From NCBI GenBank assembly GCA_944359025.1, contig CALVSM010000002.1, forward strand, positions 1 to 41,925: 41,925 bases of DNA. Reading direction: 5' to 3'. A model generated the notes under the pieces. It searched no databases and was not told the DNA's origin. It worked only from the letters and a program-made list of their open reading frames with translations. Shown here one piece after another: positions 1 through 41,925 of this stretch. The translations under genes and the position numbers were made by a program. Positions within the stretch are counted from its first letter, which is position 1, and the number at the start of each line of letters is the position of its first letter. The stretch is from an uncultured Bacilli bacterium (GTDB taxonomy: Bacteria > Bacillota_I > Bacilli_A > RF39 > UBA660).

Positions 1-74
1 AGGGCTTTTTTACAATCAAGCATACCAGCACCAGTTGCTTCTCTTAATTCTTTTACTAAACTAGCACTTATCAT
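1..74 (-). CDS. tsf: Elongation factor Ts, first 24 codons only (gene runs off the left edge)
   Basis: The reverse complement of 1..74 translates to MISASLVKELREATGAGMLDCKKA, the conserved EF-Ts N-terminus. A GGAGAG RBS lies at 81..86. The order is the classical rpsB-tsf arrangement. It is absent from the ORF track because it is truncated. Confidence 0.85.
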   Translation of the reverse strand, partial: MISASLVKELREATGAGMLDCKKA

Positions 75-86
75 TTTTATCTCTCC

Positions 87-1109
87 TTATTTTAAAGCTT
101 CTAATAATTCAGCTTTTTTCATAGTTGAATAACCTTTAATTTCTTTAGCTTTAGCTAATTCTCTTAATTCAGCTACAGTCATCGAATCTAAAGATTCAAC
201 ATTAGTTTCTTTTTTAGTATCTACTTTTTCTTCTTTAACTACTTCTTCAGTTTCTTTTACTTCTTTTTTAAATTCTTTTTTGTTTTCTTTTTTAACAAAT
301 GGTTTTTTAAAAGTTTTATTTTCTTTTTTAGGTCTTTCTTCTTTTCTTTTTACTGTTTCTAAAGCTTTTTGCATTACTTCTGTAGCATTTTCTTCTTTGT
401 TCTTATCACTAGAATAATCAATTATTTCACCACCATTAGCTTCGATAATAGCATTAGCCATAACACTAGTAATTAATTTTACTGCTCTAATAGCATCATC
501 ATTAGCAGGAATTACATAATCAACCATATCTGGATCACAATTAGTATCGACAATTCCAAATACAGGAATATTTAATTTTCTTGCTTCTTTTATCGCAATT
601 TCTTCTTTAGATGGATCAACGATATAGATAGCTTGAGGCAATTTATTCATTTCTCTAATACCACATAATAAGTTATCTAATTTAGCATATTCTTTCTTTA
701 AACCGATAACTTCTTTTTTAGGTAATAAATCAAATGTACCATCAGCTTCCATTTTTTCGATTTCTTCTAATCTTCTAATTCTTCTTCTAATTGTTTTAAA
801 GTTAGTTAAAGTTCCCCCTAACCATCTTTCAGTAACATAATAAGAACCTGATCTAAGAGCTTCTTCTTTAATAGCTTCTTGAGCTTGTTTTCTAGTACCT
901 ACAAATAAAACTTTACCACCATTAGCAACAATTTCTTTTAAAGCTGTATAAGCTTCATCGATTTTCTTTGCTGTTTTTTGTAAATCGATAATATAAATAT
1001 CATCGCGAGAAGTATAGATGTATTCCTTCATTTTAGGGTTCCATCTTTTAGTTTGATGTCCAAAGTGAACACCAGCTTCAAGTAAATAACTCATTGACAC
1101 TACTGCCAT
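87..1109 (-). CDS. rpsB: 30S ribosomal protein S2 with an unusual ~90-aa Lys/Glu-rich C-terminal extension ending in a Rho_N/SAP-like helix-hairpin
   Basis: [27 protein letters not shown] is the canonical S2 N-terminus. The ATG at 1109 is preceded by GGAGGAATTTAAA. The longer track ORF (to 1208) has no RBS and adds non-S2 residues. Confidence 0.95.
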
Positions 1110-1349
1110 TTTTAAATTCCTCCTTTTGTTATTACTTTCAAACACTTCAAAATCACACCACTTATAAAAGCACTCGGCATAAAAATTCATGTTTGTGTTT
1201 TGTGACATTTTCTAATCAAAGCCATCCCCGAATGTCCAACGGTTTAAAAAAGCCATTAATATTATATCATATAGTTGAATAAAATGAACAATTTTTTTAA
1301 TATTTTAGTATTATTATCATACAATTTAATAGATTATGGAGGAATATTT

Positions 1350-1856
1350 ATGATTAATAAAAAAAGTATTTGGTTTTTAACTTTATTTAGTTTAATTCTA
1401 GTCTTAAGTGTTTATTATATTACGATGCCAAGTGAATTATTATTAAATACTAATGCTGATTACACAAGCAAAGAAAACAATGAAACTCCTACTACAACTA
1501 TTAATGAAAGTACTTTTTTAGTAGCATTAAGAGTTGAAGCGGAAGAAGAATTATTAAAAGAAATGGAAAATTTAAGATTAATTTTAAATAGTAACGAATC
1601 GTCAATCGAAGAAAAAAACGAAGCTTTCGATAAGATGAAAGAACTAAATACAACTAAAGGTGAAGAAGAAAAATTAGAAAATAAAATCAAAGAAGTATAC
1701 CAATTAGAAAGCTTTGTTAAAATAAAAGACGATCAAATTGAAATAGTTGTAAATAAAAAAGAAAATGATAATGATTTAGCAAATAAAATTATGCGGACCA
1801 TTCAAGATGAATATGAAACTCCAAAATATATTACCGTTAAATTTGCTAGCGAATAG
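1350..1856 (+). CDS. spoIIIAH: Stage III sporulation protein AH (SpoIIIAH-like), detached from any spoIIIA operon
   Basis: The N-terminus MINKKSIWFLTLFSLILVLSVYYITMPSE closely matches B. subtilis SpoIIIAH (KKQTVWLLTMLSLVVVLSVYYIMSPE). The C-terminal YscJ/FliF-like part is acidic. A GGAGG RBS at 1338..1342 precedes the ATG at 1350. Confidence 0.75.
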   Translation: MINKKSIWFLTLFSLILVLSVYYITMPSELLLNTNADYTSKENNETPTTTINESTFLVALRVEAEEELLKEMENLRLILNSNESSIEEKNEAFDKMKELNTTKGEEEKLENKIKEVYQLESFVKIKDDQIEIVVNKKENDNDLANKIMRTIQDEYETPKYITVKFASE

Positions 1857-1868
1857 TTATTTTCCCTC

Positions 1869-1895
1869 ACTTATTTATAAATTACACATAAAATA
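1869..1895 (+). promoter_or_regulatory. Candidate sigma-K-type promoter for gerE (AC-N16-CATAAAATA)
   Basis: AC at 1869..1870 and CATAAAATA at 1887..1895 match the sigma-K -10 consensus CATAnnnTA. B. subtilis gerE is sigma-K dependent. This is a short motif in AT-rich DNA, so a chance match is possible. Confidence 0.3.
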
Positions 1896-1934
1896 ATATG
1901 AAGAAATATAACCACCCAGGGAAGTGAGGAATTT

Positions 1935-2141
1935 ATGACTAAAAGTGTTTTAACTAAAAGAGAAAAACAAGTATTTGACTTGTTAGTATTAAACCGTTCA
2001 ACTGAACAAATCGCCCAAAAATTAGGTATCAGCGAAAAAACAGTTAGAAACCATATTTCTAATGTTATGCAAAAACTTGGCGTTAAAGGTCGCGCTAGTG
2101 CCGTAATTGAGCTTTTAAAACTAAAGGAAATTTCTTTATAA
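1935..2141 (+). CDS. gerE: LuxR-family HTH spore-coat transcription regulator GerE
   Basis: [56 protein letters not shown] is near-identical in pattern to B. subtilis GerE ([56 protein letters not shown]). A GAGGAA RBS is present. Confidence 0.9.
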   Translation: [68 protein letters not shown]

Positions 2142-2188
2142 AAAGGTATAAACAACCTTTTTTTTCATAAAATTTAATAGGTGATTTT

Positions 2189-3142
2189 ATGTTGAAAAAA
2201 AAGATAATTAGAAAAATTATTATCGCTTCATCAGCTTTATTCGCACTTTTATTAATTTATCTTATCCCCGAAAGTAAAGAATTAAATATAGTACAAAATT
2301 TAGAATATGTCGATTTAGAAGTTACGACTAACAACATTTATTTATTAGATGATGACAATTATTTAGGAAAAAGTGAAGTTGTCGTTAATAGTATCGAAAC
2401 TGAAGAAAAAGTTAAAGAATTAATCGAAATATTAATCAATGGTGGTGAAGGAGAAAATAAAATTCCTAATGGTTTTAAAGCTATTTTACCTAGTGATACC
2501 AAAATATTAAGTGTCAAATATGAAGAGGGTTTAATCAAAATTGATTTTTCTAAAGAATTATTAAATATCAATAAAGAATTAGAAGAAAAAATGATCGAAG
2601 CTATCATTTATACTGTCACATCCGTTGAAAATGTCGATAAATTAATTATCTATGTTGAAGGAGATATTTTAACTAAATTACCACAAACAAAAATTAACTT
2701 ACCTAGTACTTTAGACCGTAATTTTGGAATAAACAAAACTTATGATTTTACTAAAACTGATGACATTAATCAAGTTACCATTTATTACTTGAATAAACAT
2801 AATGACAATTACTATTATGTTCCTGTCACTAAATATTTGAATGATAATCGTGATAAAATAAAAATAATTATCGATGAATTAACTAGCAACAACACTTATA
2901 ACACTAATTTGTTAAGTTATTTAAATAGTAACACGGAACTATTAGCAATCGAAGAACAACCAGATATTCTAGAACTAACTTTTAATTCCTATATTTTCTC
3001 TGACATTGATAATAAAGATATTTTAGAAGAAGTAATCGAAACTATTTGTTTATCAGTTAAAGATAATTATGATGTCGAAGAATTAATTATCAAAAGTGAA
3101 GATAGCGAAATATATCAAACCGTTTTAAAAGAAATAAAATAG
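2189..3142 (+). CDS. gerM: Germination protein GerM (two GerMN domains, N-terminal membrane anchor)
   Basis: The motifs IPNGFKAILPSDTKILSV and YYYVPVTKYLN match GerM (LPNGFRAVLPADT, YYVPVTKR). An AGGTGA RBS is present. Confidence 0.8.
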   Translation: MLKKKIIRKIIIASSALFALLLIYLIPESKELNIVQNLEYVDLEVTTNNIYLLDDDNYLGKSEVVVNSIETEEKVKELIEILINGGEGENKIPNGFKAILPSDTKILSVKYEEGLIKIDFSKELLNINKELEEKMIEAIIYTVTSVENVDKLIIYVEGDILTKLPQTKINLPSTLDRNFGINKTYDFTKTDDINQVTIYYLNKHNDNYYYVPVTKYLNDNRDKIKIIIDELTSNNTYNTNLLSYLNSNTELLAIEEQPDILELTFNSYIFSDIDNKDILEEVIETICLSVKDNYDVEELIIKSEDSEIYQTVLKEIK

Positions 3143-3145
3143 TTA

Positions 3146-4363
3146 TCATTTTTCGATAACTATTTTATGTTCGATTTTATCCCATCCAACTTCCTTTTTT
3201 AATAAAGCTTTTAAAGCACATATCACGTAAGAAGCTAAATAAATAGGGTTATAAAAAATGGTTTTGATTTTAGTTTTTTTATTTAAATCTAATTTATCTT
3301 TCTTTAACATTTTTATTGTTACAATCATCATAATAATATAAGCTAATAAAAGAATTATCATTAAAAATATTAAGAAAGTATAAATAGGAATACCCTGTTT
3401 AAACATACTTAAAATTACTAAAACAAGCGTTTTTAAAACATATAAACTGATACCTAACGCTAAATAAACATAAGCTCTTACCCCTAAACAAGCACTATAT
3501 TTAGATCCATAATTAATCTTATTATTCATACTTTTAAGAATTAATGGTATATATTTTTTTCTTGTATCAAAATAACCTCTAATCCAGCGCATTCTTTGTT
3601 TAACGGTATCTTTATATTTTATAGGTTGTTCATCATAAAAAATAGCTTCATCGTTATAATATGTCGTCATATTATGTAAGGTTGAATATAAACTTAATTC
3701 ATAATCTTCTGTTAAACTATGAAAAGGATAACCTTGCCACTTTTTTATCCAATTACCTTTAATATAAAAACCGGTTCCCGAAACAACAACATTCGCATTG
3801 TGTTTATTTCTAAAATTATTACCCAACGTATTTATCATGGAAAAAGTTAAAGATGAACAAGCCGCAATAACATTATCATTACCATTTTTACAATTACGGT
3901 ATCCAACCCCAATATCATATCCTTGTTGATAAGTCTTTAACATTTCTTTAAAATAATTTTTATCTAAAATATTATCCGCATCAAAAATAAAATATAAATC
4001 ATATTCTTGCTTTATTTGTTTTAAAGCTTCATCTAAAGCATAACCTTTTCTTGGCCTTTTAGTAGTTCTAATAATAGCAGTTGCTTTATATTTTTTACAT
4101 ATTTCAACCGTCTTATCATTTATACTTTCAACGATAACATAAACATCTTCCATATTAAATTTAACCGTTTGTTTTTTTAAACTTTTAAGTAAACCCTCGA
4201 TAACTAAACTTTCATCTCTAGCCGGTATCAAAACAGCAAAATGATGATTTTCTAAATTTATTTTATTAATAGGGTTATAATTTTTTCTTATATAGATATT
4301 CCCTAAAATTAATAAAAATATTCCCAGCAAAATAAAAATTAAACATATTAAATCGATAATCAT
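3146..4363 (-). CDS. Membrane-bound family-2 glycosyltransferase
   Basis: It has an N-terminal TM segment, VLIPARDES, FDADN (DxD) and a QRMRWIRG (QxxRW-like) motif, followed by C-terminal TM helices. Its start overlaps the upstream stop (ATGA). Confidence 0.8.
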   Translation of the reverse strand: MIIDLICLIFILLGIFLLILGNIYIRKNYNPINKINLENHHFAVLIPARDESLVIEGLLKSLKKQTVKFNMEDVYVIVESINDKTVEICKKYKATAIIRTTKRPRKGYALDEALKQIKQEYDLYFIFDADNILDKNYFKEMLKTYQQGYDIGVGYRNCKNGNDNVIAACSSLTFSMINTLGNNFRNKHNANVVVSGTGFYIKGNWIKKWQGYPFHSLTEDYELSLYSTLHNMTTYYNDEAIFYDEQPIKYKDTVKQRMRWIRGYFDTRKKYIPLILKSMNNKINYGSKYSACLGVRAYVYLALGISLYVLKTLVLVILSMFKQGIPIYTFLIFLMIILLLAYIIMMIVTIKMLKKDKLDLNKKTKIKTIFYNPIYLASYVICALKALLKKEVGWDKIEHKIVIEK

Positions 4364-5070
4364 TTTTCCTCCTTCGGATAAACCATATTAGGAAAATATT
4401 TAGCTAGAAATTCGTCATCGTAATGTTTATCAAAAAATTCGCCAACGGGAGTGAATGCCGGAATATTGTTTCTTCTTAATGTTTGTCTAATAATTGCTCC
4501 CCAAGAAATAAGCATATTAACAATCATGAAAATTAATAATATTCTAGTTAATAGCATACCTAAATTGTAAGGTATTTTTTCGATCCATTGCGATAAAAAA
4601 GGATAAATAAACCTTACTAATATAAATGATAAAACTCCCCACAACAATACATATTCTAAAGTAATTCTACCGTTTATATTTAATAGTTTATGCGAATAAT
4701 CCCAAGAAATCGTCTTAGTAAATGTCTCTTGTAAGAAGCCAACTAAATATTCAACTCCCCCACCTAAAATCGCACCATATATAATAGTTTCATACCATTT
4801 ATGCTTTTTATCAGCTAATAAGCAAATTATCACTACTGCTCCAAAACCATAAATAACATTAAATGGTCCATAAATAACGCCTCTTCTAAATTCCCATACT
4901 AAATTACCTGTTTTTGAATAAACTAAAAATAAATTTAAAATTTGTTCATATAACGAACCAAAAACAGAAGCTATTAAAAATATAATAAATAATTTTTCAA
5001 AACATATCCCTTTAGCAAAAATTTTTTCTTTTTTAAATAAATTTTTAAATCTTTCCTTCATACTATCCAA
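4360..5070 (-). CDS. Polytopic membrane protein, DUF1113 / putative ABC-transporter type IV (CmpB-like) family
   Basis: It has about six TM helices and the motifs GVIYGPFNVIYGFGAV and GGGVEYLVGFLQE recalled from PF06541. It is translationally coupled to the GT2 gene. Confidence 0.5.
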   Translation of the reverse strand: MDSMKERFKNLFKKEKIFAKGICFEKLFIIFLIASVFGSLYEQILNLFLVYSKTGNLVWEFRRGVIYGPFNVIYGFGAVVIICLLADKKHKWYETIIYGAILGGGVEYLVGFLQETFTKTISWDYSHKLLNINGRITLEYVLLWGVLSFILVRFIYPFLSQWIEKIPYNLGMLLTRILLIFMIVNMLISWGAIIRQTLRRNNIPAFTPVGEFFDKHYDDEFLAKYFPNMVYPKEEK

Positions 5071-5120
5071 CCACTTCTAATTATACTATAAAAAAATAGT
5101 TTAAATCGATGACAAATTTG

Positions 5121-5372
5121 TCATTTTTGATATTTTCTTTTAGTAGCTTCGCCACCTCTAATATGACGAAGTCTTTTATTTTCTTTTAAAATTTCTTCGA
5201 CCTTTTTACTTTTATCTAAACTATATTCTTTTAATAATATTTTTATATCACGATAAATAGCTGATTTCGACATTTTAAATACTTGGGCAGTCTTTCTAAC
5301 CGTTGCCTTATTCATAATAACATAATCAGCTTCTTCTAATATACGGTCATAAATATCTAATTTTTTAATCAT
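5121..5372 (-). CDS. spoIIID: Stage III sporulation DNA-binding regulator SpoIIID
   Basis: It is 83 aa with an HTH (TVRKTAQVFKMSKSAIYRDI) and a C-terminal RHIRGGEATKRKY, matching SpoIIID (RHLRGGEATKLKY). Confidence 0.9.
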   Translation of the reverse strand: MIKKLDIYDRILEEADYVIMNKATVRKTAQVFKMSKSAIYRDIKILLKEYSLDKSKKVEEILKENKRLRHIRGGEATKRKYQK

Positions 5373-5395
5373 ATTATCCCTTTCTTTAGTTGTTT

Positions 5396-5424
5396 ATTAT
5401 ATTTTAAAATAAATTATTTGTCAA
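5396..5424 (-). promoter_or_regulatory. Consensus sigma-A-type promoter upstream of spoIIID (TTGACA-N17-TATAAT)
   Basis: On the minus strand the -35 TTGACA is at 5419..5424 and overlaps the lepA stop. A 17-nt spacer follows, then the -10 TATAAT at 5396..5401. Confidence 0.45.
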
Positions 5425-7220
5425 TTTTCCTCAACTTTTAAAACAGCCAAAAATGCTTCCTCTGGTATTTCAACACGCCCTACCATCTTCATTTTCTTTT
5501 TACCTTCTTTTTGCTTTTCTAATAATTTTCTTTTTCTTGACACATCCCCACCATAACATTTAGCTAAAACATCTTTCCTAACTGCTTTAATGGTTTCTCG
5601 TGCTATTACCTTATTACCGATACTAGCTTGAACTGGTACTTCAAATTGCTGTCTTGGAATCATCTTTCTTAATGTTTCAACAATATTTTTACCTCTTTTA
5701 TAAGCAAAATCTTTATGAACTATAACACTTAAAGCATCGACTACTTCCCCGTTTAATAAAATATCCATTTTAACTAAATCACTTGATTTATAACCGATTA
5801 ATTCATAATCGAAAGAAGCATATCCTTTAGAAATACTTTTTAAACGGTCAAAAAAATCATATACTATTTCTGATAAAGGTATTTCATAATGAATATTTAC
5901 TCTTGTTTTATCTAAATATTCCATCGAAATATAATTACCTCTTTTATCTTGACATAATTCCATAATCGGTCCGATATACTCACTTGGTACGAAAATAGAA
6001 GTTTTAATATAAGGTTCTTTAATATCTTTTATTTTTACTTTATCTGGCATTTTACTAGGACTATCGATATTTATAATAGTATCATCAGTTAAAGTTACCT
6101 CATAAATAACCGAAGGACTAGTTACGATTAGATTGATATTAAATTCTCTTTCGATTCTTTCTTTAATTATTTCTAAATGTAGTAACCCTAAAAAACCACA
6201 TCTAAACCCAAAACCTAAAGCTTTAGAAGTTTCTGGTATAAATTCTAATGAAGCATCGTTTAACTTTAATTTTTCTAAAGCATCCCTTAAATCAGGATAT
6301 TTAGATGTTTCAATCGGATAAATACCTGAAAAAACCATCGGTTTCATTGGTTTATATCCTGGTAAGATATCTTTAGCTTGATTATTATTTAATGTGATAG
6401 TATCTCCTACTTTAATATCAGCTATATCTTTAATTGCTGCACATAAATAACCAACTTCACCAGCTACTAATTTATCTTTTTTTATCTCTTTAGGTGAATT
6501 AATACCTAGTTCGACAACTTCTTCAACTTTGTTTGTCGCCATTAATTTTATTTTATCTCCTACTTTTACTTGCCCATTAACTACTCTAATTAAAGCAACA
6601 ACTCCCCGATATGAATCATAAAAGCTATCAAATATTAAAGCTTGTAATGGTTTATTAATACTTCCTTGAGGAGCTGGTATTTTTTTTATTATAGCTTGAA
6701 TTAATTCTTTAATTCCAATCCCATTTTTCGCTGAAGTTAAAATTATTTCATCTTTACTAAAACCAAATGTATCTTCTAATTCTTTTGTTACTTTATCGAT
6801 ATCCGCATTCGGTAAATCTATTTTGTTGATAACCGGTATAATAGTTAAGTTGTTATCTAAAGCTAAATATAAATTAGCTAATGTTTGAGCTTCGATTCCT
6901 TGAGCAGCGTCGACAACTAAAATAGCTCCTTCACAAGCTGCTAAAGACCTGCTTACTTCATAATTAAAATCGACATGCCCTGGAGTATCGATTAAATGTA
7001 ATATATATTCTTCATTATTATATTGATATTTTAATTGAACAGCATTTAATTTAATTGTAATACCTCTTTCTCTTTCAATATCCATATTATCTAATAATTG
7101 CTCTTGTTTTTCTCTTTCGTTTATTGCTCCTGTTTCTTCTAATATGCGATCAGCTAAAGTACTTTTACCATGATCGATATGAGCAATAATTGAAAAATTT
7201 CGGATGTTTTCTTGTTTCAT
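5421..7220 (-). CDS. lepA: Translation elongation factor 4 (LepA)
   Basis: It shows [28 protein letters not shown] and NKID GTPase motifs plus the conserved LepA C-terminal domain, across 599 aa. Confidence 0.97.
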
Positions 7221-7238
7221 GTCAAATCACCTGATATT

Positions 7239-7267
7239 ATTATATATTAAATTATTTTTATTGACAA
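7239..7267 (-). promoter_or_regulatory. Sigma-A-type promoter for lepA (TTGTCA-N17-TATAAT)
   Basis: On the minus strand the -35 TTGTCA is at 7262..7267, followed by a 17-nt spacer and the -10 TATAAT at 7239..7244. Confidence 0.5.
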
Positions 7268-7271
7268 GAAC

Positions 7272-7305
7272 ATATAAAAACAGCTTTAATTAATTAAAAC
7301 TGTTT
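7272..7305 (-). terminator. Rho-independent terminator after the large pilin-like gene
   Basis: The minus strand reads AAACAGTTTTAATT/AATTAAAGCTGTTT (a long AT hairpin with one mismatch) followed by TTTTTATAT. Confidence 0.45.
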
Positions 7306-7320
7306 ATTGTGGATAAGCTA

Positions 7321-7348
7321 CACCTTGCCGCATTATCGGCAAGGTGTG
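7321..7348. other. Perfect 11-bp GC-rich hairpin in the 3' UTR of the large pilin-like gene
   Basis: ACACCTTGCCG-CATTAT-CGGCAAGGTGT. No U-tract follows on either strand. An upstream CAAGGT (minus strand) could pair alternatively with ACCTTG. Confidence 0.6.
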
Positions 7349-7393
7349 ACTACCTTGTTTGTACTTTATATATCTTTTTTCTTGTTTATCTTC

Positions 7394-9425
7394 TTATATT
7401 TCGTATGGACTCGACCAAGTACCATTACCTCCGGTAATGGTGACATTAGAGTTGACAACTATAACTGCACGAAGGCCGTACGCGTCGCTGACACTGTCGC
7501 TGACGCCGACGCCGGCGAAGCTGACGTACCAAGCGTAAGAACTAGAAGTTCCCGGTGTCATTGTCCAATAATCATTCGCATTACCAAAGCTACTTGCAGT
7601 TGTATATCCTTTTGTTAGGATACTACTACTTTGTCCTGATAACATCTCTCCTATTCTTATTAACCCTACTGTTGCATTGATACTCCTTGTTGGACTATTT
7701 TCTTCCAATGATATCGTATAATTACCACCAGAAGTAAATTCATTTTGATGCCATGTATAATTTGTTACTAATTTATCTCTATTTTCAGTATCACTACTTG
7801 CTACTAACCATTCTAATACATCACTATTTAATTTTTGACCTATTCCCGTTGTTATTGAAAATGTATTATTACTTCCATATTCCATTTCATAAACACTACC
7901 GTTTTCTTCATAATAGCCATCTAGTATTAATTTGGTATTGCCATTACTATCTTTATCGACTACCCGATATTTCTTTCCAGCATATAATACATACTCCCCA
8001 CTTGTTGCTTTTTCGTTTAATTTGCCTGTTACTTCTATACTCTTATCTTCGTTTAAAATATATGGGCCAGCACTACTACTCCAAGTTGCTCCTAGAGTAC
8101 CATTACCTCCGGTAATGGTGACATTAGAGTTGACATTTATAACTGCACGAAGGCCGCCCGCGGCGTCGACACTGCCGGAGTTGCGGCCGGTGATGTTGAC
8201 GAGCCAAGCGCGAGAACCATCATATGGCGTTAATGTCCAAAATACTTGCTGATTAACTAAATAAGAACTATCAGCTCCAGCTAAATTATTTTCATCTAAT
8301 GATATTAAGCCTACTTTGGCTTTTTCCGTCGATAAATTATTACTACAATTTGTCCTTGCACTTGAAACATCTGTCACAGTCTCACTACACCATGTTTGCT
8401 CTACAATAATATCATTTCCTTTTAATCTTGAATAAAAATAATTATTTAACCAATCTTTAGCATGACTTCCATCATAATTTAAAGCGGTATCTTCTGCTCC
8501 CCATGGTATAGCCGTGACATTTTCTTCGATTATTAATCTCACACTTCCATCAGCATTAATTCCCATAATACGCCATAAGAAACCTGAATACCATATATAA
8601 TTATTATATACTTTAACTTGAAAATATTTTTCAGATGTCGTTCCAAATGCAACTTCAAAAGCAGTATCTACTCCATAACTTTCTAAAAGTCCAGCATCCA
8701 TTCCCCCATCCGTAAATGCCCAATTTTCAAATTCTTCTGCTTTAAATTCACCATTTGTTTTAAAAAAACGAGCATCGATTTCTTCTCTTGAAGTAAAACC
8801 AGATAATAACATCAAACTATAAAAATTTTCTTTAGGGTCAATACCACCTTTTAAATAACAACCTCCCATATAACTATAATTGTTACTTCCTGGGTTCACA
8901 CAGCCATTACCATCAGTTTCTAAAAAAGGGAAATTAGATAACACTACATCTTTAATTGGTCCAGTATGTATTATAGCTACTTCATCATCACTTGCCTCAC
9001 ATACTTCATCATCCATCACAAAACTTCCATCGGCACACAATTTAAAAATATGGCCGTTACTTTCTACTTCTAATTCCGTTAATTTACCATCTTCATAAGT
9101 TACTTTATTAACTGTAGCATTGCCTAAATTAACCATATCATTTACTTCTTCTACCGTTACTCCATCCGCACATATATCAGGTGTACCATTTAACTCTTGT
9201 TCCATTTTTGATGTCGCACAATAGTTATTAATACCACTATAAATCATCCTTGCTTCCGAACGACCTGCTGATATACGCGCATCACTAATTACATTTAAGA
9301 TAATTGGTGTCGCAATTAAAGCTACTATTGCTAGTATAATTATTACTGCTAATAATTTAATTAATGTAAAATTATTATTTAATAATTTCCCCCCCCCCCC
9401 GAATTTGCGATTTGCAATTTTTCAT
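7394..9425 (-). CDS. Large type IV pilin-like protein with two DUF1566/C-type-lectin-like modules carrying DGR-style variable regions; frame-shifted (phase OFF) at a G12 tract as sequenced
   Basis: The track ORF 7394..9247 is open upstream to 9421 but has no start codon there. An ATG at 9425 with RBS GGAAAGGAAG and its own promoter lies in the +1 frame and stops at 9375..9377. Removing one G from the tract at 9389..9400 yields MKNCKSQIRGGGKLLNNNFTLIKLLAVIIILAIVALIATPIILNVISDAR..., a class III (pilin) signal paralogous to the pilin at 12018..12428. Confidence 0.75.
7418..7456 (-). repeat. 39-nt post-VR block, copy A (100% identical to 8096..8134), with a 9-bp perfect hairpin
   Basis: The plus strand agtaccattacctccggtaatggtgacattagagttgac is identical in both copies. 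ACCATTACC / GGTAATGGT pair around a 3-nt loop (7421..7441). Confidence 0.9.
7457..7537 (-). other. DGR-type variable region A (C-terminal module), about 60-67% G+C
   Basis: The coding strand reads TAC GCT TGG TAC GTC AGC TTC GCC GGC GTC GGC GTC AGC GAC AGT GTC AGC GAC GCG TAC GGC CTT CGT GCA GTT ATA GTT. It differs from copy B only at codon positions 1-2. Confidence 0.7.
8096..8134 (-). repeat. 39-nt post-VR block, copy B, with the same 9-bp hairpin (8099..8119)
   Basis: It is identical to 7418..7456, although the surrounding protein modules are strongly diverged. Confidence 0.9.
8135..8212 (-). other. DGR-type variable region B (internal module)
   Basis: The coding strand reads CGC GCT TGG CTC GTC AAC ATC ACC GGC CGC AAC TCC GGC AGT GTC GAC GCC GCG GGC GGC CTT CGT GCA GTT ATA AAT. 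Codon usage is NNC inside an NNT/NNA gene. Confidence 0.7.
9389..9400 (-). repeat. Homopolymeric G12 (C12 on the plus strand) tract within codons 9-13 of the large pilin-like gene
   Basis: Counted directly: cc at 9389..9390 plus ten c at 9391..9400. It is the only long G/C homopolymer seen in this AT-rich window. It sits between the ATG (9425) and the body of the ORF, which are 178 nt apart (3n+1). Confidence 0.95.
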
Positions 9426-9462
9426 TTTAAAACTTCCTTTCCTATTTTTTACTTTCAAATTA

Positions 9463-9491
9463 ATTTTATCTTAAAATAAGTTAATAGTCAA
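9463..9491 (-). promoter_or_regulatory. Sigma-A-type promoter of the large pilin-like gene (TTGACT-N17-TAAAAT)
   Basis: On the minus strand the -35 TTGACT is at 9486..9491, followed by a 17-nt spacer and the -10 TAAAAT at 9463..9468. The architecture matches the small pilin promoter. Confidence 0.5.
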
Positions 9492-9519
9492 TATTAAAAT
9501 TACACATACACGAAAAAAA

Positions 9520-11940
9520 CTAAAGATTTCTCTTTAATTTTCTCATATAAATTATTAATGATATAAAAGATATTAAACTAATAACTATACCTAATTTAAA
9601 ACCTTTAACTTCATAAGTTATCTCGATATTATGTCTTCCTTCCGTTAAATCTAAACCAATAAAATTATCGATTACTTTATAATAAGAGGTTTCTTTTCCA
9701 TCAACTAATATTTTAAAATTATCATTATAAGGAATCGATAAAAATAATACATTTTCATTAGACACATCAATTGTTCCTTTAATATAATTTTCTTTAAAAT
9801 CAGTTATATTTAATTGGTTATCTTTTAATTTATCATAAGCTTCCTTAAATTTATCTAAATCAAAATAACCAACATATAAATTATCAACATTATGTTCTCT
9901 TTCATAAGTTATTTTTAATTTATCTCCTATATCATATTTATTTTCAACAAAAATACTGCGATTAGAAGTAGCATTTAAATCATAACAAATAGTTTCATCG
10001 ATACACATTTTATAAAATTTATCTAAAAATAAACTATCCTCAACTAAAAAATAAAAATCTTTATCACTATTAATAATTATCTCATCTTCTACTTTTTCAA
10101 TTTGATAAATATCATCAATACCCGTCATAGATTTAATTATTTTATTTTGACAATCAAACCCATTATCACAATCTAATTCTTTTCTAACATCATGCGAAAC
10201 CATATAACCTAAACTAAGCGCATAAGGGTTTTTATATAAATAATTATCCATATAAATAACGCCATAAAGCATATTATCCAAAGATGATATTTTTTTAGTA
10301 TCGATTAGTTCATAATATTTATTTTTACTAACCGAGTTATAATATTTGATACCAAATAAACTATCTAGTAAAACATACGAATTATAAAAACCTGTGTTGT
10401 TATCACTATAGTAACCTATTTTATTATAAAAATCACTATTAACACTAGTACTAGAAAACCATCCAGTTACGCCATAATAATCATAATTTAAAGGGTCGTT
10501 AAATGCTGTTTTCTTTTCAAATTCCATCCGATAAAAAGAATCATCTTGAATACTATTTATACTATCAACTTTTTCAAAATACCTTCCCTCTAAATATTTT
10601 TGATAAGTAAAGACATAGCAATCTAATATCATATACCCGTTAAAAAATAATTCTGCTATAACTAAAATACTAAATAGTATTTTCGCATCACGATTATCAG
10701 TTTTAAATATAAATAAATATATTAGAAGTAAAATGACATTAATATAAATAAAAATTAGTACAATTGTGTTTTTAACAATAAATATTTCTAATAAAATAAG
10801 ACAAATTAAAAATATCACATAATACCACAACTTATCAACATTCTTAATATTAATTAATGATTTTAAACACCAAGATATAAATAAAATATTAAATAAATAC
10901 ATATATCTAAAATTAAAACCTATCGGCGTACTAAAGCCATGCCATATATCGTTTAAAGGAACTATTAAAACACTTAAAATTAAAATAAAGACAAATATAC
11001 TTGATAATATTTTTTCTCTTTTAGGAATCTTTTTATTAACAAAGTAAAAGAACAATAAGATAATATTAAATATACCAATATATAAAAATGGCGTAAATTC
11101 ATTCATAATTTCCGTTTGATTATGCGAACCTAAAAATAATTTAGATAAAATACCAATAAAATCAGTATTAAACAAATAACTTTTTAAATTATTACCCAAC
11201 CTCCCTGTATTCATTATTTCTAATAAATTAGGTAAATTTAAAAACATCGTCATCAAACCAGATAACAAAGAAATAATTAAAAAATTTCTTATTTTAAAAT
11301 GATTTTTCTCATTATTTAATAAATATTTATATATAAAATATAAAACACTAAAGATACAACACATAAACCCCATATAATAATTAGTTAAAACAATTAAAAA
11401 TAAAATAATACTATATAACCAATATTTATTTTCTTTAATTATTTTATCGATACCTAATAAAAGAAGAGGCGCTAAAAAGTAAGCATCTAACCACATTATT
11501 TGATAATAATTTACAATTGTAAAAAATGATAAAGCATAAGCTGTCGAAAATAATAAAGTATATTTACTTTTAAAATGATACTGTAAATAATGATACATTG
11601 TTAAACCACATAAACTCATCTTTAGTAAAATTAGAATAGTAAATGCTATTTCCATCTTATCATAACTAAATAAATTAACTAATAAATTAAAAGGACTAGC
11701 TAAATAATAAGCAAATGTCGCTAACATTGAACTTCCAAAACCAATAGAAAAAGAATAAAACAAATTAGAAGAACCATCAAATACTCTTTTTAAAAATAAC
11801 AATAATTGATAATATTGATATTGCGAATCACCATATAAAATAGTATATCGGCCAAAGATAATATCTCTTAAAATAAAAAGTAATATAAAACATGTCAAAG
11901 GAATTAAAAAAGCTAATAAATATTTAATTTTATTATGCAT
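9520..11940 (-). CDS. YfhO-family polytopic membrane protein (GT-C-type glycosyltransferase)
   Basis: It is 806 aa with about 13 or more N-terminal TM helices. The N-terminal GDSQYQYYQL motif is typical of YfhO. A large extracytoplasmic C-terminal domain is followed by a final TM. Confidence 0.75.
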   Translation of the reverse strand: MHNKIKYLLAFLIPLTCFILLFILRDIIFGRYTILYGDSQYQYYQLLLFLKRVFDGSSNLFYSFSIGFGSSMLATFAYYLASPFNLLVNLFSYDKMEIAFTILILLKMSLCGLTMYHYLQYHFKSKYTLLFSTAYALSFFTIVNYYQIMWLDAYFLAPLLLLGIDKIIKENKYWLYSIILFLIVLTNYYMGFMCCIFSVLYFIYKYLLNNEKNHFKIRNFLIISLLSGLMTMFLNLPNLLEIMNTGRLGNNLKSYLFNTDFIGILSKLFLGSHNQTEIMNEFTPFLYIGIFNIILLFFYFVNKKIPKREKILSSIFVFILILSVLIVPLNDIWHGFSTPIGFNFRYMYLFNILFISWCLKSLINIKNVDKLWYYVIFLICLILLEIFIVKNTIVLIFIYINVILLLIYLFIFKTDNRDAKILFSILVIAELFFNGYMILDCYVFTYQKYLEGRYFEKVDSINSIQDDSFYRMEFEKKTAFNDPLNYDYYGVTGWFSSTSVNSDFYNKIGYYSDNNTGFYNSYVLLDSLFGIKYYNSVSKNKYYELIDTKKISSLDNMLYGVIYMDNYLYKNPYALSLGYMVSHDVRKELDCDNGFDCQNKIIKSMTGIDDIYQIEKVEDEIIINSDKDFYFLVEDSLFLDKFYKMCIDETICYDLNATSNRSIFVENKYDIGDKLKITYEREHNVDNLYVGYFDLDKFKEAYDKLKDNQLNITDFKENYIKGTIDVSNENVLFLSIPYNDNFKILVDGKETSYYKVIDNFIGLDLTEGRHNIEITYEVKGFKLGIVISLISFISLIIYMRKLKRNL

Positions 11941-11974
11941 ATTACCACCTATATAATCATATCACATTTTAACA

Positions 11975-12007
11975 ATAAAAAAAATAAGAACTATTTAAAA
12001 GTCCTTA
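11975..12007 (-). terminator. Rho-independent terminator after the small pilin gene
   Basis: The minus strand reads ATAAGGAC-TTTTAAATA-GTTCTTAT (8 bp with one G-U pair) followed by T8. Confidence 0.6.
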
Positions 12008-12017
12008 TCTTTATCTA

Positions 12018-12428
12018 TTAGTTAGAAGCTACTCCTTTAGATAAACTAAATGAGTTACCACTTAAAGTAGCTGTGTATCCATTACTTTCAACAACAAGTG
12101 CAGAAACTCCACTTTCGCCATAAGTTACAGAAACAATTTTAGCTTTACCTAAAGTTACCATTTGGCCAACTTCAGCTGCAGTTACTTCATAACCATTTTT
12201 AGCAGCATTTAAACAAATACTATCTTGAGTACTATTTAATTGATCTTTCATGTCAGCAGTAGCGCAGTAATTATTGATACCACTTAAAATCATACTAGCT
12301 TCAGATTCAGCAGCACTTTTTCTTGCATCGTCAATTACGTTTAAAATAATTGGTGTTGCGATTAATGCTACGATAGCTAAAATGATAATTACAGCTAACA
12401 ATTCGATTAATGTAAAACCTTTTTTCAT
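12018..12428 (-). CDS. Type IV pilin / ComGC-like pseudopilin with a canonical prepilin signal
   Basis: MKKG|FTLIELLAVIIILAIVALIATPIIL carries the N-methylation motif with Gly-1 and Glu+5. It is 136 aa with a GGTGGTGA RBS. Confidence 0.85.
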   Translation of the reverse strand: MKKGFTLIELLAVIIILAIVALIATPIILNVIDDARKSAAESEASMILSGINNYCATADMKDQLNSTQDSICLNAAKNGYEVTAAEVGQMVTLGKAKIVSVTYGESGVSALVVESNGYTATLSGNSFSLSKGVASN

Positions 12429-12464
12429 TTAATCTCACCACCTTACTTTTCTATTTCTATAACC

Positions 12465-12493
12465 AATTATACATATTTTTTTAAAACAAGTCA
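12465..12493 (-). promoter_or_regulatory. Sigma-A-type promoter of the small pilin gene (TTGACT-N17-TATAAT)
   Basis: On the minus strand the -35 TTGACT is at 12488..12493, followed by a 17-nt spacer ending in TG and the -10 TATAAT at 12465..12470. Confidence 0.55.
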
Positions 12494-12509
12494 AGTTTTT
12501 TTAAAACAT

Positions 12510-15038
12510 TTATTTTAATTTGTCGACAATTATCGCTAATTCTTTTTGTTCCTTAATTAAACTACTTTTTTCATTTTCCACAATTTCTTTAGGTGCTTTA
12601 TTAATATATCCCGAATTAGCTAATAATTTTTCTCTTCTTGCAATTGAATTAATTAATCTCTCTTTTTCTTTTAATAATCTCTCTTTTTCTTCAAGTGATA
12701 AACTACCATCATAATATATAGAAACTAAATCATTATTAAAACTAATATTGATTCTTGTAAATACCCCTTCATATGAAGTTAAAATATTTTCATTTTTTAA
12801 TATTTTACTAATCAATATACGATTATCCATAATTAATTTATTGTTAGTTACTATTAGATAATCTTTACCTAAATTATTTTCTAATTTAATTTTTCTAATT
12901 TTTTTAATCAATTCTATCAATAAATCTAAAGTATCTTCCATAAAAATATATTCTTTATTAAATTTAGGATATTCACTAATCATGATAGATTCATCACGAA
13001 TTGGTAACATTAAATATATTTCTTCAGTAACATAAGGCATAAAAGGATGTAATAATTTTAAAATATTAGTTAAAACAATCAACAACACAGTTTTAGTAGT
13101 ATCATTCATATTTACTTTAGCAAGTTCAATATACCAATCACAAAAATCATCCCAAATAAAACTATATAACTCTTTACCAACAACATTAAAATCATACTTA
13201 TCCATATGTTTAGTTACATTATTTATTAAATTGTTCATTTTATTTAATATCCATTTATCACTAATCGATAAATTATCCAAAGTATAGTTAAAATCTTCGA
13301 TATTCATTAAAACAAACCGCGATGCATTCCACAACTTATTAATAAAATTCCAAGCCGCTTTTACTTTTTCCTCATCGTATCTTAAATCAGTACCACTAGC
13401 AGTAGTAGTTGCTAGAAAATACCTTAAAGCATCGGTTCCATATTGTTCGATAACATCCATCGGATCAACACCATTACCCAATGATTTACTCATTTTTCTT
13501 CCCAACTTATCTCTAATCAAACCATGAATCAAACAATCTTTAAATGGTCGAGAATTAGTAAAATGTAAACCTTGAAAAGTCATCCTATTAACCCAAAAAG
13601 GAATAATATCGTATCCAGTTACTAAAACATTATTAGGGTAATACCTATTTAATAAATCTAAATTATCTGGCCAACCCAAGGTACTAAACGGCCATAAAGC
13701 TGAAGAAAACCAAGTATCTAAAACATCTGGATCTTGTACCCAATCATCATCAGGTTTATCATATCCAACATAAACTTCATCACCTTTATACCAAGCTGGT
13801 ATTTGATGCCCCCACCATAATTGTCGTGATATACACCAATCATAAGTTATTTCCATCCAATGATTCATTATTTTTTCATATCTTGTTGGAATAAAATTAA
13901 CTTTAGTTTTCTTGTTTTTTTGATTTTCTAATACAGCATCAGCCAAAGGACGCATCTTGACAAACCATTGTTTAGATAAATAAGGTTCAATCATAACATC
14001 GGTTCTTTCTGAATGACCAACCGCATGGGTTATTTTTTCTACTTTAATTAATAAATTTTCTTTTTCTAAATCTTCTACTAATTGTTTACGACATTCAAAT
14101 CGATCCAAACCATTATATTTAAAAGCATTTTCATTCATTGTTCCATCAGGGTTAATGGCGATTATTCTTTCTAAATTATGACGATTACCTACTTCAAAAT
14201 CGTTTGGATCATGCGCTGGCGTTATTTTAACAACACCTGTTCCAAACTCTGGGTCAGCATGTTCATCAGCGATAATTGGTATTTTTTTATTAACGACTGG
14301 TAAGATAACATTTTTCCCAAGATATTTTTGATATCTTTTATCATTAGGATTAACCGCTACAGCTGTATCACCAAATAAAGTTTCAGGTCTTGTTGTCGCT
14401 ACTTCTAAATATTCATCAGTTCCTTCAATATAATATTTAAGATGATAAAAAGCTCCTTCGACATCTTTATAAATAACTTCTTCATTTGATAAAGCAGTCA
14501 TCGCTTTAGGATCCCAGTTAATAATACGTTCGCCACGATAAATTAAACCTTCATTATATAAATCAATAAATACTTTTTTAACCGCTTTCGATAAACCCTC
14601 ATCTAAAGTAAATCTTTCTTTCGTATAATCTAACGATAAACCTAATTTAGCCCACTGTTCGTGAATATTATCAGCATATTCTTCTTTCCATTCCCAAGCA
14701 TACTTAAGCCATTCATCACGCTTTAAACTACGAGGGTTAATACCCATTTCTTTTAATTTAGCATCGACTTTAGCTTGTGTAGCAATACCAGCATGATCCA
14801 TTCCCGGCAACCACAAAGCATCATAACCTTGCATTCTTTTATATCTAATTATAATATCCTGTAAAGTTGTATCCCAAGCATGACCTAAATGTAATTTACC
14901 AGTTACATTAGGGGGTGGGATAACGATACAATATGGTTTTTTCGATAAATCACCACTTGTAAAATACCCCTTTTCCTTCCAATTATTGTATTTATTTTTT
15001 TCTACTTCTAAATGATTATACTTCGCTTCCAACATCAT
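12510..15038 (-). CDS. valS: Valine--tRNA ligase
   Basis: It has a [14 protein letters not shown] (HIGH) motif, KMSKS, the class Ia editing domain and a C-terminal coiled coil, across 842 aa. Confidence 0.97.
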
Positions 15039-15771
15039 TCATCCTTCTTTCTATATAAGAATTTATTTTTTCTTTAATATTGTTTAATCTTTTTTCTTCA
15101 TGAAGATTCGCTTTAATAACTTTATCTAATATTATATTAAGATAATCTTTTTCTTTCAAATACTTAATCGACCAAGCAAAATTAACATCGTAAATCAGTC
15201 CTAATAATAAAACATAATAATCTAATTTATTACTTATCGATTCATAATCATATTCACATTTTAACATTCTTTCATATATTTTATCATCGATTAAACTAGA
15301 AACTGTTTCAAATTCATTTTCTTGCCAAAGGCGATATATATCTATTTTATCAGCATCACGAATAATTTTCGCAAACAATTTTTCTCGTTCGCTTAAATTA
15401 TTATCGATAAAATTTTTATTATGGTTTAAAATGGCTTTTTTAATAAGATTTTGAATACTTTTATCAGTTACAAATTCAGCAAAACCAAATTCTTCTAAAA
15501 GTTTAATTCCTAATTTAGCATGATCAACACTTCTCTTATCATCAAAAGTATTATAAACTTTTATTTGTTCAAATCTCCCAAAATCATGAAGTAAACCAAT
15601 CATTTTAGCAATTAAAATATCTTCTTTTGGTAAATTTAGATAAATAGCTATCTTTTCACATAAATCAACTACATTTAAAGAATGTTCATATTTTCTTCTA
15701 ATTCTTTCATCTTTAACATCATAAGTTAAAACAAATTGTTTAAATAAAATTTTAGCTTTTTCCATATCCAT
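15016..15771 (-). CDS. HD-domain phosphohydrolase, co-transcribed with valS
   Basis: HSLNV...[11 protein letters not shown] is the HD motif. The start is set at ATG 15771 (MDMEKAK) after AGGTGA, because the longer track ORF would begin inside the T-box terminator. Confidence 0.7.
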
Positions 15772-15794
15772 AACATCACCTAAATTCAAAAAAA

Positions 15795-15980
15795 ACACAT
15801 CCTAATAAGGACGTGATTGTTACGTGGTACCACCTTAATTTATAGAAAAAATCTACCTTAAAGACTATAACGCGTCACCCTTCGCTCCAAAGACTACTTC
15901 ATTAAAGACTATTAAATGTTTTCACCAACCACATTTTCTCTTGTAATAATTACTTTAACTACTCCTTCTTCATCACAGCT
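15795..15980 (-). promoter_or_regulatory. T-box riboswitch leader, predicted valine specifier (GUA)
   Basis: The minus strand contains the AGAGA and GGTTGGTGAAA stem I elements. The specifier context is GAA-GTA-G (GTA at 15895..15897). The T-box sequence AATTAAGGTGGTACCACG lies at 15823..15840. A terminator CACGTCCT-TATT-AGGATGTG plus T8 lies at 15796..15815. A putative promoter TTGTTT-N17-TATTAT lies at 15987..16015. Confidence 0.8.
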
Positions 15981-16003
15981 AGCAATATAATAGCATATTT
16001 TTT

Positions 16004-16058
16004 TAATTCAAACAACATTTAAACAGTTAATTTATTTAAATTATTGATAAAGTTTTTA
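16004..16058. repeat. 55-bp direct repeat, copy 1 (duplicate of the recO 3' end plus 15 nt of downstream flank)
   Basis: taattcaaacaacatttaaacagttaatttatttaaattattgataaagttttta is identical to 16655..16709. Confidence 0.9.
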
Positions 16059-16062
16059 ACAA

Positions 16063-16575
16063 TTATTTATTATTTACTTTCCAATAACCGCTTTCTTGAT
16101 AATAAATTTTCAATGTCTTAAATTCTAAATCTTGTTTAGGAGACTTTATTTTTCTTAACGAATTCCTCGTTCTTTTAGAAAATAAATTAAGAATAGTTTC
16201 ACCGTTCATGCTTTCAACTGAAGAACCGACTCTAATAAAACAACTGTCTGGAGTCATACCCATACCTCTTAAATAATATGGTCTCTCATTACCTTTTGCA
16301 ACAATAATTTGTATATAATTTTTATTGTTTTTTTTATTTACAATAACATCAAATAAACCCAAAGTTGAAGGCATAATATTATTCTTTAATCTATCTTTTA
16401 TAGTTCTTTGTAATAAATCTATATTTTCTAAACTATCTTGAATATTTCCATTGTCATCTACCCCAATAAAAATATTCCCTCCATCAGTGTTTAAAAAAGC
16501 AATTACTTCTTTTTCTAGACTATCAGTAATTTTTGCTTTAAATTCGTTTCTTTTATCTTCCAATAATTCTATCAA
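16063..16575 (-). CDS. AlbA_2 (Schlafen-like) domain protein, apparently C-terminally truncated
   Basis: NEFKAKITDSLEKEVIAFLNTDGGNIFIGVDDNGNI is the typical AlbA_2 N-terminal motif. Full-length relatives are about 400-500 aa with HATPase/HTH parts, but this one ends 5 nt from repeat copy 1. It has a TTG start after GGTGAT. Confidence 0.6.
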   Translation of the reverse strand: MIELLEDKRNEFKAKITDSLEKEVIAFLNTDGGNIFIGVDDNGNIQDSLENIDLLQRTIKDRLKNNIMPSTLGLFDVIVNKKNNKNYIQIIVAKGNERPYYLRGMGMTPDSCFIRVGSSVESMNGETILNLFSKRTRNSLRKIKSPKQDLEFKTLKIYYQESGYWKVNNK

Positions 16576-16600
16576 TTTTAATCACCATATAAATTATAAC

Positions 16601-16640
16601 AAATGTCACTATAAATGTCACTATAAATGTCACTATAAAT
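16601..16640. repeat. 12-bp tandem repeat (aaatgtcactat) x3.3 in the promoter region of the AlbA_2 gene
   Basis: Read directly: three perfect units at 16601..16636 plus a partial fourth. They lie 26-65 nt upstream of the TTG start at 16575. Confidence 0.9.
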
Positions 16641-16654
16641 TAAAAACAAAAAAA

Positions 16655-16709
16655 TAATTCAAACAACATTTAAACAGTTAATTTATTTAAATTATTGATA
16701 AAGTTTTTA
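16655..16709. repeat. 55-bp direct repeat, copy 2 (the authentic recO 3' end)
   Basis: It is identical to 16004..16058 and contains the last 13 codons plus the stop of recO. Confidence 0.9.
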
Positions 16710-17401
16710 CTTTTTAAATATAGTCCGGTATAACGGTCATAATATTCATTTAAAAAACTGTTTATCTCATTTTTAGCTTCTTTACTAACTTCTAATTTAG
16801 ATATTTTAGATATATCGACATAATAATACATTCTAATTAATTTAATAGTTTTATCACTTACTAACTTTTCATTAGTATAACATTTACTACATATAAAACC
16901 ACCAGCATCACTTGATAAAGTTTTAATAGTTTGACTTCCACATTTACAACAACCATCGATAATCGGCATAACACCCAAATAATCTAAATATTTAAGCTCT
17001 AAAATATTCATGATGACTAATGGATCAAAATTTTCATTTATTTTAATTAAAGCACTTATTAATAAATCAAATACTTCATATTTCAAACTATGTTTAACCA
17101 CTTGACCAGTAAGCTCTAAAAGATAAGTTGCATAACTTATCTTAGTAATATCTTTTTTAATATTTTTAAAGTTGTCGATAACATCGACATTCGATAAAAT
17201 TGATAACTTATCTTTTTTATAATAAATATAAAATTTACCATAGGTAAGTTTATCCGTTGTACTTCTTAAATTACTTTTTAGTGTCTTACACCCTTTAGCA
17301 ATCATTCCAACAATACCATACTCTTTAGTAATAACATTGATAATTTTACTTGTTTCCCCATAGTCTTGGCTAGTTAAAATAATTCCTTCAACTTCAATCA
17401 T
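16670..17401 (-). CDS. recO: DNA repair protein RecO
   Basis: It is 243 aa with an N-terminal OB fold (EGIILTSQDYGETSKII) and a CxxC...CxxC zinc motif (CCKCGS...CSKC). It keeps the era-yqzL-recO synteny seen in Bacillus. Confidence 0.9.
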   Translation of the reverse strand: MIEVEGIILTSQDYGETSKIINVITKEYGIVGMIAKGCKTLKSNLRSTTDKLTYGKFYIYYKKDKLSILSNVDVIDNFKNIKKDITKISYATYLLELTGQVVKHSLKYEVFDLLISALIKINENFDPLVIMNILELKYLDYLGVMPIIDGCCKCGSQTIKTLSSDAGGFICSKCYTNEKLVSDKTIKLIRMYYYVDISKISKLEVSKEAKNEINSFLNEYYDRYTGLYLKSKNFINNLNKLTV

Positions 17402-17621
17402 TTTTACTCAACTCAAATCGATATTCTTGTTTTATATCAGGATACTTATTCTTATCGACTTTAGATATAAACATATCATAAGGTCTTACCCATATTTCAT
17501 CAGTATCTAAATGTTTATAAACGATCATTTTTTCTAAGGTTTCGGAATGTTTAGCTATCGCTATAACTAATATTTTAAAACCTTTAAAATGTTTATATAT
17601 ACCACCTACTACAACTTCCAA
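17394..17621 (-). CDS. DUF1653 family protein
   Basis: It matches the GGIYKHFKG...VYKHL...IWVRPYDMF pattern. The start is placed at TTG 17621, five nt after AAGGTGA. Confidence 0.6.
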   Translation of the reverse strand: MEVVVGGIYKHFKGFKILVIAIAKHSETLEKMIVYKHLDTDEIWVRPYDMFISKVDKNKYPDIKQEYRFELSKND

Positions 17622-17622
17622 A

Positions 17623-17715
17623 TTATTCACCTTCTTTTTTATATTTTAAATAATATTCAATTTTACCAGTTTTTTTAAATAGTTGCCATAATATTTCTTT
17701 TTTCAAAATTATCAT
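17623..17715 (-). CDS. yqzL: YqzL-like small protein (30 aa; not in the ORF track)
   Basis: The minus strand translates to MIILKKEILWQLFKKTGKIEYYLKYKKEGE*. The W-x-x-F-x-x-TG-x-I-E-x-YL pattern and the position between era and recO match Bacillus yqzL. The true start may be the internal TTG at 17706. Confidence 0.5.
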   Translation of the reverse strand: MIILKKEILWQLFKKTGKIEYYLKYKKEGE

Positions 17716-17757
17716 CTCCATTATTATTTTGGTTAAAAAAACAATATTTTATACAAC

Positions 17758-18645
17758 TTATTCTAAAAAATCTTTAAAACCCAATTCTTGTAAATATTTT
17801 TCTTTATCTCGCCAGTTTTTAATCGTTTTAACATATAATTCTAAATAAACTTTATTTCCTAATAACTCTTCTAAATCAACTCTTGCTTCAATTCCTATTT
17901 TTTTAATCATTTTCCCTTGTTTACCAATAATTATTTTTTTTAAAGCATCACGGTCGACAATAATCGCAACATTGATACTATAATTATTTTTTTCTTTTTT
18001 CATTTGCTCAACTACACAAGTAACAGAATGCGGTACTTCTTCATCAGTTAAATTAAATACTTTTTCTCTAACTATTTCGGAAATTAAAAATTCAATTTGA
18101 TAATTAGTATAAGTATTTTCCTCAAAATATCTAACATCATCTTGTAAATATTTTTTTAAAACAGCAATCAAAACTTGTAAATTATCTTTTTTCAAAGCCG
18201 ATAGCGGTATAATTTCTTTAAAAGGATATAAATCTTTATATTCGCTAATTTTTAACAAAATATTTTCTTTTTTTATTTTATCAATTTTATTAATTACTAA
18301 AATTACCGGTTTATCACTTTTTTTAAAGCGGTCGATAATATATAAATCACCTTTTCCTAATTTTTCGCTACCATCAACTAAAAAAACAATAATATCAACA
18401 TCATCGATACTATAGTAAGCTTGTCTATTTAAATAATTACCTAATTTATGTTTAGGTTTATGAATACCAGGTGTATCGACAAAAACAATTTGACTATCAG
18501 CATCATTATAAATACCTTGAATAATATTTCTCGTTGTTTGGGGTTTATTAGATGTAATAGCAATTTTTTTGCCAATAAGATTATTCAACAAAGTACTTTT
18601 ACCAACATTAGGTCTTCCCACTAAACTGACAAAACCACTTTTCAT
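17758..18645 (-). CDS. era: GTPase Era
   Basis: It has GRPNVGKSTL, DTPG and NKID motifs and a C-terminal KH domain, across 295 aa. Confidence 0.95.
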   Translation of the reverse strand: MKSGFVSLVGRPNVGKSTLLNNLIGKKIAITSNKPQTTRNIIQGIYNDADSQIVFVDTPGIHKPKHKLGNYLNRQAYYSIDDVDIIVFLVDGSEKLGKGDLYIIDRFKKSDKPVILVINKIDKIKKENILLKISEYKDLYPFKEIIPLSALKKDNLQVLIAVLKKYLQDDVRYFEENTYTNYQIEFLISEIVREKVFNLTDEEVPHSVTCVVEQMKKEKNNYSINVAIIVDRDALKKIIIGKQGKMIKKIGIEARVDLEELLGNKVYLELYVKTIKNWRDKEKYLQELGFKDFLE

Positions 18646-18648
18646 ATC

Positions 18649-19089
18649 TCACCTCACAATTTTAAATTCATTTAATAATTCATCTTGTTTTTTAAACATA
18701 ATTTCTTCATCATCTTTATTCATATGGTCATATCCTAATAAATGCAATAACCCATGAATAGTCAAAAAAGAAAGTTCTCTTAAAAGCGAATGACCATATT
18801 CTAAAGCTTGCGCTTTAGCTTTATCAAAGGATATATAAATATCTCCTAAAACTCTAAAATCTAGTTTTATTTCATCAATATTATCTTCTAAAGCAAAACT
18901 AATAACATCGGTATAATTATCGATACCGCGATATTCTTTATTTAATTTTTTTATATATTCATTATCGACGATAATAACATTAAAAAGACAATTTTTTAAA
19001 TTTTCTTTATCGACAACAAAATTTAAAAATTCATCTATTGTATCCAATTCTTTTATTTCTAAATTTAATTCATTAATTATTTCAAACAT
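18649..19089 (-). CDS. ybeY: rRNA maturation endoribonuclease YbeY
   Basis: It carries the HGLLHLLGYDH zinc motif and is 146 aa. Confidence 0.93.
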   Translation of the reverse strand: MFEIINELNLEIKELDTIDEFLNFVVDKENLKNCLFNVIIVDNEYIKKLNKEYRGIDNYTDVISFALEDNIDEIKLDFRVLGDIYISFDKAKAQALEYGHSLLRELSFLTIHGLLHLLGYDHMNKDDEEIMFKKQDELLNEFKIVR

Positions 19090-19693
19090 AAAACACCCCT
19101 TGCAAATATAAGATTATTACTAGTAATATAACCACCATTATTATATTATAAATATAGGGCTTTTGCAATAAAACAATTTTATTTTTTACTTTAACAAACA
19201 CATAATAAATAATAAAACCTAACAAGCCACCTATTATATTAAGCATAATATCATCGATATCAAAAACTCGACCGATCAATAATTGCGTAAATTCGATGGT
19301 AACAGAAACTAAAGTAGTTAACAATAAGATTAATAAAGGGTTTTTGGTCTTTAAAAAATAAGATATAAAAAAGCCATAAGGAATAAACATCAACATATTT
19401 CCAACGACATTTTTATAAAATAATTTGGTTCCAAATTCATATCGGAACATCTCTTCAAAAGGAATAAAATTAGAGCTTGACCAACTGACATCTTGAAAAG
19501 TTACGACTCTAAATAAAGCCATAACATAAATAATAAAACCTAACATCAACATCTCTTTATAAAAGACAAATTTAACTTTATTTTTAATTAAATAAGTTAT
19601 TCGTAAAGAAATTATAATGACTAAACAAATAAATAACATTGGCCAAATATCTTCAAAAATATTTAAAATTGTTTCACGAAACATCAATTTCAC
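19082..19693 (-). CDS. VanZ-family membrane protein
   Basis: It has four to five TM helices, an NMLMFIPYGFF motif and the signature EFTQLLIGRVFDIDDIMLNIIGGLLG. Confidence 0.65.
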   Translation of the reverse strand: MKLMFRETILNIFEDIWPMLFICLVIIISLRITYLIKNKVKFVFYKEMLMLGFIIYVMALFRVVTFQDVSWSSSNFIPFEEMFRYEFGTKLFYKNVVGNMLMFIPYGFFISYFLKTKNPLLILLLTTLVSVTIEFTQLLIGRVFDIDDIMLNIIGGLLGFIIYYVFVKVKNKIVLLQKPYIYNIIMVVILLVIILYLQGVFYV

Positions 19694-20858
19694 CTTCTAT
19701 CTTACTATAACTAGTTATATCTTCATATACTGTAAAAAACATATCTAATATAATTTTATCATCTTTAATATTAACTTTTAAAACTTGATAATCGATAATT
19801 TTTTCTTCATTATTCAATCTTTCTTGCATTTTTTTAATAGCTTCATCTATGGCTTTATCTTTAGCTTCTTCACTAGTTAAAACATAAGAAATAGTTTGAA
19901 CTTCTTTTTGTCTTTGCTTAACTAAAGAAAACGGTAAAAATGAATGATATAAAATTTTTTCTTCTTCAACTCTTTTATCGTCAAATTTATTTAAAGTTAA
20001 TTCTAATGATTTATTCAATAATTTTAAAACATAAACATCTTGAAAATTATCTAATTCTTTTATTTCACTATAGATATAAGGATAGCTGACATTAATATTA
20101 TACCAAACTTCACCATAAATTTTACCTTCAGCTTTAACAATATCTTTAATTTCTTCATTTAAATAGATATTACCAGATATTATAACATCGCCTTTATTGA
20201 CATAACTATTGATATTTTTAACTACTTCGCCATTTTCCGCTACTATTTTTTTAATAATCGCACTTTTTTTAGCCACCACATTTTGTTTATCATAATTAAC
20301 TTCTTGATTAGGTATTACTCTACTTTCTAGACGAACAATATAACTAGTTCCTCTTTCCTCAATTTCTAACCATTCGATTTTATCGTGATATTCTTCTAAA
20401 ATACTATTTTTTATTTTTTGAATTTCTTGAAAACTCACTTTAAATTTATATTTTTTTAAACCATATTTTTCTAACTCATTTAATAAAAATTCTCTTAATT
20501 CTTTATCGTTATGAATAACTTCCACATTAAAAATAATATTCGATAAAAAAATAATTAAAAAAATTCCTAAAGCAATAAAAATTAAAGCATATTTATAAAC
20601 ATTCATTATTCTTTTTATTTTAATTATCCCATAGGTATCTAATTGATTTATTTCATAAGTTGTTTTTAGTTTTAAAACTTTATCATAATCTTTTTGATAA
20701 ATAACGATATTAATAGAATTATATTTTAAATATTTAATATTTAATAGGTCAATATTGTTACTTTTTAATCTTTTAATAAATCTTTTAATATTTTTCCCTT
20801 GAATATTTAATTTAACTTTATTTTGTAGTTTAACAAATAAACTATTTTTCAAATTCAA
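19674..20858 (-). CDS. yqfD: Sporulation protein YqfD
   Basis: It is about 394 aa with a single central TM. It follows yqfC as in Bacillus, and the N-terminal pattern (VKLNIQGKNIKRFIKRL) fits YqfD. The start uses TTG; the true start may be TTG 20852. Confidence 0.75.
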   Translation of the reverse strand: MNLKNSLFVKLQNKVKLNIQGKNIKRFIKRLKSNNIDLLNIKYLKYNSINIVIYQKDYDKVLKLKTTYEINQLDTYGIIKIKRIMNVYKYALIFIALGIFLIIFLSNIIFNVEVIHNDKELREFLLNELEKYGLKKYKFKVSFQEIQKIKNSILEEYHDKIEWLEIEERGTSYIVRLESRVIPNQEVNYDKQNVVAKKSAIIKKIVAENGEVVKNINSYVNKGDVIISGNIYLNEEIKDIVKAEGKIYGEVWYNINVSYPYIYSEIKELDNFQDVYVLKLLNKSLELTLNKFDDKRVEEEKILYHSFLPFSLVKQRQKEVQTISYVLTSEEAKDKAIDEAIKKMQERLNNEEKIIDYQVLKVNIKDDKIILDMFFTVYEDITSYSKIEGEIDVS

Positions 20859-21098
20859 TCACCTTAATTCTATTTTTTCAATATTTCCTTCGATTAAAAG
20901 CTCATCTTTAATCAATTTAGAAACAACCAAATTCCCCCCACTTATTAAAACACTACCATTTTTATAACTAATAATTATTTTATTGCTGTCAAAATGACTG
21001 ATATCATTATAATTTGCTATCCCTAATTTTTTTTCAATATATTGCATTTTAAAATCTTCTTCTAACAAAGAACTTTTTAAATTATTAATTAAATTCAA
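20859..21098 (-). CDS. yqfC: Sporulation protein YqfC (YabP/YqfC family)
   Basis: The C-terminal pattern L.ISGGNLVVSKL..DELLIEGNIEKIEL is typical of the family. The start is placed at TTG 21098, five nt after AGGTGA. Confidence 0.7.
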   Translation of the reverse strand: MNLINNLKSSLLEEDFKMQYIEKKLGIANYNDISHFDSNKIIISYKNGSVLISGGNLVVSKLIKDELLIEGNIEKIELR

Positions 21099-21165
21099 AC
21101 TAATCACCTATTTAATTTTATTATTTTTAAACAATTTTATAATCAAAAAAAGTGCGGTTAAGCAC

Positions 21166-21507
21166 TTAATTTATTATACTTCCAGCTTTAAAATCTTTAG
21201 TTATAGTTAATAGTTCAACGTCTTCATCATCTGGTAATGAAGCACACATTAACATACCATCCGATTCCATTCCTCGAAAGAAAGCTTTTTTTAAATTAGT
21301 AACAACTACTACTTTTTTATTAATAACTTCTTCTGGTTTATAAAATTCCGCAATACTAGATATAATTTGGCGTGGTTCTTCCTCGCCAACATCGATTTTA
21401 AACACCAATAATCTATCCGCATTAGGATGTTTAAAACATTCTTTGATAACTCCTAGTTTAAATTCAATTTTAGCAAAATCTTTAAAATCAATCTTTTCTT
21501 TTTGCAT
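21166..21507 (-). CDS. tRNA-binding (EMAP/CsaA-like OB-fold) domain protein
   Basis: FAKIEFKLGVIKECFKHPNADRLLVFKIDVG matches the MetRS C-terminal/CsaA-type motif. The ATG at 21507 follows GAGGTGGA. Confidence 0.75.
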   Translation of the reverse strand: MQKEKIDFKDFAKIEFKLGVIKECFKHPNADRLLVFKIDVGEEEPRQIISSIAEFYKPEEVINKKVVVVTNLKKAFFRGMESDGMLMCASLPDDEDVELLTITKDFKAGSIIN

Positions 21508-21599
21508 TTTTCCACCTCTATTAACTATTATACCACAGTAATTTGACAAAAATAAAAGAGTGTGTTAGGATAGTACCACTTTTAAAGGGGGAATTTATT

Positions 21600-21761
21600 G
21601 TGCAGGAAAATAGTTATCAATTTAGTTTAGATATCGATTCAGCAATCATTTTAGCTAATATGAAAAAAGAAGATAAAACGGTTCAAGAACAATATGAGAA
21701 AAAGGATGAATATATTTATTTAGAAAATCCGATTCAAAGAATTAACGAAACCAATTATTAA
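21600..21761 (+). CDS. Hypothetical small protein (53 aa)
   Basis: A GTG at 21600 follows AAAGGGGGA, and a terminator follows the ORF. No family was recognised. Confidence 0.3.
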   Translation: MQENSYQFSLDIDSAIILANMKKEDKTVQEQYEKKDEYIYLENPIQRINETNY

Positions 21762-21782
21762 AATGCTTTTAGGCATTTTTTT
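21760..21782. terminator. Bidirectional hairpin terminator between convergent genes
   Basis: AAAATGC-TTTTAG-GCATTTT is flanked by A-runs and T-runs and overlaps both stop codons. Confidence 0.5.
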
Positions 21783-22005
21783 ATTGTTTTAAAGTTGTTA
21801 AAACAGTTTGTATCATATCAAAAGTATCAATTGCTTGACTTATTTTATCAGCTGGTCTTAATTTATAAGTTGTTTTCACTTCATTTTCAAAATCTTTAAA
21901 ATATTGATTGCTGCGGTTTAGATATTTATACCAATGCGAATTTTCTCTTAAAAATTTTATATAATTAACATTACTTTTTAATTTTATTTGATTTTCAATA
22001 CTCAT
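21781..22005 (-). CDS. ylbE: YlbE-like protein
   Basis: It is 74 aa. The YIKFLRENSHWYKYLNR pattern resembles YlbE (FLR..P.WYR.LSR). It lies directly after the ylbD-like gene, as in Bacillus. Confidence 0.55.
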   Translation of the reverse strand: MSIENQIKLKSNVNYIKFLRENSHWYKYLNRSNQYFKDFENEVKTTYKLRPADKISQAIDTFDMIQTVLTTLKQ

Positions 22006-22355
22006 TAATCTTCAAAATGTTTATACATTGGTCTTGGTTTATATTCTTTATTGGGTTTAGTTTCATCTTTGCTAGATAAATCTTGCACCATACCAATTAC
22101 TTTTTGTAAATTACTAACGCCACTTTGAACACTGTCTAAATTAATATTTTTTAACCAATTAAATACTTCATTTACTCCAAACGCTGTAGCTACTTGGGTT
22201 TCAACATTTAAGTAATCTTTCCAAGCTTCCCTATCCTCACCATATAAATCATAAATTTCATAAAATTTTTGCCAATCACTTTCCCCATTTTTTACATATT
22301 TTACTAATTTAGGGTTTTTTTTGACAAATTGTTTAAACTCGTCAATTTTAGCCAT
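22005..22355 (-). CDS. ylbD: YlbD-like putative spore coat protein
   Basis: FKQFVKKNPKLVKYVKNGESDWQKFYEIYDLYGED matches YlbD (FKEFVKKHPKLIKEVRKGGRSWQEIYEDWYLLGEED). The ATG at 22355 follows AGGTGA. Confidence 0.7.
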   Translation of the reverse strand: MAKIDEFKQFVKKNPKLVKYVKNGESDWQKFYEIYDLYGEDREAWKDYLNVETQVATAFGVNEVFNWLKNINLDSVQSGVSNLQKVIGMVQDLSSKDETKPNKEYKPRPMYKHFED

Positions 22356-22444
22356 GACAATCACCTAATACAGTTTATGCGATTAATTTTAAATGTGTAC
22401 ATATAAACTATTTTCATGATATAATATTTATGAGGTGTACTTTA

Positions 22445-23716
22445 ATGGAAAAGATAAAAGAATTTTTTTCTAAATTTAAAATTAATCGGTTAAATAAAAA
22501 ATTAATTCGCGGTGTTTTGATAATTGTTTTTGTGATTTTAGTTTCATATTTTATTATATCTAGTATTATAACAGGTAATCATAATCGTACTTGTAATGAG
22601 TTACGCGAAGAAATTTTAGCCGCAACTGATATATATATGTCAGAAAACAATTTATTACCAACTTTAAATGGTACTAGCAGCACAATGGCATTATCTGATT
22701 TATATAATAGTATTATTTTTAAAGACTATGCTGTAACAGGAACCGTTACTTATACCAAATATAATGATGAATATGTTAAAACGATAGAATTAGATAATGC
22801 TGATTTTTGTACTACTAAAGAATTTAATGAAGAATCTAGTGAATATGATAGTTCAAAAAATGCTAAAGTAGAAGTTACTTTTAACTATGTTACTGTTGAT
22901 TCTTATAATTCTAAATGGACTGATTGGTACCCTAGTGAATATATCAGTACTGAAGAAACAAATGGGGTCTTACTCCCATTAGATGAAGATCGCTTACCTG
23001 ATATTCCTAATGGCGCTATTATTACCGAATATGTAAGAGAAACTGATACCTATTATAGTTATCGTGATAAAAGATGGCGTTGGTATAAAAACAATGTTAA
23101 ATATAGTGATTTTAGTTCGGAAAAACCTAAAGGTTATACCACTAAAGACACATCCGTCACTTTATCTAGTGAAGCCACTCCTTGGAGTTTAGATTATCCT
23201 GAAGAAAAAGATTATCGTCATATTAAAAGAACAACTGGATATCGTTGGTATTATTTAAACGAAAACGAAGAAAAAATTTACTGGAATAATGGCGAATATA
23301 GTCCTGAATCACCGGGTGAGGAATACCAAAGAGATACCGAATTAAAAGCAACCATGTATTCTTATACTGACGATATGTGGCGTTGGTATAACGGCGATAC
23401 TAAAAGAATTTATAGTAGTTACAGTTCAACTAAACCTAAAAATTATAATTATAAAGATAGTGAAACTTTAACTTATTCTAATTGGTCTAAATATTACGAA
23501 GAAAGTCATCTTGATAGTTCTAATAAAAGTTATCGCGAAGAAAGAACCGATATTTATTCTAGATACTTAATTAAATATGATATTCAAAGTTACCCAATTT
23601 TAGAAAATTATGTGTCTTTAGGCGAATTAGAAGTTGCTGTTGGAAAATCATATGAACAAATTAATGAAGATGATTCTCTACAAGTATTAGTAAATTTTAA
23701 ATTCTATTACGAATAA
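22445..23716 (+). CDS. Membrane-anchored extracytoplasmic protein with aromatic Y-x-Y-R / W-R-W-Y repeats
   Basis: It has an N-terminal TM (GVLIIVFVILVSYFIISSII). Repeats include YSYRDKRWRWY, YRWYYLN and YSYTDDMWRWY. The ATG at 22445 follows GAGGTG. No family was recognised. Confidence 0.5.
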   Translation: MEKIKEFFSKFKINRLNKKLIRGVLIIVFVILVSYFIISSIITGNHNRTCNELREEILAATDIYMSENNLLPTLNGTSSTMALSDLYNSIIFKDYAVTGTVTYTKYNDEYVKTIELDNADFCTTKEFNEESSEYDSSKNAKVEVTFNYVTVDSYNSKWTDWYPSEYISTEETNGVLLPLDEDRLPDIPNGAIITEYVRETDTYYSYRDKRWRWYKNNVKYSDFSSEKPKGYTTKDTSVTLSSEATPWSLDYPEEKDYRHIKRTTGYRWYYLNENEEKIYWNNGEYSPESPGEEYQRDTELKATMYSYTDDMWRWYNGDTKRIYSSYSSTKPKNYNYKDSETLTYSNWSKYYEESHLDSSNKSYREERTDIYSRYLIKYDIQSYPILENYVSLGELEVAVGKSYEQINEDDSLQVLVNFKFYYE

Positions 23717-23723
23717 AATCGAG

Positions 23724-24221
23724 TCAATTTAACTCGATTTTTATTTGTTCTACTCTATCAACATAATTATCATTATTATAATTATTAATTATAGTATTAA
23801 TTATTTCAACATCTTTATCGACACTATAACCGACAATAATTTCATCACCAATTACTAAATAAGGAACTGCATAATAAGTTTGATTTAATTCTTCTCCCAC
23901 TTTCATCATCAATTCTTTATTTTCCTCATTAAACCATACTTCATATTCAATCAAATTATAATACTTACCATATTCTTCTTCTATATCACTAAAATATTTC
24001 TTTAAATTCTCACAAACATGACAACCATCCCCCCAAAACAAATAAATATTTATAGGCTCGCGATTTTCATCGATTGGTTCTTCAATAACTGGTTCTTCTA
24101 TTGTTTGATTATCATCTACTTGGTCATTATCAACATTTGGTTTTTCTGTTTCTGGTTCTATCTTGCCACATCCAACTAATAAAAAACAGCATATTATCAT
24201 TAATAACTTTAATATTTTCAT
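23724..24221 (-). CDS. Thioredoxin-fold lipoprotein (CxxC)
   Basis: It has a lipobox LLVGCG, an acidic linker, then WGDGCHVCENLK, which is a CxxC active-site context. Confidence 0.6.
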   Translation of the reverse strand: MKILKLLMIICCFLLVGCGKIEPETEKPNVDNDQVDDNQTIEEPVIEEPIDENREPINIYLFWGDGCHVCENLKKYFSDIEEEYGKYYNLIEYEVWFNEENKELMMKVGEELNQTYYAVPYLVIGDEIIVGYSVDKDVEIINTIINNYNNDNYVDRVEQIKIELN

Positions 24222-24326
24222 AAATACACCTCAACTTATAAAATTATACCAAATTTCTAATAAAAAATCTATAACAATTACCCTGTTTAATTTTCATGAT
24301 ATAATAATTAATAGAAGGAGGTCTTT

Positions 24327-24629
24327 ATGAACTACTGTCCAAATTGTGGAACTAAAATAACTAAAAATCAAGATTTTTGTTTAGGCTGCGGTAAAGCTTT
24401 AAAAAATAATTATAGTTTACCAAATTCTAACATCGAAACAAGTGATGACCTTAAAATTTTCTATGCCATAATAAGTTTATTTTTCCCTATTGTTGGAGCA
24501 ATAATGTATTATTTATTTAAGAAAACTAATCTTGAAATAGCTAAAACTTGTAATATGTTTTCTTGGCTTGGTTTCTTAATAATGTTTTTACTTATATTTT
24601 GGTGGTTACCATTTATTTTTGTAAAATAA
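24327..24629 (+). CDS. Zinc-ribbon membrane protein
   Basis: MNYCPNCGTKI...CLGCG is a zinc ribbon, followed by two TM helices. A GGAGG RBS is present. Confidence 0.55.
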   Translation: MNYCPNCGTKITKNQDFCLGCGKALKNNYSLPNSNIETSDDLKIFYAIISLFFPIVGAIMYYLFKKTNLEIAKTCNMFSWLGFLIMFLLIFWWLPFIFVK

Positions 24630-24661
24630 AAACCCTTATAAAATAAGGGATAATTAACTAA

Positions 24662-24752
24662 TGGCGGAGTAGAAAGGATTTGAACCTTCGCGCCGGTTAC
24701 CCGACCTACACCCTTAGCAGGGGCGCCTCTTCAGCCTCTTGAGTACTACTCC
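24662..24752 (-). tRNA. tRNA-Ser (anticodon GCU), class II with a long variable arm, encoded CCA
   Basis: The reverse complement is GGAGTAGTACTCAAGAGGCTGAAGAGGCGCCCCTGCTAAGGGTGTAGGTCGGGTAACCGGCGCGAAGGTTCAAATCCTTTCTACTCCGCCA. It shows acceptor pairing GGAGTAG/CTACTCC, anticodon loop CT-GCT-AA and a TTCAAAT T-loop. Confidence 0.93.
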
Positions 24753-24816
24753 AAAAAACGCTACATATAAATTGTACTATATTTTTTTAAATAACGCAAC
24801 ATTTTTTGGAAAAAAA

Positions 24817-25167
24817 TTAGTCTTTAGGCTTAAATATAAGAGATAAAAAGAAAGAAAATACTATAGCTGCCGTAATACCTGAAGCGGTTAAATTAAACAT
24901 ACCACTCATTAACCCCATTATTCCAACATCGACAGTAGTACTCATCGCTCCATGAATTAATAAATGACCAAAACTAGTAATCGGCACATTAGCTCCCCCA
25001 CCAGCCCATAAAATTATTTTATCATAAATACCAAACACATCTAAAAAAGCTCCAACAACGACAAAAATCGTCGTAATATGACCAGGAGTTAATTTAGTAT
25101 TATCTAAAATCAATTGAGCAATTAAACAAACTAAACCACAAAAAATAAAAGAATTCAAATAAATCAT
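24817..25167 (-). CDS. spoVAEB: Stage V sporulation protein AE (SpoVAEB)
   Basis: It is 116 aa with a four-TM pattern and is the last gene of the spoVAC-AD-AE triad. Confidence 0.85.
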   Translation of the reverse strand: MIYLNSFIFCGLVCLIAQLILDNTKLTPGHITTIFVVVGAFLDVFGIYDKIILWAGGGANVPITSFGHLLIHGAMSTTVDVGIMGLMSGMFNLTASGITAAIVFSFFLSLIFKPKD

Positions 25168-26153
25168 TCGACCACCTCCAAACTGATAGCATGAGCAATA
25201 GCAGGAATAGTATTTTTAGTATTAACCATTGTTGTATTCATTAAAGCTCCTGTGGCTACTAACAAAACTCTTCTAATATCTTTTTTATACATCTTATCAA
25301 AAACATATCCATAAGTTACTAAAGGAGCACAAGCTGGTCCACTTGCTCCAGCATAAACAAACTGATTTTCAATATCATATATCATCGAACCACAATCGTC
25401 ATAATTTTTAAGTTCGATACTATACTCATTTAACATATATTCTTTTAATATATCTTTACCATATCTACCTAAATCACCAGTCAAAATTAAATCATAATAA
25501 CCAATTTCTCTTTTGGTTTCTCTTAAGTGATCATAAATTGTTTTAGCGGCCGCTGGTGCCATCACAGCTCCCATATGATATACATCGGTTATTCCTAAAT
25601 CGACAACCGTTCCTAAAGTAGCACTTTCCACTTTAATACCCTTTTTATTACTAGATAAATAAGCACTAGCGCCACCAGTAGTAGTAAATGTCGTGGTTTT
25701 TCTTTTTGGACCTCCATACTCAATAGGGTATCTAAATTGTTTTTCCGCAGCATTGTTATGCGATGAAGTAACAGTTATCGCATTTTTAACTTGTTTAGCT
25801 TCAATCATATTAGAAGCAATAATCAAACCTAATGTACTAGTAGCGCAAGCTGAATAAATACCAATTAAAGGTATCCCTAAACTAGAGGCCGCATAATTAG
25901 TTGCTACTATTTGATTTAACAAATCACCAGAAATTAAAACATCAACATCAAATTTAGTTATTTCTAATTTATTTAATAAAATATCGATTGATTCTTCGAT
26001 CAACTTTATTTCAGCTTGTTCCCAAGTTTTAGTATTAAAATATAAATCATCATAACTTTTATCAAAGTATTTAGATAGTGGTCCTTTACTTTCATAAGGA
26101 CCAGTTATAGTTGCCGTATCATTAATATAAACATTATTATATTTAAAAGTCAT
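25164..26153 (-). CDS. spoVAD: Stage V sporulation protein AD (thiolase-fold DPA channel component)
   Basis: It is 329 aa with a beta-ketoacyl-synthase-like fold and lies between spoVAC and spoVAE. Confidence 0.88.
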   Translation of the reverse strand: MTFKYNNVYINDTATITGPYESKGPLSKYFDKSYDDLYFNTKTWEQAEIKLIEESIDILLNKLEITKFDVDVLISGDLLNQIVATNYAASSLGIPLIGIYSACATSTLGLIIASNMIEAKQVKNAITVTSSHNNAAEKQFRYPIEYGGPKRKTTTFTTTGGASAYLSSNKKGIKVESATLGTVVDLGITDVYHMGAVMAPAAAKTIYDHLRETKREIGYYDLILTGDLGRYGKDILKEYMLNEYSIELKNYDDCGSMIYDIENQFVYAGASGPACAPLVTYGYVFDKMYKKDIRRVLLVATGALMNTTMVNTKNTIPAIAHAISLEVVE

Positions 26154-26154
26154 T

Positions 26155-26595
26155 TTAACCTCCTATAATTATTAACCTAAGTAAACCAAATACATAAGCA
26201 CTTACTACACCATATATAATTACTGAACCAGCTAATTTAAACATATTAGCGCCAATACCCGTGACAAGTCCTTCTTTTCGATATTCTAAAGCGGCACTCA
26301 TCATCGCATGTGCGAAACCAGTTATCGGTATAATCAAACCACATCTTGTAAAATGAACTAATTTATCAAAAAAACCTAAACAAGTTAAAAAACAACCTAG
26401 AAATACTAAAGTTACAATCATCAACATCGACGCATCACTAGTTGAAATATTAAAAATATAAGAATAAATATCGATTAATGCTTGACCTAAAACCCCCATT
26501 AAACCTCCTACTACAAAAGCAATTAAGCCATTACATACGATATTTTCTTTCGGTGTATGTTTATTGACTAAATTTTTATATTTATTTTTTTCCAT
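26155..26595 (-). CDS. spoVAC: Stage V sporulation protein AC
   Basis: It is a 146-aa four-TM protein (PKENIVCNGLIAFVVGGLMG...) and the first gene of the triad. Confidence 0.85.
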   Translation of the reverse strand: MEKNKYKNLVNKHTPKENIVCNGLIAFVVGGLMGVLGQALIDIYSYIFNISTSDASMLMIVTLVFLGCFLTCLGFFDKLVHFTRCGLIIPITGFAHAMMSAALEYRKEGLVTGIGANMFKLAGSVIIYGVVSAYVFGLLRLIIIGG

Positions 26596-26613
26596 CTTTG
26601 TTCCTCCTAATTT

Positions 26614-26642
26614 TATTATGAGAAAATATTATTTTTTTATAC
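26614..26642 (-). promoter_or_regulatory. Forespore sigma-G/sigma-F-type promoter for spoVAC-AD-AE (GTATA-N17-CATAATA)
   Basis: On the minus strand GTATA is at 26638..26642, followed by a 17-nt spacer and CATAATA at 26614..26620. This matches GHATR-N17/18-CATnnTA, and Bacillus spoVA is sigma-G dependent. Confidence 0.5.
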
Positions 26643-26668
26643 GAAAAAACTAGTTTATGCAACTAGTT
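26642..26668 (-). terminator. Rho-independent terminator at the end of sigF
   Basis: AACTAGTT-GCATA-AACTAGTT on the minus strand is followed by T6. The sigF stop codon lies in the loop. Confidence 0.55.
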
Positions 26669-27302
26669 TCGATTTTAATTTGGTTAATATTTTTTGTTCG
26701 CCACGCGATACTTGAACTTGGGTAAGACCTAATTCATTCGCCGTTTGTTGTTGCGTTAAATCGTTTACATAACGTTTAGTAATTAATTCACGTTCAAAAG
26801 GCGTTAAATTAGTTAAAGCATCCTTAAGCATTAATAATTCATCTAAATTATCTGATTTTCCTATTGTATCTTGTAAAGTCATTTCTTTACCTTCATCGTT
26901 TAATGGTTCATCTAAACTATAAATTGTTTTACTACTGTTGATAGCTTCATCGATTAATTGAATCGGTATTTCTAAAAATTCTGCCAGTTCAAAATTAGTT
27001 GGTTCCCGCATTAATTTTTGACTTAAAATAATTTTAGATTTTTCAATCTTTAAACTAAGTAATTGAATACTACGACTTACTTTAATATTTTTATCATGCG
27101 AAACTAATTTTTTCATTTCACCTAAAATGTAAGGATAAGCATAAGTCGTAAATTTAACATTCATCTCTGGTTTATATTTTTTATAAGCCATAATCATGCC
27201 AATACATCCGGCTTGAAACAAATCTTCTTTATTAGAATACTTCTCAAAATATCTAGTAATCGCATAAATTAAATTTTTATTTTCTAAAATTAATTGGTCC
27301 AT
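26655..27302 (-). CDS. sigF: Sporulation sigma factor, SigF-like (short, 215 aa)
   Basis: It has sigma-70 region 2 (DLFQAGCIGMIMAYKKYKP...FTTYAYPYILGEMKK), a KVSRS motif and region 4 (LTQQQTANELGLTQVQVSRGEQKIL). It keeps the spoIIAA-(AB)-sigF-spoVA synteny of Bacillus. Confidence 0.75.
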   Translation of the reverse strand: MDQLILENKNLIYAITRYFEKYSNKEDLFQAGCIGMIMAYKKYKPEMNVKFTTYAYPYILGEMKKLVSHDKNIKVSRSIQLLSLKIEKSKIILSQKLMREPTNFELAEFLEIPIQLIDEAINSSKTIYSLDEPLNDEGKEMTLQDTIGKSDNLDELLMLKDALTNLTPFERELITKRYVNDLTQQQTANELGLTQVQVSRGEQKILTKLKSKLVA

Positions 27303-27311
27303 ATTATCTCC

Positions 27312-27659
27312 TTATAAATTTATTATATTCATAGCACTTAATTCATCAGAAGTCTCATACATATATTTTAATAATCGACTATGATTAATTCGATGTTTAA
27401 CTAAATTATTGTTTAAACCACATAATAAACTTTGACCGTTATTATTTTTACATATTTCATAATTATTAAGTAAAGTATTTATACCGTAACAATCGATAGA
27501 ATCTAAACCACTCACATTAAAAACCGTATTTCTAATTCCATTTTCTTTAACTAAATTATTAACTTCTATCTTTAGTTTATCTACCGTATTTTTATTTAAA
27601 ACACCTGTCAATCTAATAAATAAAATTCCTTTAAAAAATTCAATATTTATATCTAACAA
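27312..27659 (-). CDS. spoIIAA: STAS-domain anti-anti-sigma factor (SpoIIAA-like) with Cys in place of the phosphorylatable Ser
   Basis: ILFIRLTGVLNKNTVDKLK...VFNVSGLDSIDCYGINTLL aligns to SpoIIAA VLCIRLTGELDHHTAETLK...VLNLEDLSFMDSSGLGVIL. The start is at TTG 27659, five nt after AAGGTGA, giving 116 aa. The longer track ORF has no RBS. Confidence 0.7.
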   Translation of the reverse strand: MLDINIEFFKGILFIRLTGVLNKNTVDKLKIEVNNLVKENGIRNTVFNVSGLDSIDCYGINTLLNNYEICKNNNGQSLLCGLNNNLVKHRINHSRLLKYMYETSDELSAMNIINL

Positions 27660-27711
27660 ACTAATCACCTTCCATAATAATTTAGCACATCTTTTTTTAA
27701 TTTTATACCGA

Positions 27712-27718
27712 TTCGACA
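27712..27718 (-). promoter_or_regulatory. Candidate Spo0A box (TGTCGAA) upstream of spoIIAA
   Basis: It is a perfect 7-mer 0A-box consensus on the minus strand, about 55 nt upstream of the TTG start. Bacillus spoIIA is Spo0A-activated. A single 7-mer could occur by chance. Confidence 0.3.
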
Positions 27719-27727
27719 AAACTAGAC

Positions 27728-29554
27728 TTATTTTTTAAATTTTTGATTTTTAAATATTATATAAATCAAAAGAATAAACAAAAGAACTATAATGGTTATA
27801 TCTAAAATACTATGACCATTAATCTTTAAAATATAATCACTTAACTTATTGTCTAAATTTGAATCTTCTAGACATTTGCTTTCATATTGTTTAATTATAT
27901 TATCTTTTTCTTTTAATTTATTATTCATCGCTTCATTTAATAATTTCAAATCTTCATTTAATTCTGCGATTTTATTTTGATAAAATTCATTAGCATTTGT
28001 TAACTCGGTAATTTCCCTATATTTTAAAGCTATATCATTGTTTAAAACAATCGCTTCTTTCTTTAAATTATTTATTTCTTCTTCTAAACTAATTATTTCC
28101 TTTTGTAATTCTTGATTATCTTTTTTTAAAGTAGTTAATTCATCGATTTTTGATATAAGCTCCGCTTGTAACCTATTAACTTTATCAATTAAATCTTGCA
28201 ATTCTTGTTCTTGTTTTTTTAAAAGTTCTTCTTTTTGTTTTAATGTTTCTTTTAAACAACTATTTTCTTTTTGACAATTATCTAACTTTTCGTTTAAATC
28301 ATTTATTTTTGCTTCATACTCTTGTTCTTTATCGTGTAAATAATCTTCTAAAGATATAATTTCTTCTTTTAAATCAGCTATTTCTTGTTCTAAATCAAAA
28401 ATAGTATTTTCTAAAATGTTTAATTTTACATCTTTAGTTACTACGATATCATTTAAAATAAATTTAACTTCATAGTTACCGTTTTTTTGCCAATCAATAT
28501 TGTTTTGAATATTAACTTTATCAGTACTAAAAACAATAAAATCATTTAAGTCAAAATTCTTATCCGTAATATCATGAATGTTTATTTCCAATTTATCACG
28601 AAGACGATAGCGGTAAAAATTCTTCTTACTTGCTTCATCTTTATAAATATAATCATAAATAGCTGTATTAGAATATTCATTATAATATTCTTTTTCTTCT
28701 TCGATAACTTTACACCATTTTTCCTGATAACGGTATTGTTTAGTTACCTTAACATCAACTATATTAGAATGATTTTCTTCTTCATAAGAAATTTCTTTTG
28801 TTGTCCATTCACTAATATCGATATTAAAATCGGTAATTTTTTTAACTTCCTTTTTTGCATTTGACCAATGATAATCAGCAAAACGTAATAAATATCCTTG
28901 AGCGACAAAAATATCTTTTTTATCTTTTGAATAACCAATTGTATATTTTTTATCGCTAGGACCTAAATCAAAAATATAAAAAATGGTTTCAATTTGATTT
29001 AAAGGATACTCTTTACCTAAATCGATAATTAAAGAGCCACCATTATCGATATATGACATATTTTCTTCATAAATACCATTATGAATATAATCGTCAAATC
29101 CTGCTAAACAGCCATCACAAGTATAATCATAGTCAATTTCCTTACCATTTACCTTGACCATCAATTCAGTTATTCTAAAAGCGCCATAGCTTCCTTGCAA
29201 ATTGTATAAGTGAATATATCTAATTGCTTCGGCTTTAGTATATTCATACTTATTTCTTTCTTCATAAACATAACCAACATTATCTACTTTTTCTTCTTGC
29301 CAATTAGAATAATTAGTTAAATAACATTCATCACTAAATTTATCTTCTTGATTATATAATTTATAGTCGCCGATTACTTCATTTTTTTTATACCAAAGAT
29401 ACCTTTCTTCCACTGCAACATCAACAATATCTGATGCGACAACCTCTTCTTCTTGATAACTAGAAAAATCAGAATAATTAGAATAATATACTTCGCTAGC
29501 TTCTACTTTAGAACCAATAACAAGTAAAAATATTAACCATAAAATCTTTTTCAT
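27728..29554 (-). CDS. Secreted, C-terminally TM-anchored protein: aromatic-repeat N-terminal region, discoidin-like segment and a long coiled coil
   Basis: It has a signal peptide (MKKILWLIFLLVIGSKVEA). It carries YRYR/WxxW-type motifs. A heptad-rich region of about 200 aa (EQEIADLKEEIISLE...LQAELISKIDELTTLKK) precedes a terminal TM (ITIIVLLFILLIYIIF). A GGAGGTGA RBS is present. Confidence 0.6.
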   Translation of the reverse strand: MKKILWLIFLLVIGSKVEASEVYYSNYSDFSSYQEEEVVASDIVDVAVEERYLWYKKNEVIGDYKLYNQEDKFSDECYLTNYSNWQEEKVDNVGYVYEERNKYEYTKAEAIRYIHLYNLQGSYGAFRITELMVKVNGKEIDYDYTCDGCLAGFDDYIHNGIYEENMSYIDNGGSLIIDLGKEYPLNQIETIFYIFDLGPSDKKYTIGYSKDKKDIFVAQGYLLRFADYHWSNAKKEVKKITDFNIDISEWTTKEISYEEENHSNIVDVKVTKQYRYQEKWCKVIEEEKEYYNEYSNTAIYDYIYKDEASKKNFYRYRLRDKLEINIHDITDKNFDLNDFIVFSTDKVNIQNNIDWQKNGNYEVKFILNDIVVTKDVKLNILENTIFDLEQEIADLKEEIISLEDYLHDKEQEYEAKINDLNEKLDNCQKENSCLKETLKQKEELLKKQEQELQDLIDKVNRLQAELISKIDELTTLKKDNQELQKEIISLEEEINNLKKEAIVLNNDIALKYREITELTNANEFYQNKIAELNEDLKLLNEAMNNKLKEKDNIIKQYESKCLEDSNLDNKLSDYILKINGHSILDITIIVLLFILLIYIIFKNQKFKK

Positions 29555-29740
29555 ATTTCACCTCCTACTAGTTATATTAGCGAAAAGTTGGCGATTTCCT
29601 TTTTATTTTTAAAAAAAATTAAAAAAAAATGAAATTTCTTCCATTTTTTAATTATATGTTACCACAATTTTCAATTTTTACACTTTCTTTACATCAGACA
29701 AAATATTATTTAATATTCGTGTTATAATGGATATAAGGAT

Positions 29741-30343
29741 GTGATTTTTTTGAAAACACCATTAAGATTTCAAATGACCGAATTTGATTGTGGTACTGTA
29801 TCTATTTTAAATGCTATTATGTATTTATACAAAAGAGAAGAAATTCCTGCGGAATTAGTTAAAGTCGTTACCAAATATAGTTTAGACTGTTATGATAAAA
29901 AAGGTAATATCGGCCAAGGTGGTACTAGTAGAGAAGCTATTGAAAAAATATGTGAATGGTTAACTAAACATGTTAAAAGCAATAACTATGGTCTAAACTG
30001 TGAACACTTATTAAATAAAGATGTCACAATCGATAAAATTAAACAATGTATCGATAATGATGGTTGTGTCTTATTTAGAACTTATCAAACTTGTGAACAT
30101 TATGTCCTATTAACTGATTATGATGATAATAGTTTTTATTTATGGGATCCCTACTATTTAGATGAAAAACATTATAACAATGATAAAGATGTCAAAATTG
30201 ATTTTGATCATCCTTTTAAATATAACCGGATCGTTTCAATTAAAAGATTTTTATCAGTTAATAAAGAAGATTTCTCCTTTAATTTAGATAATAAAAGAGA
30301 ATGCGTGTTATTTAACAAAGAACAAAATTCAAAAAAGTTTTGA
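29741..30343 (+). CDS. Peptidase C39-like (papain-fold) cysteine peptidase domain protein
   Basis: It has the catalytic-Cys context MTEFDCGTVSILNAIMYL and the His context CEHYVLLTDYDDNSFYLWDP. The start is ambiguous (GTG 29741 or TTG 29750). Confidence 0.45.
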   Translation: MIFLKTPLRFQMTEFDCGTVSILNAIMYLYKREEIPAELVKVVTKYSLDCYDKKGNIGQGGTSREAIEKICEWLTKHVKSNNYGLNCEHLLNKDVTIDKIKQCIDNDGCVLFRTYQTCEHYVLLTDYDDNSFYLWDPYYLDEKHYNNDKDVKIDFDHPFKYNRIVSIKRFLSVNKEDFSFNLDNKRECVLFNKEQNSKKF

Positions 30344-30346
30344 ATG

Positions 30347-30372
30347 TCTTTACTTCACAGTAAAGATTTTCT
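30347..30372 (+). terminator. Hairpin terminator after the C39-like gene
   Basis: TCTTTACT-TCAC-AGTAAAGA is followed by TTTTCT. It could alternatively belong to the tnpB 3' RNA on the other strand. Confidence 0.4.
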
Positions 30373-30530
30373 ACTTCATAGAAAACTTAGCTTTCTCCAT
30401 AGACCAACCTCGGATGGTCGCCACCCTATTTTTATTTCATTCAAAACTAATTGAATTGCAGTTCGTCCATATACTGTTTTAACCCTTCATTCATAATATT
30501 AATACTAGCGTTTAAATCTCGTTCATTTTT
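30373..30530 (-). ncRNA. Putative omega (re) RNA scaffold of the TnpB element
   Basis: In characterised IS605-family elements, the region overlapping the tnpB 3' end and about 75-100 nt downstream encodes the guide RNA. Here it contains an unusually GC-rich structured stretch, GGGTGGCGACCATCCGAGGTTGGTCTATGGAG (minus strand). The boundaries and guide cannot be defined by eye. Confidence 0.3.
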
Positions 30531-31589
30531 ATTTTGACATTTTGGACATTCCCACTCTCTTATCTTTAGATTTTTTAATTCTTTATTTTTATAGCCACAA
30601 TGACTACATATTTGACTACTTGGATAACTGGTATCTATTTGGTAGAATTTCTTATTCTTCCACTTACTTTTATACGATATACATCTTATTAGTTCTTGCC
30701 AACTGGCATCATATATTTGTTTAGAAAGATGGGAGTTTTTTACCATTTGATTTATCTTTAATTTTTCAGCCACAATTATGTCATTTTCTTCGGTTATTTC
30801 TTTACTTATTTGATGAATGAGATATTTTCTTGCATTTCTTAACTTTTGATAGACTCTAGCTAGTTTTAATCTAATCTTTTCGCGATTTTTGCTTCCTTTT
30901 TGGCTTCGTGATAACCATTTTTGTAACCCTTTGATTTTCTTTTCATATTTTTGAATATATTTTTGATTATCATATACTTTACCATCGGATGTTATAACTA
31001 GATTTTTTATTCCTAAATCTAGCCCGATTATTGTTTTAGGTGTTATTATTGGTTGATTGATATATTCTTCGACACAAACACTAACATAATATTTATTTGC
31101 TTCTTTATAAACTGTCGCATTAATAATTTTGCCATTTATTTGTTTTAAGTTGCGATATCCTTTAATAGCTACTTCTTTTAATTTGGGTAATTTGATTATT
31201 TTTTTATTCAAATCTAGTTCGATACTGTTATATGTTTTTTCTTTATAATTACTTGTTATGTTATTCGTCCGATAACTTTGTCGGCTTCTTGTTTTACTTT
31301 TAAATTTTGGTAAACCTTTCTTTTCTTTAAAATATTTTTGATAAGCGTTATCCAAATTAAAAATACTACATCGAAGTAAACAACTATCTACTTCTTTTAA
31401 CCATAGATATTCATTTATTAATTCTGGTAATTTTTTTATATAATTATAAGCATTAATTTTTTCTTCTTTGCTGATGTCTAAAAAATAGTTATAAATAAAT
31501 CTTGAACAGCCAATACTTTTTTCAATTAAGATTGCCTGTTCCTTAGTTGGATATAATCTAAACACATAACCTTTTAATATTTTTTCCAT
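30447..31589 (-). CDS. tnpB: IS605/IS1341-family TnpB (OrfB) RNA-guided endonuclease
   Basis: The N-terminus KGYVFRLYPTKEQ is typical of OrfB. Candidate RuvC residues lie in IIGLDLGIKN, IVAEKL and RDLNASINI. The zinc ribbon is CSHCGY...CPKCQ. It is 380 aa. Confidence 0.9.
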   Translation of the reverse strand: MEKILKGYVFRLYPTKEQAILIEKSIGCSRFIYNYFLDISKEEKINAYNYIKKLPELINEYLWLKEVDSCLLRCSIFNLDNAYQKYFKEKKGLPKFKSKTRSRQSYRTNNITSNYKEKTYNSIELDLNKKIIKLPKLKEVAIKGYRNLKQINGKIINATVYKEANKYYVSVCVEEYINQPIITPKTIIGLDLGIKNLVITSDGKVYDNQKYIQKYEKKIKGLQKWLSRSQKGSKNREKIRLKLARVYQKLRNARKYLIHQISKEITEENDIIVAEKLKINQMVKNSHLSKQIYDASWQELIRCISYKSKWKNKKFYQIDTSYPSSQICSHCGYKNKELKNLKIREWECPKCQNKNERDLNASINIMNEGLKQYMDELQFN

Positions 31590-31804
31590 ATAATCACCAC
31601 CAGTAAGTCAATTATACTATACAAACATATATTTGTAAATAGTTTTTATAATTTTATCATTTTTTGAATTTTCTATCAGTTAATAGACATGGTTGGTGTA
31701 TTCTTTTGTACACTATTTTAATTATTCACCTATTGATAACTTTGCTTTATAAATTTTGCAAAGCACTTTCCTAGTATATTATTATGTAGAATTCTACATA
31801 AATA

Positions 31805-31836
31805 TTAAAAAAATCTGCATAAAAATATGTAGATTT
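31805..31836 (-). terminator. Rho-independent terminator of uvrA
   Basis: The minus strand reads AAATCTACAT-ATTTTT-ATGCAGATTT (one mismatch) followed by a T-run. Confidence 0.55.
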
Positions 31837-31837
31837 T

Positions 31838-34648
31838 TTATTTTAAATAGTCTTTTAAAAATTGTCCAGTATAACTTTCTTTAACTTTAACTACTTCTTC
31901 AGGAGTCCCACAAGCGACAATGCTTCCTCCTTCATCGCCACCTTCAGGACCCAAATCGATAATATAATCAGCTACTTTAATAATATCTAAATTGTGTTCA
32001 ATTACTAAAACCGTATCACCATTATCGACAATCTTTTGTAAAATGACTAACAACTTCTTGATATCAAAACTATGTAAACCAGTACTTGGTTCATCTAAGA
32101 TAAATAAACTTTTACCCGTAGGTTTTTTTTGTAATTCTTTAGCTAACTTTACTCTAGCTGCTTCCCCACCGGATAAAGTAGGCGCACTTTGTCCTAATTT
32201 AATATAAGATAAACCAACATCCATTAACATTTGTAATTTAGATTTAACTTTAGGAACATTTTCAAAAAAATCAATTGCTTCTTCGACACGCATTTCTAAA
32301 ACATCATAGATACTTTTTCCTTTGTATTTAATTTGTAATGTTTCTTGATTATATCTAGTTCCATGACATACCTCACAAGGAACATAAACATCCGGTAAAA
32401 AATGCATTTCGATTTTTTTAACACCATCGCCCCAACAAGCTTCACATCTTCCCCCTTTAACATTAAAAGAAAATCTTCCTTTATCATAGCCTCTAATCTT
32501 AGCTTCTTTCGTATTCGCAAACACTTCTCTTATGTCGTCAAATACTCCAGTATAAGTAGCAGGGTTAGATCTTGGTGTTCTACCGATTGGTGCTTGCGAT
32601 ATATCAATTACTTTATCGATATTTTCTAAACCTTTAATTTGTTTATGTAAACCAGGTTTTTCTTTAAATTTATACAAATTACTAGCTACTGCTTTATATA
32701 AAATTTCATTGATTAAAGTTGATTTCCCACTACCTGATACTCCAGTTATACAAGTGAATGTATTTAAAGGTATTTTAACATTAATGTTTTTTAAATTATT
32801 TTCTTTAGCGCCAATAATTTCCAAATATTTTTTATTACCTTTTCTTCTTTTTGAAGGTACTTCTATTTTATCGATACCAGCTAAAAATCTTCCAGTGATA
32901 CTATTTTTGTTAGCCATTACTTCTTTAGGTGTGCCACAAGCAACTACTTCCCCACCGTGTAAGCCTGCAAGTGGTCCGATATCAACTAAATAATCACTAG
33001 CTAACATCGTATCAGTATCGTGTTCAACAACGATTAAAGTGTTACCTAAATCACGCATTTCCAATAAAGAATTAATTAAACGATTATTGTCTCTTTGATG
33101 TAAACCAATACTTGGTTCATCCAAAACATATAAAACACCGGTTAACCTTGAACCAATTTGCGTAGCTAATCTAATTCTTCCCGCTTCGCCTCCTGATAAA
33201 GTCCCAGCACTTCTATTTAAAGTTAAATATTCTAACCCAACATTAATTAAAAATGAAAGACGAGCTAATATTTCTTTAATAATAAGTTCTGATATGCTTT
33301 GTTGTTCTTTGGTTAGTTTTAAATTAGATAAGAAATCTTTTAATTCTTTAATACTTAATTTAGTTATTTCATAAATATTTTTCTTATTAATTAAAACGGA
33401 TAAAACGGAATCATCTAATCTAGCCCCTTTACAAGTAGGACAAATTGATTCCATCATATAGTTTTCGATCCATTCTCTTATCCAATTACTTTTAGTTTCC
33501 ATATATCTTCTTTCTAAATTAGTAATTACCCCTTCATAATAATCTTTACTATTACGCGTATTACCATTTTTAGAAACATATTTAAATTCTAAAATATCTT
33601 TTGAGCCATACAAAATAATATCTAATTTAGCTTTATCCAATTTTTTTATTGGTGTATTAAGATCTATATCATAATATTTAGCTACTGTTTCAATTTGCGT
33701 TCTTGAAGTGTTATCATCGTTTAAATTTAAAGATACGATAGCACCTTCATTAATACTTAAATCTTTATTAGGAATAATTAAATCTTCATCGATTTTTAAT
33801 TTTATTCCTAAACCTTTACAATCTTCACAAGCACCATATGGTGAATTAAAACTAAACATTCTTGGTTCTAGTTCTGGTAACGAGAAATCACATTTTGGAC
33901 AAGCATAGTTTTCACTCATAATAATTTCATCTTGACCGATAACATCAATGACTACTTTTCCTTTACTTAATTTAGAAGCTAATTCGATTGATTCATATAA
34001 TCTACTTCTTATTTCCTCTTTAATAATTAAACGGTCAATTACCACTTTAATAAAATGCTTTTTATTTTTTTCTAAAGATATATCTTCACTTAATTCATAT
34101 TCATTATCGTCGATAATTACTCTTACATAACCTTCTTTTTTTAATCTTTCTAATAAATCTTTATGAGTTCCTTTTTCACCATAAACAACAGGACTTAAAA
34201 CTCTAATTTTAGTACCAATTTCTAAATTCATAATTTGATTAGTCATTTCCTCGATACTTTGACTAGTAATCGGCTCTTTATGAATCGGACAATATGGTAC
34301 ACCAATTCTTGCGTATAGCAATCTTAAATAATCATATATTTCAGTAATTGTTCCAACTGTACTACGAGGATTTTTATTAGTTGTTTTTTGATCGATACTA
34401 ATTGAAGGACTCAAACCTTCGATACTATCGACATCAGGTTTATCAGTACCACCTAAAAACTGTCTAGCATAAGCAGACAAGCTTTCGACATATCTTCTTT
34501 GACCTTCAGCATAAATCGTATCAAAAGCCAAACTACTTTTCCCACTACCTGATACTCCTGTCATAACAATTAATTTATTTTTAGGTAGTTCAATATTTAT
34601 ATTTTTTAAATTATTTTCTCTTGCTCCTTTAATAATTATTTTGTCCAT
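31838..34648 (-). CDS. uvrA: Excinuclease ABC subunit A
   Basis: It has two ABC modules (GVSGSGKSSLAF and GVSGSGKSTL), LSGGE signatures and zinc-finger cysteines. The start is at ATG 34648 (MDKIIIKGAREN) after GAGGTG. Confidence 0.97.
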   Translation of the reverse strand: MDKIIIKGARENNLKNINIELPKNKLIVMTGVSGSGKSSLAFDTIYAEGQRRYVESLSAYARQFLGGTDKPDVDSIEGLSPSISIDQKTTNKNPRSTVGTITEIYDYLRLLYARIGVPYCPIHKEPITSQSIEEMTNQIMNLEIGTKIRVLSPVVYGEKGTHKDLLERLKKEGYVRVIIDDNEYELSEDISLEKNKKHFIKVVIDRLIIKEEIRSRLYESIELASKLSKGKVVIDVIGQDEIIMSENYACPKCDFSLPELEPRMFSFNSPYGACEDCKGLGIKLKIDEDLIIPNKDLSINEGAIVSLNLNDDNTSRTQIETVAKYYDIDLNTPIKKLDKAKLDIILYGSKDILEFKYVSKNGNTRNSKDYYEGVITNLERRYMETKSNWIREWIENYMMESICPTCKGARLDDSVLSVLINKKNIYEITKLSIKELKDFLSNLKLTKEQQSISELIIKEILARLSFLINVGLEYLTLNRSAGTLSGGEAGRIRLATQIGSRLTGVLYVLDEPSIGLHQRDNNRLINSLLEMRDLGNTLIVVEHDTDTMLASDYLVDIGPLAGLHGGEVVACGTPKEVMANKNSITGRFLAGIDKIEVPSKRRKGNKKYLEIIGAKENNLKNINVKIPLNTFTCITGVSGSGKSTLINEILYKAVASNLYKFKEKPGLHKQIKGLENIDKVIDISQAPIGRTPRSNPATYTGVFDDIREVFANTKEAKIRGYDKGRFSFNVKGGRCEACWGDGVKKIEMHFLPDVYVPCEVCHGTRYNQETLQIKYKGKSIYDVLEMRVEEAIDFFENVPKVKSKLQMLMDVGLSYIKLGQSAPTLSGGEAARVKLAKELQKKPTGKSLFILDEPSTGLHSFDIKKLLVILQKIVDNGDTVLVIEHNLDIIKVADYIIDLGPEGGDEGGSIVACGTPEEVVKVKESYTGQFLKDYLK

Positions 34649-34719
34649 AAAACACCTCACAAACATTAATTATTATACCATATTTTAGTGTTTAAATAAT
34701 TTAAAAAAACATTAAAATT

Positions 34720-35544
34720 TTAATGTTTTTTATACTTAAATAAATAACTAGGTCGATGTCCTCCACCTGTTTGCATTTTATCAGTCTTCTCAACTTTATC
34801 AGCAATTATTCTTCTAAAAGCAGGATCTAATAATTTTTTGCCTAAAATAGTTTCATAAACTTGTTGTAATTCTCCTAAAGTAAAATATTCAGGCATCATA
34901 TTAAAGACAATATCAGTATATTCAATTTTATTTTTTAATCTTTCAATTCCAGCTAAAATAACTAAAGGATGATCAAAAGCTAATTTATCATTTTCTAATA
35001 CTTCAAATTTATAACGATCAGTTGTTAATTCTTTTAAAGTTTTTTTGATTTTAAATTTTATTTCTTCTAAACCATTTTCTAAATAAATATCAACTAGATT
35101 ATTTTCTTCTGAAATATGGATATTAAACCAAGAAGCATTAGAATGTAATTTTTCATTTAATCTATTTTTATCGATTAAAGCCATATAAGAAGTAGATATA
35201 ATTCGCATTCTTGGATCCCGATCAACTGCTCCATAAGTATATAGTTGTTCTAAATAAATATTGTGTAAATTGGTTTCTTTAGCTAATATTCTTTTAGGGG
35301 CATCTTCTAAATCTTCATCTATTTGGACGAAACCACCTGGTAGACACCATTTATCTTTAAATGGATAATCATCTCTTTTTACTAATAAAACACTAAAATA
35401 TTTTTTACTTAATTTACGATAATTATTAGTAACTTCTGAAGAAATACTAAAAATAAGAATATCGGTTGTTAGTGATAGTTTATCAAATTTACTTGCATCA
35501 TAATCTTTTAAAAATTCTTCTTCACTATTGTATATCTTTTCCAT
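34720..35544 (-). CDS. nrtR: NrtR-type Nudix-related transcriptional regulator of NAD metabolism
   Basis: The N-terminal Nudix fold has a degenerate Nudix box (LPGGFVQIDEDLEDAPKRILAKETNL). A C-terminal winged-helix part follows (FTLGELQQVYETILGKKLLDPAFRR). It lies next to NAD genes. Confidence 0.7.
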   Translation of the reverse strand: MEKIYNSEEEFLKDYDASKFDKLSLTTDILIFSISSEVTNNYRKLSKKYFSVLLVKRDDYPFKDKWCLPGGFVQIDEDLEDAPKRILAKETNLHNIYLEQLYTYGAVDRDPRMRIISTSYMALIDKNRLNEKLHSNASWFNIHISEENNLVDIYLENGLEEIKFKIKKTLKELTTDRYKFEVLENDKLAFDHPLVILAGIERLKNKIEYTDIVFNMMPEYFTLGELQQVYETILGKKLLDPAFRRIIADKVEKTDKMQTGGGHRPSYLFKYKKH

Positions 35545-35615
35545 ACAACACCTCTTAATTAATTATAACAATTATTTAGTAATAAGTAAATCTTTTTAAA
35601 ATTTTATTAATAAGA

Positions 35616-36398
35616 TTATTTGATAAATTTTTCATTTATTTTTTTAGTGTAATCATATTCTTCTAAATGTAATAACATTATCTTATTTTTAATTGAGGTA
35701 TTTATTTTTTTTACTTCATCGTAAATATAATTTTCGCCATCAATAGTTAAAATAAGACTATTATTAGTTTTTAAAGTTATGGTTCTTTCTTTAGCAATAA
35801 CTAATGAATTTACTAAACTATGATAACTTTTATTATTTAAAGGAGCGATAGGGGTTATTTGTAAAGTATGTAATTCATTATATATAATACTTCCACCAAA
35901 GCTTAAATTATAAGCAGTTGAGCCAAATGAAGTAGATATTAAAATTCCATCACCGACAAAATCTTCTAATTTTATATTATCGATAATGACTTCTAATTTT
36001 AAGGTATTTAGGTTTTCTTCTCTTAAAACTATTTCATTTAATGATTTATAGTTATCGACTTTATCATTTAAAAATACTTTTGTATACTGAATACCAATTT
36101 CTTCTATTTTATACTGTGATTTACTTAATTTTTCTAAAAATTTATCAATTTCATTAGGATAAATTTCTTGAGCAAAACCTAATGTTCCTGTATTGATGCC
36201 AATATAACATATATTTTCATTAAATTCACATTCTTTAACCATTCTTAAAAATGAACCATCGCCACCAATAGCAATAGCTAAATCAAAATTAGTTTCTACT
36301 AATTCAAATGGATAGTTTTTTATTTTTTCTTTGATTTCTTTTACTATTTTTAAAGAAGTTATATTATTATTAGGGAAAAGTTTTATTCTTTTTATCAT
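35616..36398 (-). CDS. nadK: NAD kinase
   Basis: It has the IAIGGDGSFLR motif and a C-terminal ST.FGSTAYNLS motif, across 260 aa. Confidence 0.9.
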   Translation of the reverse strand: MIKRIKLFPNNNITSLKIVKEIKEKIKNYPFELVETNFDLAIAIGGDGSFLRMVKECEFNENICYIGINTGTLGFAQEIYPNEIDKFLEKLSKSQYKIEEIGIQYTKVFLNDKVDNYKSLNEIVLREENLNTLKLEVIIDNIKLEDFVGDGILISTSFGSTAYNLSFGGSIIYNELHTLQITPIAPLNNKSYHSLVNSLVIAKERTITLKTNNSLILTIDGENYIYDEVKKINTSIKNKIMLLHLEEYDYTKKINEKFIK

Positions 36399-36404
36399 TT
36401 CATA

Positions 36405-36956
36405 TCACCCATATAATTTATATTTTTTAATATAATTTAAAACATTATCATCAAGGAATTGATTTAGTTTATCAAATTTGTTTTCTTTGATTAAATTTCT
36501 AATCATCGTTGAAGAAATATTTAATTTTAAATTATTTTTGATTATGTATTTTTTTATATTATATTTATTTAAATAATAATTAATATCGATATTATCCCGA
36601 TTGATTATTATTAAGTCATAGTTTAAAATTTGTTGATAATTTTGCCATTTATCAAATTCAATTAAATTATCAGCACCAATTATTAAAAATAGTTCATTAT
36701 AAATTTTACTTAATTCATTTAAAATTAGATAAGTATATTTTAAATTATTAAGTGTTTCATTAATAATTATTTTTTCATTTTGATAAAATTTCCACATATT
36801 TATTCGATGGTTGATATCGACTAAATCATTTTTATTCCAATAATTACCAGTTGGTACAATAATAACTTTATCTAAATCATTTAATAATTCATTTACAATT
36901 TGAATATGTCCTTTATGAACAGGATTGAAACTACCAACATAAACACCTATTTTCAA
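36405..36956 (-). CDS. nadD: Nicotinate-nucleotide adenylyltransferase
   Basis: It has MKIGVYVGSFNPVHKGHI ((H/T)xGH motif) and a C-terminal ISST.IR motif. Confidence 0.88.
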   Translation of the reverse strand: MKIGVYVGSFNPVHKGHIQIVNELLNDLDKVIIVPTGNYWNKNDLVDINHRINMWKFYQNEKIIINETLNNLKYTYLILNELSKIYNELFLIIGADNLIEFDKWQNYQQILNYDLIIINRDNIDINYYLNKYNIKKYIIKNNLKLNISSTMIRNLIKENKFDKLNQFLDDNVLNYIKKYKLYG

Positions 36957-36960
36957 TTTA

Positions 36961-37716
36961 TCATCTCCTATACGTAGGAATATTAAATTTGTGAAGATTA
37001 TTATTATGTAGTTTTTTTATTTTAGTGGCGATTTCTTCTTCGACAGTTTCTCCATCCATATATTTAGCAATATCACTATATTTAACACCTAATTTATCTT
37101 CATCAGTTTGATTAGATAAACCATCGTTTGGTGTTTTATATAATACTTTTTCTGGCACTTTTAAATATTCGCCTATTTTAATAACTTCTTCGACGGTAAA
37201 ATCAGCAATTGGTGCGATATCATGAACAGAATCGCCACCTTTAGTAAAGTAACCAACATATAACTCACATTTATTAGATGTACCAGCTACTAAATATGTT
37301 TGACCATTTATCGCACTATATAAAGCTGCTAAATAATATAAAGTTGCCATTCTTAATCTTGGTTTTAAATTAATGTCACTATTTTTTAATTCTTCTTCTT
37401 TAAAATTACCTAATTTTTTTAATTCTTCTTTAAAGACATCAAATGTATTGGTAATATCAAAATTAATTAATTTAAAGCCATAATAATCACTAATTAGTTT
37501 AGCATCAGTTTTATCTTCTTCTTTAGAATGACATGGTAAAGTAACACCAATTATATTATCCTTACCTAAAGCTTTTACCATTAATGCCGCAACTACTGCT
37601 GAATCTTTACCACCACTAATACCTAAAATAGCTCCTTTTAAATTGTTTTCTTGATAATATTTTTTAATAAAATTAATTACATTTTTCGTTTCTTTTTCAA
37701 CATTAAATTTTTTCAT
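36961..37716 (-). CDS. nadE: NH3-dependent NAD+ synthetase
   Basis: It has the GISGGKDSAV PP-loop and is 251 aa. Confidence 0.9.
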   Translation of the reverse strand: MKKFNVEKETKNVINFIKKYYQENNLKGAILGISGGKDSAVVAALMVKALGKDNIIGVTLPCHSKEEDKTDAKLISDYYGFKLINFDITNTFDVFKEELKKLGNFKEEELKNSDINLKPRLRMATLYYLAALYSAINGQTYLVAGTSNKCELYVGYFTKGGDSVHDIAPIADFTVEEVIKIGEYLKVPEKVLYKTPNDGLSNQTDEDKLGVKYSDIAKYMDGETVEEEIATKIKKLHNNNLHKFNIPTYRR

Positions 37717-38791
37717 AATTTCCTCCTAATTTTTTTCTTACTTTAGCAATAATTTCTTTTTTACCGTTGTGTAATACAGTTAATGATTTTTTATTATTTA
37801 AAGTTGTAATTATTTCCGCTATTTGTTTAGAACAATCTACTTCATAATACCAATCACTATTTTTAATAACAGTTGGCACATAAGATAAGTTAGTTGAATA
37901 TAACTTATTAAAATAACCATTATTATATGCTTCAATAAAATTATCAACACCTTCTGTCAATAAAGCAAATGTAGCGATTAAATATATTTTTCTTGCTCCT
38001 TTTAGTTTTAATTCTTTAGCTGTCTCAATCATCGAATTACCAGAAGCTATCATATCATCGACAATAATAATATCTTTATTTTTAACATCTGCACCCATAT
38101 AAACATGTTCGACAATCGGATTTTTACCATTGATAACTTTACTTAAATCTCTTCTTTTATAAAATACCCCAACATCACAGCCTAATACTTCGGCATAATA
38201 TCTAGCTCGTTCCATTGCTCCCATATCAGGACTAATAACTAAAATATTGTTAATATCTTCTTTATCGATTAAATCACTAATAATAGTATGGGTAGGATAA
38301 AAATTTTCAAAAGGTAGTTTAGGGATAGCATTTGATACATTAGGATCATGAGCATCAAAAGTTATAATATTGTTGACACCTAAACTTTCTAATTCTTGTA
38401 AAGCAATCGCACAATCTAATGATTCTCTTCCATTACGTTTATGCTGTCTTGATTGATATAGTAATGGCATAATTAAATTAATACGTTCAGCATGACCACT
38501 TGTCGCACTGATTACCCTTTTAATATCTTGAAAATGTTCATCAGGTGACATATAATGTGTCATTCCGTGTAATTGATAATTGATATTATAATTTCCTACA
38601 TCAGATATAATGTATAAATCTTTATCTCTTACTGTATCTTCGATTTTTACTTTCCCTTCACCATTAGCAAAACGGCTATTAACTATCGATACCAAATAAT
38701 TATTTTTATTATTTAATTTTTCTAGATTTTCATTAACTTTTAAACCTAATTCTAAGCAATTTTCTAAGACGATTAATTTTAAATCATTCAT
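37703..38791 (-). CDS. prs: Ribose-phosphate pyrophosphokinase (long, divergent Prs-like form embedded in the NAD cluster)
   Basis: It has the PRPP-binding loop IIIVDDMIASGNSM and the FDAHDP motif. It is 362 aa, against about 315 for housekeeping Prs. Confidence 0.75.
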   Translation of the reverse strand: MNDLKLIVLENCLELGLKVNENLEKLNNKNNYLVSIVNSRFANGEGKVKIEDTVRDKDLYIISDVGNYNINYQLHGMTHYMSPDEHFQDIKRVISATSGHAERINLIMPLLYQSRQHKRNGRESLDCAIALQELESLGVNNIITFDAHDPNVSNAIPKLPFENFYPTHTIISDLIDKEDINNILVISPDMGAMERARYYAEVLGCDVGVFYKRRDLSKVINGKNPIVEHVYMGADVKNKDIIIVDDMIASGNSMIETAKELKLKGARKIYLIATFALLTEGVDNFIEAYNNGYFNKLYSTNLSYVPTVIKNSDWYYEVDCSKQIAEIITTLNNKKSLTVLHNGKKEIIAKVRKKLGGNYEKI

Positions 38792-38794
38792 ACT

Positions 38795-39382
38795 TCACCT
38801 CTTAATATAATTTTTAGATTTAGCTAAAGCTAATTTAGTATTTGCTCCTTTAATATAACCTAATTTTTCTAACTCTTCTAATTCCTCATAATTAAATAAC
38901 ATATATTTAACTAATTCATCTTTATCTAATTGTTGAGGATATTTTTTCTTACAATTATAAGCGATAAAAATATAATTATAAGCACTTGAACATCCTTCAT
39001 CTTGATAAAAAGCATCGATTTGTTCAAGATGTTCTGGAACATAACCTGTCTCTTCTTGTAATTCTCGTAATGCAGCAATTTTAGGATTTTCACCTTTTTC
39101 AATGTAACCAGCAGGAAAACCAATTCCAACTGTTTCCTTAGTAAAAACTCGTGGTTCGATTACTACTAATACTTCATTATTTTCTGTTATTGGCATAATA
39201 ATTACCGCACTACCATCATTAGTTCCTTTAATTAATTTTTCTCTTTTAATAATACTACCATTATTTAGATAACACTCATAACCTTGACTTTTAATAAAAC
39301 CATTCAATTCTTTTTTTTCTAATTTAATTGTTTTTAATTGTTCAATATAACTTTTTAATTCTTCTAATTTTTCTTTGCGCAT
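38795..39382 (-). CDS. Nudix hydrolase (ADP-ribose pyrophosphatase-like)
   Basis: It has a canonical Nudix box, GYIEKGENPKIAALRELQEETGY. Confidence 0.8.
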   Translation of the reverse strand: MRKEKLEELKSYIEQLKTIKLEKKELNGFIKSQGYECYLNNGSIIKREKLIKGTNDGSAVIIMPITENNEVLVVIEPRVFTKETVGIGFPAGYIEKGENPKIAALRELQEETGYVPEHLEQIDAFYQDEGCSSAYNYIFIAYNCKKKYPQQLDKDELVKYMLFNYEELEELEKLGYIKGANTKLALAKSKNYIKR

Positions 39383-40824
39383 TTGACTAATTGTTTACCT
39401 CCTTGCGATACAACTTGTTCGATTAATTCCTTTTTTAGTTTTAATAGTTTTTTACTTAAATCAACATAATAACCATGAGGATTAGAACTTCTTTTAATTT
39501 CTGGATATATGGTTTTGAATTCTTGGTCACAATACTCTTTACTTTCTTTAGCACTTGGAACGTCATAAACTTGCGTACCATCGATAAATATTGGAACTTG
39601 TAGTTCTCTTACATCATAATTAGTAATTGTTGTTTGTTTCCATTCAGCATTAGGATCAATTAAAGTATATTTGTCTTTAGGAATTATCTCATCATTTAAT
39701 ATTATAACATCGCCTAAAGCATAATTAGTTGTTTTATCATAAAAGCGATAAACTTTTTTATATCCTGGATTAATTGTTTTAATAGTATCATTACTTACTT
39801 TTATTTTAGGAATTAATTCTCCTTCTTTTTCAACAGCTACTAATTTATATACCCCACCGACTCTTTCTTTAGATGCTGCTATATTATCGCCTACACCTAA
39901 TGAATCAAAACAAGCTTCTTGATTAACTAAACTTTTAATAGTTTCCTCATTTAAACCATTACTTAAACATATCGTTGTATCTTTATATCCCGCATCATCT
40001 AATAGTCTTCTTGCTTCTTTAGAAAGATAAGCTAAATCACCACTATCGATTCTAATTCCTTTAAATTTATAACCATTAGGTTTTAAATACTCATTAGCAA
40101 CTCTAATTGCATTAGGGATACCACTTCTTAAAGTATCAAAAGTATCAACTAAGAAAACACAATTATCTGGATTGCTTTTCGCATAGTCTAAGAATGCTTC
40201 ATATTCACTATCTGCATCACAAATCATACTATGAGCCATCGTCCCCATTAAAGGTAAATCATATTTTTTAGCTGCTAAAGTATTACTTGTTCCACAACAT
40301 CCACCAACATAAGCATATTTAGAAGCTTCAATCGCTGAATCAATTCCCCTAGCTCGTCTCGCTCCAAATTCCATTACTGGTTTATCCGTAGCACTTGTTA
40401 TTCTTTTACTTGCAGTAGTTACTAAAGAACCATGGTTAAAACAAGTAAGTAAAGCTGTTTCAATTAATTGGGCTTCAATTATATTAGCTCTAACAGTTAT
40501 AACCGGCTCATTAGGAAATATTACGGTACCATCAGGAATAGCAAATATATCACCAGTAAATTTTAAATTTTTTAAATAGTTTAAAAATTCCTCACTAAAT
40601 TTATTTAAACTTCTTAAATAATTTATATCATCTTCACTTATTTTAAAATTATTGATATATTCAACTATATTATCTAATCCACCCATAATAGTATAGCCAC
40701 CATTAAAAGGATTTTTTCTAAAGAACACATCAAAATAAACTTTTTTATCTTGTTCTTTTTTATCAAAATAAGTTTGAGCCATCGTCAACTCATAAAAATC
40801 AGTCATTAATGTTTTATTTGTCAT
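39364..40824 (-). CDS. pncB: Nicotinate phosphoribosyltransferase
   Basis: LMTDFYELTMAQTYF is the typical N-terminus. It has the phospho-His region GTMAHS and is 486 aa. Confidence 0.92.
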   Translation of the reverse strand: MTNKTLMTDFYELTMAQTYFDKKEQDKKVYFDVFFRKNPFNGGYTIMGGLDNIVEYINNFKISEDDINYLRSLNKFSEEFLNYLKNLKFTGDIFAIPDGTVIFPNEPVITVRANIIEAQLIETALLTCFNHGSLVTTASKRITSATDKPVMEFGARRARGIDSAIEASKYAYVGGCCGTSNTLAAKKYDLPLMGTMAHSMICDADSEYEAFLDYAKSNPDNCVFLVDTFDTLRSGIPNAIRVANEYLKPNGYKFKGIRIDSGDLAYLSKEARRLLDDAGYKDTTICLSNGLNEETIKSLVNQEACFDSLGVGDNIAASKERVGGVYKLVAVEKEGELIPKIKVSNDTIKTINPGYKKVYRFYDKTTNYALGDVIILNDEIIPKDKYTLIDPNAEWKQTTITNYDVRELQVPIFIDGTQVYDVPSAKESKEYCDQEFKTIYPEIKRSSNPHGYYVDLSKKLLKLKKELIEQVVSQGGKQLVKCAKKN

Positions 40825-41411
40825 TTTTTATCCCTCCTTTTAACTAATTGAATTCCTGATTGTTCTAAAAACTTATAAGCCATTTTTGTATATTCATCTC
40901 GGTTGTGATAAGCTGCATCGTATGTTTCTACAGCATTAGTAGGAACGATAATATCAACTTTTTGATTATTTTGATCAAAATAATTTTGAAGTGGAATAGC
41001 TAGATTCATATCACATATATCAGTACAACAACCAGTAATAATAACTTCTTTTAAATTTTTCATTCTTTGAATATCTTCCATAAAATTAGGGGCGAAAATC
41101 GCACTTGTTGAATTTTTTGAATAAACTAATGCCTCTTTTTCATAAGGTTTTAATTCGTCAACTAATTCAGCTTCTTCTGTTCCAATTACACAATGAATAG
41201 GAAATCTTTCAAACTCACGACAACCTAATTCATGATTATCTTTAATAAAAGCTAAACCTTCGTTTTTTTCTAATATCATTTTAATTAATCTTAATTGTTC
41301 AGGAATGATATGAGCTATTTTTTTATCTGCCATTGCTCCTTCTTTGACAAAACCGTTAACCATATCAACGATAATCAATAATTGTTTTAACTCTTCTAAT
41401 TCTTTTTTCAT
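40821..41411 (-). CDS. pncA: Nicotinamidase (isochorismatase family)
   Basis: It has LLIIVDMVNGF and the catalytic Cys context ITGCCTDICD. It is the first gene of the NAD salvage operon. Confidence 0.8.
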   Translation of the reverse strand: MKKELEELKQLLIIVDMVNGFVKEGAMADKKIAHIIPEQLRLIKMILEKNEGLAFIKDNHELGCREFERFPIHCVIGTEEAELVDELKPYEKEALVYSKNSTSAIFAPNFMEDIQRMKNLKEVIITGCCTDICDMNLAIPLQNYFDQNNQKVDIIVPTNAVETYDAAYHNRDEYTKMAYKFLEQSGIQLVKRRDKK

Positions 41412-41485
41412 AAAATTACCTCTTTCTAATTTTTTGTTAATAACAAAATATATTTTTTTAAGCAGTTTTTCTGCTTGTTACTAAC

Positions 41486-41514
41486 ATTATATTAAAAACA
41501 TTTTAATTTGTCAA
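41486..41514 (-). promoter_or_regulatory. Consensus sigma-A promoter of the pncA operon (TTGACA-N17-TATAAT) embedded in an 8-bp-arm inverted repeat
   Basis: On the minus strand the -35 TTGACA is at 41509..41514 and the -10 TATAAT at 41486..41491. The inverted repeat AAAAACAT-N14-ATGTTTTT (41495..41524) brackets the -35 and is a candidate repressor (NrtR?) operator. Confidence 0.5.
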
Positions 41515-41643
41515 TATGTTTTTAACATTTTTTTAAAAAGAGATGAATTTTAATAAAAAAAGACTAAATATATTAATTTAATCTTCCTAATTTAAGTTTA
41601 ATATTCAATAATATTATTTTATAAATTTTTATTTGCTATATTT

Positions 41644-41925
41644 TTAAGGTTTTAAAGCTGTTATTGGTACTATATAAATTCCTGTCTTAGGATCTTTAGC
41701 AATAACATCAGTATATCCTACTATAACACACATAAATTTAGGTTTTTTTATCATATTATCATATAAATTTAATAGATTTTTTTTAGCTTCTTCAACTTGA
41801 TTAAAACCTAATTTTATTTCCACAATAGCATATTCGCCATCACTAAACTCCAATATAGAATCAGCTTCTAAACCAGTAACATTATCTCTAAAGTGATATA
41901 ATTTACCATTTAAATATTCCATATA
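41644..41925 (-). CDS. C-terminal part of a DUF4143-type (AAA_14 ATPase-associated, PD-(D/E)xK-like) protein; runs off the right edge
   Basis: The LYHFRDNVTGLEADSILEFSDGEYAIVEIKLG pattern (YWRD..G.EVDFV....aIEVK) is typical of the DUF4143 C-terminus. The reading frame is open to the window end. Confidence 0.5.
   Translation of the reverse strand, partial: YMEYLNGKLYHFRDNVTGLEADSILEFSDGEYAIVEIKLGFNQVEEAKKNLLNLYDNMIKKPKFMCVIVGYTDVIAKDPKTGIYIVPITALKP

Follow-up and report, generated by a model that had tools for sequence, protein, structure and literature searches.

A single gene of an uncultured, AT-rich gut bacterium of the class Bacilli carries two short GC-rich cassettes which resemble each other closely and appear to differ in a peculiarly regular way, and the question that this locus raises is what kind of process wrote them. 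The gene lies in a stretch of 41,925 nucleotides (contig CALVSM010000002.1 of assembly GCA_944359025.1), which was analysed at its full length and is referred to here as the window. An initial annotation of the sequence proposed that both cassettes are variable regions (VRs) of a diversity-generating retroelement (DGR), written from a template repeat (TR) with misincorporation at adenines. Apart from DGRs, no natural system is known in prokaryotes that hypermutates proteins in a targeted way, and nowhere are DGRs denser than in the gut. Judged by the comparisons presented below, both cassettes are almost certainly VRs rewritten by a DGR elsewhere in the genome, and we consider it highly probable that the whole is a type IV pilin-like protein with two VRs served in trans by a chromosomal DGR.

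Composition and codon pattern of the cassettes

A recount bore out the presence of both cassettes on the minus strand of a mechanically called ORF (7394..9247). Cassette A (7457..7537) has a G+C content of 60.5% and cassette B (8135..8212) one of 64.1%, as estimated initially, whereas the 570 codons of the gene outside them, first guessed at 25–30%, have 33%; the window as a whole has 26.2%. The NNC codons said to be peculiar to the cassettes are indeed so, with 33 of 47 codons ending in C within them against 40 of 570 in the rest of the gene. When the two cassettes were compared using the alignment of the initial annotation, with its one codon gap, 21 substitutions were counted, ten of them in the first base of a codon and 11 in the second, with the third base never changed, just as had been claimed.

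The last codon compared, AAT in one cassette and GTT in the other, had been read as a diversified site, and this reading was rejected: in homologs the first cassette is always followed by N and the second by V (or I), making the codon module-specific. It therefore lies outside the variable region, which leaves 19, not 21, differences in the true variable sequence. The DNA bordering the cassettes is identical as described, the 18-nt sequence GGCCTTCGTGCAGTTATA occurring exactly twice in the window (chance expectation 0) and the 39 nt past this codon being the same in both copies (7418..7456 and 8096..8134). The true repeat units were delimited through their homology to template repeats of relatives, as follows.

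8143..8215, minus strand: VR1, which is internal and closes DUF6273 module 1; 73 nt, running from TCT CGC GCT TGG to GGCCTTCGTGCAG
7465..7540, minus strand: VR2, which is C-terminal and closes module 2; 76 nt, running from TCT TAC GCT TGG to GGCCTTCGTGCAG

The target gene

Beyond the VRs themselves, three features describe the gene and its 5' end.

7394..9425, minus strand: target gene, type IV pilin-like, with a VR at the end of each of its two DUF6273 modules (from the ORF, Pfam and orthologs)
9389..9400, minus strand: G12 homopolymer in the part coding for the leader peptide, offsetting the frame for ATG 9425
9463..9491, minus strand: promoter-like site 5' of the gene (TTGACT, 17 nt, TAAAAT), by consensus match only

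[quoted passage not shown] Orthologs of 661–686 aa bear an N_methyl pilin leader (PF07963), which is also found in paralogs, and a profile of the family searched against PDB sequences matched solved type IV pilins (8pfb PilE1, 5.8e-9) over the pilin N-terminus only, with no sequence match among solved C-type lectin (CLec) structures. By these sequence criteria the window gene is a pilin-like paralog; an exact look-up of its protein returned no record. It is set in a housekeeping neighbourhood, between yfhO and lepA.

The domain hosting the VRs had been described as DUF1566 and C-type-lectin-like. The former was rejected, the Pfam family being DUF6273, with a match of module 1 (E=1.6e-7) over the curated cut-off and the VR at the profile end (171/172). 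The latter is drawn from the literature, in which DUF6273 is reported as a CLec-like domain targeted by DGRs, with its VR on a surface hairpin (PMC10743442). The fold of the modules here is taken from that report since both AlphaFold models were too poor to use, with a pLDDT of 53 for the full protein (53 sequences) and 48 for module 1 (92 sequences), the modules scoring below 50.

The G12 tract puts ATG 9425 out of frame with the gene body, for which the in-frame lengths are 8, 11 and 14. With G8, the ortholog is in frame, and paralogs have G7–G14 at the same position, the G12–G14 copies being out of frame, although these length differences are taken from metagenome assemblies, in which long G runs are error-prone. 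Seven of the nine runs of at least seven G in 672 kb lie at this leader-tract site. The tract is probably one of slipped-strand phase variation, or else a homopolymer assembly error. The pilin motif of the window copy, encoded at ~9340..9370 and off-frame with the ATG, reads FTLIKLL, in which the conserved Glu5 is replaced by Lys; together with the frame shift at G12 this means that the window copy may be silent or decaying.

Variation between strains and across the family

The ortholog L001 is 97.8% identical to the window at the nucleotide level over 18.2 kb, which places the two in the same species. Between them, the VRs show 36 substitutions in 37 aligned codons, distributed 18/16/2 by codon position, while the other 577 codons show 114, distributed 22/27/65 as in ordinary drift at third positions; the density of substitutions is thus ~32% in the VRs as against 6.6% in the remaining gene. 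The two orthologs share a scaffold yet differ at essentially every variable codon, so the rewriting postdates their split. VR1 and VR2 are also re-randomised in three further homologs (P0002–P0004). Among five very close strains (P0005–P0009) VR1 is identical and VR2 differs by single residues, from which it follows that VR turnover is not fast on that timescale.

Across the family, K, E, Q, M and W, chosen as the residues that NNC and NNT codons cannot encode, make up 1.45% of 3377 residues in the VR segments of 120 homologs, compared with 17.3% in the background. The VRs of the two orthologs are 16, 17, 18 and 15 residues long, and in one homolog (P0024) an NDGV block is duplicated; such length differences need non-canonical events, and slippage on AAC runs may be their source. 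Each genome, as counted in MAGs, holds two to five pilin-like paralogs, among which the VR flanks are identical.

Template repeats and reverse transcriptases

The initial annotation predicted a third copy with adenines at the variable positions. In the window there is none: a repeat search, a search with the 18-mer allowing three mismatches and a scan for AAC/AAT density recovered only the two VRs. Likewise, a motif scan and a Pfam search of its 40 ORFs found no reverse transcriptase (RT) in the window, the Pfam content being housekeeping, sporulation and NAD genes and one TnpB.

In relatives such copies do occur. Seven loci (L010, L049, L050, L003, L004, L006 and L052) have complete DGR cassettes beside homologous targets, made up of a TR, a MutS_I-like ORF, bAvd (PF22296, NF033474) and an RVT_1 RT with the motifs GNxxSQ...YMDD. 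Their TRs have AAC or AAT exactly at the variable codons, and TR–VR mismatches number 175 at adenines against 32 at other bases, with several pairs differing at adenines in 9/9, 11/11 or 14/15 cases. These totals include remote paralogs on other contigs of the same MAG, namely L013, L017 and L039 compared with the TR of L004, and L012 and L031 compared with that of L003. The best phage matches of the RT are themselves DGR RTs, from phage nd12 (38%), crAss-like phages and Bordetella phages.

An RT (P0121) 97% identical to that of L010 is encoded on L047, a contig that begins inside avd (BRZ_CS NODE_2935, coverage 5.55) and comes from the same ENA sample as the ortholog L001 (NODE_2313, coverage 5.60). 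Together with the codon pattern, the hypervariability between orthologs and the TRs of relatives, this same-sample RT upholds the reading of the cassettes as products of adenine mutagenesis from a template, and we infer that an active DGR and a TR to match it are present in the window's genome. VR2 and the TR of L010/L049 are equally long and differ at 22 sites, of which 17 are adenines in the TR and five are not; the alignment of VR1 with the same TR is not in register. A single template may serve both VRs, although the window scaffold is off at five non-A positions from the one TR type seen in the clade. The contigs looked up for paralogs and RT relatives, among them L052 with a divergent TR, contained no cognate TR with the window scaffold, and exact patterns for the window-type VR end and the predicted TR gave no match in viral_contigs, genome_contigs or metagenome_contigs, the first pattern used on genome_contigs having been too strict in demanding a T before GTC.

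Sequence around the variable regions

The identical DNA on the 3' side of the cassettes, present as initially described, is better resolved into an IMH-like end and a 9-bp inverted repeat.

8143..8155, minus strand: IMH-like end of VR1, GC-rich GGCCTTCGTGCAG, directly upstream of the post-VR1 region
8096..8142, minus strand: putative post-VR1 recognition region, consisting of TTATA, the module-specific codon and the 39-nt conserved block
8099..8119, minus strand: 9-bp inverted repeat after VR1, ACCATTACC-GGA-GGTAATGGT, inside the 39-nt block
7465..7477, minus strand: IMH-like end of VR2, GGCCTTCGTGCAG
7418..7464, minus strand: putative post-VR2 recognition region, its 39-nt block and inverted repeat being those found after VR1
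7421..7441, minus strand: 9-bp inverted repeat after VR2, the same as that after VR1
7320..7347, minus strand: GC-rich 3' UTR hairpin of 11 bp, CACACCTTGCC-loop-GGCAAGGTGT, kept in all paralogous loci

The sequence GGCCTTCGTGCAG terminates both VRs and is shared by the TRs of relatives, in which the TR continues beyond it with GATTCC... and the VR with TTATA..., so that TR–VR homology stops at this point. An inverted repeat downstream of the IMH is found in about a third of DGRs and is not universal; in this family the IMH-like end and the inverted repeat are kept after every VR. The stem is AT/GC-mixed and lies 23 nt past the VR end, with predicted folding of -7.4 kcal/mol (z=-2.4) after VR1 and -8.2 kcal/mol (z=-2.0) after VR2. 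Across 13 variants 93% of cells are paired, with a compensatory change in two pairs, as against 21–60% in slid controls. C-ending codons are fixed at synonymous sites in the post-VR regions, and within the inverted repeat itself the stem is fixed at such sites while the loop varies, with compensatory changes in L052. We suggest that the inverted repeat may act as a recognition element.

The 3' UTR hairpin has a predicted folding energy of -13.9 kcal/mol (z=-6.5), which none of 200 shuffles equalled, and in DGR-adjacent copies it stands ~35 nt upstream of the TR. It was considered as the terminator of the gene and rejected, being without a T-run. Just downstream of it, inspection by eye suggests another hairpin with a T-run, which is absent from the list of the terminator scan.

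Alternative explanations

The alternative that survives best is that the VRs are fossils, written by a DGR in the past at a locus which is now inactive, either because the DGR or TR has been lost or silenced or because the gene is a pseudogene paralog. The broken frame at G12 and the Lys in place of Glu5 are what such a history would leave, as are the lack of a TR or RT in the window and the misfit between its scaffold and the recovered type of TR, and decay of DGR parts does occur in relatives: the TR of L045 is internally deleted and this locus lacks an RT, the TR of L002 has no RT beside it and shows three to seven non-A mismatches, and the cassette of L048 is broken by a transposase-like (IS) fragment. 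The 617-codon body, however, is free of stops, and the VRs are still about 68% GC, with their C-ending codons showing no decay towards A or T endings despite a genome of 26% GC. Neither VR has lost its IMH-like end or inverted repeat, and these are identical in the two; nearly all variable codons were rewritten after the two orthologs split, and frameshifts at the G tract are usual, being found in five of six complete paralog copies, a frequency more in keeping with reversible switching or with assembly error than with decay. Taken together, we regard a fossil origin as unlikely, although it retains some weight.

Much less probable is recombination of cassettes, by gene conversion among the two to five paralogs in the manner of Neisseria pilE/pilS. 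A pilin-like protein with several paralogs per genome would suit such a process, the identical VR flanks could serve as anchors, and unequal exchange could yield both the variable lengths and the duplicated NDGV block of P0024. The changes nevertheless occur codon by codon at positions 1 and 2 with the third base fixed, and not in blocks; among ~45 VRs examined, blocks are shared only between near-identical strains. Residues outside the NNC/NNT set are nearly absent, and each variable position in relatives corresponds to an adenine of a TR adjacent to bAvd and RT. A GC-rich segment gained by horizontal transfer and shaped by ordinary diversifying selection, or a pattern due to chance, might be entertained because surface adhesins are commonly under positive selection and GC-rich islands could indicate foreign DNA, but this view is effectively refuted by the sequence comparisons (third-position differences of 0/21 between paralogous cassettes and 2/36 between orthologs, where they dominate the rest of the gene, and a VR density far above that elsewhere in strains 97.8% identical), by the template repeats of relatives and their TR–VR mismatches, and by residue composition.

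Proposed mechanism

Under the preferred reading of rewriting in trans, a chromosomal DGR elsewhere in the genome, comprising a TR, a MutS-like protein, bAvd and an RT, would transcribe its AAC-rich template repeat. The TR RNA would then be reverse-transcribed with random misincorporation opposite adenines, and the mutated cDNA would replace VR1 or VR2, the targeting being set by the IMH-like end GGCCTTCGTGCAG and by the invariant 39-nt block with its inverted repeat after each VR. That this block is identical in modules which have otherwise diverged would be explained by the need of targeting for it, and the cassettes would be GC-rich and NNC-coded because they are copies of a template and not products of the AT-biased mutation of the host. 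Indels adjacent to AAC, MSL accessory genes, remote targets and an IMH with inverted repeats are all documented features of DGRs (PMC5758913).

A wider and more tentative reading, which we think possible but doubtful, is that surface variation in this family is stochastic in two layers, with the poly-G tract setting which paralogs are expressed and one DGR rewriting two lectin-like tips in trans. In this scheme the DGR would draw on at least two TR variants, among them orphan TRs beside other paralogs, the operon of MutS-like gene, avd and RT may be gated by a (GT)n tract in its promoter spacer, and codon-sized length changes, through slippage on AAC runs, would add to the diversity.

Comparison with known systems

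Homopolymeric tracts are known from contingency genes such as opa and pilC of Neisseria and lic of Haemophilus. As in those genes, the family studied here has a poly-G tract in the 5' coding part of a multi-copy surface family, with length and frame differing per copy, a likeness that rests on tract lengths in metagenome assemblies, which are error-prone for G runs.

Among DGRs, that of Bordetella phage BPP-1 (Mtd/Brt) shares the transfer from TR to VR, A-to-N mutagenesis, AAC codons, Avd and RT, and a GC-rich IMH at the 3' end of the VR followed by an inverted repeat (PMC5758913), but has one adjacent target, a phage tail fibre, with one VR, no MSL and no length variation. The chromosomal non-phage DGR of Treponema denticola, in which one RT and TR serve TvpA and about seven remote targets in scattered paralogs (PMC5758913), is comparable in that there are here two to five paralogs per MAG, with remote VRs that match the TR of the MAG adenine-specifically. 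TvpA, however, is a lipoprotein with a CLec domain of the FGE-sulfatase type and one VR per gene, whereas each target gene here has two VRs and encodes DUF6273 modules together with a type IV pilin leader. The Legionella pneumophila DGR has MSL and Avd, a surface-displayed target, LdtA, and a GC-rich inverted repeat after the IMH that efficient homing requires (PMC5758913), to which correspond the MutS_I-like, bAvd and RT genes in the cassettes of relatives and the inverted repeat after each VR. LdtA differs in being a TAT-exported lipoprotein encoded on a genomic island with an adjacent TR; the window target is remote from TR and RT, and its 9-bp stem is AT/GC-mixed and set 23 nt past the VR.

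Two further systems share the habitat or the domain. DGRs of gut Bacteroides diversify an adhesive pilus component, the type V pilus tip adhesin, some of them with Msl (bioRxiv 10.1101/2024.11.15.621889); those targets are type V (Mfa/Fim-like) pilins of Bacteroidota, whereas the present ones have a type IV N-terminal methylation motif and belong to low-GC Bacilli/Mycoplasmatota. The same DUF6273 domain is used by phages nd4 and nd12 ('tentaclins') and by Faecalibacterium prophages (PMC10743442), and nd12 provides the best phage match of the clade's RT, at 38% identity. The phage targets are receptor-binding proteins with the DGR lying within the phage, in contrast to the cellular, pilin-fused targets in a housekeeping neighbourhood described here.

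Significance

The mechanism of DGRs is well known; the novelty lies in the family that is targeted, here a surface protein of type IV pilin-like character from an uncultured, very AT-rich gut bacterium. In one survey a 'G-type pilin' domain appears among the rare hosts of VRs (PMC11661182), and the family has so far been given at most passing mention. The present analysis adds to the known DGR targets a family of type IV pilin-like proteins from low-GC gut bacteria, uncultured and Bacilli/Mycoplasmatota-like, with two diversified lectin-like modules per protein and two to five paralogs per genome served in trans. It also indicates that raw sequence is enough to reveal a remote DGR target, through GC-rich islands of NNC codons followed by identical recognition DNA, which should be useful in annotating fragmented metagenome bins whose RT and TR are on different contigs from the target. 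Should the observations on the G tract and the (GT)n tract hold, phase variation and retroelement mutagenesis would be joined in one adhesin family.

Cassettes and codon pattern

Both cassettes are enclosed by a 617-aa ORF (7394..9247, minus strand), within a target gene that encodes two modules, each ending in a variable region (VR).

7465..7540, minus strand: VR2 of module 2, overlapping cassette A (7457..7537, 60.5% G+C)
8143..8215, minus strand: VR1 of module 1, overlapping cassette B (8135..8212, 64.1% G+C)

The initial annotation described these cassettes accurately, as their location, GC-richness and C-ending codons, and the 18-nt and 39-nt identities in and beside them, were all confirmed. 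The G+C content is 33% in the other 570 codons of the gene and 26.2% across the window, and codons ending in C account for 33 of 47 in the cassettes versus 40 of 570 in the rest of the gene. On the alignment given in that annotation, the cassettes differ by 21 substitutions; the first codon position takes 10 of them, the second 11 and the third none, in agreement with its claim that every change falls at the first two positions. The 18-mer GGCCTTCGTGCAGTTATA has exactly two copies in the window (0 expected by chance), and a 39-nt block is identical after both cassettes, lying 3' of an AAT/GTT codon that had been counted among the diversified sites. The latter reading did not hold, as the homologues have N here after all first cassettes and V or I after all second ones; because it is constant for each module, the codon is best regarded as module-specific and outside the diversified sequence.

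Hypervariability between strains and homologues

The window is syntenic with L001, its same-species ortholog, at 97.8% nucleotide identity across 18.2 kb. Their 37 aligned cassette codons contain 36 substitutions (18/16/2 by codon position), compared with 114 in the remaining 577 codons (22/27/65), and in the related proteins P0002-P0004 both cassettes are completely different in protein despite 85-89% overall identity. Across 120 homologues, the segment that runs from the AW anchor to the GLR anchor comprises 3377 residues in total, and those that NNC and NNT codons are unable to encode (K, E, Q, M and W) make up 1.45% of them, against a background of 17.3% in the same proteins. This segment is 17 residues long in 162 of 197 VRs (range 12-26), with 16 and 17 residues in the window and 18 and 15 in L001. 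In the related loci L010 and L049, VR2 has one extra NNC codon relative to the adjacent template repeat (TR), inside an AAC run, and VR1 of L049 carries a duplication of four codons; codon-sized indels beside AAC repeats are on record as a non-canonical outcome of diversity-generating retroelements (DGRs), ascribed to template slippage (PMC5758913).

Template repeats and reverse transcriptases in relatives

Neither a TR nor a reverse transcriptase (RT) was found within the 41.9-kb window. Scanning 42 related loci drawn from species-representative genomes revealed AAC-rich cassette copies about 80-100 nt 3' of homologous targets, together with RT ORFs. The order of elements in L010 is the target with its two VRs, a GC hairpin, the TR, a conserved spacer, a terminator, a MutS_I-like ORF (136 aa), bAvd and an RVT_1 RT of 332 aa (GNxxSQ...YMDD), an arrangement also seen at L049, L050, L003, L004, L006 and L052. 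In phage genomes the RT finds its best matches in DGR RTs, such as that of phage nd12 (38% identity); Bordetella phages are also among the matches. Homology between TR and VR stops at GGCCTTCGTGCAG, followed by TTATA... in VRs and GATTCC... in TRs. The in-register comparisons together give 175 mismatches at TR adenines versus 32 elsewhere, and in individual pairs the adenines account for, for example, 11/11, 9/9 and 14/15. Paralog VRs on other contigs fit the TR of their own MAG equally well (L013, L017 and L039 to the L004 TR; L012 and L031 to the L003 TR), so that trans targeting of remote two-VR paralogs appears, from these two MAGs, to be common in the clade.

In the related DGRs, the TTGACA-GATAAT spacer upstream of the MutS-like/avd/RT operon is occupied by a (GT)n tract, with n = 5, 7, 9 or 11.

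(GT)n tracts: L010:11972-11985; L049:7119-7136; L050:2447-2464; L051:7113-7130; L003:12223; L004:12222
(GT)n tracts, further loci: L006:2788; L052:4228-4249; L048:985-994

A change in tract length would alter the spacing of the promoter, which might make DGR expression phase-variable. Some loci have decayed or orphan parts beside paralogous targets: an intact orphan TR with its spacer lies beside a paralog with no adjacent RT and with tilS next (L002:12104-12180), a TR without an RT has lost internal sequence between a pair of AAC GTC AAC AAC repeats (L045:11866-11910), and a transposase-like fragment stands in place of target and TR (L048:560-1000).

A probable retroelement in the window's species

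The RT P0121, which shares 97% identity with that of L010, comes from ENA sample ERZ24773278 (contig BRZ_CS NODE_2935, coverage 5.55). The same sample contains L001, on NODE_2313 (coverage 5.60), and a further paralog, L053. From this same-sample RT, rather than from the window's own genome, we infer that the window's species carries a DGR; the P0121 contig begins within avd, so any TR lies off the contig. Exact-pattern scans of viral, genome and metagenome contigs found no TR cognate to the window VRs. The window and L001 have a VR scaffold in common (C-ending variable codons, a second GGC, and AGT before GTC), with five non-adenine differences from the only TR type recovered in the sub-clade (L010, L049, L050 and L051), and L053 fits an AAT/GCC-type template, not this scaffold. 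Despite their common scaffold, the window and L001 differ at almost every variable codon, so their VRs must each have been rewritten separately, on a template of that scaffold type. The species would then be served, now or until recently, by two or more TR variants.

Putative recognition DNA and hairpins

The 39-nt block begins eight bases beyond the GC-rich VR end. Within it lies a 9-bp inverted repeat, ACCATTACC-GGA-GGTAATGGT, which folds into a hairpin 3' of each VR. The stem is almost invariant between loci, with C-ending codons atypical for the genome (GTC, ACC and AAC fixed at 0.94-1.0); the loop varies freely (GGA, AAA, AGA, TCC, GGT, CAA), altering the encoded residue. The divergent L052 retains pairing by double changes (ATT/AAT to TTC/GAA), and 93% of cells across the variants are paired versus 21-60% in slid controls. 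The DNA at the end of and after each window VR matches the arrangement of Bordetella and Legionella DGRs, in which the GC-rich VR 3' end (IMH) and an inverted repeat are needed for efficient homing (PMC5758913). A putative recognition role in homing would, we infer, explain why the flanks are identical in two diverged modules. Another hairpin lies in the 3' UTR.

7320-7347, minus strand: GC-rich 3' UTR hairpin, 11-12 bp, z=-6.5 (also L010:11667-11696)

This hairpin is stronger than those after the VRs, is kept in all paralogous loci as the last homologous element before they diverge, and, at loci that have a TR, precedes it by about 35 nt. Having no T-run, it is no obvious terminator.

Target protein and neighbourhood

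A protein-collection search with the target returned 615 relatives, chiefly from ENA gut metagenome assemblies; the related MAGs carry the labels uncultured Bacilli, Tenericutes or Candidatus Faecisoma/Pelethosoma and have 2-5 target paralogs each. In module 1 the Pfam family DUF6273 scores above cut-off and the cassette falls at the extreme end of the profile, and module 2 matches weakly (E=0.033), to the C-terminal part of the profile alone. AlphaFold, run twice, produced no usable models of the modules, so their probable C-type-lectin fold is taken from the Pfam family and from published work. Orthologs are 661-686 aa long, with the leader and methylation motif (PF07963) of type IV pilins at the N-terminus, and the family profile matches solved type IV pilins (8pfb PilE1, E=5.8e-9). 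The window's leader is encoded 5' of the mechanical ORF, from an ATG at 9425, and a G12 run puts it out of frame with the gene body; L001 has G8 here and is in frame. Poly-G tracts (G7-G14) occur at the same place in many target paralogs.

9389..9400, minus strand: G12 run in the window's leader
Leader poly-G in related loci: L001:10026-10033; L007:9844-9855; L013:66-79; L026:219-231; L039:9847-9859

Seven of the nine runs of at least seven G in 672 kb of ~27% GC DNA sit at this site, and five of six complete copies are out of frame, the sole in-frame copy being G8. The length differences come from phase variation or else from misassembly of the homopolymer. The window's pilin motif reads NNNFTLIKLL, compared with NNAFTLIELL in the ortholog (about 9340-9370, minus strand), Lys replacing the near-invariant Glu5 of type IV pilins, and several G/C-to-A/T changes cluster within ~30 nt beside the G tract, although the flanks are ~98% identical.

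The neighbourhood is of a housekeeping type, with yfhO upstream, lepA downstream, and S2, ValRS, RecO, Era, sporulation and NAD genes. On the far side of yfhO, two genes upstream of the target, a 136-aa ORF (12018-12428, minus strand) carries a type IV pilin methylation motif and shares 70% identity over its first ~220 nt with the target 5' end (9175-9396 / 12221-12442). A perfect 55-nt direct repeat (16004-16058 and 16655-16709) flanks a 170-aa Schlafen/AlbA_2-domain ORF (16063..16575) between an HD-domain gene and recO, a stretch that differs by ~200 nt between the window and L001. The sole mobile-element gene seen in the window is an IS605 OrfB/TnpB-type ORF (30447-31589, minus strand; HTH_OrfB_IS605, OrfB_IS605, Cas12f1-like TNB). 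Pfam at E<=1e-4 gave nothing for three sizeable ORFs, 22430-23716 (plus strand, 428 aa), 27728-29554 (minus, 608 aa) and 23724-24221 (minus, 165 aa).

Relation to known systems

A-to-N mutagenesis, AAC codons, the IMH with its inverted repeat, Avd and MutS-like (MSL) genes, remote targets, several VRs per gene and AAC indels have all been described for DGRs, as has DUF6273 as a CLec-like target (PMC5758913, PMC6642488, PMC11661182, PMC10743442). Pilus adhesins of Bacteroides are known DGR targets (bioRxiv 10.1101/2024.11.15.621889); these belong to type V pili, whereas the family described here is type IV pilin-like. A 'G-type pilin' domain is listed merely as a rare VR host (PMC11661182), and no description of a pilin-like, two-module DGR target family was found in the literature. 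The main ingredients were therefore all known before, and the novelty lies not in the mechanism but in the pilin-like, two-module target family.

What the first reader, a model, noticed from the sequence alone, without database searches (positions are those of the whole stretch)
7418..8134. An identical 39-nt block with a perfect 9-bp hairpin follows each variable cassette, a candidate IMH/cruciform target-recognition element
Immediately 3' (coding sense) of the last variable codon, both cassettes continue with the same GTC AAC TCT AAT GTC ACC ATT ACC GGA GGT AAT GGT ACT. Within it, ACCATTACC and GGTAATGGT form a perfect 9-bp inverted repeat around a 3-nt loop (plus-strand coordinates 7421..7441 and 8099..8119).

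The adenines in this block are unmutated in both copies, so mutagenesis stops sharply at its border. In the Bordetella phage DGR, an IMH element plus a downstream hairpin/cruciform marks the VR 3' end and is required for retrohoming.

Conservation at the nucleotide level, including synonymous sites, in two otherwise diverged modules argues for a DNA/RNA-level function rather than selection on the peptide VTITGGNGT alone.
Basis: partly seen in the sequence, partly recalled or inferred. Interest (0 to 1): 0.65.

Follow-up and report, generated by a model that had tools for sequence, protein, structure and literature searches.

The report
DGR target tag with coding hairpin
The repeated 39-base block is real and follows two genuine retroelement-diversified cassettes in a pilin-like gene of a chicken-gut bacterium; it lies just outside the template copy and is probably the tag that marks each cassette for rewriting, a variant of a known signal.

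Summary
Observation confirmed: 7418-7456 and 8096-8134 are identical, and each holds a perfect 9-bp/3-nt-loop palindrome.

The two GC-rich cassettes are true DGR variable repeats (VRs). Related MAGs carry the full cassette: target gene, TR, MutS_I ORF, bAvd, RT. A TR contig from a chicken-gut run matches the window's VRs with 15/3 and 13/1 mismatches at adenine/non-adenine template positions. The window itself has no TR or RT, so it is a remote (trans) target.

TR-VR homology ends at GGCCTTCGTGCAG (7465-7477; 8143-8155). That is 8 nt before the block and 23 nt before the hairpin. So the block is not the IMH, and mutagenesis stops 21 nt upstream of it.

The block's synonymous sites are frozen across at least 11 species and use rare codons. 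38 of 42 targeted cassettes keep the perfect palindrome. 0 of 8 non-targeted paralogous cassettes do, although they keep a similar peptide.

This fits a BPP-1-type downstream hairpin/cruciform recipient signal. It departs from the canon in three ways: the stem is not GC-rich, the loop is 3 nt and variable, and it lies inside coding sequence.

Weaknesses: no compensatory changes, and two related DGRs lack any such hairpin. New variant of a known kind; moderate interest.

The parts
7394..9247 (-). Listed ORF (617 aa) of the DGR target gene, a type IV pilin-like protein with two DUF6273 (C-type-lectin-like) modules, each ending in a VR. The full-length frame would start at ATG 9425-9423.
   Evidence: Pfam DUF6273 E=1.6e-7. 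Homologs of 660-680 aa carry an N_methyl prepilin motif. A PDB profile matches type IV pilin N-terminal helices.
7465..7543 (-). VR-C, the C-terminal variable repeat (TR-homologous stretch): AGTTCT-TAC-GCTTGG, then 51 variable nt (7478-7528), then GGCCTTCGTGCAG.
   Evidence: 15 mismatches at TR adenines against 3 elsewhere, versus the TR contig of run X5. It differs from syntenic strain L001 almost only within this stretch.
8143..8218 (-). VR-I, the internal variable repeat: GGTTCT-CGC-GCTTGG, then 48 variable nt (8156-8203), then GGCCTTCGTGCAG.
   Evidence: 13 mismatches at TR adenines against 1 elsewhere, plus a one-codon deletion, versus the X5 TR. Hypervariable between strains.
7465..7477 (-). 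IMH-like GC-rich 13-mer GGCCTTCGTGCAG of VR-C. It is the last stretch shared with the TR, and its last base is the end of TR homology.
   Evidence: TR/VR junction CGTGCAG|ATTCC (TR) versus CGTGCAG|TTATA (VR) in 9 TR-bearing loci. A Logan contig loose end falls at 7465. The silent third-position A of GCA is unchanged in 41 of 42 VRs.
8143..8155 (-). IMH-like GC-rich 13-mer of VR-I.
   Evidence: Identical to 7465-7477.
7418..7456 (-). 39-nt block, C-terminal copy. The first 15 nt of the block (7442-7456) belong to the 23-nt spacer (7442-7464). Stem arms are 7433-7441 and 7421-7429; the loop codon GGA is 7430-7432.
   Evidence: Synonymous sites are frozen across species.
8096..8134 (-). 39-nt block, internal copy. 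Stem arms are 8111-8119 and 8099-8107; the loop is 8108-8110.
7320..7347 (-). GC-rich 11-bp hairpin (ACACCTTGCCG / CGGCAAGGTGT, 6-nt loop) 46 nt after the stop codon. In cis DGR loci it sits about 25 nt upstream of the TR. Here it is followed by no TR.
   Evidence: No T-run follows it on the coding strand.
9389..9400 (-). Poly-G tract (G12) in the prepilin leader, which puts the upstream ATG out of frame.

Best explanation
The gene at 7394-9425 (-) is a remote (trans) target of a chromosomal diversity-generating retroelement (DGR) of an uncultured low-GC chicken-gut bacterium (Bacilli/Mycoplasmatota lineage).

Proposed mechanism. An RT/bAvd/MutS_I cassette with an ~81-nt TR lies elsewhere in the genome. 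In relatives it sits just downstream of a paralogous pilin-like gene at an mfd-spoVT locus. It makes adenine-mutagenized cDNA that overwrites both VRs.

Anatomy of the VR 3' end. Template information ends inside the GC-rich 13-mer GGCCTTCGTGCAG, which is the functional counterpart of the (GC)14 part of IMH. The VR-specific sequence that follows is a 23-nt spacer plus a 9-bp/3-nt-loop palindrome. I propose it is the cis-acting recipient signal: it tells the homing machinery that this copy, and not the TR, is to be overwritten, most likely by extruding a hairpin/cruciform as in Bordetella phage BPP-1. Because the signal is embedded in coding sequence (V-N-S-N-V-T-I-T-G-G-N-G-T), it can serve a mid-gene VR as well as a C-terminal one.

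Shown: the VRs are DGR VRs; TR homology ends 8 nt before the block and 23 nt before the hairpin; the TR lacks the block; the block is frozen at synonymous sites; palindrome presence tracks DGR targeting.

Inferred: the block is required for homing, and it acts as a structure.
For: 1. Complete DGR in a close relative, L007: target with 2 VRs, TR 4886-4958, MutS_I ORF, bAvd, RT (RVT_1 E=1.7e-17).

2. A 97%-identical RT lies on a contig from the same sample, at the same coverage (5.55 vs 5.60), as L001, the strain syntenic with the window.

3. Trans targeting inside single MAGs. One TR matches 5 VRs on 3 contigs with 47 adenine against 4 other mismatches. Two other MAGs give 29/0 and 21/0.

4. 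The TR contig from run X5 matches the window's VRs with 15/3 and 13/1 mismatches.

5. In all 9 TRs, homology ends at CGTGCAG and is followed by an unrelated, conserved flank. That flank has no comparable hairpin.

6. Of 50 unique cassettes, 38 of 42 with the IMH-like end have the perfect palindrome and 3 more have one mismatch. 0 of 8 cassettes without that end have it. These 8 are mostly AT-rich and non-diversified, and they keep a similar peptide. Fisher p=9e-7; the cassettes are not phylogenetically independent.

7. Minor-synonymous-codon frequency is 0.011 in hairpin codons against 0.150 in flanking codons (p=0.006). Gly, Val and Ala codons vary freely just downstream.

8. The stems need rare codons. 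ACC is 9% of Thr codons, and P(stem codons | peptide) is about 1e-3.

9. In C-terminal cassettes the spacer shows GTC/GTT/GTA variation while the stems stay invariant. The loop codon varies freely: GGA, AAA, AGA, TCC, TCT, GGT.

10. Stem length (9 bp) and position (23 nt after TR homology) fall within the published ranges of 7-10 bp and 4-34 bp (PMC3240598; PMC6602519).

11. The VR with a broken stem pair (L002 internal) has the most non-adenine mismatches to its TR, 6.
Against: - The stem is only 4/9 G-C, and the loop is 3 nt with no conserved sequence. In BPP-1, loop size and the GRNA sequence were critical (PMC3240598).
- Five natural stem variants exist and none is compensated; two are G.T wobbles. 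Structure therefore cannot be separated from sequence or codon constraint.
- Two more distant DGRs of the same clade (MutS_I + bAvd + RT, pilin-like targets) have clearly adenine-mutagenized VRs but only a weak inverted repeat (L041) or no hairpin (L042) downstream.
- One VR (L011 C-terminal) has the IMH-like end and looks diversified but lacks the block.
- Two TRs (L020 and the X5 contig) themselves carry substitutions at adenine positions. Copies without the hairpin can therefore change, either by leaky homing or by VR-to-TR conversion.
- Stability is modest, -7.4 kcal/mol.
- The window's own TR and RT were not recovered.
Confidence: 0.58

Rival explanations
1. Recombination anchor or concerted evolution. 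The frozen block is kept identical because it serves as, or results from, homologous exchange (gene conversion) among the many VR-bearing modules and paralogs in each genome. It is not a signal for the retroelement.
For: Each genome holds many copies: at least 5 VRs per MAG on several contigs. Block k-mers reach 10-30 times the depth of flanking gene sequence in Logan contigs. No covariation was found. TRs with VR-like substitutions suggest that VR-to-TR conversion happens.
Against: Gene conversion alone predicts species-specific variants homogenized within each genome. Instead the same nucleotides are kept across at least 11 species, while codons a few positions downstream diverge synonymously. 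The fixed internal/C-terminal difference (AAT vs GTT), 3 nt from the block, has not been homogenized.
Confidence: 0.15
2. mRNA-level element. The palindrome folds in the transcript (about -11.9 kcal/mol as RNA) and is selected for a translational pause at the end of each lectin-like module, or for mRNA stability, independently of the DGR.
For: It lies in coding sequence at the end of each module. Two of the five stem variants are G.U-compatible. RNA fold energy is -11.9 kcal/mol.
Against: Non-diversified paralogous modules with the same domain boundary and a similar peptide lack it. The conserved stretch also includes the unpaired 23-nt spacer. No Rfam match.
Confidence: 0.1
3. No special function. 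The block is conserved for the peptide (the module-ending motif VNSNVTITGGNGT), and the palindrome and frozen codons are hitch-hiking or chance.
For: The peptide is strongly conserved: TIT...GNG in 193 of 220 motif instances among the 120 listed homologs. The hairpin fails the canonical GC-rich/GRNA criteria. Related DGRs do without one.
Against: Rare codons are used. The exact codon series has P of about 4e-8 given the peptide and the window's codon usage. Synonymous variation is about 14 times lower than in the flanks. Non-targeted paralogs with a similar peptide use ordinary AT-rich codons and have no palindrome.
Confidence: 0.1

Closest known systems
Bordetella phage BPP-1 DGR target signal: IMH plus downstream hairpin/cruciform (Guo et al. 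2011, PMC3240598)
   Same: A GC-rich stretch identical in TR and VR marks the 3' end of information transfer. An inverted repeat of 7-10 bp lies 4-34 bp downstream of it, in the VR flank only. The TR lacks it, which would give directionality.
   Different: There is no 21-bp IMH/IMH* segment of partial homology; TR and VR diverge completely after CGTGCAG. The stem is 44% GC rather than GC-rich. The loop is 3 nt and variable rather than 4-nt GRNA. The element lies inside the reading frame, once in mid-gene, not around the stop codon. Function is untested here.
Multi-target DGRs with remote VRs, e.g. Treponema denticola with eight target genes (as described in the myDGR paper, PMC6602519)
   Same: One RT/TR serves several dispersed target genes. 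Hairpins are predicted downstream of some of the targets.
   Different: Here the targets are type IV pilin-like proteins, each with two tandem DUF6273 modules and two VRs. All VRs share an identical ~54-nt 3' element that myDGR's rule (GC-rich stem, GRNA loop) would not call.
DUF6273 / C-type-lectin-like DGR targets of gut phages (tentaclins, PMC10743442; Faecalibacterium prophages, PMC11792537)
   Same: The same Pfam domain, with the VR at its C-terminal end. One TR can serve two VRs.
   Different: Those are phage receptor-binding or decoration proteins. Here the domain is fused to a prepilin N-terminus in a chromosomal, non-phage context (rpsB, lepA, valS, recO, era neighbours).
Group IIC intron targeting of terminator hairpins (discussed in PMC3240598)
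   Same: A retroelement recognises a DNA stem-loop next to its insertion or integration point. The stem matters more than the loop, which would fit the variable loop seen here.
   Different: This is a different retroelement class. Here the hairpin is not a terminator and lies inside a coding sequence.

Membership tests
DGR variable repeat / target gene | A TR copy whose differences from the VR fall almost only at TR adenines | tested here: met
   The TR contig of run X5 gives 15/3 (VR-C) and 13/1 (VR-I) adenine/other mismatches. Within MAGs the counts are 47/4, 29/0 and 21/0. The TR is not in the window itself.
DGR variable repeat / target gene | A DGR-type reverse transcriptase, with an Avd accessory protein, in the same genome | tested here: inconclusive
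   Present next to the TR in relative L007 (RVT_1 1.7e-17, bAvd 9e-9). A 97%-identical RT lies in the same sample at the same coverage as syntenic strain L001. None is in the 41.9-kb window (Pfam on 20 of its 42 ORFs of at least 100 aa).
DGR variable repeat / target gene | VR at the C-terminal end of a C-type-lectin-fold domain | tested here: inconclusive
   Pfam DUF6273 hit (E=1.6e-7). DUF6273 is described as CLec-like with a C-terminal VR (PMC10743442, PMC11792537). My AlphaFold model was unusable (pLDDT 42).
IMH (initiation of mutagenic homing) element | A GC-rich segment at the VR 3' end, identical in the TR | tested here: met
   Met by GGCCTTCGTGCAG (7465-7477 and 8143-8155), not by the 39-nt block.
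IMH (initiation of mutagenic homing) element | An adjacent ~21-bp segment with partial homology to a TR counterpart (IMH*) | tested here: not met
   After CGTGCAG the VR reads TTATAAATGTCAACTCTAATGTC and the TR reads ATTCCTTCTAAACTTAATTTATA. Only 5 of 23 positions are identical (sequences).
DGR hairpin/cruciform target-recognition element (Guo 2011) | An inverted repeat with a 7-10 bp stem, 4-34 bp downstream of the VR/TR homology | tested here: met
   A 9-bp perfect stem starts 23 nt after the end of TR homology in both cassettes and in 38 of 42 homologous VRs.
DGR hairpin/cruciform target-recognition element (Guo 2011) | GC-rich stem | tested here: not met
   4 of 9 pairs are G-C, although the genome is about 27% GC.
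DGR hairpin/cruciform target-recognition element (Guo 2011) | A 4-nt loop with the consensus GRNA | tested here: not met
   The loop is 3 nt. It reads GGA in the window and AAA, AGA, TCC, TCT or GGT in homologs.
DGR hairpin/cruciform target-recognition element (Guo 2011) | Stem structure, not sequence, is what matters (compensatory changes tolerated) | tested here: inconclusive
   The stems are nearly invariant. Five single-sided variants exist and none is compensated.
DGR hairpin/cruciform target-recognition element (Guo 2011) | Required for retrohoming; extrudes in supercoiled DNA | not testable with these tools
   Needs homing assays and structure-specific nuclease mapping.

The most novel reading that the evidence does not exclude
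The frozen ~54-nt coding element (GC-rich 13-mer, 23-nt spacer, 9-bp hairpin with a free loop) is a sequence-specific address tag of a distinct DGR clade. It would let one chromosomal RT/TR diversify a whole set of dispersed pilin-like genes in trans, at least 5-8 VRs including mid-gene ones. Its recognition mode would differ from the BPP-1 GRNA-loop hairpin in being loop-independent and embedded in coding sequence. Because it is short and portable, it could be transplanted to aim diversification at arbitrary internal protein sites.
Probability: 0.35. Interest if true: 0.65.

Novelty: new variant of a known kind. Interest (0 to 1): 0.5.

Why it matters
How a DGR picks its recipient, especially a remote one, is still poorly understood outside phage BPP-1. 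Prediction tools look only for GC-rich GRNA hairpins.

This locus offers a natural series. There are dozens of VRs in at least 11 uncultured gut species, all served in trans. All share one invariant 3' element that breaks the canonical rules. Paralogous cassettes have lost targeting and the element together.

If the element is the homing signal, three things follow. The definition of DGR target sites widens. It becomes clear how a mid-gene VR can be targeted. And a compact, coding-compatible tag becomes available for engineered in vivo diversification.

It also documents type IV pilin-like adhesins as multi-copy DGR targets in chicken-gut Bacilli/Mycoplasmatota. These genes carry a second, independent layer of variation, a phase-variable poly-G tract.

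Tried and rejected
- TR or RT in the window: an adenine-tolerant scan, motif scans and Pfam on 20 ORFs found none.
- Block as part of the TR: rejected. All 9 TRs diverge at CGTGCAG.
- Base-pairing between the conserved TR 3' flank RNA and either strand of the block: no better than shuffles, z +0.3 to +1.0.
- Known RNA family: no credible Rfam hit. The only hit was L20_leader at E=0.2, well below its gathering score, over the post-stop region.
- Post-stop GC hairpin as an intrinsic terminator: no T-run follows it on the coding strand. An AT-rich palindrome at 7278-7305 is the likelier terminator.
- Compensatory covariation: searched in 50 cassettes. I then fetched the one promising protein variant (TIA, P0041). 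It is ACC>GCC with an unchanged partner, a G.T wobble.
- Hairpins in more distant DGRs. L041 and L042 (same clade) lack a convincing one. A survey of 30 viral DGR loci recovered canonical GC-rich GRNA hairpins in L067, L070 and L071 as positive controls, but nothing resembling this element.
- AlphaFold2 of the whole protein with an 18-sequence alignment: pLDDT 42, unusable, so no fold search was run.
- Metagenome protein-pattern scan: only 11 loci, of limited added value.
- Within-sample VR heterogeneity. All runs are held as Logan contigs rather than reads. Only indirect signs are available: depth collapses and the graph fragments over the VRs, while depth spikes over the block.
Full report
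**The observation**

The window is low-GC (about 27%) chromosomal DNA. Its genes include rpsB, lepA, valS, yfhO, recO, era, ybeY and sporulation genes. On the minus strand an ORF at 7394-9247 encodes a 617-aa protein with a DUF6273 hit. It holds two GC-rich islands.

The 9-bp/3-nt-loop palindrome is at 7421-7441 and 8099-8119. Identity resumes after a 3-nt difference for another 19 nt, CGGCCTTCGTGCAGTTATA.

Folded as single-stranded DNA the hairpin is -7.4 kcal/mol, with z from -2.0 to -3.3. Perfect hairpins of at least 9 bp with at least 4 G-C pairs number only three in the 41.9-kb window, where shuffles expect 0.17. All three lie in this gene.

**The cassettes are DGR variable repeats**

Homologs that are 84-89% identical overall are hypervariable exactly between 'AW' and 'GLRAVI' in both modules. 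A syntenic strain (L001) is near-identical in the flanks. It differs massively inside the two cassettes, in the first two positions of NNC codons.

A pattern scan of one genome per species returned 20 loci from 10 MAGs: uncultured Bacilli, 'Tenericutes' and Candidatus Faecisoma merdavium (taxonomy). In nine loci a third, adenine-rich copy lies 190-250 nt downstream of the C-terminal cassette. These include seven of the 20 loci and two fetched through homologous proteins. The copy reads GCTTGG AAC GTG AAC AAC AAT GGT AAT GCC AAC AAC AAT GAT GTG TCC AAC ACG AAT GGnCTn CGT GCA G. This is the template repeat.

In L007 the TR is followed by a MutS_I-domain ORF, bAvd and a reverse transcriptase. Within single MAGs, one TR matches five VRs on three contigs with 47 mismatches at TR adenines against 4 elsewhere. 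Two other MAGs give 29/0 and 21/0.

DUF6273 is already described as a C-type-lectin-like DGR target domain with the VR at its C-terminal end (PMC10743442, PMC11792537).

**The window is a remote target**

No TR or RT is in the window. lepA follows the gene directly. The window's DNA occurs in chicken-gut metagenomes.

A Logan contig of run X5 carries a TR variant...CTC GTC AAC AAC AAC GGC AAC GGC AAC AAC AAC AGT GTC AAC AAC GCG AAC GGCCTTCGTGCAG|ATTCC. It fits the window's VR-C with 15 adenine against 3 other mismatches. It fits VR-I with 13 against 1, plus a one-codon deletion.

An RT 97% identical to L007's lies on a contig from the same sample and at the same coverage as L001. A cognate DGR elsewhere in the genome is therefore very likely, though it was not recovered for the window itself.

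**Where the block sits relative to the TR**

In all nine TRs, homology to the VRs ends at CGTGCAG. The TR continues ATTCCTTCTAAACTTAATTTATATG..., a conserved flank of its own. The VRs continue TTATA(AAT|GTT)GTCAACTCT(nnn)GTCACCATTACC(nnn)GGTAATGGTACT. A contig loose end at window position 7465 shows the same junction.

Four consequences follow:

- The IMH-like shared element is the GC-rich 13-mer GGCCTTCGTGCAG (7465-7477; 8143-8155). It is not the block.
- The block starts 8 nt, and the hairpin 23 nt, after TR homology ends.
- There is no IMH*-like partial homology (5 of 23 identical positions).
- The last template-derived variable codon is 21 nt upstream of the block.

The 'last variable codon' AAT/GTT is a fixed internal versus C-terminal difference. 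Internal modules read AAT in all 23 cassettes tallied. C-terminal modules nearly always read GTT, apart from ATT in L002, GTA in L011 and one AAT in L010.

The third-position A of GCA in the 13-mer is silent, yet it is unchanged in 41 of 42 VRs. Either transfer stops 5' of it or it is needed for recognition.

**Is the block functional DNA?**

Among 23 internal cassettes selected only on CGTGC[AG]GTTATA, minor-synonymous-codon frequency is 0.011 in the hairpin codons and 0.013 over spacer plus hairpin. In flanking codons it is 0.150 (Mann-Whitney p=0.006 and 0.001). Gly, Val and Ala codons a few positions downstream use two to four synonyms each.

The stems require ACC twice. ACC is 9% of Thr codons in the window, and P(stem codons | peptide) is about 1e-3.

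Of 50 unique cassettes, 42 have the IMH-like end. Of those, 38 carry the perfect palindrome, 3 have one mismatch and 1 has none. The other 8 cassettes lack that end: L023 C, L024 (two), L025 (two), L026 C, L029 and L015 C. Except for L015 C and L023 C they are AT-rich and non-diversified. They keep a similar peptide (I-[IT]-x-G-N-G-T). None has the perfect palindrome (Fisher p=9e-7; the cassettes are not independent). In L023 and L026 the contrast occurs within one gene.

The loop codon is free: GGA, AAA, AGA, TCC, TCT, GGT. So is the codon three positions before the stem. The spacer shows some GTC/GTT/GTA variation in C-terminal modules. The stems do not vary.

This is the pattern expected of a structural DNA element tied to DGR targeting.

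**Comparison with the known element**

In BPP-1, an 8-bp GC-rich hairpin/cruciform just downstream of the VR is required for homing. Stem structure, not stem sequence, matters. The 4-nt GRNA loop is critical. Across DGRs, stems are 7-10 bp and lie 4-34 bp from the VR (PMC3240598; rule restated in PMC6602519).

The present hairpin meets the stem-length, position and absent-from-TR criteria. It fails the GC-richness and loop criteria. It also lies in frame inside the gene, once in the middle of it.

**Evidence against**

- No compensatory pair change was found. The five natural variants are one-sided, and two are G.T wobbles.
- Two DGRs of the same clade (RT 54-56% identical, same accessory genes, pilin-like targets) have clean adenine-mutagenized VRs but a weak downstream hairpin or none.
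- The L011 C-terminal VR looks diversified without the block.
- Two TRs carry substitutions at adenine positions.

The hairpin's necessity is therefore an inference (confidence about 0.58).

Rivals are as follows:

- A gene-conversion anchor. Weakened by cross-species identity and by the unhomogenized AAT/GTT codon 3 nt away.
- An mRNA structure. Weakened by its absence from non-targeted modules.
- Peptide-only constraint. Weakened by codon statistics.

**Other checks**

- There is no Rfam family.
- There is no TR-flank/block complementarity.
- The protein's N-terminus in homologs is a type IV pilin helix.
- AlphaFold on the shallow alignment failed.
- A survey of 30 viral DGR loci recovered canonical GRNA hairpins in three (L067, L070, L071). 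This shows the search method works and that the present element differs from them.

**Verdict**

The DGR reading is right. The 'IMH' label and the 'mutagenesis stops at the block' claim are wrong in detail. The hairpin-as-recipient-signal idea is plausible and supported by comparative evidence, but unproven.

It is a new variant of a known kind of element. The setting is an unusual multi-target, pilin-diversifying DGR system of uncultured chicken-gut bacteria.

Noticed in passing
window 9389-9400 (- strand); also 9356-9358: A poly-G tract (G12) in the prepilin leader puts ATG 9425 out of frame, with a stop after 16 codons, so only the 617-aa internal ORF is listed. Orthologs have G8 or G9 (in frame) or G12 or G13 (out of frame). 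This looks like slipped-strand phase variation, though homopolymer assembly error cannot be excluded. The window copy also has Lys instead of the conserved Glu5 of the pilin motif FTLIELL.
   Followed up: partly
window 7320-7347: A GC-rich 11-bp hairpin lies 46 nt after the stop codon and has no T-run after it. It is conserved downstream of C-terminal VRs in both TR-bearing loci (about 25 nt before the TR) and TR-less remote loci. Its role is unknown; it could be the 5' edge of the TR transcript, a second target signal, or a relic of duplication.
   Followed up: partly
window 7308-7316 (- strand): The only perfect DnaA-box 9-mer (TTATCCACA) in the window sits directly after that hairpin. The same 9-mer is at the same place in TR-less loci L001, L003, L010 and L022, but not in TR-bearing loci, where the TR leader follows instead.
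   Followed up: partly
window 8156-8203 vs 7478-7528; L001, L003, L007, L008, L013: VR length varies in whole codons (45, 48, 51, 54, 57 nt) against a 51-nt TR, between strains and between the two VRs of one gene. This may reflect slippage on the AAC repeats during cDNA synthesis or integration, and is unusual for DGRs.
   Followed up: no
L020 2117-2190; TR contig of run X5 (laid on L007 4840-5099): Two TRs carry non-adenine codons where other TRs have AAC/AAT: TTC, TAC, TAT, AGC and CGC in Ca. Faecisoma merdavium, and CTC in X5. The TR itself appears to have been mutagenized or converted from a VR.
   Followed up: no
L007 5168-5578; L039 500-919; L041 6275-6700; L042 6358-6690: A small ORF with a MutS domain I match sits directly upstream of bAvd throughout this DGR clade (after the TR in L007). 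The ~150-nt TR 3' flank (L007 4959-5110) is also strongly conserved and contains its own hairpins and a terminator.
   Followed up: no
window 7442-7444 / 8120-8122 and 7430-7432 / 8108-8110, compared with L001-L028: Inside the otherwise frozen block, two codons vary among genomes: AAT/GAT/GGT/GGG/GTG, and the loop codon GGA/AAA/AGA/GGT/TCC/TCT. Most variants are reachable by changes at adenines of AAT and AAA, although the TR does not cover them. Unexplained.
   Followed up: no
window 16004-16058 and 16655-16709: A perfect 55-nt direct repeat brackets a Schlafen/AlbA_2-domain ORF (16063-16575) between the HD-domain gene and recO. The syntenic strain L001 has a different 128-aa ORF there. This may be a small inserted cassette.
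   Followed up: no
window 12018-12428 and 9175-9396 vs 12221-12442: A second, short type IV pilin gene (136 aa, N_methyl) lies 2.8 kb upstream. It shares about 70% nucleotide identity with the leader and N-terminal region of the DGR target gene.
   Followed up: no
window 7398-7471 and 8101-8137 (Logan contigs of runs X1-X4): k-mer depth over the block is 10-30 times that of neighbouring gene sequence and collapses over the VRs. This fits many block-bearing copies and highly heterogeneous VRs in chicken-gut communities.
   Followed up: partly

Follow-up and report, generated by a model that had tools for sequence, protein, structure and literature searches.

Our results make it highly probable that a run of 12 G residues near the start of a large gene in the window (the whole stretch of DNA that was analyzed, 41,925 nucleotides) is a hypermutable SSR that acts as a translational ON/OFF contingency locus of a modular type IV pilin-like adhesin. 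The original prediction had read this tract, from the window alone, as a slipped-strand switch, and had proposed that tract lengths be compared across strains and metagenomes; that comparison supports the reading, since among the relatives the position of the tract is conserved, its length ranges from G8 to G14, and in-frame (ON) as well as out-of-frame (OFF) alleles are found with intact gene bodies. The same prediction placed a second device, DGR diversification, in the same gene, and the sequences of relatives lend support to both layers.

Results

The large pilin-like gene lies on the minus strand, and its features are listed in Table 1. The tract starts 8 codons past ATG 9425 and occupies codons 9 to 12. 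We re-derived the predicted positions of the promoter, the RBS, the ATG, and the stretch reading MKNCKSQIR followed by G12, all of which were correct, and the predicted frame arithmetic (a stop at 9375..9377, a body of 664 codons, and restoration of the frame by G11 or G14) also checked out. With G12, the ATG frame translates as MKNCKSQIRGGGEIIK before its stop at 9377..9375. The body frame (KLLNNNFTLIKLL...) runs uninterrupted between a TGA at 9424..9422 and its stop codon at 7396..7394; because this TGA overlaps the ATG, the body frame is left without a usable start of its own. It holds no ATG, GTG, or TTG 5' of Met 9247, and the nearest start possibility is a badly spaced ATT. For the leader of the window allele, the in-frame lengths are 3n+2 (G8, G11, and G14), the G11 version giving a 676-aa product, and G12 is out of frame. 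In the proposed mechanism, slipped-strand mispairing at replication would add or remove G residues; G8, G11, and G14 would bring ATG 9425 into frame with the 664-codon body, and G12 would end translation after 16 codons. As the tract sits in a normally cleaved prepilin leader, differences in the count of Gly residues or in the upstream frame would cost the mature protein nothing.

Table 1. Features of the large pilin-like gene and of its small paralogue (window coordinates)
Feature	Position	Strand	Remarks
Promoter of the large pilin-like gene, TTGACT-N17-TAAAAT	9463..9491	-	sigma-70-like; 10/12 consensus matches
-35 element, TTGACT	9491..9486	-	followed by the 17-nt spacer
-10 element, TAAAAT	9468..9463	-	17 nt past the -35 element
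RBS, GGAAAGGAAG	9442..9433	-	7 nt 5' of the ATG
Start codon (ATG) of the prepilin leader	9425..9423	-	A5 run just 3'
G12 homopolymeric tract, proposed slipped-strand switch	9400..9389	-	C12 on the plus strand
Premature stop in the ATG frame, G12 state	9377..9375	-	yields a 16-aa peptide
Gene body, 664 codons plus stop	7394..9388	-	stop at 7396..7394; pilin module, then two DUF6273 modules
Putative DGR variable region 1 (VR1)	8143..8217	-	hypervariable between alleles; TR comparison
Putative DGR variable region 2 (VR2), C-terminal	7465..7542	-	hypervariable between alleles; TR comparison
Small canonical pilin paralogue, MKKG/FTLIELL, 136 aa, tract-free	12018..12428	-	Pfam N_methyl; repeat D1

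Initiation at Met 9247, downstream of the tract and after GGAAGCAAGG, would make the upstream frame irrelevant; a Shine-Dalgarno-like GGAAG lies 5 nt before ATG 9247, and gene callers choose a start of this type in OFF alleles. We regard such initiation as very improbable, since its product would lack the entire hydrophobic pilin helix, which is invariant in the family and is the only export/anchor signal, and since all relatives retain the 47 codons from the tract to 9247 as coding sequence.

The tract is nonrandom, far beyond chance, in keeping with the earlier claim that a 12-nt G/C run is very unlikely to arise by chance in such DNA. It is the sole run of G or C longer than 6 in the 41.9-kb window, which has a G+C content of 26%; runs of 12 or more are expected 1.3e-5 times in the window, and G8 words occur five times, against an average of 0.04 when the sequence is shuffled with its dinucleotides preserved. 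Across 234 kb from the lineage, all but one of the G/C runs of at least 7 fall inside these leaders.

We compared about 15 relatives, both orthologues and paralogues, from independent metagenomes. Tracts of G8, G9, G10, G11, G12, or G14 were found at the conserved position, with G8, G9, G10, and G12 among alleles with an identical leader and G9 to G14 among those with related leaders. L001, a strain with 98% identity across 15 kb, carries G8 at the same locus and is in frame (ON). Three paralogues share an identical promoter, RBS, and leader: L002 has A6 plus G9 and is ON, L013 has A4 plus an interrupted G3AG6 and is ON, and L012 has G10, which is off the ATG frame. More distant members are ON in L014 (G9) and L006 (G11) and OFF in L003, L011, and L040 (G10), L041 (G11), L015 (G12), L039 (G12TG3), and L037 (G14). 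Counted as distinct loci, 5 are ON versus 10 OFF, each with a full-length body, and all four of the shortened gene calls that were fetched combine an out-of-frame tract with an intact body. The promoter sequence shows 100% conservation in both L001 and L002, the latter in a different genomic context, and the same RBS, GGAAAGGAAG, is present in L001, L002, and L012. Single genomes or samples contain at least two tract-bearing copies (L001 with L012, L003 with L006, and L037 with L039); the gene belongs to a multicopy family that is spread round the chromosome and in which several copies carry a tract.

The A5 run after ATG 9425 is A4 or A6 in relatives. Because L002 (A6 plus G9) and L013 (A4 plus G3AG6) compensate and thereby keep the ATG in frame, we argue that ATG 9425 is the functional start, and this restoration of the frame at the DNA level points to selection on the encoded frame. 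The sequence 5' of the tract is conserved as nucleotides and is read in three frames (MKNCKSQIR, MKKLQIANS, and MKIANRKF); the leaders indicate that the frame matters and the peptide does not. Some relatives have a TTG or a second ATG in another frame, neither of which occurs in the frame of the window allele, and in these relatives the switch may not be strictly binary. Long homopolymers cause transcriptional slippage, for which most descriptions concern A/T runs of 9 or more. If RNA polymerase slippage or +1 ribosomal slippage gave product at any tract length, the tract would be an attenuator, and G12 would need just a +1 shift on GGG-G, with perfect re-pairing; the compensation seen in L002 and L013 and the behavior of Neisseria pilC, which has the same design and acts as an ON/OFF switch (PMC5320596), make this quite improbable. 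For the translational switch that we favor, either kind of slippage on G12 could make the OFF state leaky.

That the window allele would be currently OFF, as originally predicted, rests on the consensus homopolymer length from one short-read metagenome assembly. Homopolymer lengths from short-read metagenome assemblies at 4-40x can err by one base. We hold it possible, if doubtful, that the tract is real and that G12 arose through an error of sequencing or assembly, or is one of several lengths in the sample, with the dominant population in frame (G11). Such an origin of G12 would fit a short-read metagenome contig, and it would fit two other assemblies of the site: L018, another assembly from this sample with 100% identity to the window, ends 2 nt short of the tract, and in another sample (L010) adapter, poly-A, and poly-G junk was assembled onto the same tract. 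In addition, the window allele has five substitutions, all to A, within 33 nt just past the tract, which could be low-quality post-homopolymer calls. The G8 to G14 spread among relatives nevertheless exceeds an error of plus or minus one, about two-thirds of the relatives are out of frame, which would be the case if the OFF state were truly frequent, and same-sample assemblies (L015/L016 and L037/L038) reproduce the lengths. An error of this kind would challenge the current OFF state and not the existence of the switch. The break 2 nt before the tract is an indirect hint of a high-frequency, reversible length change within the population or, equally, of a repeated leader cassette; this alternative assembly also breaks inside VR2. 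Paired assemblies from one sample each (L015/L016, L037/L038, and L031/L039) agree in tract length, which is evidence of reproducibility and not of instability.

The N terminus of the body consists of the type IV pilin helix and pilin module; the family profile matches solved type IV pilins over residues 8-62 (PilE1, 8pfb, 4e-8), and many of the 743 homologues of the body carry Pfam N_methyl. Further along, the body domain matches Pfam DUF6273 (E = 2.3e-7), which has been modeled and described as CLec-like (PMC10743442). An AlphaFold model of the body from a 25-sequence alignment was poor (pLDDT 45), too poor to confirm a CLec-like fold; over residues 9-125 it has a long helix and then a beta-sheet. 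Outside the VRs, dN/dS of the body is 0.18-0.27 versus three relatives. Judged from its sequence, the body is under purifying selection and the gene is functional. In their 5' regions, the small paralogue and the large gene share 70% nucleotide identity. Pfam scans of the submitted ORFs of at least 100 aa found no prepilin peptidase and no assembly ATPase/platform in the 42-kb window.

The prepilin motif of the window allele, LLNNN/FTLIKLL (the slash precedes position +1), carries Asn at position -1 and Lys at position +5 and differs from a class III signal peptide, in which a short basic leader with Gly (or Ala) at its -1 end is followed by Phe+1 and Glu+5. In all the other tract-bearing relatives that were examined, position -1 is Ala or Gly and position +5 is Glu; NNA/FTLIELL or G/FTLIELL is also the reading in most of the rest of the family. 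By profile and motif, the family is pilin-like, and the window allele departs from the prepilin motif; with these two residues, it may escape normal processing or assembly even when in frame. Glu5 is missing from tip-located minor pilins such as GspK, and a subgroup of the homologues (P0005-P0011) is also without it. The two changes, along with a Lys for His before the LLNN motif, are confined to the window allele, and positions -1 and +5 normally matter for prepilin cleavage and assembly, as might be expected if the gene were a decaying pseudogene, its frameshift being one of several lesions in a redundant paralogue. We consider decay unlikely: in AT-rich DNA the gene keeps an uninterrupted ORF of 664 codons, with the low dN/dS values given above, the promoter, RBS, and leader show 100% conservation, diversification of the VRs follows the DGR pattern, and the loss of Glu5 is shared with the homologue subgroup and the GspK-type tip pilins.

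VR1 and VR2 are the gene's two GC-rich patches, each in one DUF6273 module. The reference for both was the TR that is identical in the related contigs L002 and L019, not the window's own TR; relative to it, VR1 was changed at 18 of 27 TR-adenine sites versus 2 of 51 other sites, and VR2 at 17 of 27 versus 5 of 51. The TR occurs together with bAvd and a reverse transcriptase (RVT_1) in L019 and in L002 directly 3' of a poly-G-led copy whose leader is that of the window. Within the window, no YxDD-type motif of an RT was seen and no TR was found, the only other GC-rich patch being a tRNA; Pfam scans of the window ORFs of at least 100 aa that were submitted returned only housekeeping genes, sporulation genes, and one TnpB, with no RT or bAvd. 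An internal 82-nt repeat (7418-7499/8096-8177) is not a TR/VR pair, as was at first considered, since each copy is both coding and diversified; the copies are VR1 and VR2. The adenine-specific changes relative to the relatives' TR support the predicted DGR diversification and the window gene as a DGR target, one whose TR and RT would lie outside the window.

Searches with the full protein against GTDB representative genomes found no close relative, and a 20-mer from the leader had only two chance matches, to unrelated genomes, in GTDB; the window species would therefore be absent there or unassembled at this site. The pattern of tract plus FTLIEL returned only three unrelated pilins from JGI metagenomes and nothing from viral contigs, the latter result arguing against a phage origin. 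Exact look-ups of LepA and YfhO for the same locus recovered only the second assembly of the same sample, and a second protein search, with a tract-bearing leader, yielded mostly short fragments and few extra leaders. The G-runs found 5' of pilins in Omnitrophota, Desulfotalea, Peptoniphilus, and Babeliales occupy the Shine-Dalgarno region instead of the leader and were set aside as a different design.

Discussion

Phase variation by G/C homopolymers is textbook knowledge for Neisseria, Campylobacter, and Helicobacter; to our knowledge, it is scarcely documented in Bacillota and in uncultured gut commensals. In Neisseria pilC, the poly-G tract presumably lies in the signal-peptide-coding part, so that mature PilC is unaffected. 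Poly-G translational phase variation of pilC1 and pilC2 is described for N. gonorrhoeae and N. meningitidis (Jonsson 1991, summarized in PMC5320596), with strain-variable tract length and ON/OFF switching by frameshift. As in pilC1 and pilC2, poly-G length in the window family varies by strain, and frameshifts would toggle expression; unlike the window gene product, PilC does not belong to the pilins; it carries a Sec signal peptide, folds like PilY1, and is not known to be a DGR target, and the pilC hosts are diderm proteobacterial pathogens with about 50% G+C, from which the window host differs. The opa genes of Neisseria carry CTTCT repeats in the leader-coding region of about 11 scattered copies (PMC3745409). 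They resemble the window family as scattered multicopy surface adhesins with a leader repeat per copy and independent, combinatorial switching, and they differ in using a pentamer repeat, in encoding outer-membrane beta-barrels, and in owing their diversity to recombination, not to a retroelement.

Two systems of Bacillota share other features with the window gene. A 5' poly(A) run in inlA of Listeria monocytogenes causes a frameshift that leaves an 8-aa peptide, with high-frequency reversion (PMC2831843). Like the window gene, inlA is a surface-adhesin gene of Bacillota with a homopolymer a few codons past the start; unlike it, inlA has a short A7 run with lower mutability that fits the AT bias, is single copy, and has no DGR. 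Streptococcus sanguinis has modular type IV pilins, PilB with a vWA module and PilC with a lectin module (PMC8179133, PMC9934059), and in these, as in the window family, a small class III signal-peptide pilin module of a monoderm member of Bacillota carries bulky adhesion modules. In both, the adhesion module is probably displayed at the tip. The two S. sanguinis papers do not describe phase variation or hypermutation, and the modules of the window gene are two DUF6273/CLec modules.

The DUF6273 "tentaclins" of gut phages are DGR-diversified C-type-lectin adhesins (PMC10743442), as are Mtd of the Bordetella phage and tip pilins of the Bacteroides type V pilus (cited in PMC12632263). With these, the window gene shares adenine-specific TR-to-VR mutagenesis of a CLec-like domain; further likenesses to DGR systems are the DUF6273 family, a pilus-tip target, and one TR serving more than one VR. 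Unlike the phage tail and type V pilin carriers, the window gene would encode a type IV pilin on the chromosome of a spore-forming member of Bacillota, with an SSR switch in the leader.

SSR switching and DGR are each known already, and DGR targets are generally regarded as substrates whose availability is constitutive. We found no description in the literature of the two combined in a multicopy modular type IV pilin family of Bacillota. On balance, we favor the interpretation that uncultured spore-forming gut Bacilli have a two-layer system, in which a leader poly-G switch would select among copies and a trans-acting DGR would rewrite two lectin-like domains per copy, and that this would be the first SSR-DGR coupling to be described. 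The sequences show the anatomy of the gene, a nonrandom tract with ON and OFF length alleles, purifying selection, and an adenine-specific VR pattern; we infer the slippage mechanism, its rate and reversibility, leader cleavage, and pilus-tip display. Since copies with their own tracts would be combined with the DGR, a lineage could stochastically pick the adhesins that it displays (SSR) and re-tune their binding (DGR).

Tract-led genes are systematically miscalled as shortened genes, and assemblies break at the tract and at the VRs; gut-MAG catalogues of DGR targets and of pilins therefore probably undercount such genes.

With both devices in one gene family, a commensal may join bet-hedging of expression with directed hypervariation of binding. 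If true, this would be a functional parallel, in commensal Bacillota, to the opa/pilC switching and pilE antigenic variation of Neisseria.

Results

In the G12 state the ATG frame of the large gene yields MKNCKSQIRGGGEIIK, with a stop at 9377..9375, while the body frame, offset by one base, gives ...GGGGKLLNNNFTLIKLLAVIIILAIVALIATP... and runs uninterrupted through 664 codons until a stop at 7396..7394. The body frame is closed on its 5' side by a TGA overlapping the ATG, and a frame scan back to that TGA found no ATG, GTG or TTG in frame 5' of Met 9247. The tract, ATG and frames of the original prediction were confirmed by this check, which also reproduced the predicted 676-aa protein on deletion of one G (frame arithmetic). 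The tract is the sole run of more than six G or C in the 41,925-nt window (26.2% G+C), where 1.3e-5 runs of 12 or more would be expected; G8 words number 5, compared with a shuffled mean of 0.04.

Coordinates of features in the window
Feature	Position	Strand	Details
Promoter -35, TTGACT	9491..9486	minus	17-nt spacer to -10 TAAAAT (9468..9463); promoter scan 10/12
RBS, GGAAAGGAAG	9442..9433	minus	7 nt 5' of ATG
Start ATG	9425	minus	leader ATG AAA AAT TGC AAA TCG CAA ATT C, then G12
G12 tract	9400..9389	minus	AAATTATTAAAT directly 3' of tract
VR1	8143..8217		GC-rich variable patch
VR2	7465..7542		GC-rich variable patch
Small canonical pilin, MKKGFTLIELL	12018..12428	minus	3 kb from large gene
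T-box leader, ordinary	15804..15985	minus	Rfam RF00230, 95 bits; upstream of HD-domain/valS operon
Perfect 55-nt direct repeat	16004..16058 and 16655..16709		flanks Schlafen/AlbA_2 ORF (16063..16575)
TnpB / IS605 OrfB-type gene	30447..31589	minus	OrfB_IS605, Cas12f1-like TNB and RuvC domains

Across strains and metagenomes tract lengths vary, with in- and out-of-frame states both found, and the slipped-strand switch originally proposed appears well supported by this comparison of relatives. The related contig L001, from another strain, shares gene order with the window and 98% identity across 15 kb, and has at the same locus an identical promoter, RBS and leader with a G8 tract, in frame as MKNCKSQIRGGHLLNNA/FTLIELL. 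The window's promoter and leader recur at other chromosomal sites: with G9, in frame, in L002 (NUDIX/YabG context); with an interrupted G3AG6, in frame, in L013 (upstream of secE and nusG); and with A5 and G10 in L012 (rpsR context; sample and coverage shared with L001), where the body is not in frame with the ATG but is in frame with a TTG. A second short repeat adjoins the ATG, A5 in the window (9418..9422, minus), A6 in L002 and A4 in L013, and in the latter two its length offsets that of the G tract, keeping the gene in frame. Depending on the allele, translation of the single conserved nucleotide leader gives MKNCKSQIR, MKKLQIANS or MKIANRKF; since these run-length shifts cause one DNA leader to be read as three different peptides, the conserved feature is the DNA and its frame relationship rather than the peptide, as would be expected for a disposable leader housing a switch.

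More distant members carry a related leader, ATG-24 nt-Gn-CAT TTA (C/T)TA AAT AA, and are ON (ATG in frame with the body) with G9 (L014) or G11 (L006) and OFF with G10 (L003, L011, L040), G11 (L041), G12+A (L015), G12TG3 (L039, the same as L031) and G14 (L037). Distinct loci number 5 ON and 10 OFF, and the best 120 protein matches include roughly 6 ON and about 10 OFF or with an alternative start, a tally that lies near the 1:2 ratio that would be expected for freely drifting tract length. An out-of-frame tract 5' of an intact body lies behind 4/4 fetched truncated gene calls (proteins beginning MILGGINNYC or MAVIIILAI). The locus 3' of lgt and Pyr_redox_2 genes carries G9, G11 and G12TG3 across three samples, and at least two tract-bearing copies per genome or sample occur in three cases (L001+L012, L003+L006, L037+L039). 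Across 234 kb of the lineage's DNA, G/C runs of 7 or more all lie in such leaders, with one exception: a G8 in the related locus L026 (7576..7583), within a family member's body and coding ...WGG..., which could be a second frameshift-prone site. The family also includes homologous extended leaders without a tract (GNRHLL, GNEHLL) and plain MKKG/ leaders; the tract is thus an add-on to some members.

Poly-G artefacts are present in these data, as seen at 1..60 of L010 (CALVYO010000039.1, a public MAG contig), where Illumina adapter, poly-A and poly-G are fused onto the gene's own tract; this contig end is an assembly chimera through the homopolymer. The window's G12 could be off by one. The tract itself is real rather than artefactual, because long contigs of six or more independent projects contain it internally, one version being interrupted. 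Over the 33 nt after the tract (9356..9388, minus) the window differs from L001, L002 and L012 by five substitutions, each of them to A; in the prepilin motif they replace His by Lys, Ala(-1) by Asn and Glu(+5) by Lys, and all three residues occur in the window allele alone among tract-bearing relatives. They could reflect decay, post-homopolymer base-calling errors or, as in tip pilins, a loss of Glu5 that is tolerated; the homologue subgroup P0005-P0011 likewise lacks Glu5.

The reconstructed protein matches Pfam DUF6273, its family profile hits solved type IV pilins at their N-terminal helix (e.g., 8pfb PilE1, E = 4e-8), and many of 743 homologues, with N-termini such as MKKG/FTLIELL or similar, have the Pfam N_methyl prepilin motif. 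Together with the nearby small pilin, whose gene is 70% identical in nucleotides over the N-terminal region, these matches identify the product as a predicted modular type IV pilin, consisting of a pilin module and two grafted DUF6273 modules. The dN/dS outside both variable patches is 0.18 versus L001, 0.21 versus L002 and 0.27 versus L012, and a 664-codon ORF at 26% G+C cannot be open by chance; judged on its sequence, the gene is not a relic.

In a four-allele alignment, identity is 93-95% save in VR1 and VR2, where codons vary as NNC. A family member in L019 (Bacilli bacterium MAG.35, JAGHHZ010000022.1) has two such patches followed by an AAC-rich template repeat (TR), a MutS_I-like small ORF, bAvd and an RVT_1 reverse transcriptase (RT) with IGNxxSQ and YMDD motifs. 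The small ORF (5168..5578, 136 aa, between TR and bAvd) matches MutS domain I (E = 7e-6), and such a mismatch-recognition fragment is unusual within a diversity-generating retroelement (DGR). L002 carries an identical TR directly 3' of a poly-G-led gene with window-matching promoter and leader. Relative to this TR, adenine sites versus other sites were changed at 14/27 versus 0/51 in L002 VR1, 14/27 versus 1/51 in L019 VR1, 16/27 versus 0/51 in L019 VR2, 18/27 versus 2/51 in window VR1 and 17/27 versus 5/51 in window VR2. The original prediction that a DGR diversifies the same gene is thus upheld as regards adenine-specific changes in the variable regions, whereas neither TR nor RT was found within the window, so that we infer DGR activity for this genome, with the DGR acting in trans. 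Another assembly made from this sample (L017/L018, ERZ28613860) matches the window at 100% identity; it breaks off 2 nt short of the tract (window 9403) and again inside VR2 (window 7495), and its long contigs miss the whole large gene; the two breaks fit heterogeneity or repeated cassettes at exactly both proposed hypervariable sites.

The rest of the window is ordinary chromosome of a spore-forming member of the Bacillota, with rpsB, spoIIIAH, lepA, yfhO, valS with its T-box leader, recO, era, ybeY, yqfD, spoVA, uvrA and NAD metabolism genes; related contigs are labeled as uncultured Bacilli, Firmicutes or Tenericutes MAGs. The Schlafen/AlbA_2 ORF lies between the HD-domain gene and recO, and L001 differs by an indel at this repeat-flanked site, pointing to an insertion or duplication of recent date. 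The TnpB gene is flanked by housekeeping genes.

Discussion

In the proposed mechanism, slipped-strand mispairing would alter tract length, and the ATG would be in frame with the body at 3n+2 lengths only. At G12, the body frame would begin at the TGA, the sole start on offer being an ATT 14 nt from the Shine-Dalgarno sequence; with this frame closed and the ATT poorly placed, OFF should be tight, with a possible leak through slippage during transcription or a +1 slip of the ribosome. The other out-of-frame state matches, in some relatives, the frame of a TTG (MQIANSGGGH...) or, alternatively, of an ATG from AAAAATG plus the G run (MGGGGH...), and we speculate that either start might give a weak third expression level. 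Because the tract sits in the leader, the mature pilin would be unaffected by Gly count or upstream frame; repeats in Neisseria pilC and opa are placed in the leader by the same logic.

The proposed switch has the same design as in pilC, where phase variation at the level of translation arises from a tract of G9-G15 (PMC5320596), and the multi-copy logic matches that of the opa family. A homopolymer precedent in the Bacillota is the poly(A) tract of Listeria inlA (PMC2831843). The gene shares its protein class with modular pilins, a widespread architecture that is adhesive in Streptococcus sanguinis (PMC8179133), and its hypermutation is like that of DUF6273, a C-type-lectin-like domain targeted by DGRs (PMC10743442), and of DGR-diversified Bacteroides pilus tips (PMC12632263). 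A full-text literature search found no paper joining DGRs with type IV pilins or homopolymer phase variation. G runs also occur in unrelated pilin genes, as in L036 (Ga0265297_10082294, 281..318), with ATG AAG AAA AAA-G9 inside the leader (MKKKGGGIKKG/FTLIEL), and in L007 and L008, with runs in the Shine-Dalgarno region (Desulfotalea G11, Peptoniphilus duerdenii G9); G tracts at the 5' ends of unrelated pilins may represent convergent use. The system would be a new combination of known kinds, and as such a predicted one is well supported by the comparison among relatives.

Follow-up and report, generated by a model that had tools for sequence, protein, structure and literature searches.

The large pilin-like gene of the 41.9-kb stretch of DNA analysed here (the window) probably encodes a modular type IV pilin whose heads are rewritten by a diversity-generating retroelement (DGR), whose expression is gated by a poly-G tract, and whose product acts as an adhesin at or near the pilus tip. 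We give this reading a probability of about 0.68. We infer that the N-terminal pilin module inserts into a type IV filament and would carry two tandem DUF6273 ligand-binding heads, each ending in a variable region that the DGR rewrites. A template repeat would be transcribed and then reverse-transcribed with errors at adenines, and the cDNA would replace the variable region, with its GC-rich 3' end and a 9-bp hairpin located 23 nt downstream as guides. The retroelement (i.e., template repeat, MutS-like gene, Avd and reverse transcriptase) would lie elsewhere in the genome and act in trans on several paralogous pilins, while slipped-strand changes in the poly-G tract of the leader would gate the expression of the large gene in real time, a tract of G12 corresponding to the OFF state. 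The product would most likely act as an adhesin, displayed at the pilus tip or close to it.

A pilin module followed by two DUF6273 modules

The window holds two pilin genes (Table 1). The open reading frame of the small one, which starts MKKGFTLIELLAV, encodes a canonical type IV pilin whose best solved relative is PilE1 of Streptococcus sanguinis (8pfb_G, E = 8e-9), with an alignment that extends through residue 67. The large protein matches the small pilin at 60% identity across 118 residues (BLASTP, E = 7e-29), which reaches far beyond the shared transmembrane helix and bears out the N-terminal paralogy proposed in the initial annotation. The helix FTLIKLLAVIIILAIVALIATPIIL of the large protein is that of the small pilin with the exception of Lys at +5. 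At E <= 0.1 the large protein has no match to PF07963 (N_methyl), whereas the small pilin and most homologs do.

The pilin module is followed by a linker domain, with a helical insert that some homologs have and others do not (alignment A3), and then, from about residue 272 onwards, by two tandem modules that each end in a variable stretch, as had been claimed. The two modules share 35% identity (BLASTP, E = 9e-16), and their 3' ends are ~90% identical as DNA (8096-8177 versus 7418-7499). Pfam matched DUF6273 in 24 of the 32 modules of alignment A6; DUF1566 (Lcl_C), the family suggested earlier for the heads, was matched weakly in two of the 32 (E = 0.055), and we replaced that assignment. An N-terminal pilin module followed by two non-pilin DUF6273 modules is the arrangement of a modular type IV pilin, and the fusion of a type IV pilin module to two hypervariable modules is supported.

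Table 1 Features of the two pilin genes and their surroundings in the window
Feature	Position	Strand	Remarks
Large gene	7394..9425	(-)	676-aa protein, reconstructed in frame
Promoter-like site of large gene	9463..9491	(-)	TTGACT, 17 nt, TAAAAT; consensus match only
ATG start of large gene	9423..9425	(-)	preceded by ribosome-binding site GGAAAGGAAG
Poly-G tract (G12) in leader-peptide codons	9389..9400	(-)	C12 on plus strand
Prepilin cleavage region	9356..9373	(-)	Asn -1 9371..9373; Phe +1 9368..9370; Lys +5 9356..9358
Type IV pilin module (residues 19-150)	8975..9370	(-)	paralogy to small pilin
Linker domain and variable helical insert (residues 151-271)	8612..8974	(-)	
DUF6273 module 1 (residues 272-447)	8084..8611	(-)	PF19789, E = 2.3e-7, residues 300-432
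VR1	8143..8217	(-)	3' GC-rich end GGCCTTCGTGCAG at 8143..8155
Hairpin ACCATTACC-GGA-GGTAATGGT	8099..8119	(-)	23 nt downstream of VR1
DUF6273-like module 2 (residues 476-676)	7397..7999	(-)	similarity to module 1
VR2	7465..7542	(-)	3' GC-rich end at 7465..7477
Hairpin ACCATTACC-GGA-GGTAATGGT	7421..7441	(-)	23 nt downstream of VR2
Stop codon of large gene	7394..7396	(-)	
Strong hairpin past large-gene stop, probably terminator	7320..7347	(-)	-24.4 kcal/mol, z = -6.4
YfhO-family membrane glycosyltransferase gene, between both pilin genes	9520..11940	(-)	Pfam YfhO, E = 5e-147
Terminator-like hairpin, then U run	near 11975..12007		energy match only
Canonical small type IV pilin, 136 aa	12018..12428	(-)	MKKG/FTLIELL (slash, cleavage site); Pfam N_methyl
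Promoter-like site	12466..12494		consensus match only

An AlphaFold model of the whole protein (70-sequence alignment, mean pLDDT 58.9) was usable for the pilin module and the linker, while the DUF6273 modules scored below 50. The model gave the pilin module a helix (residues 21-79) and four strands (residues 104-137) at a block pLDDT of ~45-85; for the linker region (residues 151-271) the block pLDDT was ~62-93 and mostly above 75. At this mean pLDDT, Foldseek of the whole model against the PDB returned noise only, as did Foldseek of a module-only model (32-sequence alignment, pLDDT 47.4), and a sequence-profile search of the PDB with the DUF6273 modules gave no match. DUF6273 has been described as C-type-lectin-like (PMC10743442), and the heads are probably C-type-lectin-like and ligand-binding.

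At least 743 proteins match, most of them combining PF07963 (N_methyl) with PF19789 (DUF6273), and an exhaustive search yielded 137 representative clusters at E <= 1e-30. The hosts of the pilin-DUF6273 proteins are uncultured low-GC gut Bacilli with several paralogs per genome. A phage origin was also considered and was rejected because no relatives were found among 2.9 million viral contigs (IMG/VR).

Variable regions and the retroelement of relatives

At both variable regions of the window, a hairpin with a 9-bp stem and a 3-nt loop lies past the GC-rich GGCCTTCGTGCAG. Of 60 variable-region sites, 39 have the same stem at a distance of 23 nt, as against none of 13 template-repeat sites; the sequence of the loop varies. 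The large gene therefore carries two signals of a DGR target, i.e., a GC-rich 3' end and a hairpin that is missing from the template repeat. In a comparison with the syntenic locus L001, dN/dS was 0.18 for the large gene outside the variable regions and 0.086 for its pilin module, as against 8.0 for VR1 and 5.3 for VR2. The differences in VR1 affect the first and second bases of NNC codons, a codon layout common to both variable regions of the window. Variable-region lengths differ between the window and L001 by whole codons, which simple replacement from one template would not bring about and which counts against the proposed mechanism.

In eight related loci, a template repeat lies just downstream of one paralog, and in six of these (L002, L003, L004, L006, L010 and L074) MutS-like, Avd and reverse-transcriptase genes come next. 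The order in L002 is target gene, template repeat, MutS_I-like ORF, bAvd and RVT_1, and the reverse transcriptase of L010 is intact (333 aa, Pfam-confirmed). L012, L014 and L021 have template repeats as well. Within one MAG, variable regions on other contigs differ from the template repeat at 6-15 adenines (out of 24-28 adenines per template repeat) and at 0-3 non-adenine positions, so the cassette of these relatives is adenine-specific. Judged by their sequences, the relatives prove that the pilin-DUF6273 architecture is a DGR target.

The 41.9-kb window itself contains no template repeat, reverse transcriptase or Avd. VR2 mismatches the nearest template repeat (that of L010) at 18 of 28 adenine positions and at 6 other positions. 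Because the window lacks a template repeat and reverse transcriptase and because VR2 has these 6 non-adenine mismatches, current DGR activity on the large gene is putative. A strict pattern for the window's own template repeat gave 0 matches in the GTDB genome collection; two patterns gave 0 matches in JGI metagenomes and then one 1.6-kb contig with a template repeat of another lineage.

The poly-G tract and the residues at -1 and +5

The tract in the leader codons of the large gene had been read as G11, but it is G12 in the window. As assembled, the reading frame meets a stop after 16 codons, and the 676-aa protein is obtained only with G11 or G14; with G12, the large gene is thus frameshifted and off. 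The gene's own database record is a 617-aa fragment. Gene callers cut such genes at the frameshift, and catalogues therefore miss the pilin end.

The window has no other G/C run of 8 or more. Across 1.24 Mb of loci, all 12 such runs lie at the 5' ends of pilin-family genes or just upstream of them, 10 of them inside the leader, versus a chance expectation (our own estimate) of ~0.3 runs per 1.24 Mb. Tracts of G8-G14 occur in 10 pilin leaders (the window and nine others), and of the nine that could be scored, three are in frame and six out of frame, with the caveat that homopolymer lengths may be wrong in short-read metagenome assemblies. As in contingency genes, the homopolymer lies in 5' coding sequence, differs in length between genes and genomes, and sets the reading frame. 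In Neisseria, a poly-G tract in the signal-peptide region of pilC switches a pilus-associated adhesin on and off. There, too, the tract occupies codons of a cleaved leader; however, PilC is no pilin, is not known to be diversified by a DGR and belongs to a Gram-negative pathogen.

Asn at -1 (AAT) and Lys at +5 (AAA), both reported in the initial annotation, are present in the large gene. The 80 nt upstream of the tract are identical in L001, while the 39 nt past it carry seven substitutions relative to L001, all to A, over a background divergence of ~3-4%. The three bases changed in the window do not vary across 42 related N-termini, where they are G, G/C and G. Among 90 pilin N-termini from the 1.24 Mb, 64 have G at position -1, 24 have A, one has S and one, the window copy, has N. 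Glu at +5 is found in 87 of the 90 and in 178 of 185 homologous proteins (~96%), and the closest syntenic ortholog reads ...LLNNA/FTLIELL. The window copy thus has neither of the two residues that mark a prepilin (Gly or Ala at -1, Glu at +5).

The absence of Gly-1 and Glu+5 had been taken as the mark of a dedicated GspK-like tip subunit. GspK is a tip pseudopilin without Glu5 that keeps Gly-1 and has an alpha-domain insert, and the missing Glu5 of GspK-type tip pseudopilins is well established. The pilin-DUF6273 family has lost Glu+5 in at least three lineages (the window copy, P0005-P0011 and P0244/L029), and bulky heads speak for a location at the tip, as in the model of S. sanguinis PilB (PMC8179133). 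Unlike GspK, however, the family does not conserve the trait: ~96% of relatives, the syntenic ortholog included, keep Glu+5, and G or A is usual at -1. GspK also retains a Gly-1 that allows cleavage, which Asn-1 should prevent, and the window allele is frameshifted. With Asn-1 unique to the window copy and Lys+5 rare in the family, the GspK-like argument carries little weight, and we regard a dedicated GspK-like subunit as very unlikely. Since G12 is out of frame, Asn-1 and Lys+5 belong to an allele that is currently not expressed; even in frame, this allele may escape cleavage by the prepilin peptidase. The three or more losses of Glu+5 are some comfort for the tip idea. We considered the Glu5-less P0005-P0011 as orthologs of the window gene and rejected this, as they lie at a different locus and are therefore paralogs. 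Thus, of the adhesin reading in the initial annotation, a pilin fused to hypervariable modules with DGR-target relatives stands, while the two missing residues as a sign of tip location do not. We find it most reasonable to read the large protein as an adhesive 'modular pilin' that is probably exposed at the tip.

The same anomalies may suggest that the window copy is a decaying allele, i.e., the remnant of a functional modular pilin that is locked off by its frameshift and lacks two residues for processing and assembly. The out-of-frame G12, an Asn-1 that is unique among 90 N-termini, the change of three otherwise invariant bases, and the cluster of to-A substitutions over a background of ~3-4% are all consistent with decay. 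Yet the remaining ~2 kb of reading frame are intact despite a genome of 25% GC, the low dN/dS relative to L001 holds for the gene overall and most of all for its pilin module, and the two variable regions are preserved together with their hairpins. In addition, six of nine comparable genes are likewise out of frame, as reversible switches predict, and we consider decay unlikely. Sequencing or assembly errors at the homopolymer could instead have produced G12, Asn-1 and Lys+5 from a true gene that is in frame and has Ala-1 and Glu+5. The anomalies lie within 45 nt downstream of G12 and are all to A, and related contigs come from low-coverage short-read metagenome assemblies. Seven consistent base calls, two adjacent ones among them, are improbable as consensus errors, though; the comparison with L001 shows no error upstream of the tract, and Lys+5 occurs independently in P0244/L029, all of which makes an artefact rather improbable.

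Pilus assembly genes and related systems

PilB, PilC and PilD genes are absent from the window, in agreement with the initial annotation, and are present in related MAGs; the evidence for them comes from these MAGs. L048 has PilC and PilD (T2SSF, Peptidase_A24) immediately upstream of two modular pilins, and L082 has a conserved PilC-PilD pair (T2SSF, Peptidase_A24). A PilB-type ATPase (T2SSE, E = 1e-126) adjoins a target gene in L028 and lies ~1.6 kb away from one in L039. A first motif scan of the loci for pilus ATPases returned ABC transporters only because the Walker A motif of the pilus ATPase is GATGTGKS here; a second scan with GE[IVLM]RD and [ST]xH[TAS]N detected it in L028 and L039.

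These genes also bear on whether the pilin-like N-terminus serves as an export or anchor signal only, with the heads displayed on the cell surface and no extended pilus. Class III signal peptides are borne by archaeal sugar-binding proteins, the many monocistronic paralogs of each genome lie mostly apart from assembly genes, an uncleavable Asn-1 variant would stay as a membrane anchor, and the loci showed no retraction ATPase. Nevertheless, the whole globular pilin module is conserved and not the helix alone, as its dN/dS reflects, and Glu+5 is retained across nearly the whole family. Small canonical pilins, which could form a filament shaft, are abundant in the same genomes, and PilB, PilC and PilD are present in related MAGs. 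We therefore find a signal without a filament improbable and favour a pilin module that would be assembled into a pilus.

DGRs are very abundant in gut microbes, and roles for those with cellular targets are known in few cases. The clearest such case is that of the Bacteroides type V pilus, whose tip adhesins BfrT, BthT and BunT are DGR-diversified (bioRxiv 10.1101/2024.11.15.621889). There, as proposed here, a cellular (not phage) DGR of gut commensals rewrites the ligand-binding head of a pilus subunit, and the cassette includes Avd and the MutS-like Msl; in our relatives, the ORF beside Avd matches MutS_I. The Bacteroides adhesins are lipoproteins assembled by strand exchange, whereas the proteins described here have a type IV pilin module and a class III signal peptide in a monoderm; each protein has two variable regions, each genome has many remote paralogs, and there is a poly-G switch. 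Remote DGR targets are a known arrangement (PMC5758913). In the TvpA-type DGR of Treponema denticola, one template repeat and reverse transcriptase likewise serve several non-adjacent targets with C-terminal variable regions (PMC4891356, PMC5758913), but these are lipoproteins rather than pilins and have no homopolymer switch. DUF6273 also bears the variable region in DGR targets of phages, namely tentaclins and Faecalibacterium prophage targets, where it is reported to be C-type-lectin-like with the variable region as a beta-hairpin (PMC10743442, PMC11792537); those are phage receptor-binding proteins, while the pilin-DUF6273 family has a pilin N-terminus and no IMG/VR relatives. The modular pilins of S. 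sanguinis, PilB (vWA module) and PilC (lectin module), resemble the large protein in that an adhesive module is grafted onto an N-terminal pilin module in a Gram-positive type IV pilus, with a predicted tip location (PMC8179133, PMC9934059), and the best solved relative of the small pilin is from the same species. They differ in being static, with no DGR or phase switch described, and in being encoded in a pil operon, whereas here DUF6273 occurs twice and the genes are scattered and mostly monocistronic.

More broadly, we hold with evenly balanced confidence that these uncultured small-genome gut Bacilli (RF39 relatives, 'Candidatus Faecisoma') vary their type IV pilus surface in three layers. 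The first would consist of the paralogous modular pilins themselves, of which each genome would have 3-8 or more; in the second, one chromosomal DGR (template repeat, Msl, Avd and reverse transcriptase) would act in trans and rewrite the two heads of each pilin independently; and in the third, a subset of the pilins would be gated singly by poly-G switches in the cleaved leader peptide. If true, no DGR-diversified adhesin system of type IV pili would have been described before, and the Bacteroides type V system would have a counterpart among Gram-positives. It would extend the DGR strategy to type IV pilins and to an uncultured small-genome Gram-positive lineage, add many remote targets per element and an on/off switch, and tie together DGR biology, modular pilins and phase variation. 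Being conserved, free in its loop and located inside coding sequence, the 9-bp hairpin would offer a clean handle on how DGRs find remote targets, and the switch would make it testable whether a mutagenised adhesin stays silent during rewriting.

The surroundings of the two genes fit the view that both are monocistronic, with promoters of their own and a terminator between them, in that promoter-like sites and a terminator-like hairpin were found as consensus or energy matches only (Table 1). The pairing of a pilin with a YfhO gene recurs in L001, L052, L072 and L081, and this conserved pair may add glycosylation. The genes flanking the pilins are housekeeping genes, which likewise speaks against a phage origin. 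The strong hairpin past the large-gene stop, CACACCTTGCC...GGCAAGGTG, also precedes the template repeat in the DGR cassettes of relatives.

A modular pilin gene behind a poly-G tract

Between lepA and valS, the window carries a three-gene pilin region whose large gene is best read as encoding a phase-variable, modular type IV pilin adhesin diversified by a diversity-generating retroelement (DGR). Because a G12 run follows its well-placed ATG, an ORF finder recovers only part of this gene. At G12 the reading frame meets a stop after 16 codons, and a tract of G11 or G14 opens it into a 676-aa protein (MKNCKSQIRGGGKLLNNN/FTLIKLLAV..., the slash marking the prepilin cleavage site). The 676-aa protein reconstructed in the initial annotation is correct, although the tract in the window is G12 and not G11. 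BLASTP aligned the small pilin with the large protein at 60% identity over 118 residues (E = 7e-29), and the paralogy first proposed for the two therefore spans the whole pilin module, beyond a generic TM helix. The two C-terminal modules share 35% identity (E = 9e-16), and their 3' ends are ~90% identical in DNA. Pfam detected DUF6273 in module 1 (E = 2.3e-7) instead of the DUF1566/CLec domain suggested initially; a C-type-lectin-like character of DUF6273 is suggested by the literature (PMC10743442) and by weak Lcl_C matches in 2 of 32 modules.

Among solved structures, the small pilin was closest to PilE1 (8pfb_G, E = 8e-9), from the type IV pilus of Streptococcus sanguinis. A full-length AlphaFold model of the large protein (pLDDT 58.9) predicts a pilin-like arrangement of a helix (residues 21-79) and four strands (104-137; block pLDDT about 45-85); its middle domain is predicted with confidence, and the DUF6273 modules are modelled poorly. 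Modelling the module by itself gave a still lower pLDDT (47.4), and Foldseek and PDB profile searches gave no usable match.

G/C runs of 8 or more occur 12 times in the 1.24 Mb of loci collected from relatives (L001, L002 and so on), versus about 0.3 expected by chance by our estimate from base composition. Ten of the 12 lie in leader-peptide codons of ...GGGHLLNNA/FTLIELL-subfamily pilin genes and range from G8 to G14; the other two (L046, L079) follow leader-like sequence without a pilin ORF directly behind them. Among the nine scorable tracts, three are in frame (L001, L051, L059) and six out of frame (L007, L027, L038, L055, L061 and the window). Since the mature pilin lacks the leader, length changes that keep the frame would be harmless, and those that break it would silence the gene. 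The layout is that of a predicted slipped-strand contingency locus. The window copy is switched off and has a non-canonical cleavage site. The G9 tracts of L046 (9797-9805) and L079 (9865-9873), preceded by leader-like aaattagcaaatagcacacat, sit ~200 nt ahead of small pilin genes; they may represent remnants, or switches within a promoter region.

Features of the pilin region and matching features in related loci (window positions unless a locus is named)
Feature	Position	Strand	Remark
lepA	5421..7220		One border of the three-gene pilin region
Large gene, end	7394	minus	ORF finder reports 617 aa only, from an internal Met
Large-gene ATG	9423..9425	minus	Well placed; ribosome-binding site GGAAAGGAAG
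Poly-G run	9389..9400		12 G (C12 on plus strand), 25 nt after ATG
Large-protein modules 1, 2	residues about 272-447, 476-676		
Variable regions VR1, VR2	8143..8217, 7465..7542		In modules 1, 2; layout as in relatives' variable regions
9-bp hairpins	8099..8119, 7421..7441		Downstream of VR1, VR2
YfhO-family membrane protein	9520..11940	minus	Between lepA and valS
Small canonical pilin	12018..12428	minus	136 aa, MKKG/FTLIELL; Pfam N_methyl
valS	12510..15038		Other border of the region
Cassette hairpin matching window 7320-7347	L085 about 1520-1560; L002 about 11780-11835		
Pilin-YfhO pair	window 9520-11940 + 12018-12428; L001 6998-9906; L052 10001-12845; L072 10001-13313; L081 730-4212		

DGR cassettes and variable regions

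We found no reverse transcriptase, template repeat or pilus assembly gene anywhere in the 41.9-kb window, in line with the earlier remark that it holds no PilB, PilC or PilD gene. Relatives do carry DGR cassettes. In locus L002, an 80-nt repeat with many AAC/AAT codons lies within 100 nt downstream of a homolog and precedes a MutS_I-like ORF, bAvd and an RVT_1 gene. Template repeats are present in L002, L003, L004, L006, L010, L012, L014 and L021, and cassette genes in L002, L003, L004, L006, L010 and L074; the reverse transcriptase of L010 was confirmed, at 333 aa. Every template repeat ends in ...CGTGCAG and then diverges into a common ATTCCTTCTAAAC sequence. Within single metagenome-assembled genomes (MAGs), variable regions of the adjacent gene and of paralogs on other contigs differ from the template repeat by 0-3 non-adenine mismatches and 6-15 mismatches at adenine positions (24-28 adenines per template). 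This pattern is the signature of adenine mutagenesis, and it shows that one DGR element serves several remote pilin genes. The reverse transcriptase ORF of L002 (12897-13864) is just ~126-173 aa, versus 333 aa in L003, L004, L006, L010 and L074, and may be disrupted or misassembled; the adjoining variable regions are diversified despite this short ORF.

In the window gene, differences between VR1 and VR2, and between either of them and L001, fall on the first and second positions of NNC codons. Relative to L001, dN/dS was 8.0 and 5.3 in the variable regions, versus 0.18 over the remainder of the gene and 0.086 for the pilin module. The nearest template repeat among the related loci, that of L010, has six non-adenine mismatches to VR2. 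The cognate template repeat, expected to take the form TCTAACGCTTGGAACGTC(AAC)n...GGCCTTCGTGCAG, was not recovered by pattern scans of public sequence collections, and it is from relatives that a possible link between the window gene and a live DGR is inferred. Variable regions of the window and L001 measure 19, 20, 21 and 22 codons, and such whole-codon differences would not be producible by simple replacement from one template.

VR1 and VR2 each end in GGCCTTCGTGCAG, and exactly 23 nt past each lies a perfect 9-bp inverted repeat with a 3-nt loop (ACCATTACC-GGA-GGTAATGGT). This stem was present at 23 nt in 39 of 60 variable-region-like sites across the loci, with seven loop sequences, and was absent from all 13 template-repeat sites. 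A GC-rich element and a downstream hairpin direct retrohoming in the Bordetella phage element, a layout mirrored at the window variable regions. This hairpin also accounts for the TIT-x-GNGT motif, invariant in the protein after every variable region: the DNA sequence of its stem is fixed, with the loop codon free to vary. A further strong hairpin follows the stop codon of the window gene (7320-7347; CACACCTTGCC...GGCAAGGTG) and is the same as one found ahead of template repeats in DGR cassettes. Duplication of a cassette-adjacent target with its 3' flank may thus have given rise to remote targets.

Cleavage-site residues and assembly genes

The large protein has Asn at -1 and Lys at +5, and the initial annotation read the missing Gly-1 and Glu+5 as suggesting a pilus-tip adhesin. 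Across 90 pilin N-termini in the loci, position -1 was G in 64, A in 24, S in one and N in one (the window), and position +5 was E in 87; across 185 homologous proteins, -1 was G in 139 and A in 44, and +5 was E in 178. Given this rarity, we regard Asn-1 and Lys+5 as an allele-specific oddity in a switched-off copy and not as family design. Of the proposed diversified pilus-tip adhesin, the pilin module fused to two variable DUF6273 modules, with a DGR in relatives, is supported; the absence of Gly-1 and Glu+5 as a tip marker is not. In 42 related sequences, the three bases behind the window Asn and Lys are invariant. Upstream of the G tract, 80 nt match L001 exactly, and the 39 nt after it (9350-9388; L001 10034-10072) hold seven substitutions, all to A, versus about 3-4% divergence elsewhere; real hypermutation, gene conversion and sequencing error are all candidate explanations for this cluster. 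Prepilin peptidases require Gly at position -1, with Ala tolerated, so Asn-1 should block cleavage of the window protein, and its cleavage site is possibly non-functional. The family has lost Glu+5 on at least three occasions: in the window, in homologs P0005-P0011 (the FTLTLIII group, at another locus) and in P0244 of L029, which also carries Lys. This tolerance fits, as weak evidence, a subunit able to sit first in the filament.

Assembly genes occur in other loci, some of them beside family members. L048 encodes a 650-aa T2SSF protein and a prepilin peptidase (A24_N_bact plus Peptidase_A24); their genes immediately precede those of two modular pilins, of which one is of the Ala-1 DUF6273 type. 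L082 keeps the PilC-PilD pair, placed between typA and lspA, and T2SSE ATPases (E = 1e-126) with a tetracysteine motif lie beside the target in L028 and ~1.6 kb from it in L039. The second modular pilin of L048 (6230-7918; 562 aa, KKFG/FTLIELL), which adjoins PilC, PilD and the DUF6273 pilin, has a different, unannotated C-terminal module, and an exhaustive search found the family's pilin module joined to other C-terminal parts too.

Family, hosts and known systems

A word-indexed search gave at least 743 proteins, most of them 580-690 aa with both N_methyl and DUF6273, and an exhaustive HMMER search gave 137 family clusters (50% identity level) at E <= 1e-30. Relatives are encoded on 214 stretches of the GTDB genome collection, and none was found in 2.9 million viral contigs. 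Nearly all kept loci come from uncultured Bacilli and 'Tenericutes' MAGs; one host is 'Candidatus Faecisoma merdavium' (GTDB order RF39, family CAG-822; PMC8035907). Genomes hold several full-length paralogs (6-8 in four MAGs) and many small pilins. The closest relative, P0002, is 89% identical, and its locus L001 has the window order valS-pilin-YfhO-target-lepA. In at least five genomes, the gene right after the small pilin encodes a membrane glycosyltransferase of the YfhO family (GT-C type), and YfhO might glycosylate pilins.

Component kinds of this system are already known. S. sanguinis has modular type IV pilins onto which adhesive modules are grafted, with a modelled tip position (PMC8179133); remote multi-target DGRs occur in Treponema (PMC5758913) and DUF6273 DGR targets in phages (PMC10743442). 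DGR-diversified tips are established for Bacteroides type V pili (bioRxiv 10.1101/2024.11.15.621889), whose DGR has the same MutS-like accessory gene as the cassettes of relatives. The initial annotation was not aware of a described DGR target of this architecture, and the one mention found of a DGR target with a type IV pilin end is a passing line in PMC11661182 that lists a 'GspG-type pilin' domain among rare VR-bearing domains. Pilins go unmentioned in the main texts of two large DGR surveys and in supplements of one. A literature search pairing diversity-generating with prepilin found nothing related. The system in the window and its relatives varies these known kinds and is not a new kind in itself; it joins a modular type IV pilin with two variable regions to a poly-G gate and many trans targets.

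The window is low-GC (about 25%) chromosomal DNA of a spore-former with SpoIIIAH, SpoVA, YqfD and YlbD genes. Ribosomal protein S2 (87-1208; 373 aa in total) has a C-terminal Rho_N/HeH-like extension. Two large ORFs have no significant Pfam match: one of 428 aa (22430-23716) with an internal repeat (23102-23148 vs 23411-23457), and one of 608 aa (27728-29554) with weak sub-threshold matches only (Fez1, ATG16). An IS605-family OrfB/TnpB gene (OrfB_IS605, Cas12f1-like TNB and RuvC domains) lies at 30447-31589. Between recO and an HD-domain gene, where L001 has a different 128-aa ORF, a Schlafen/AlbA_2 ORF (16063-16575) is flanked by a perfect 55-nt direct repeat (16004-16058 and 16655-16709), and this segment looks like an inserted cassette.
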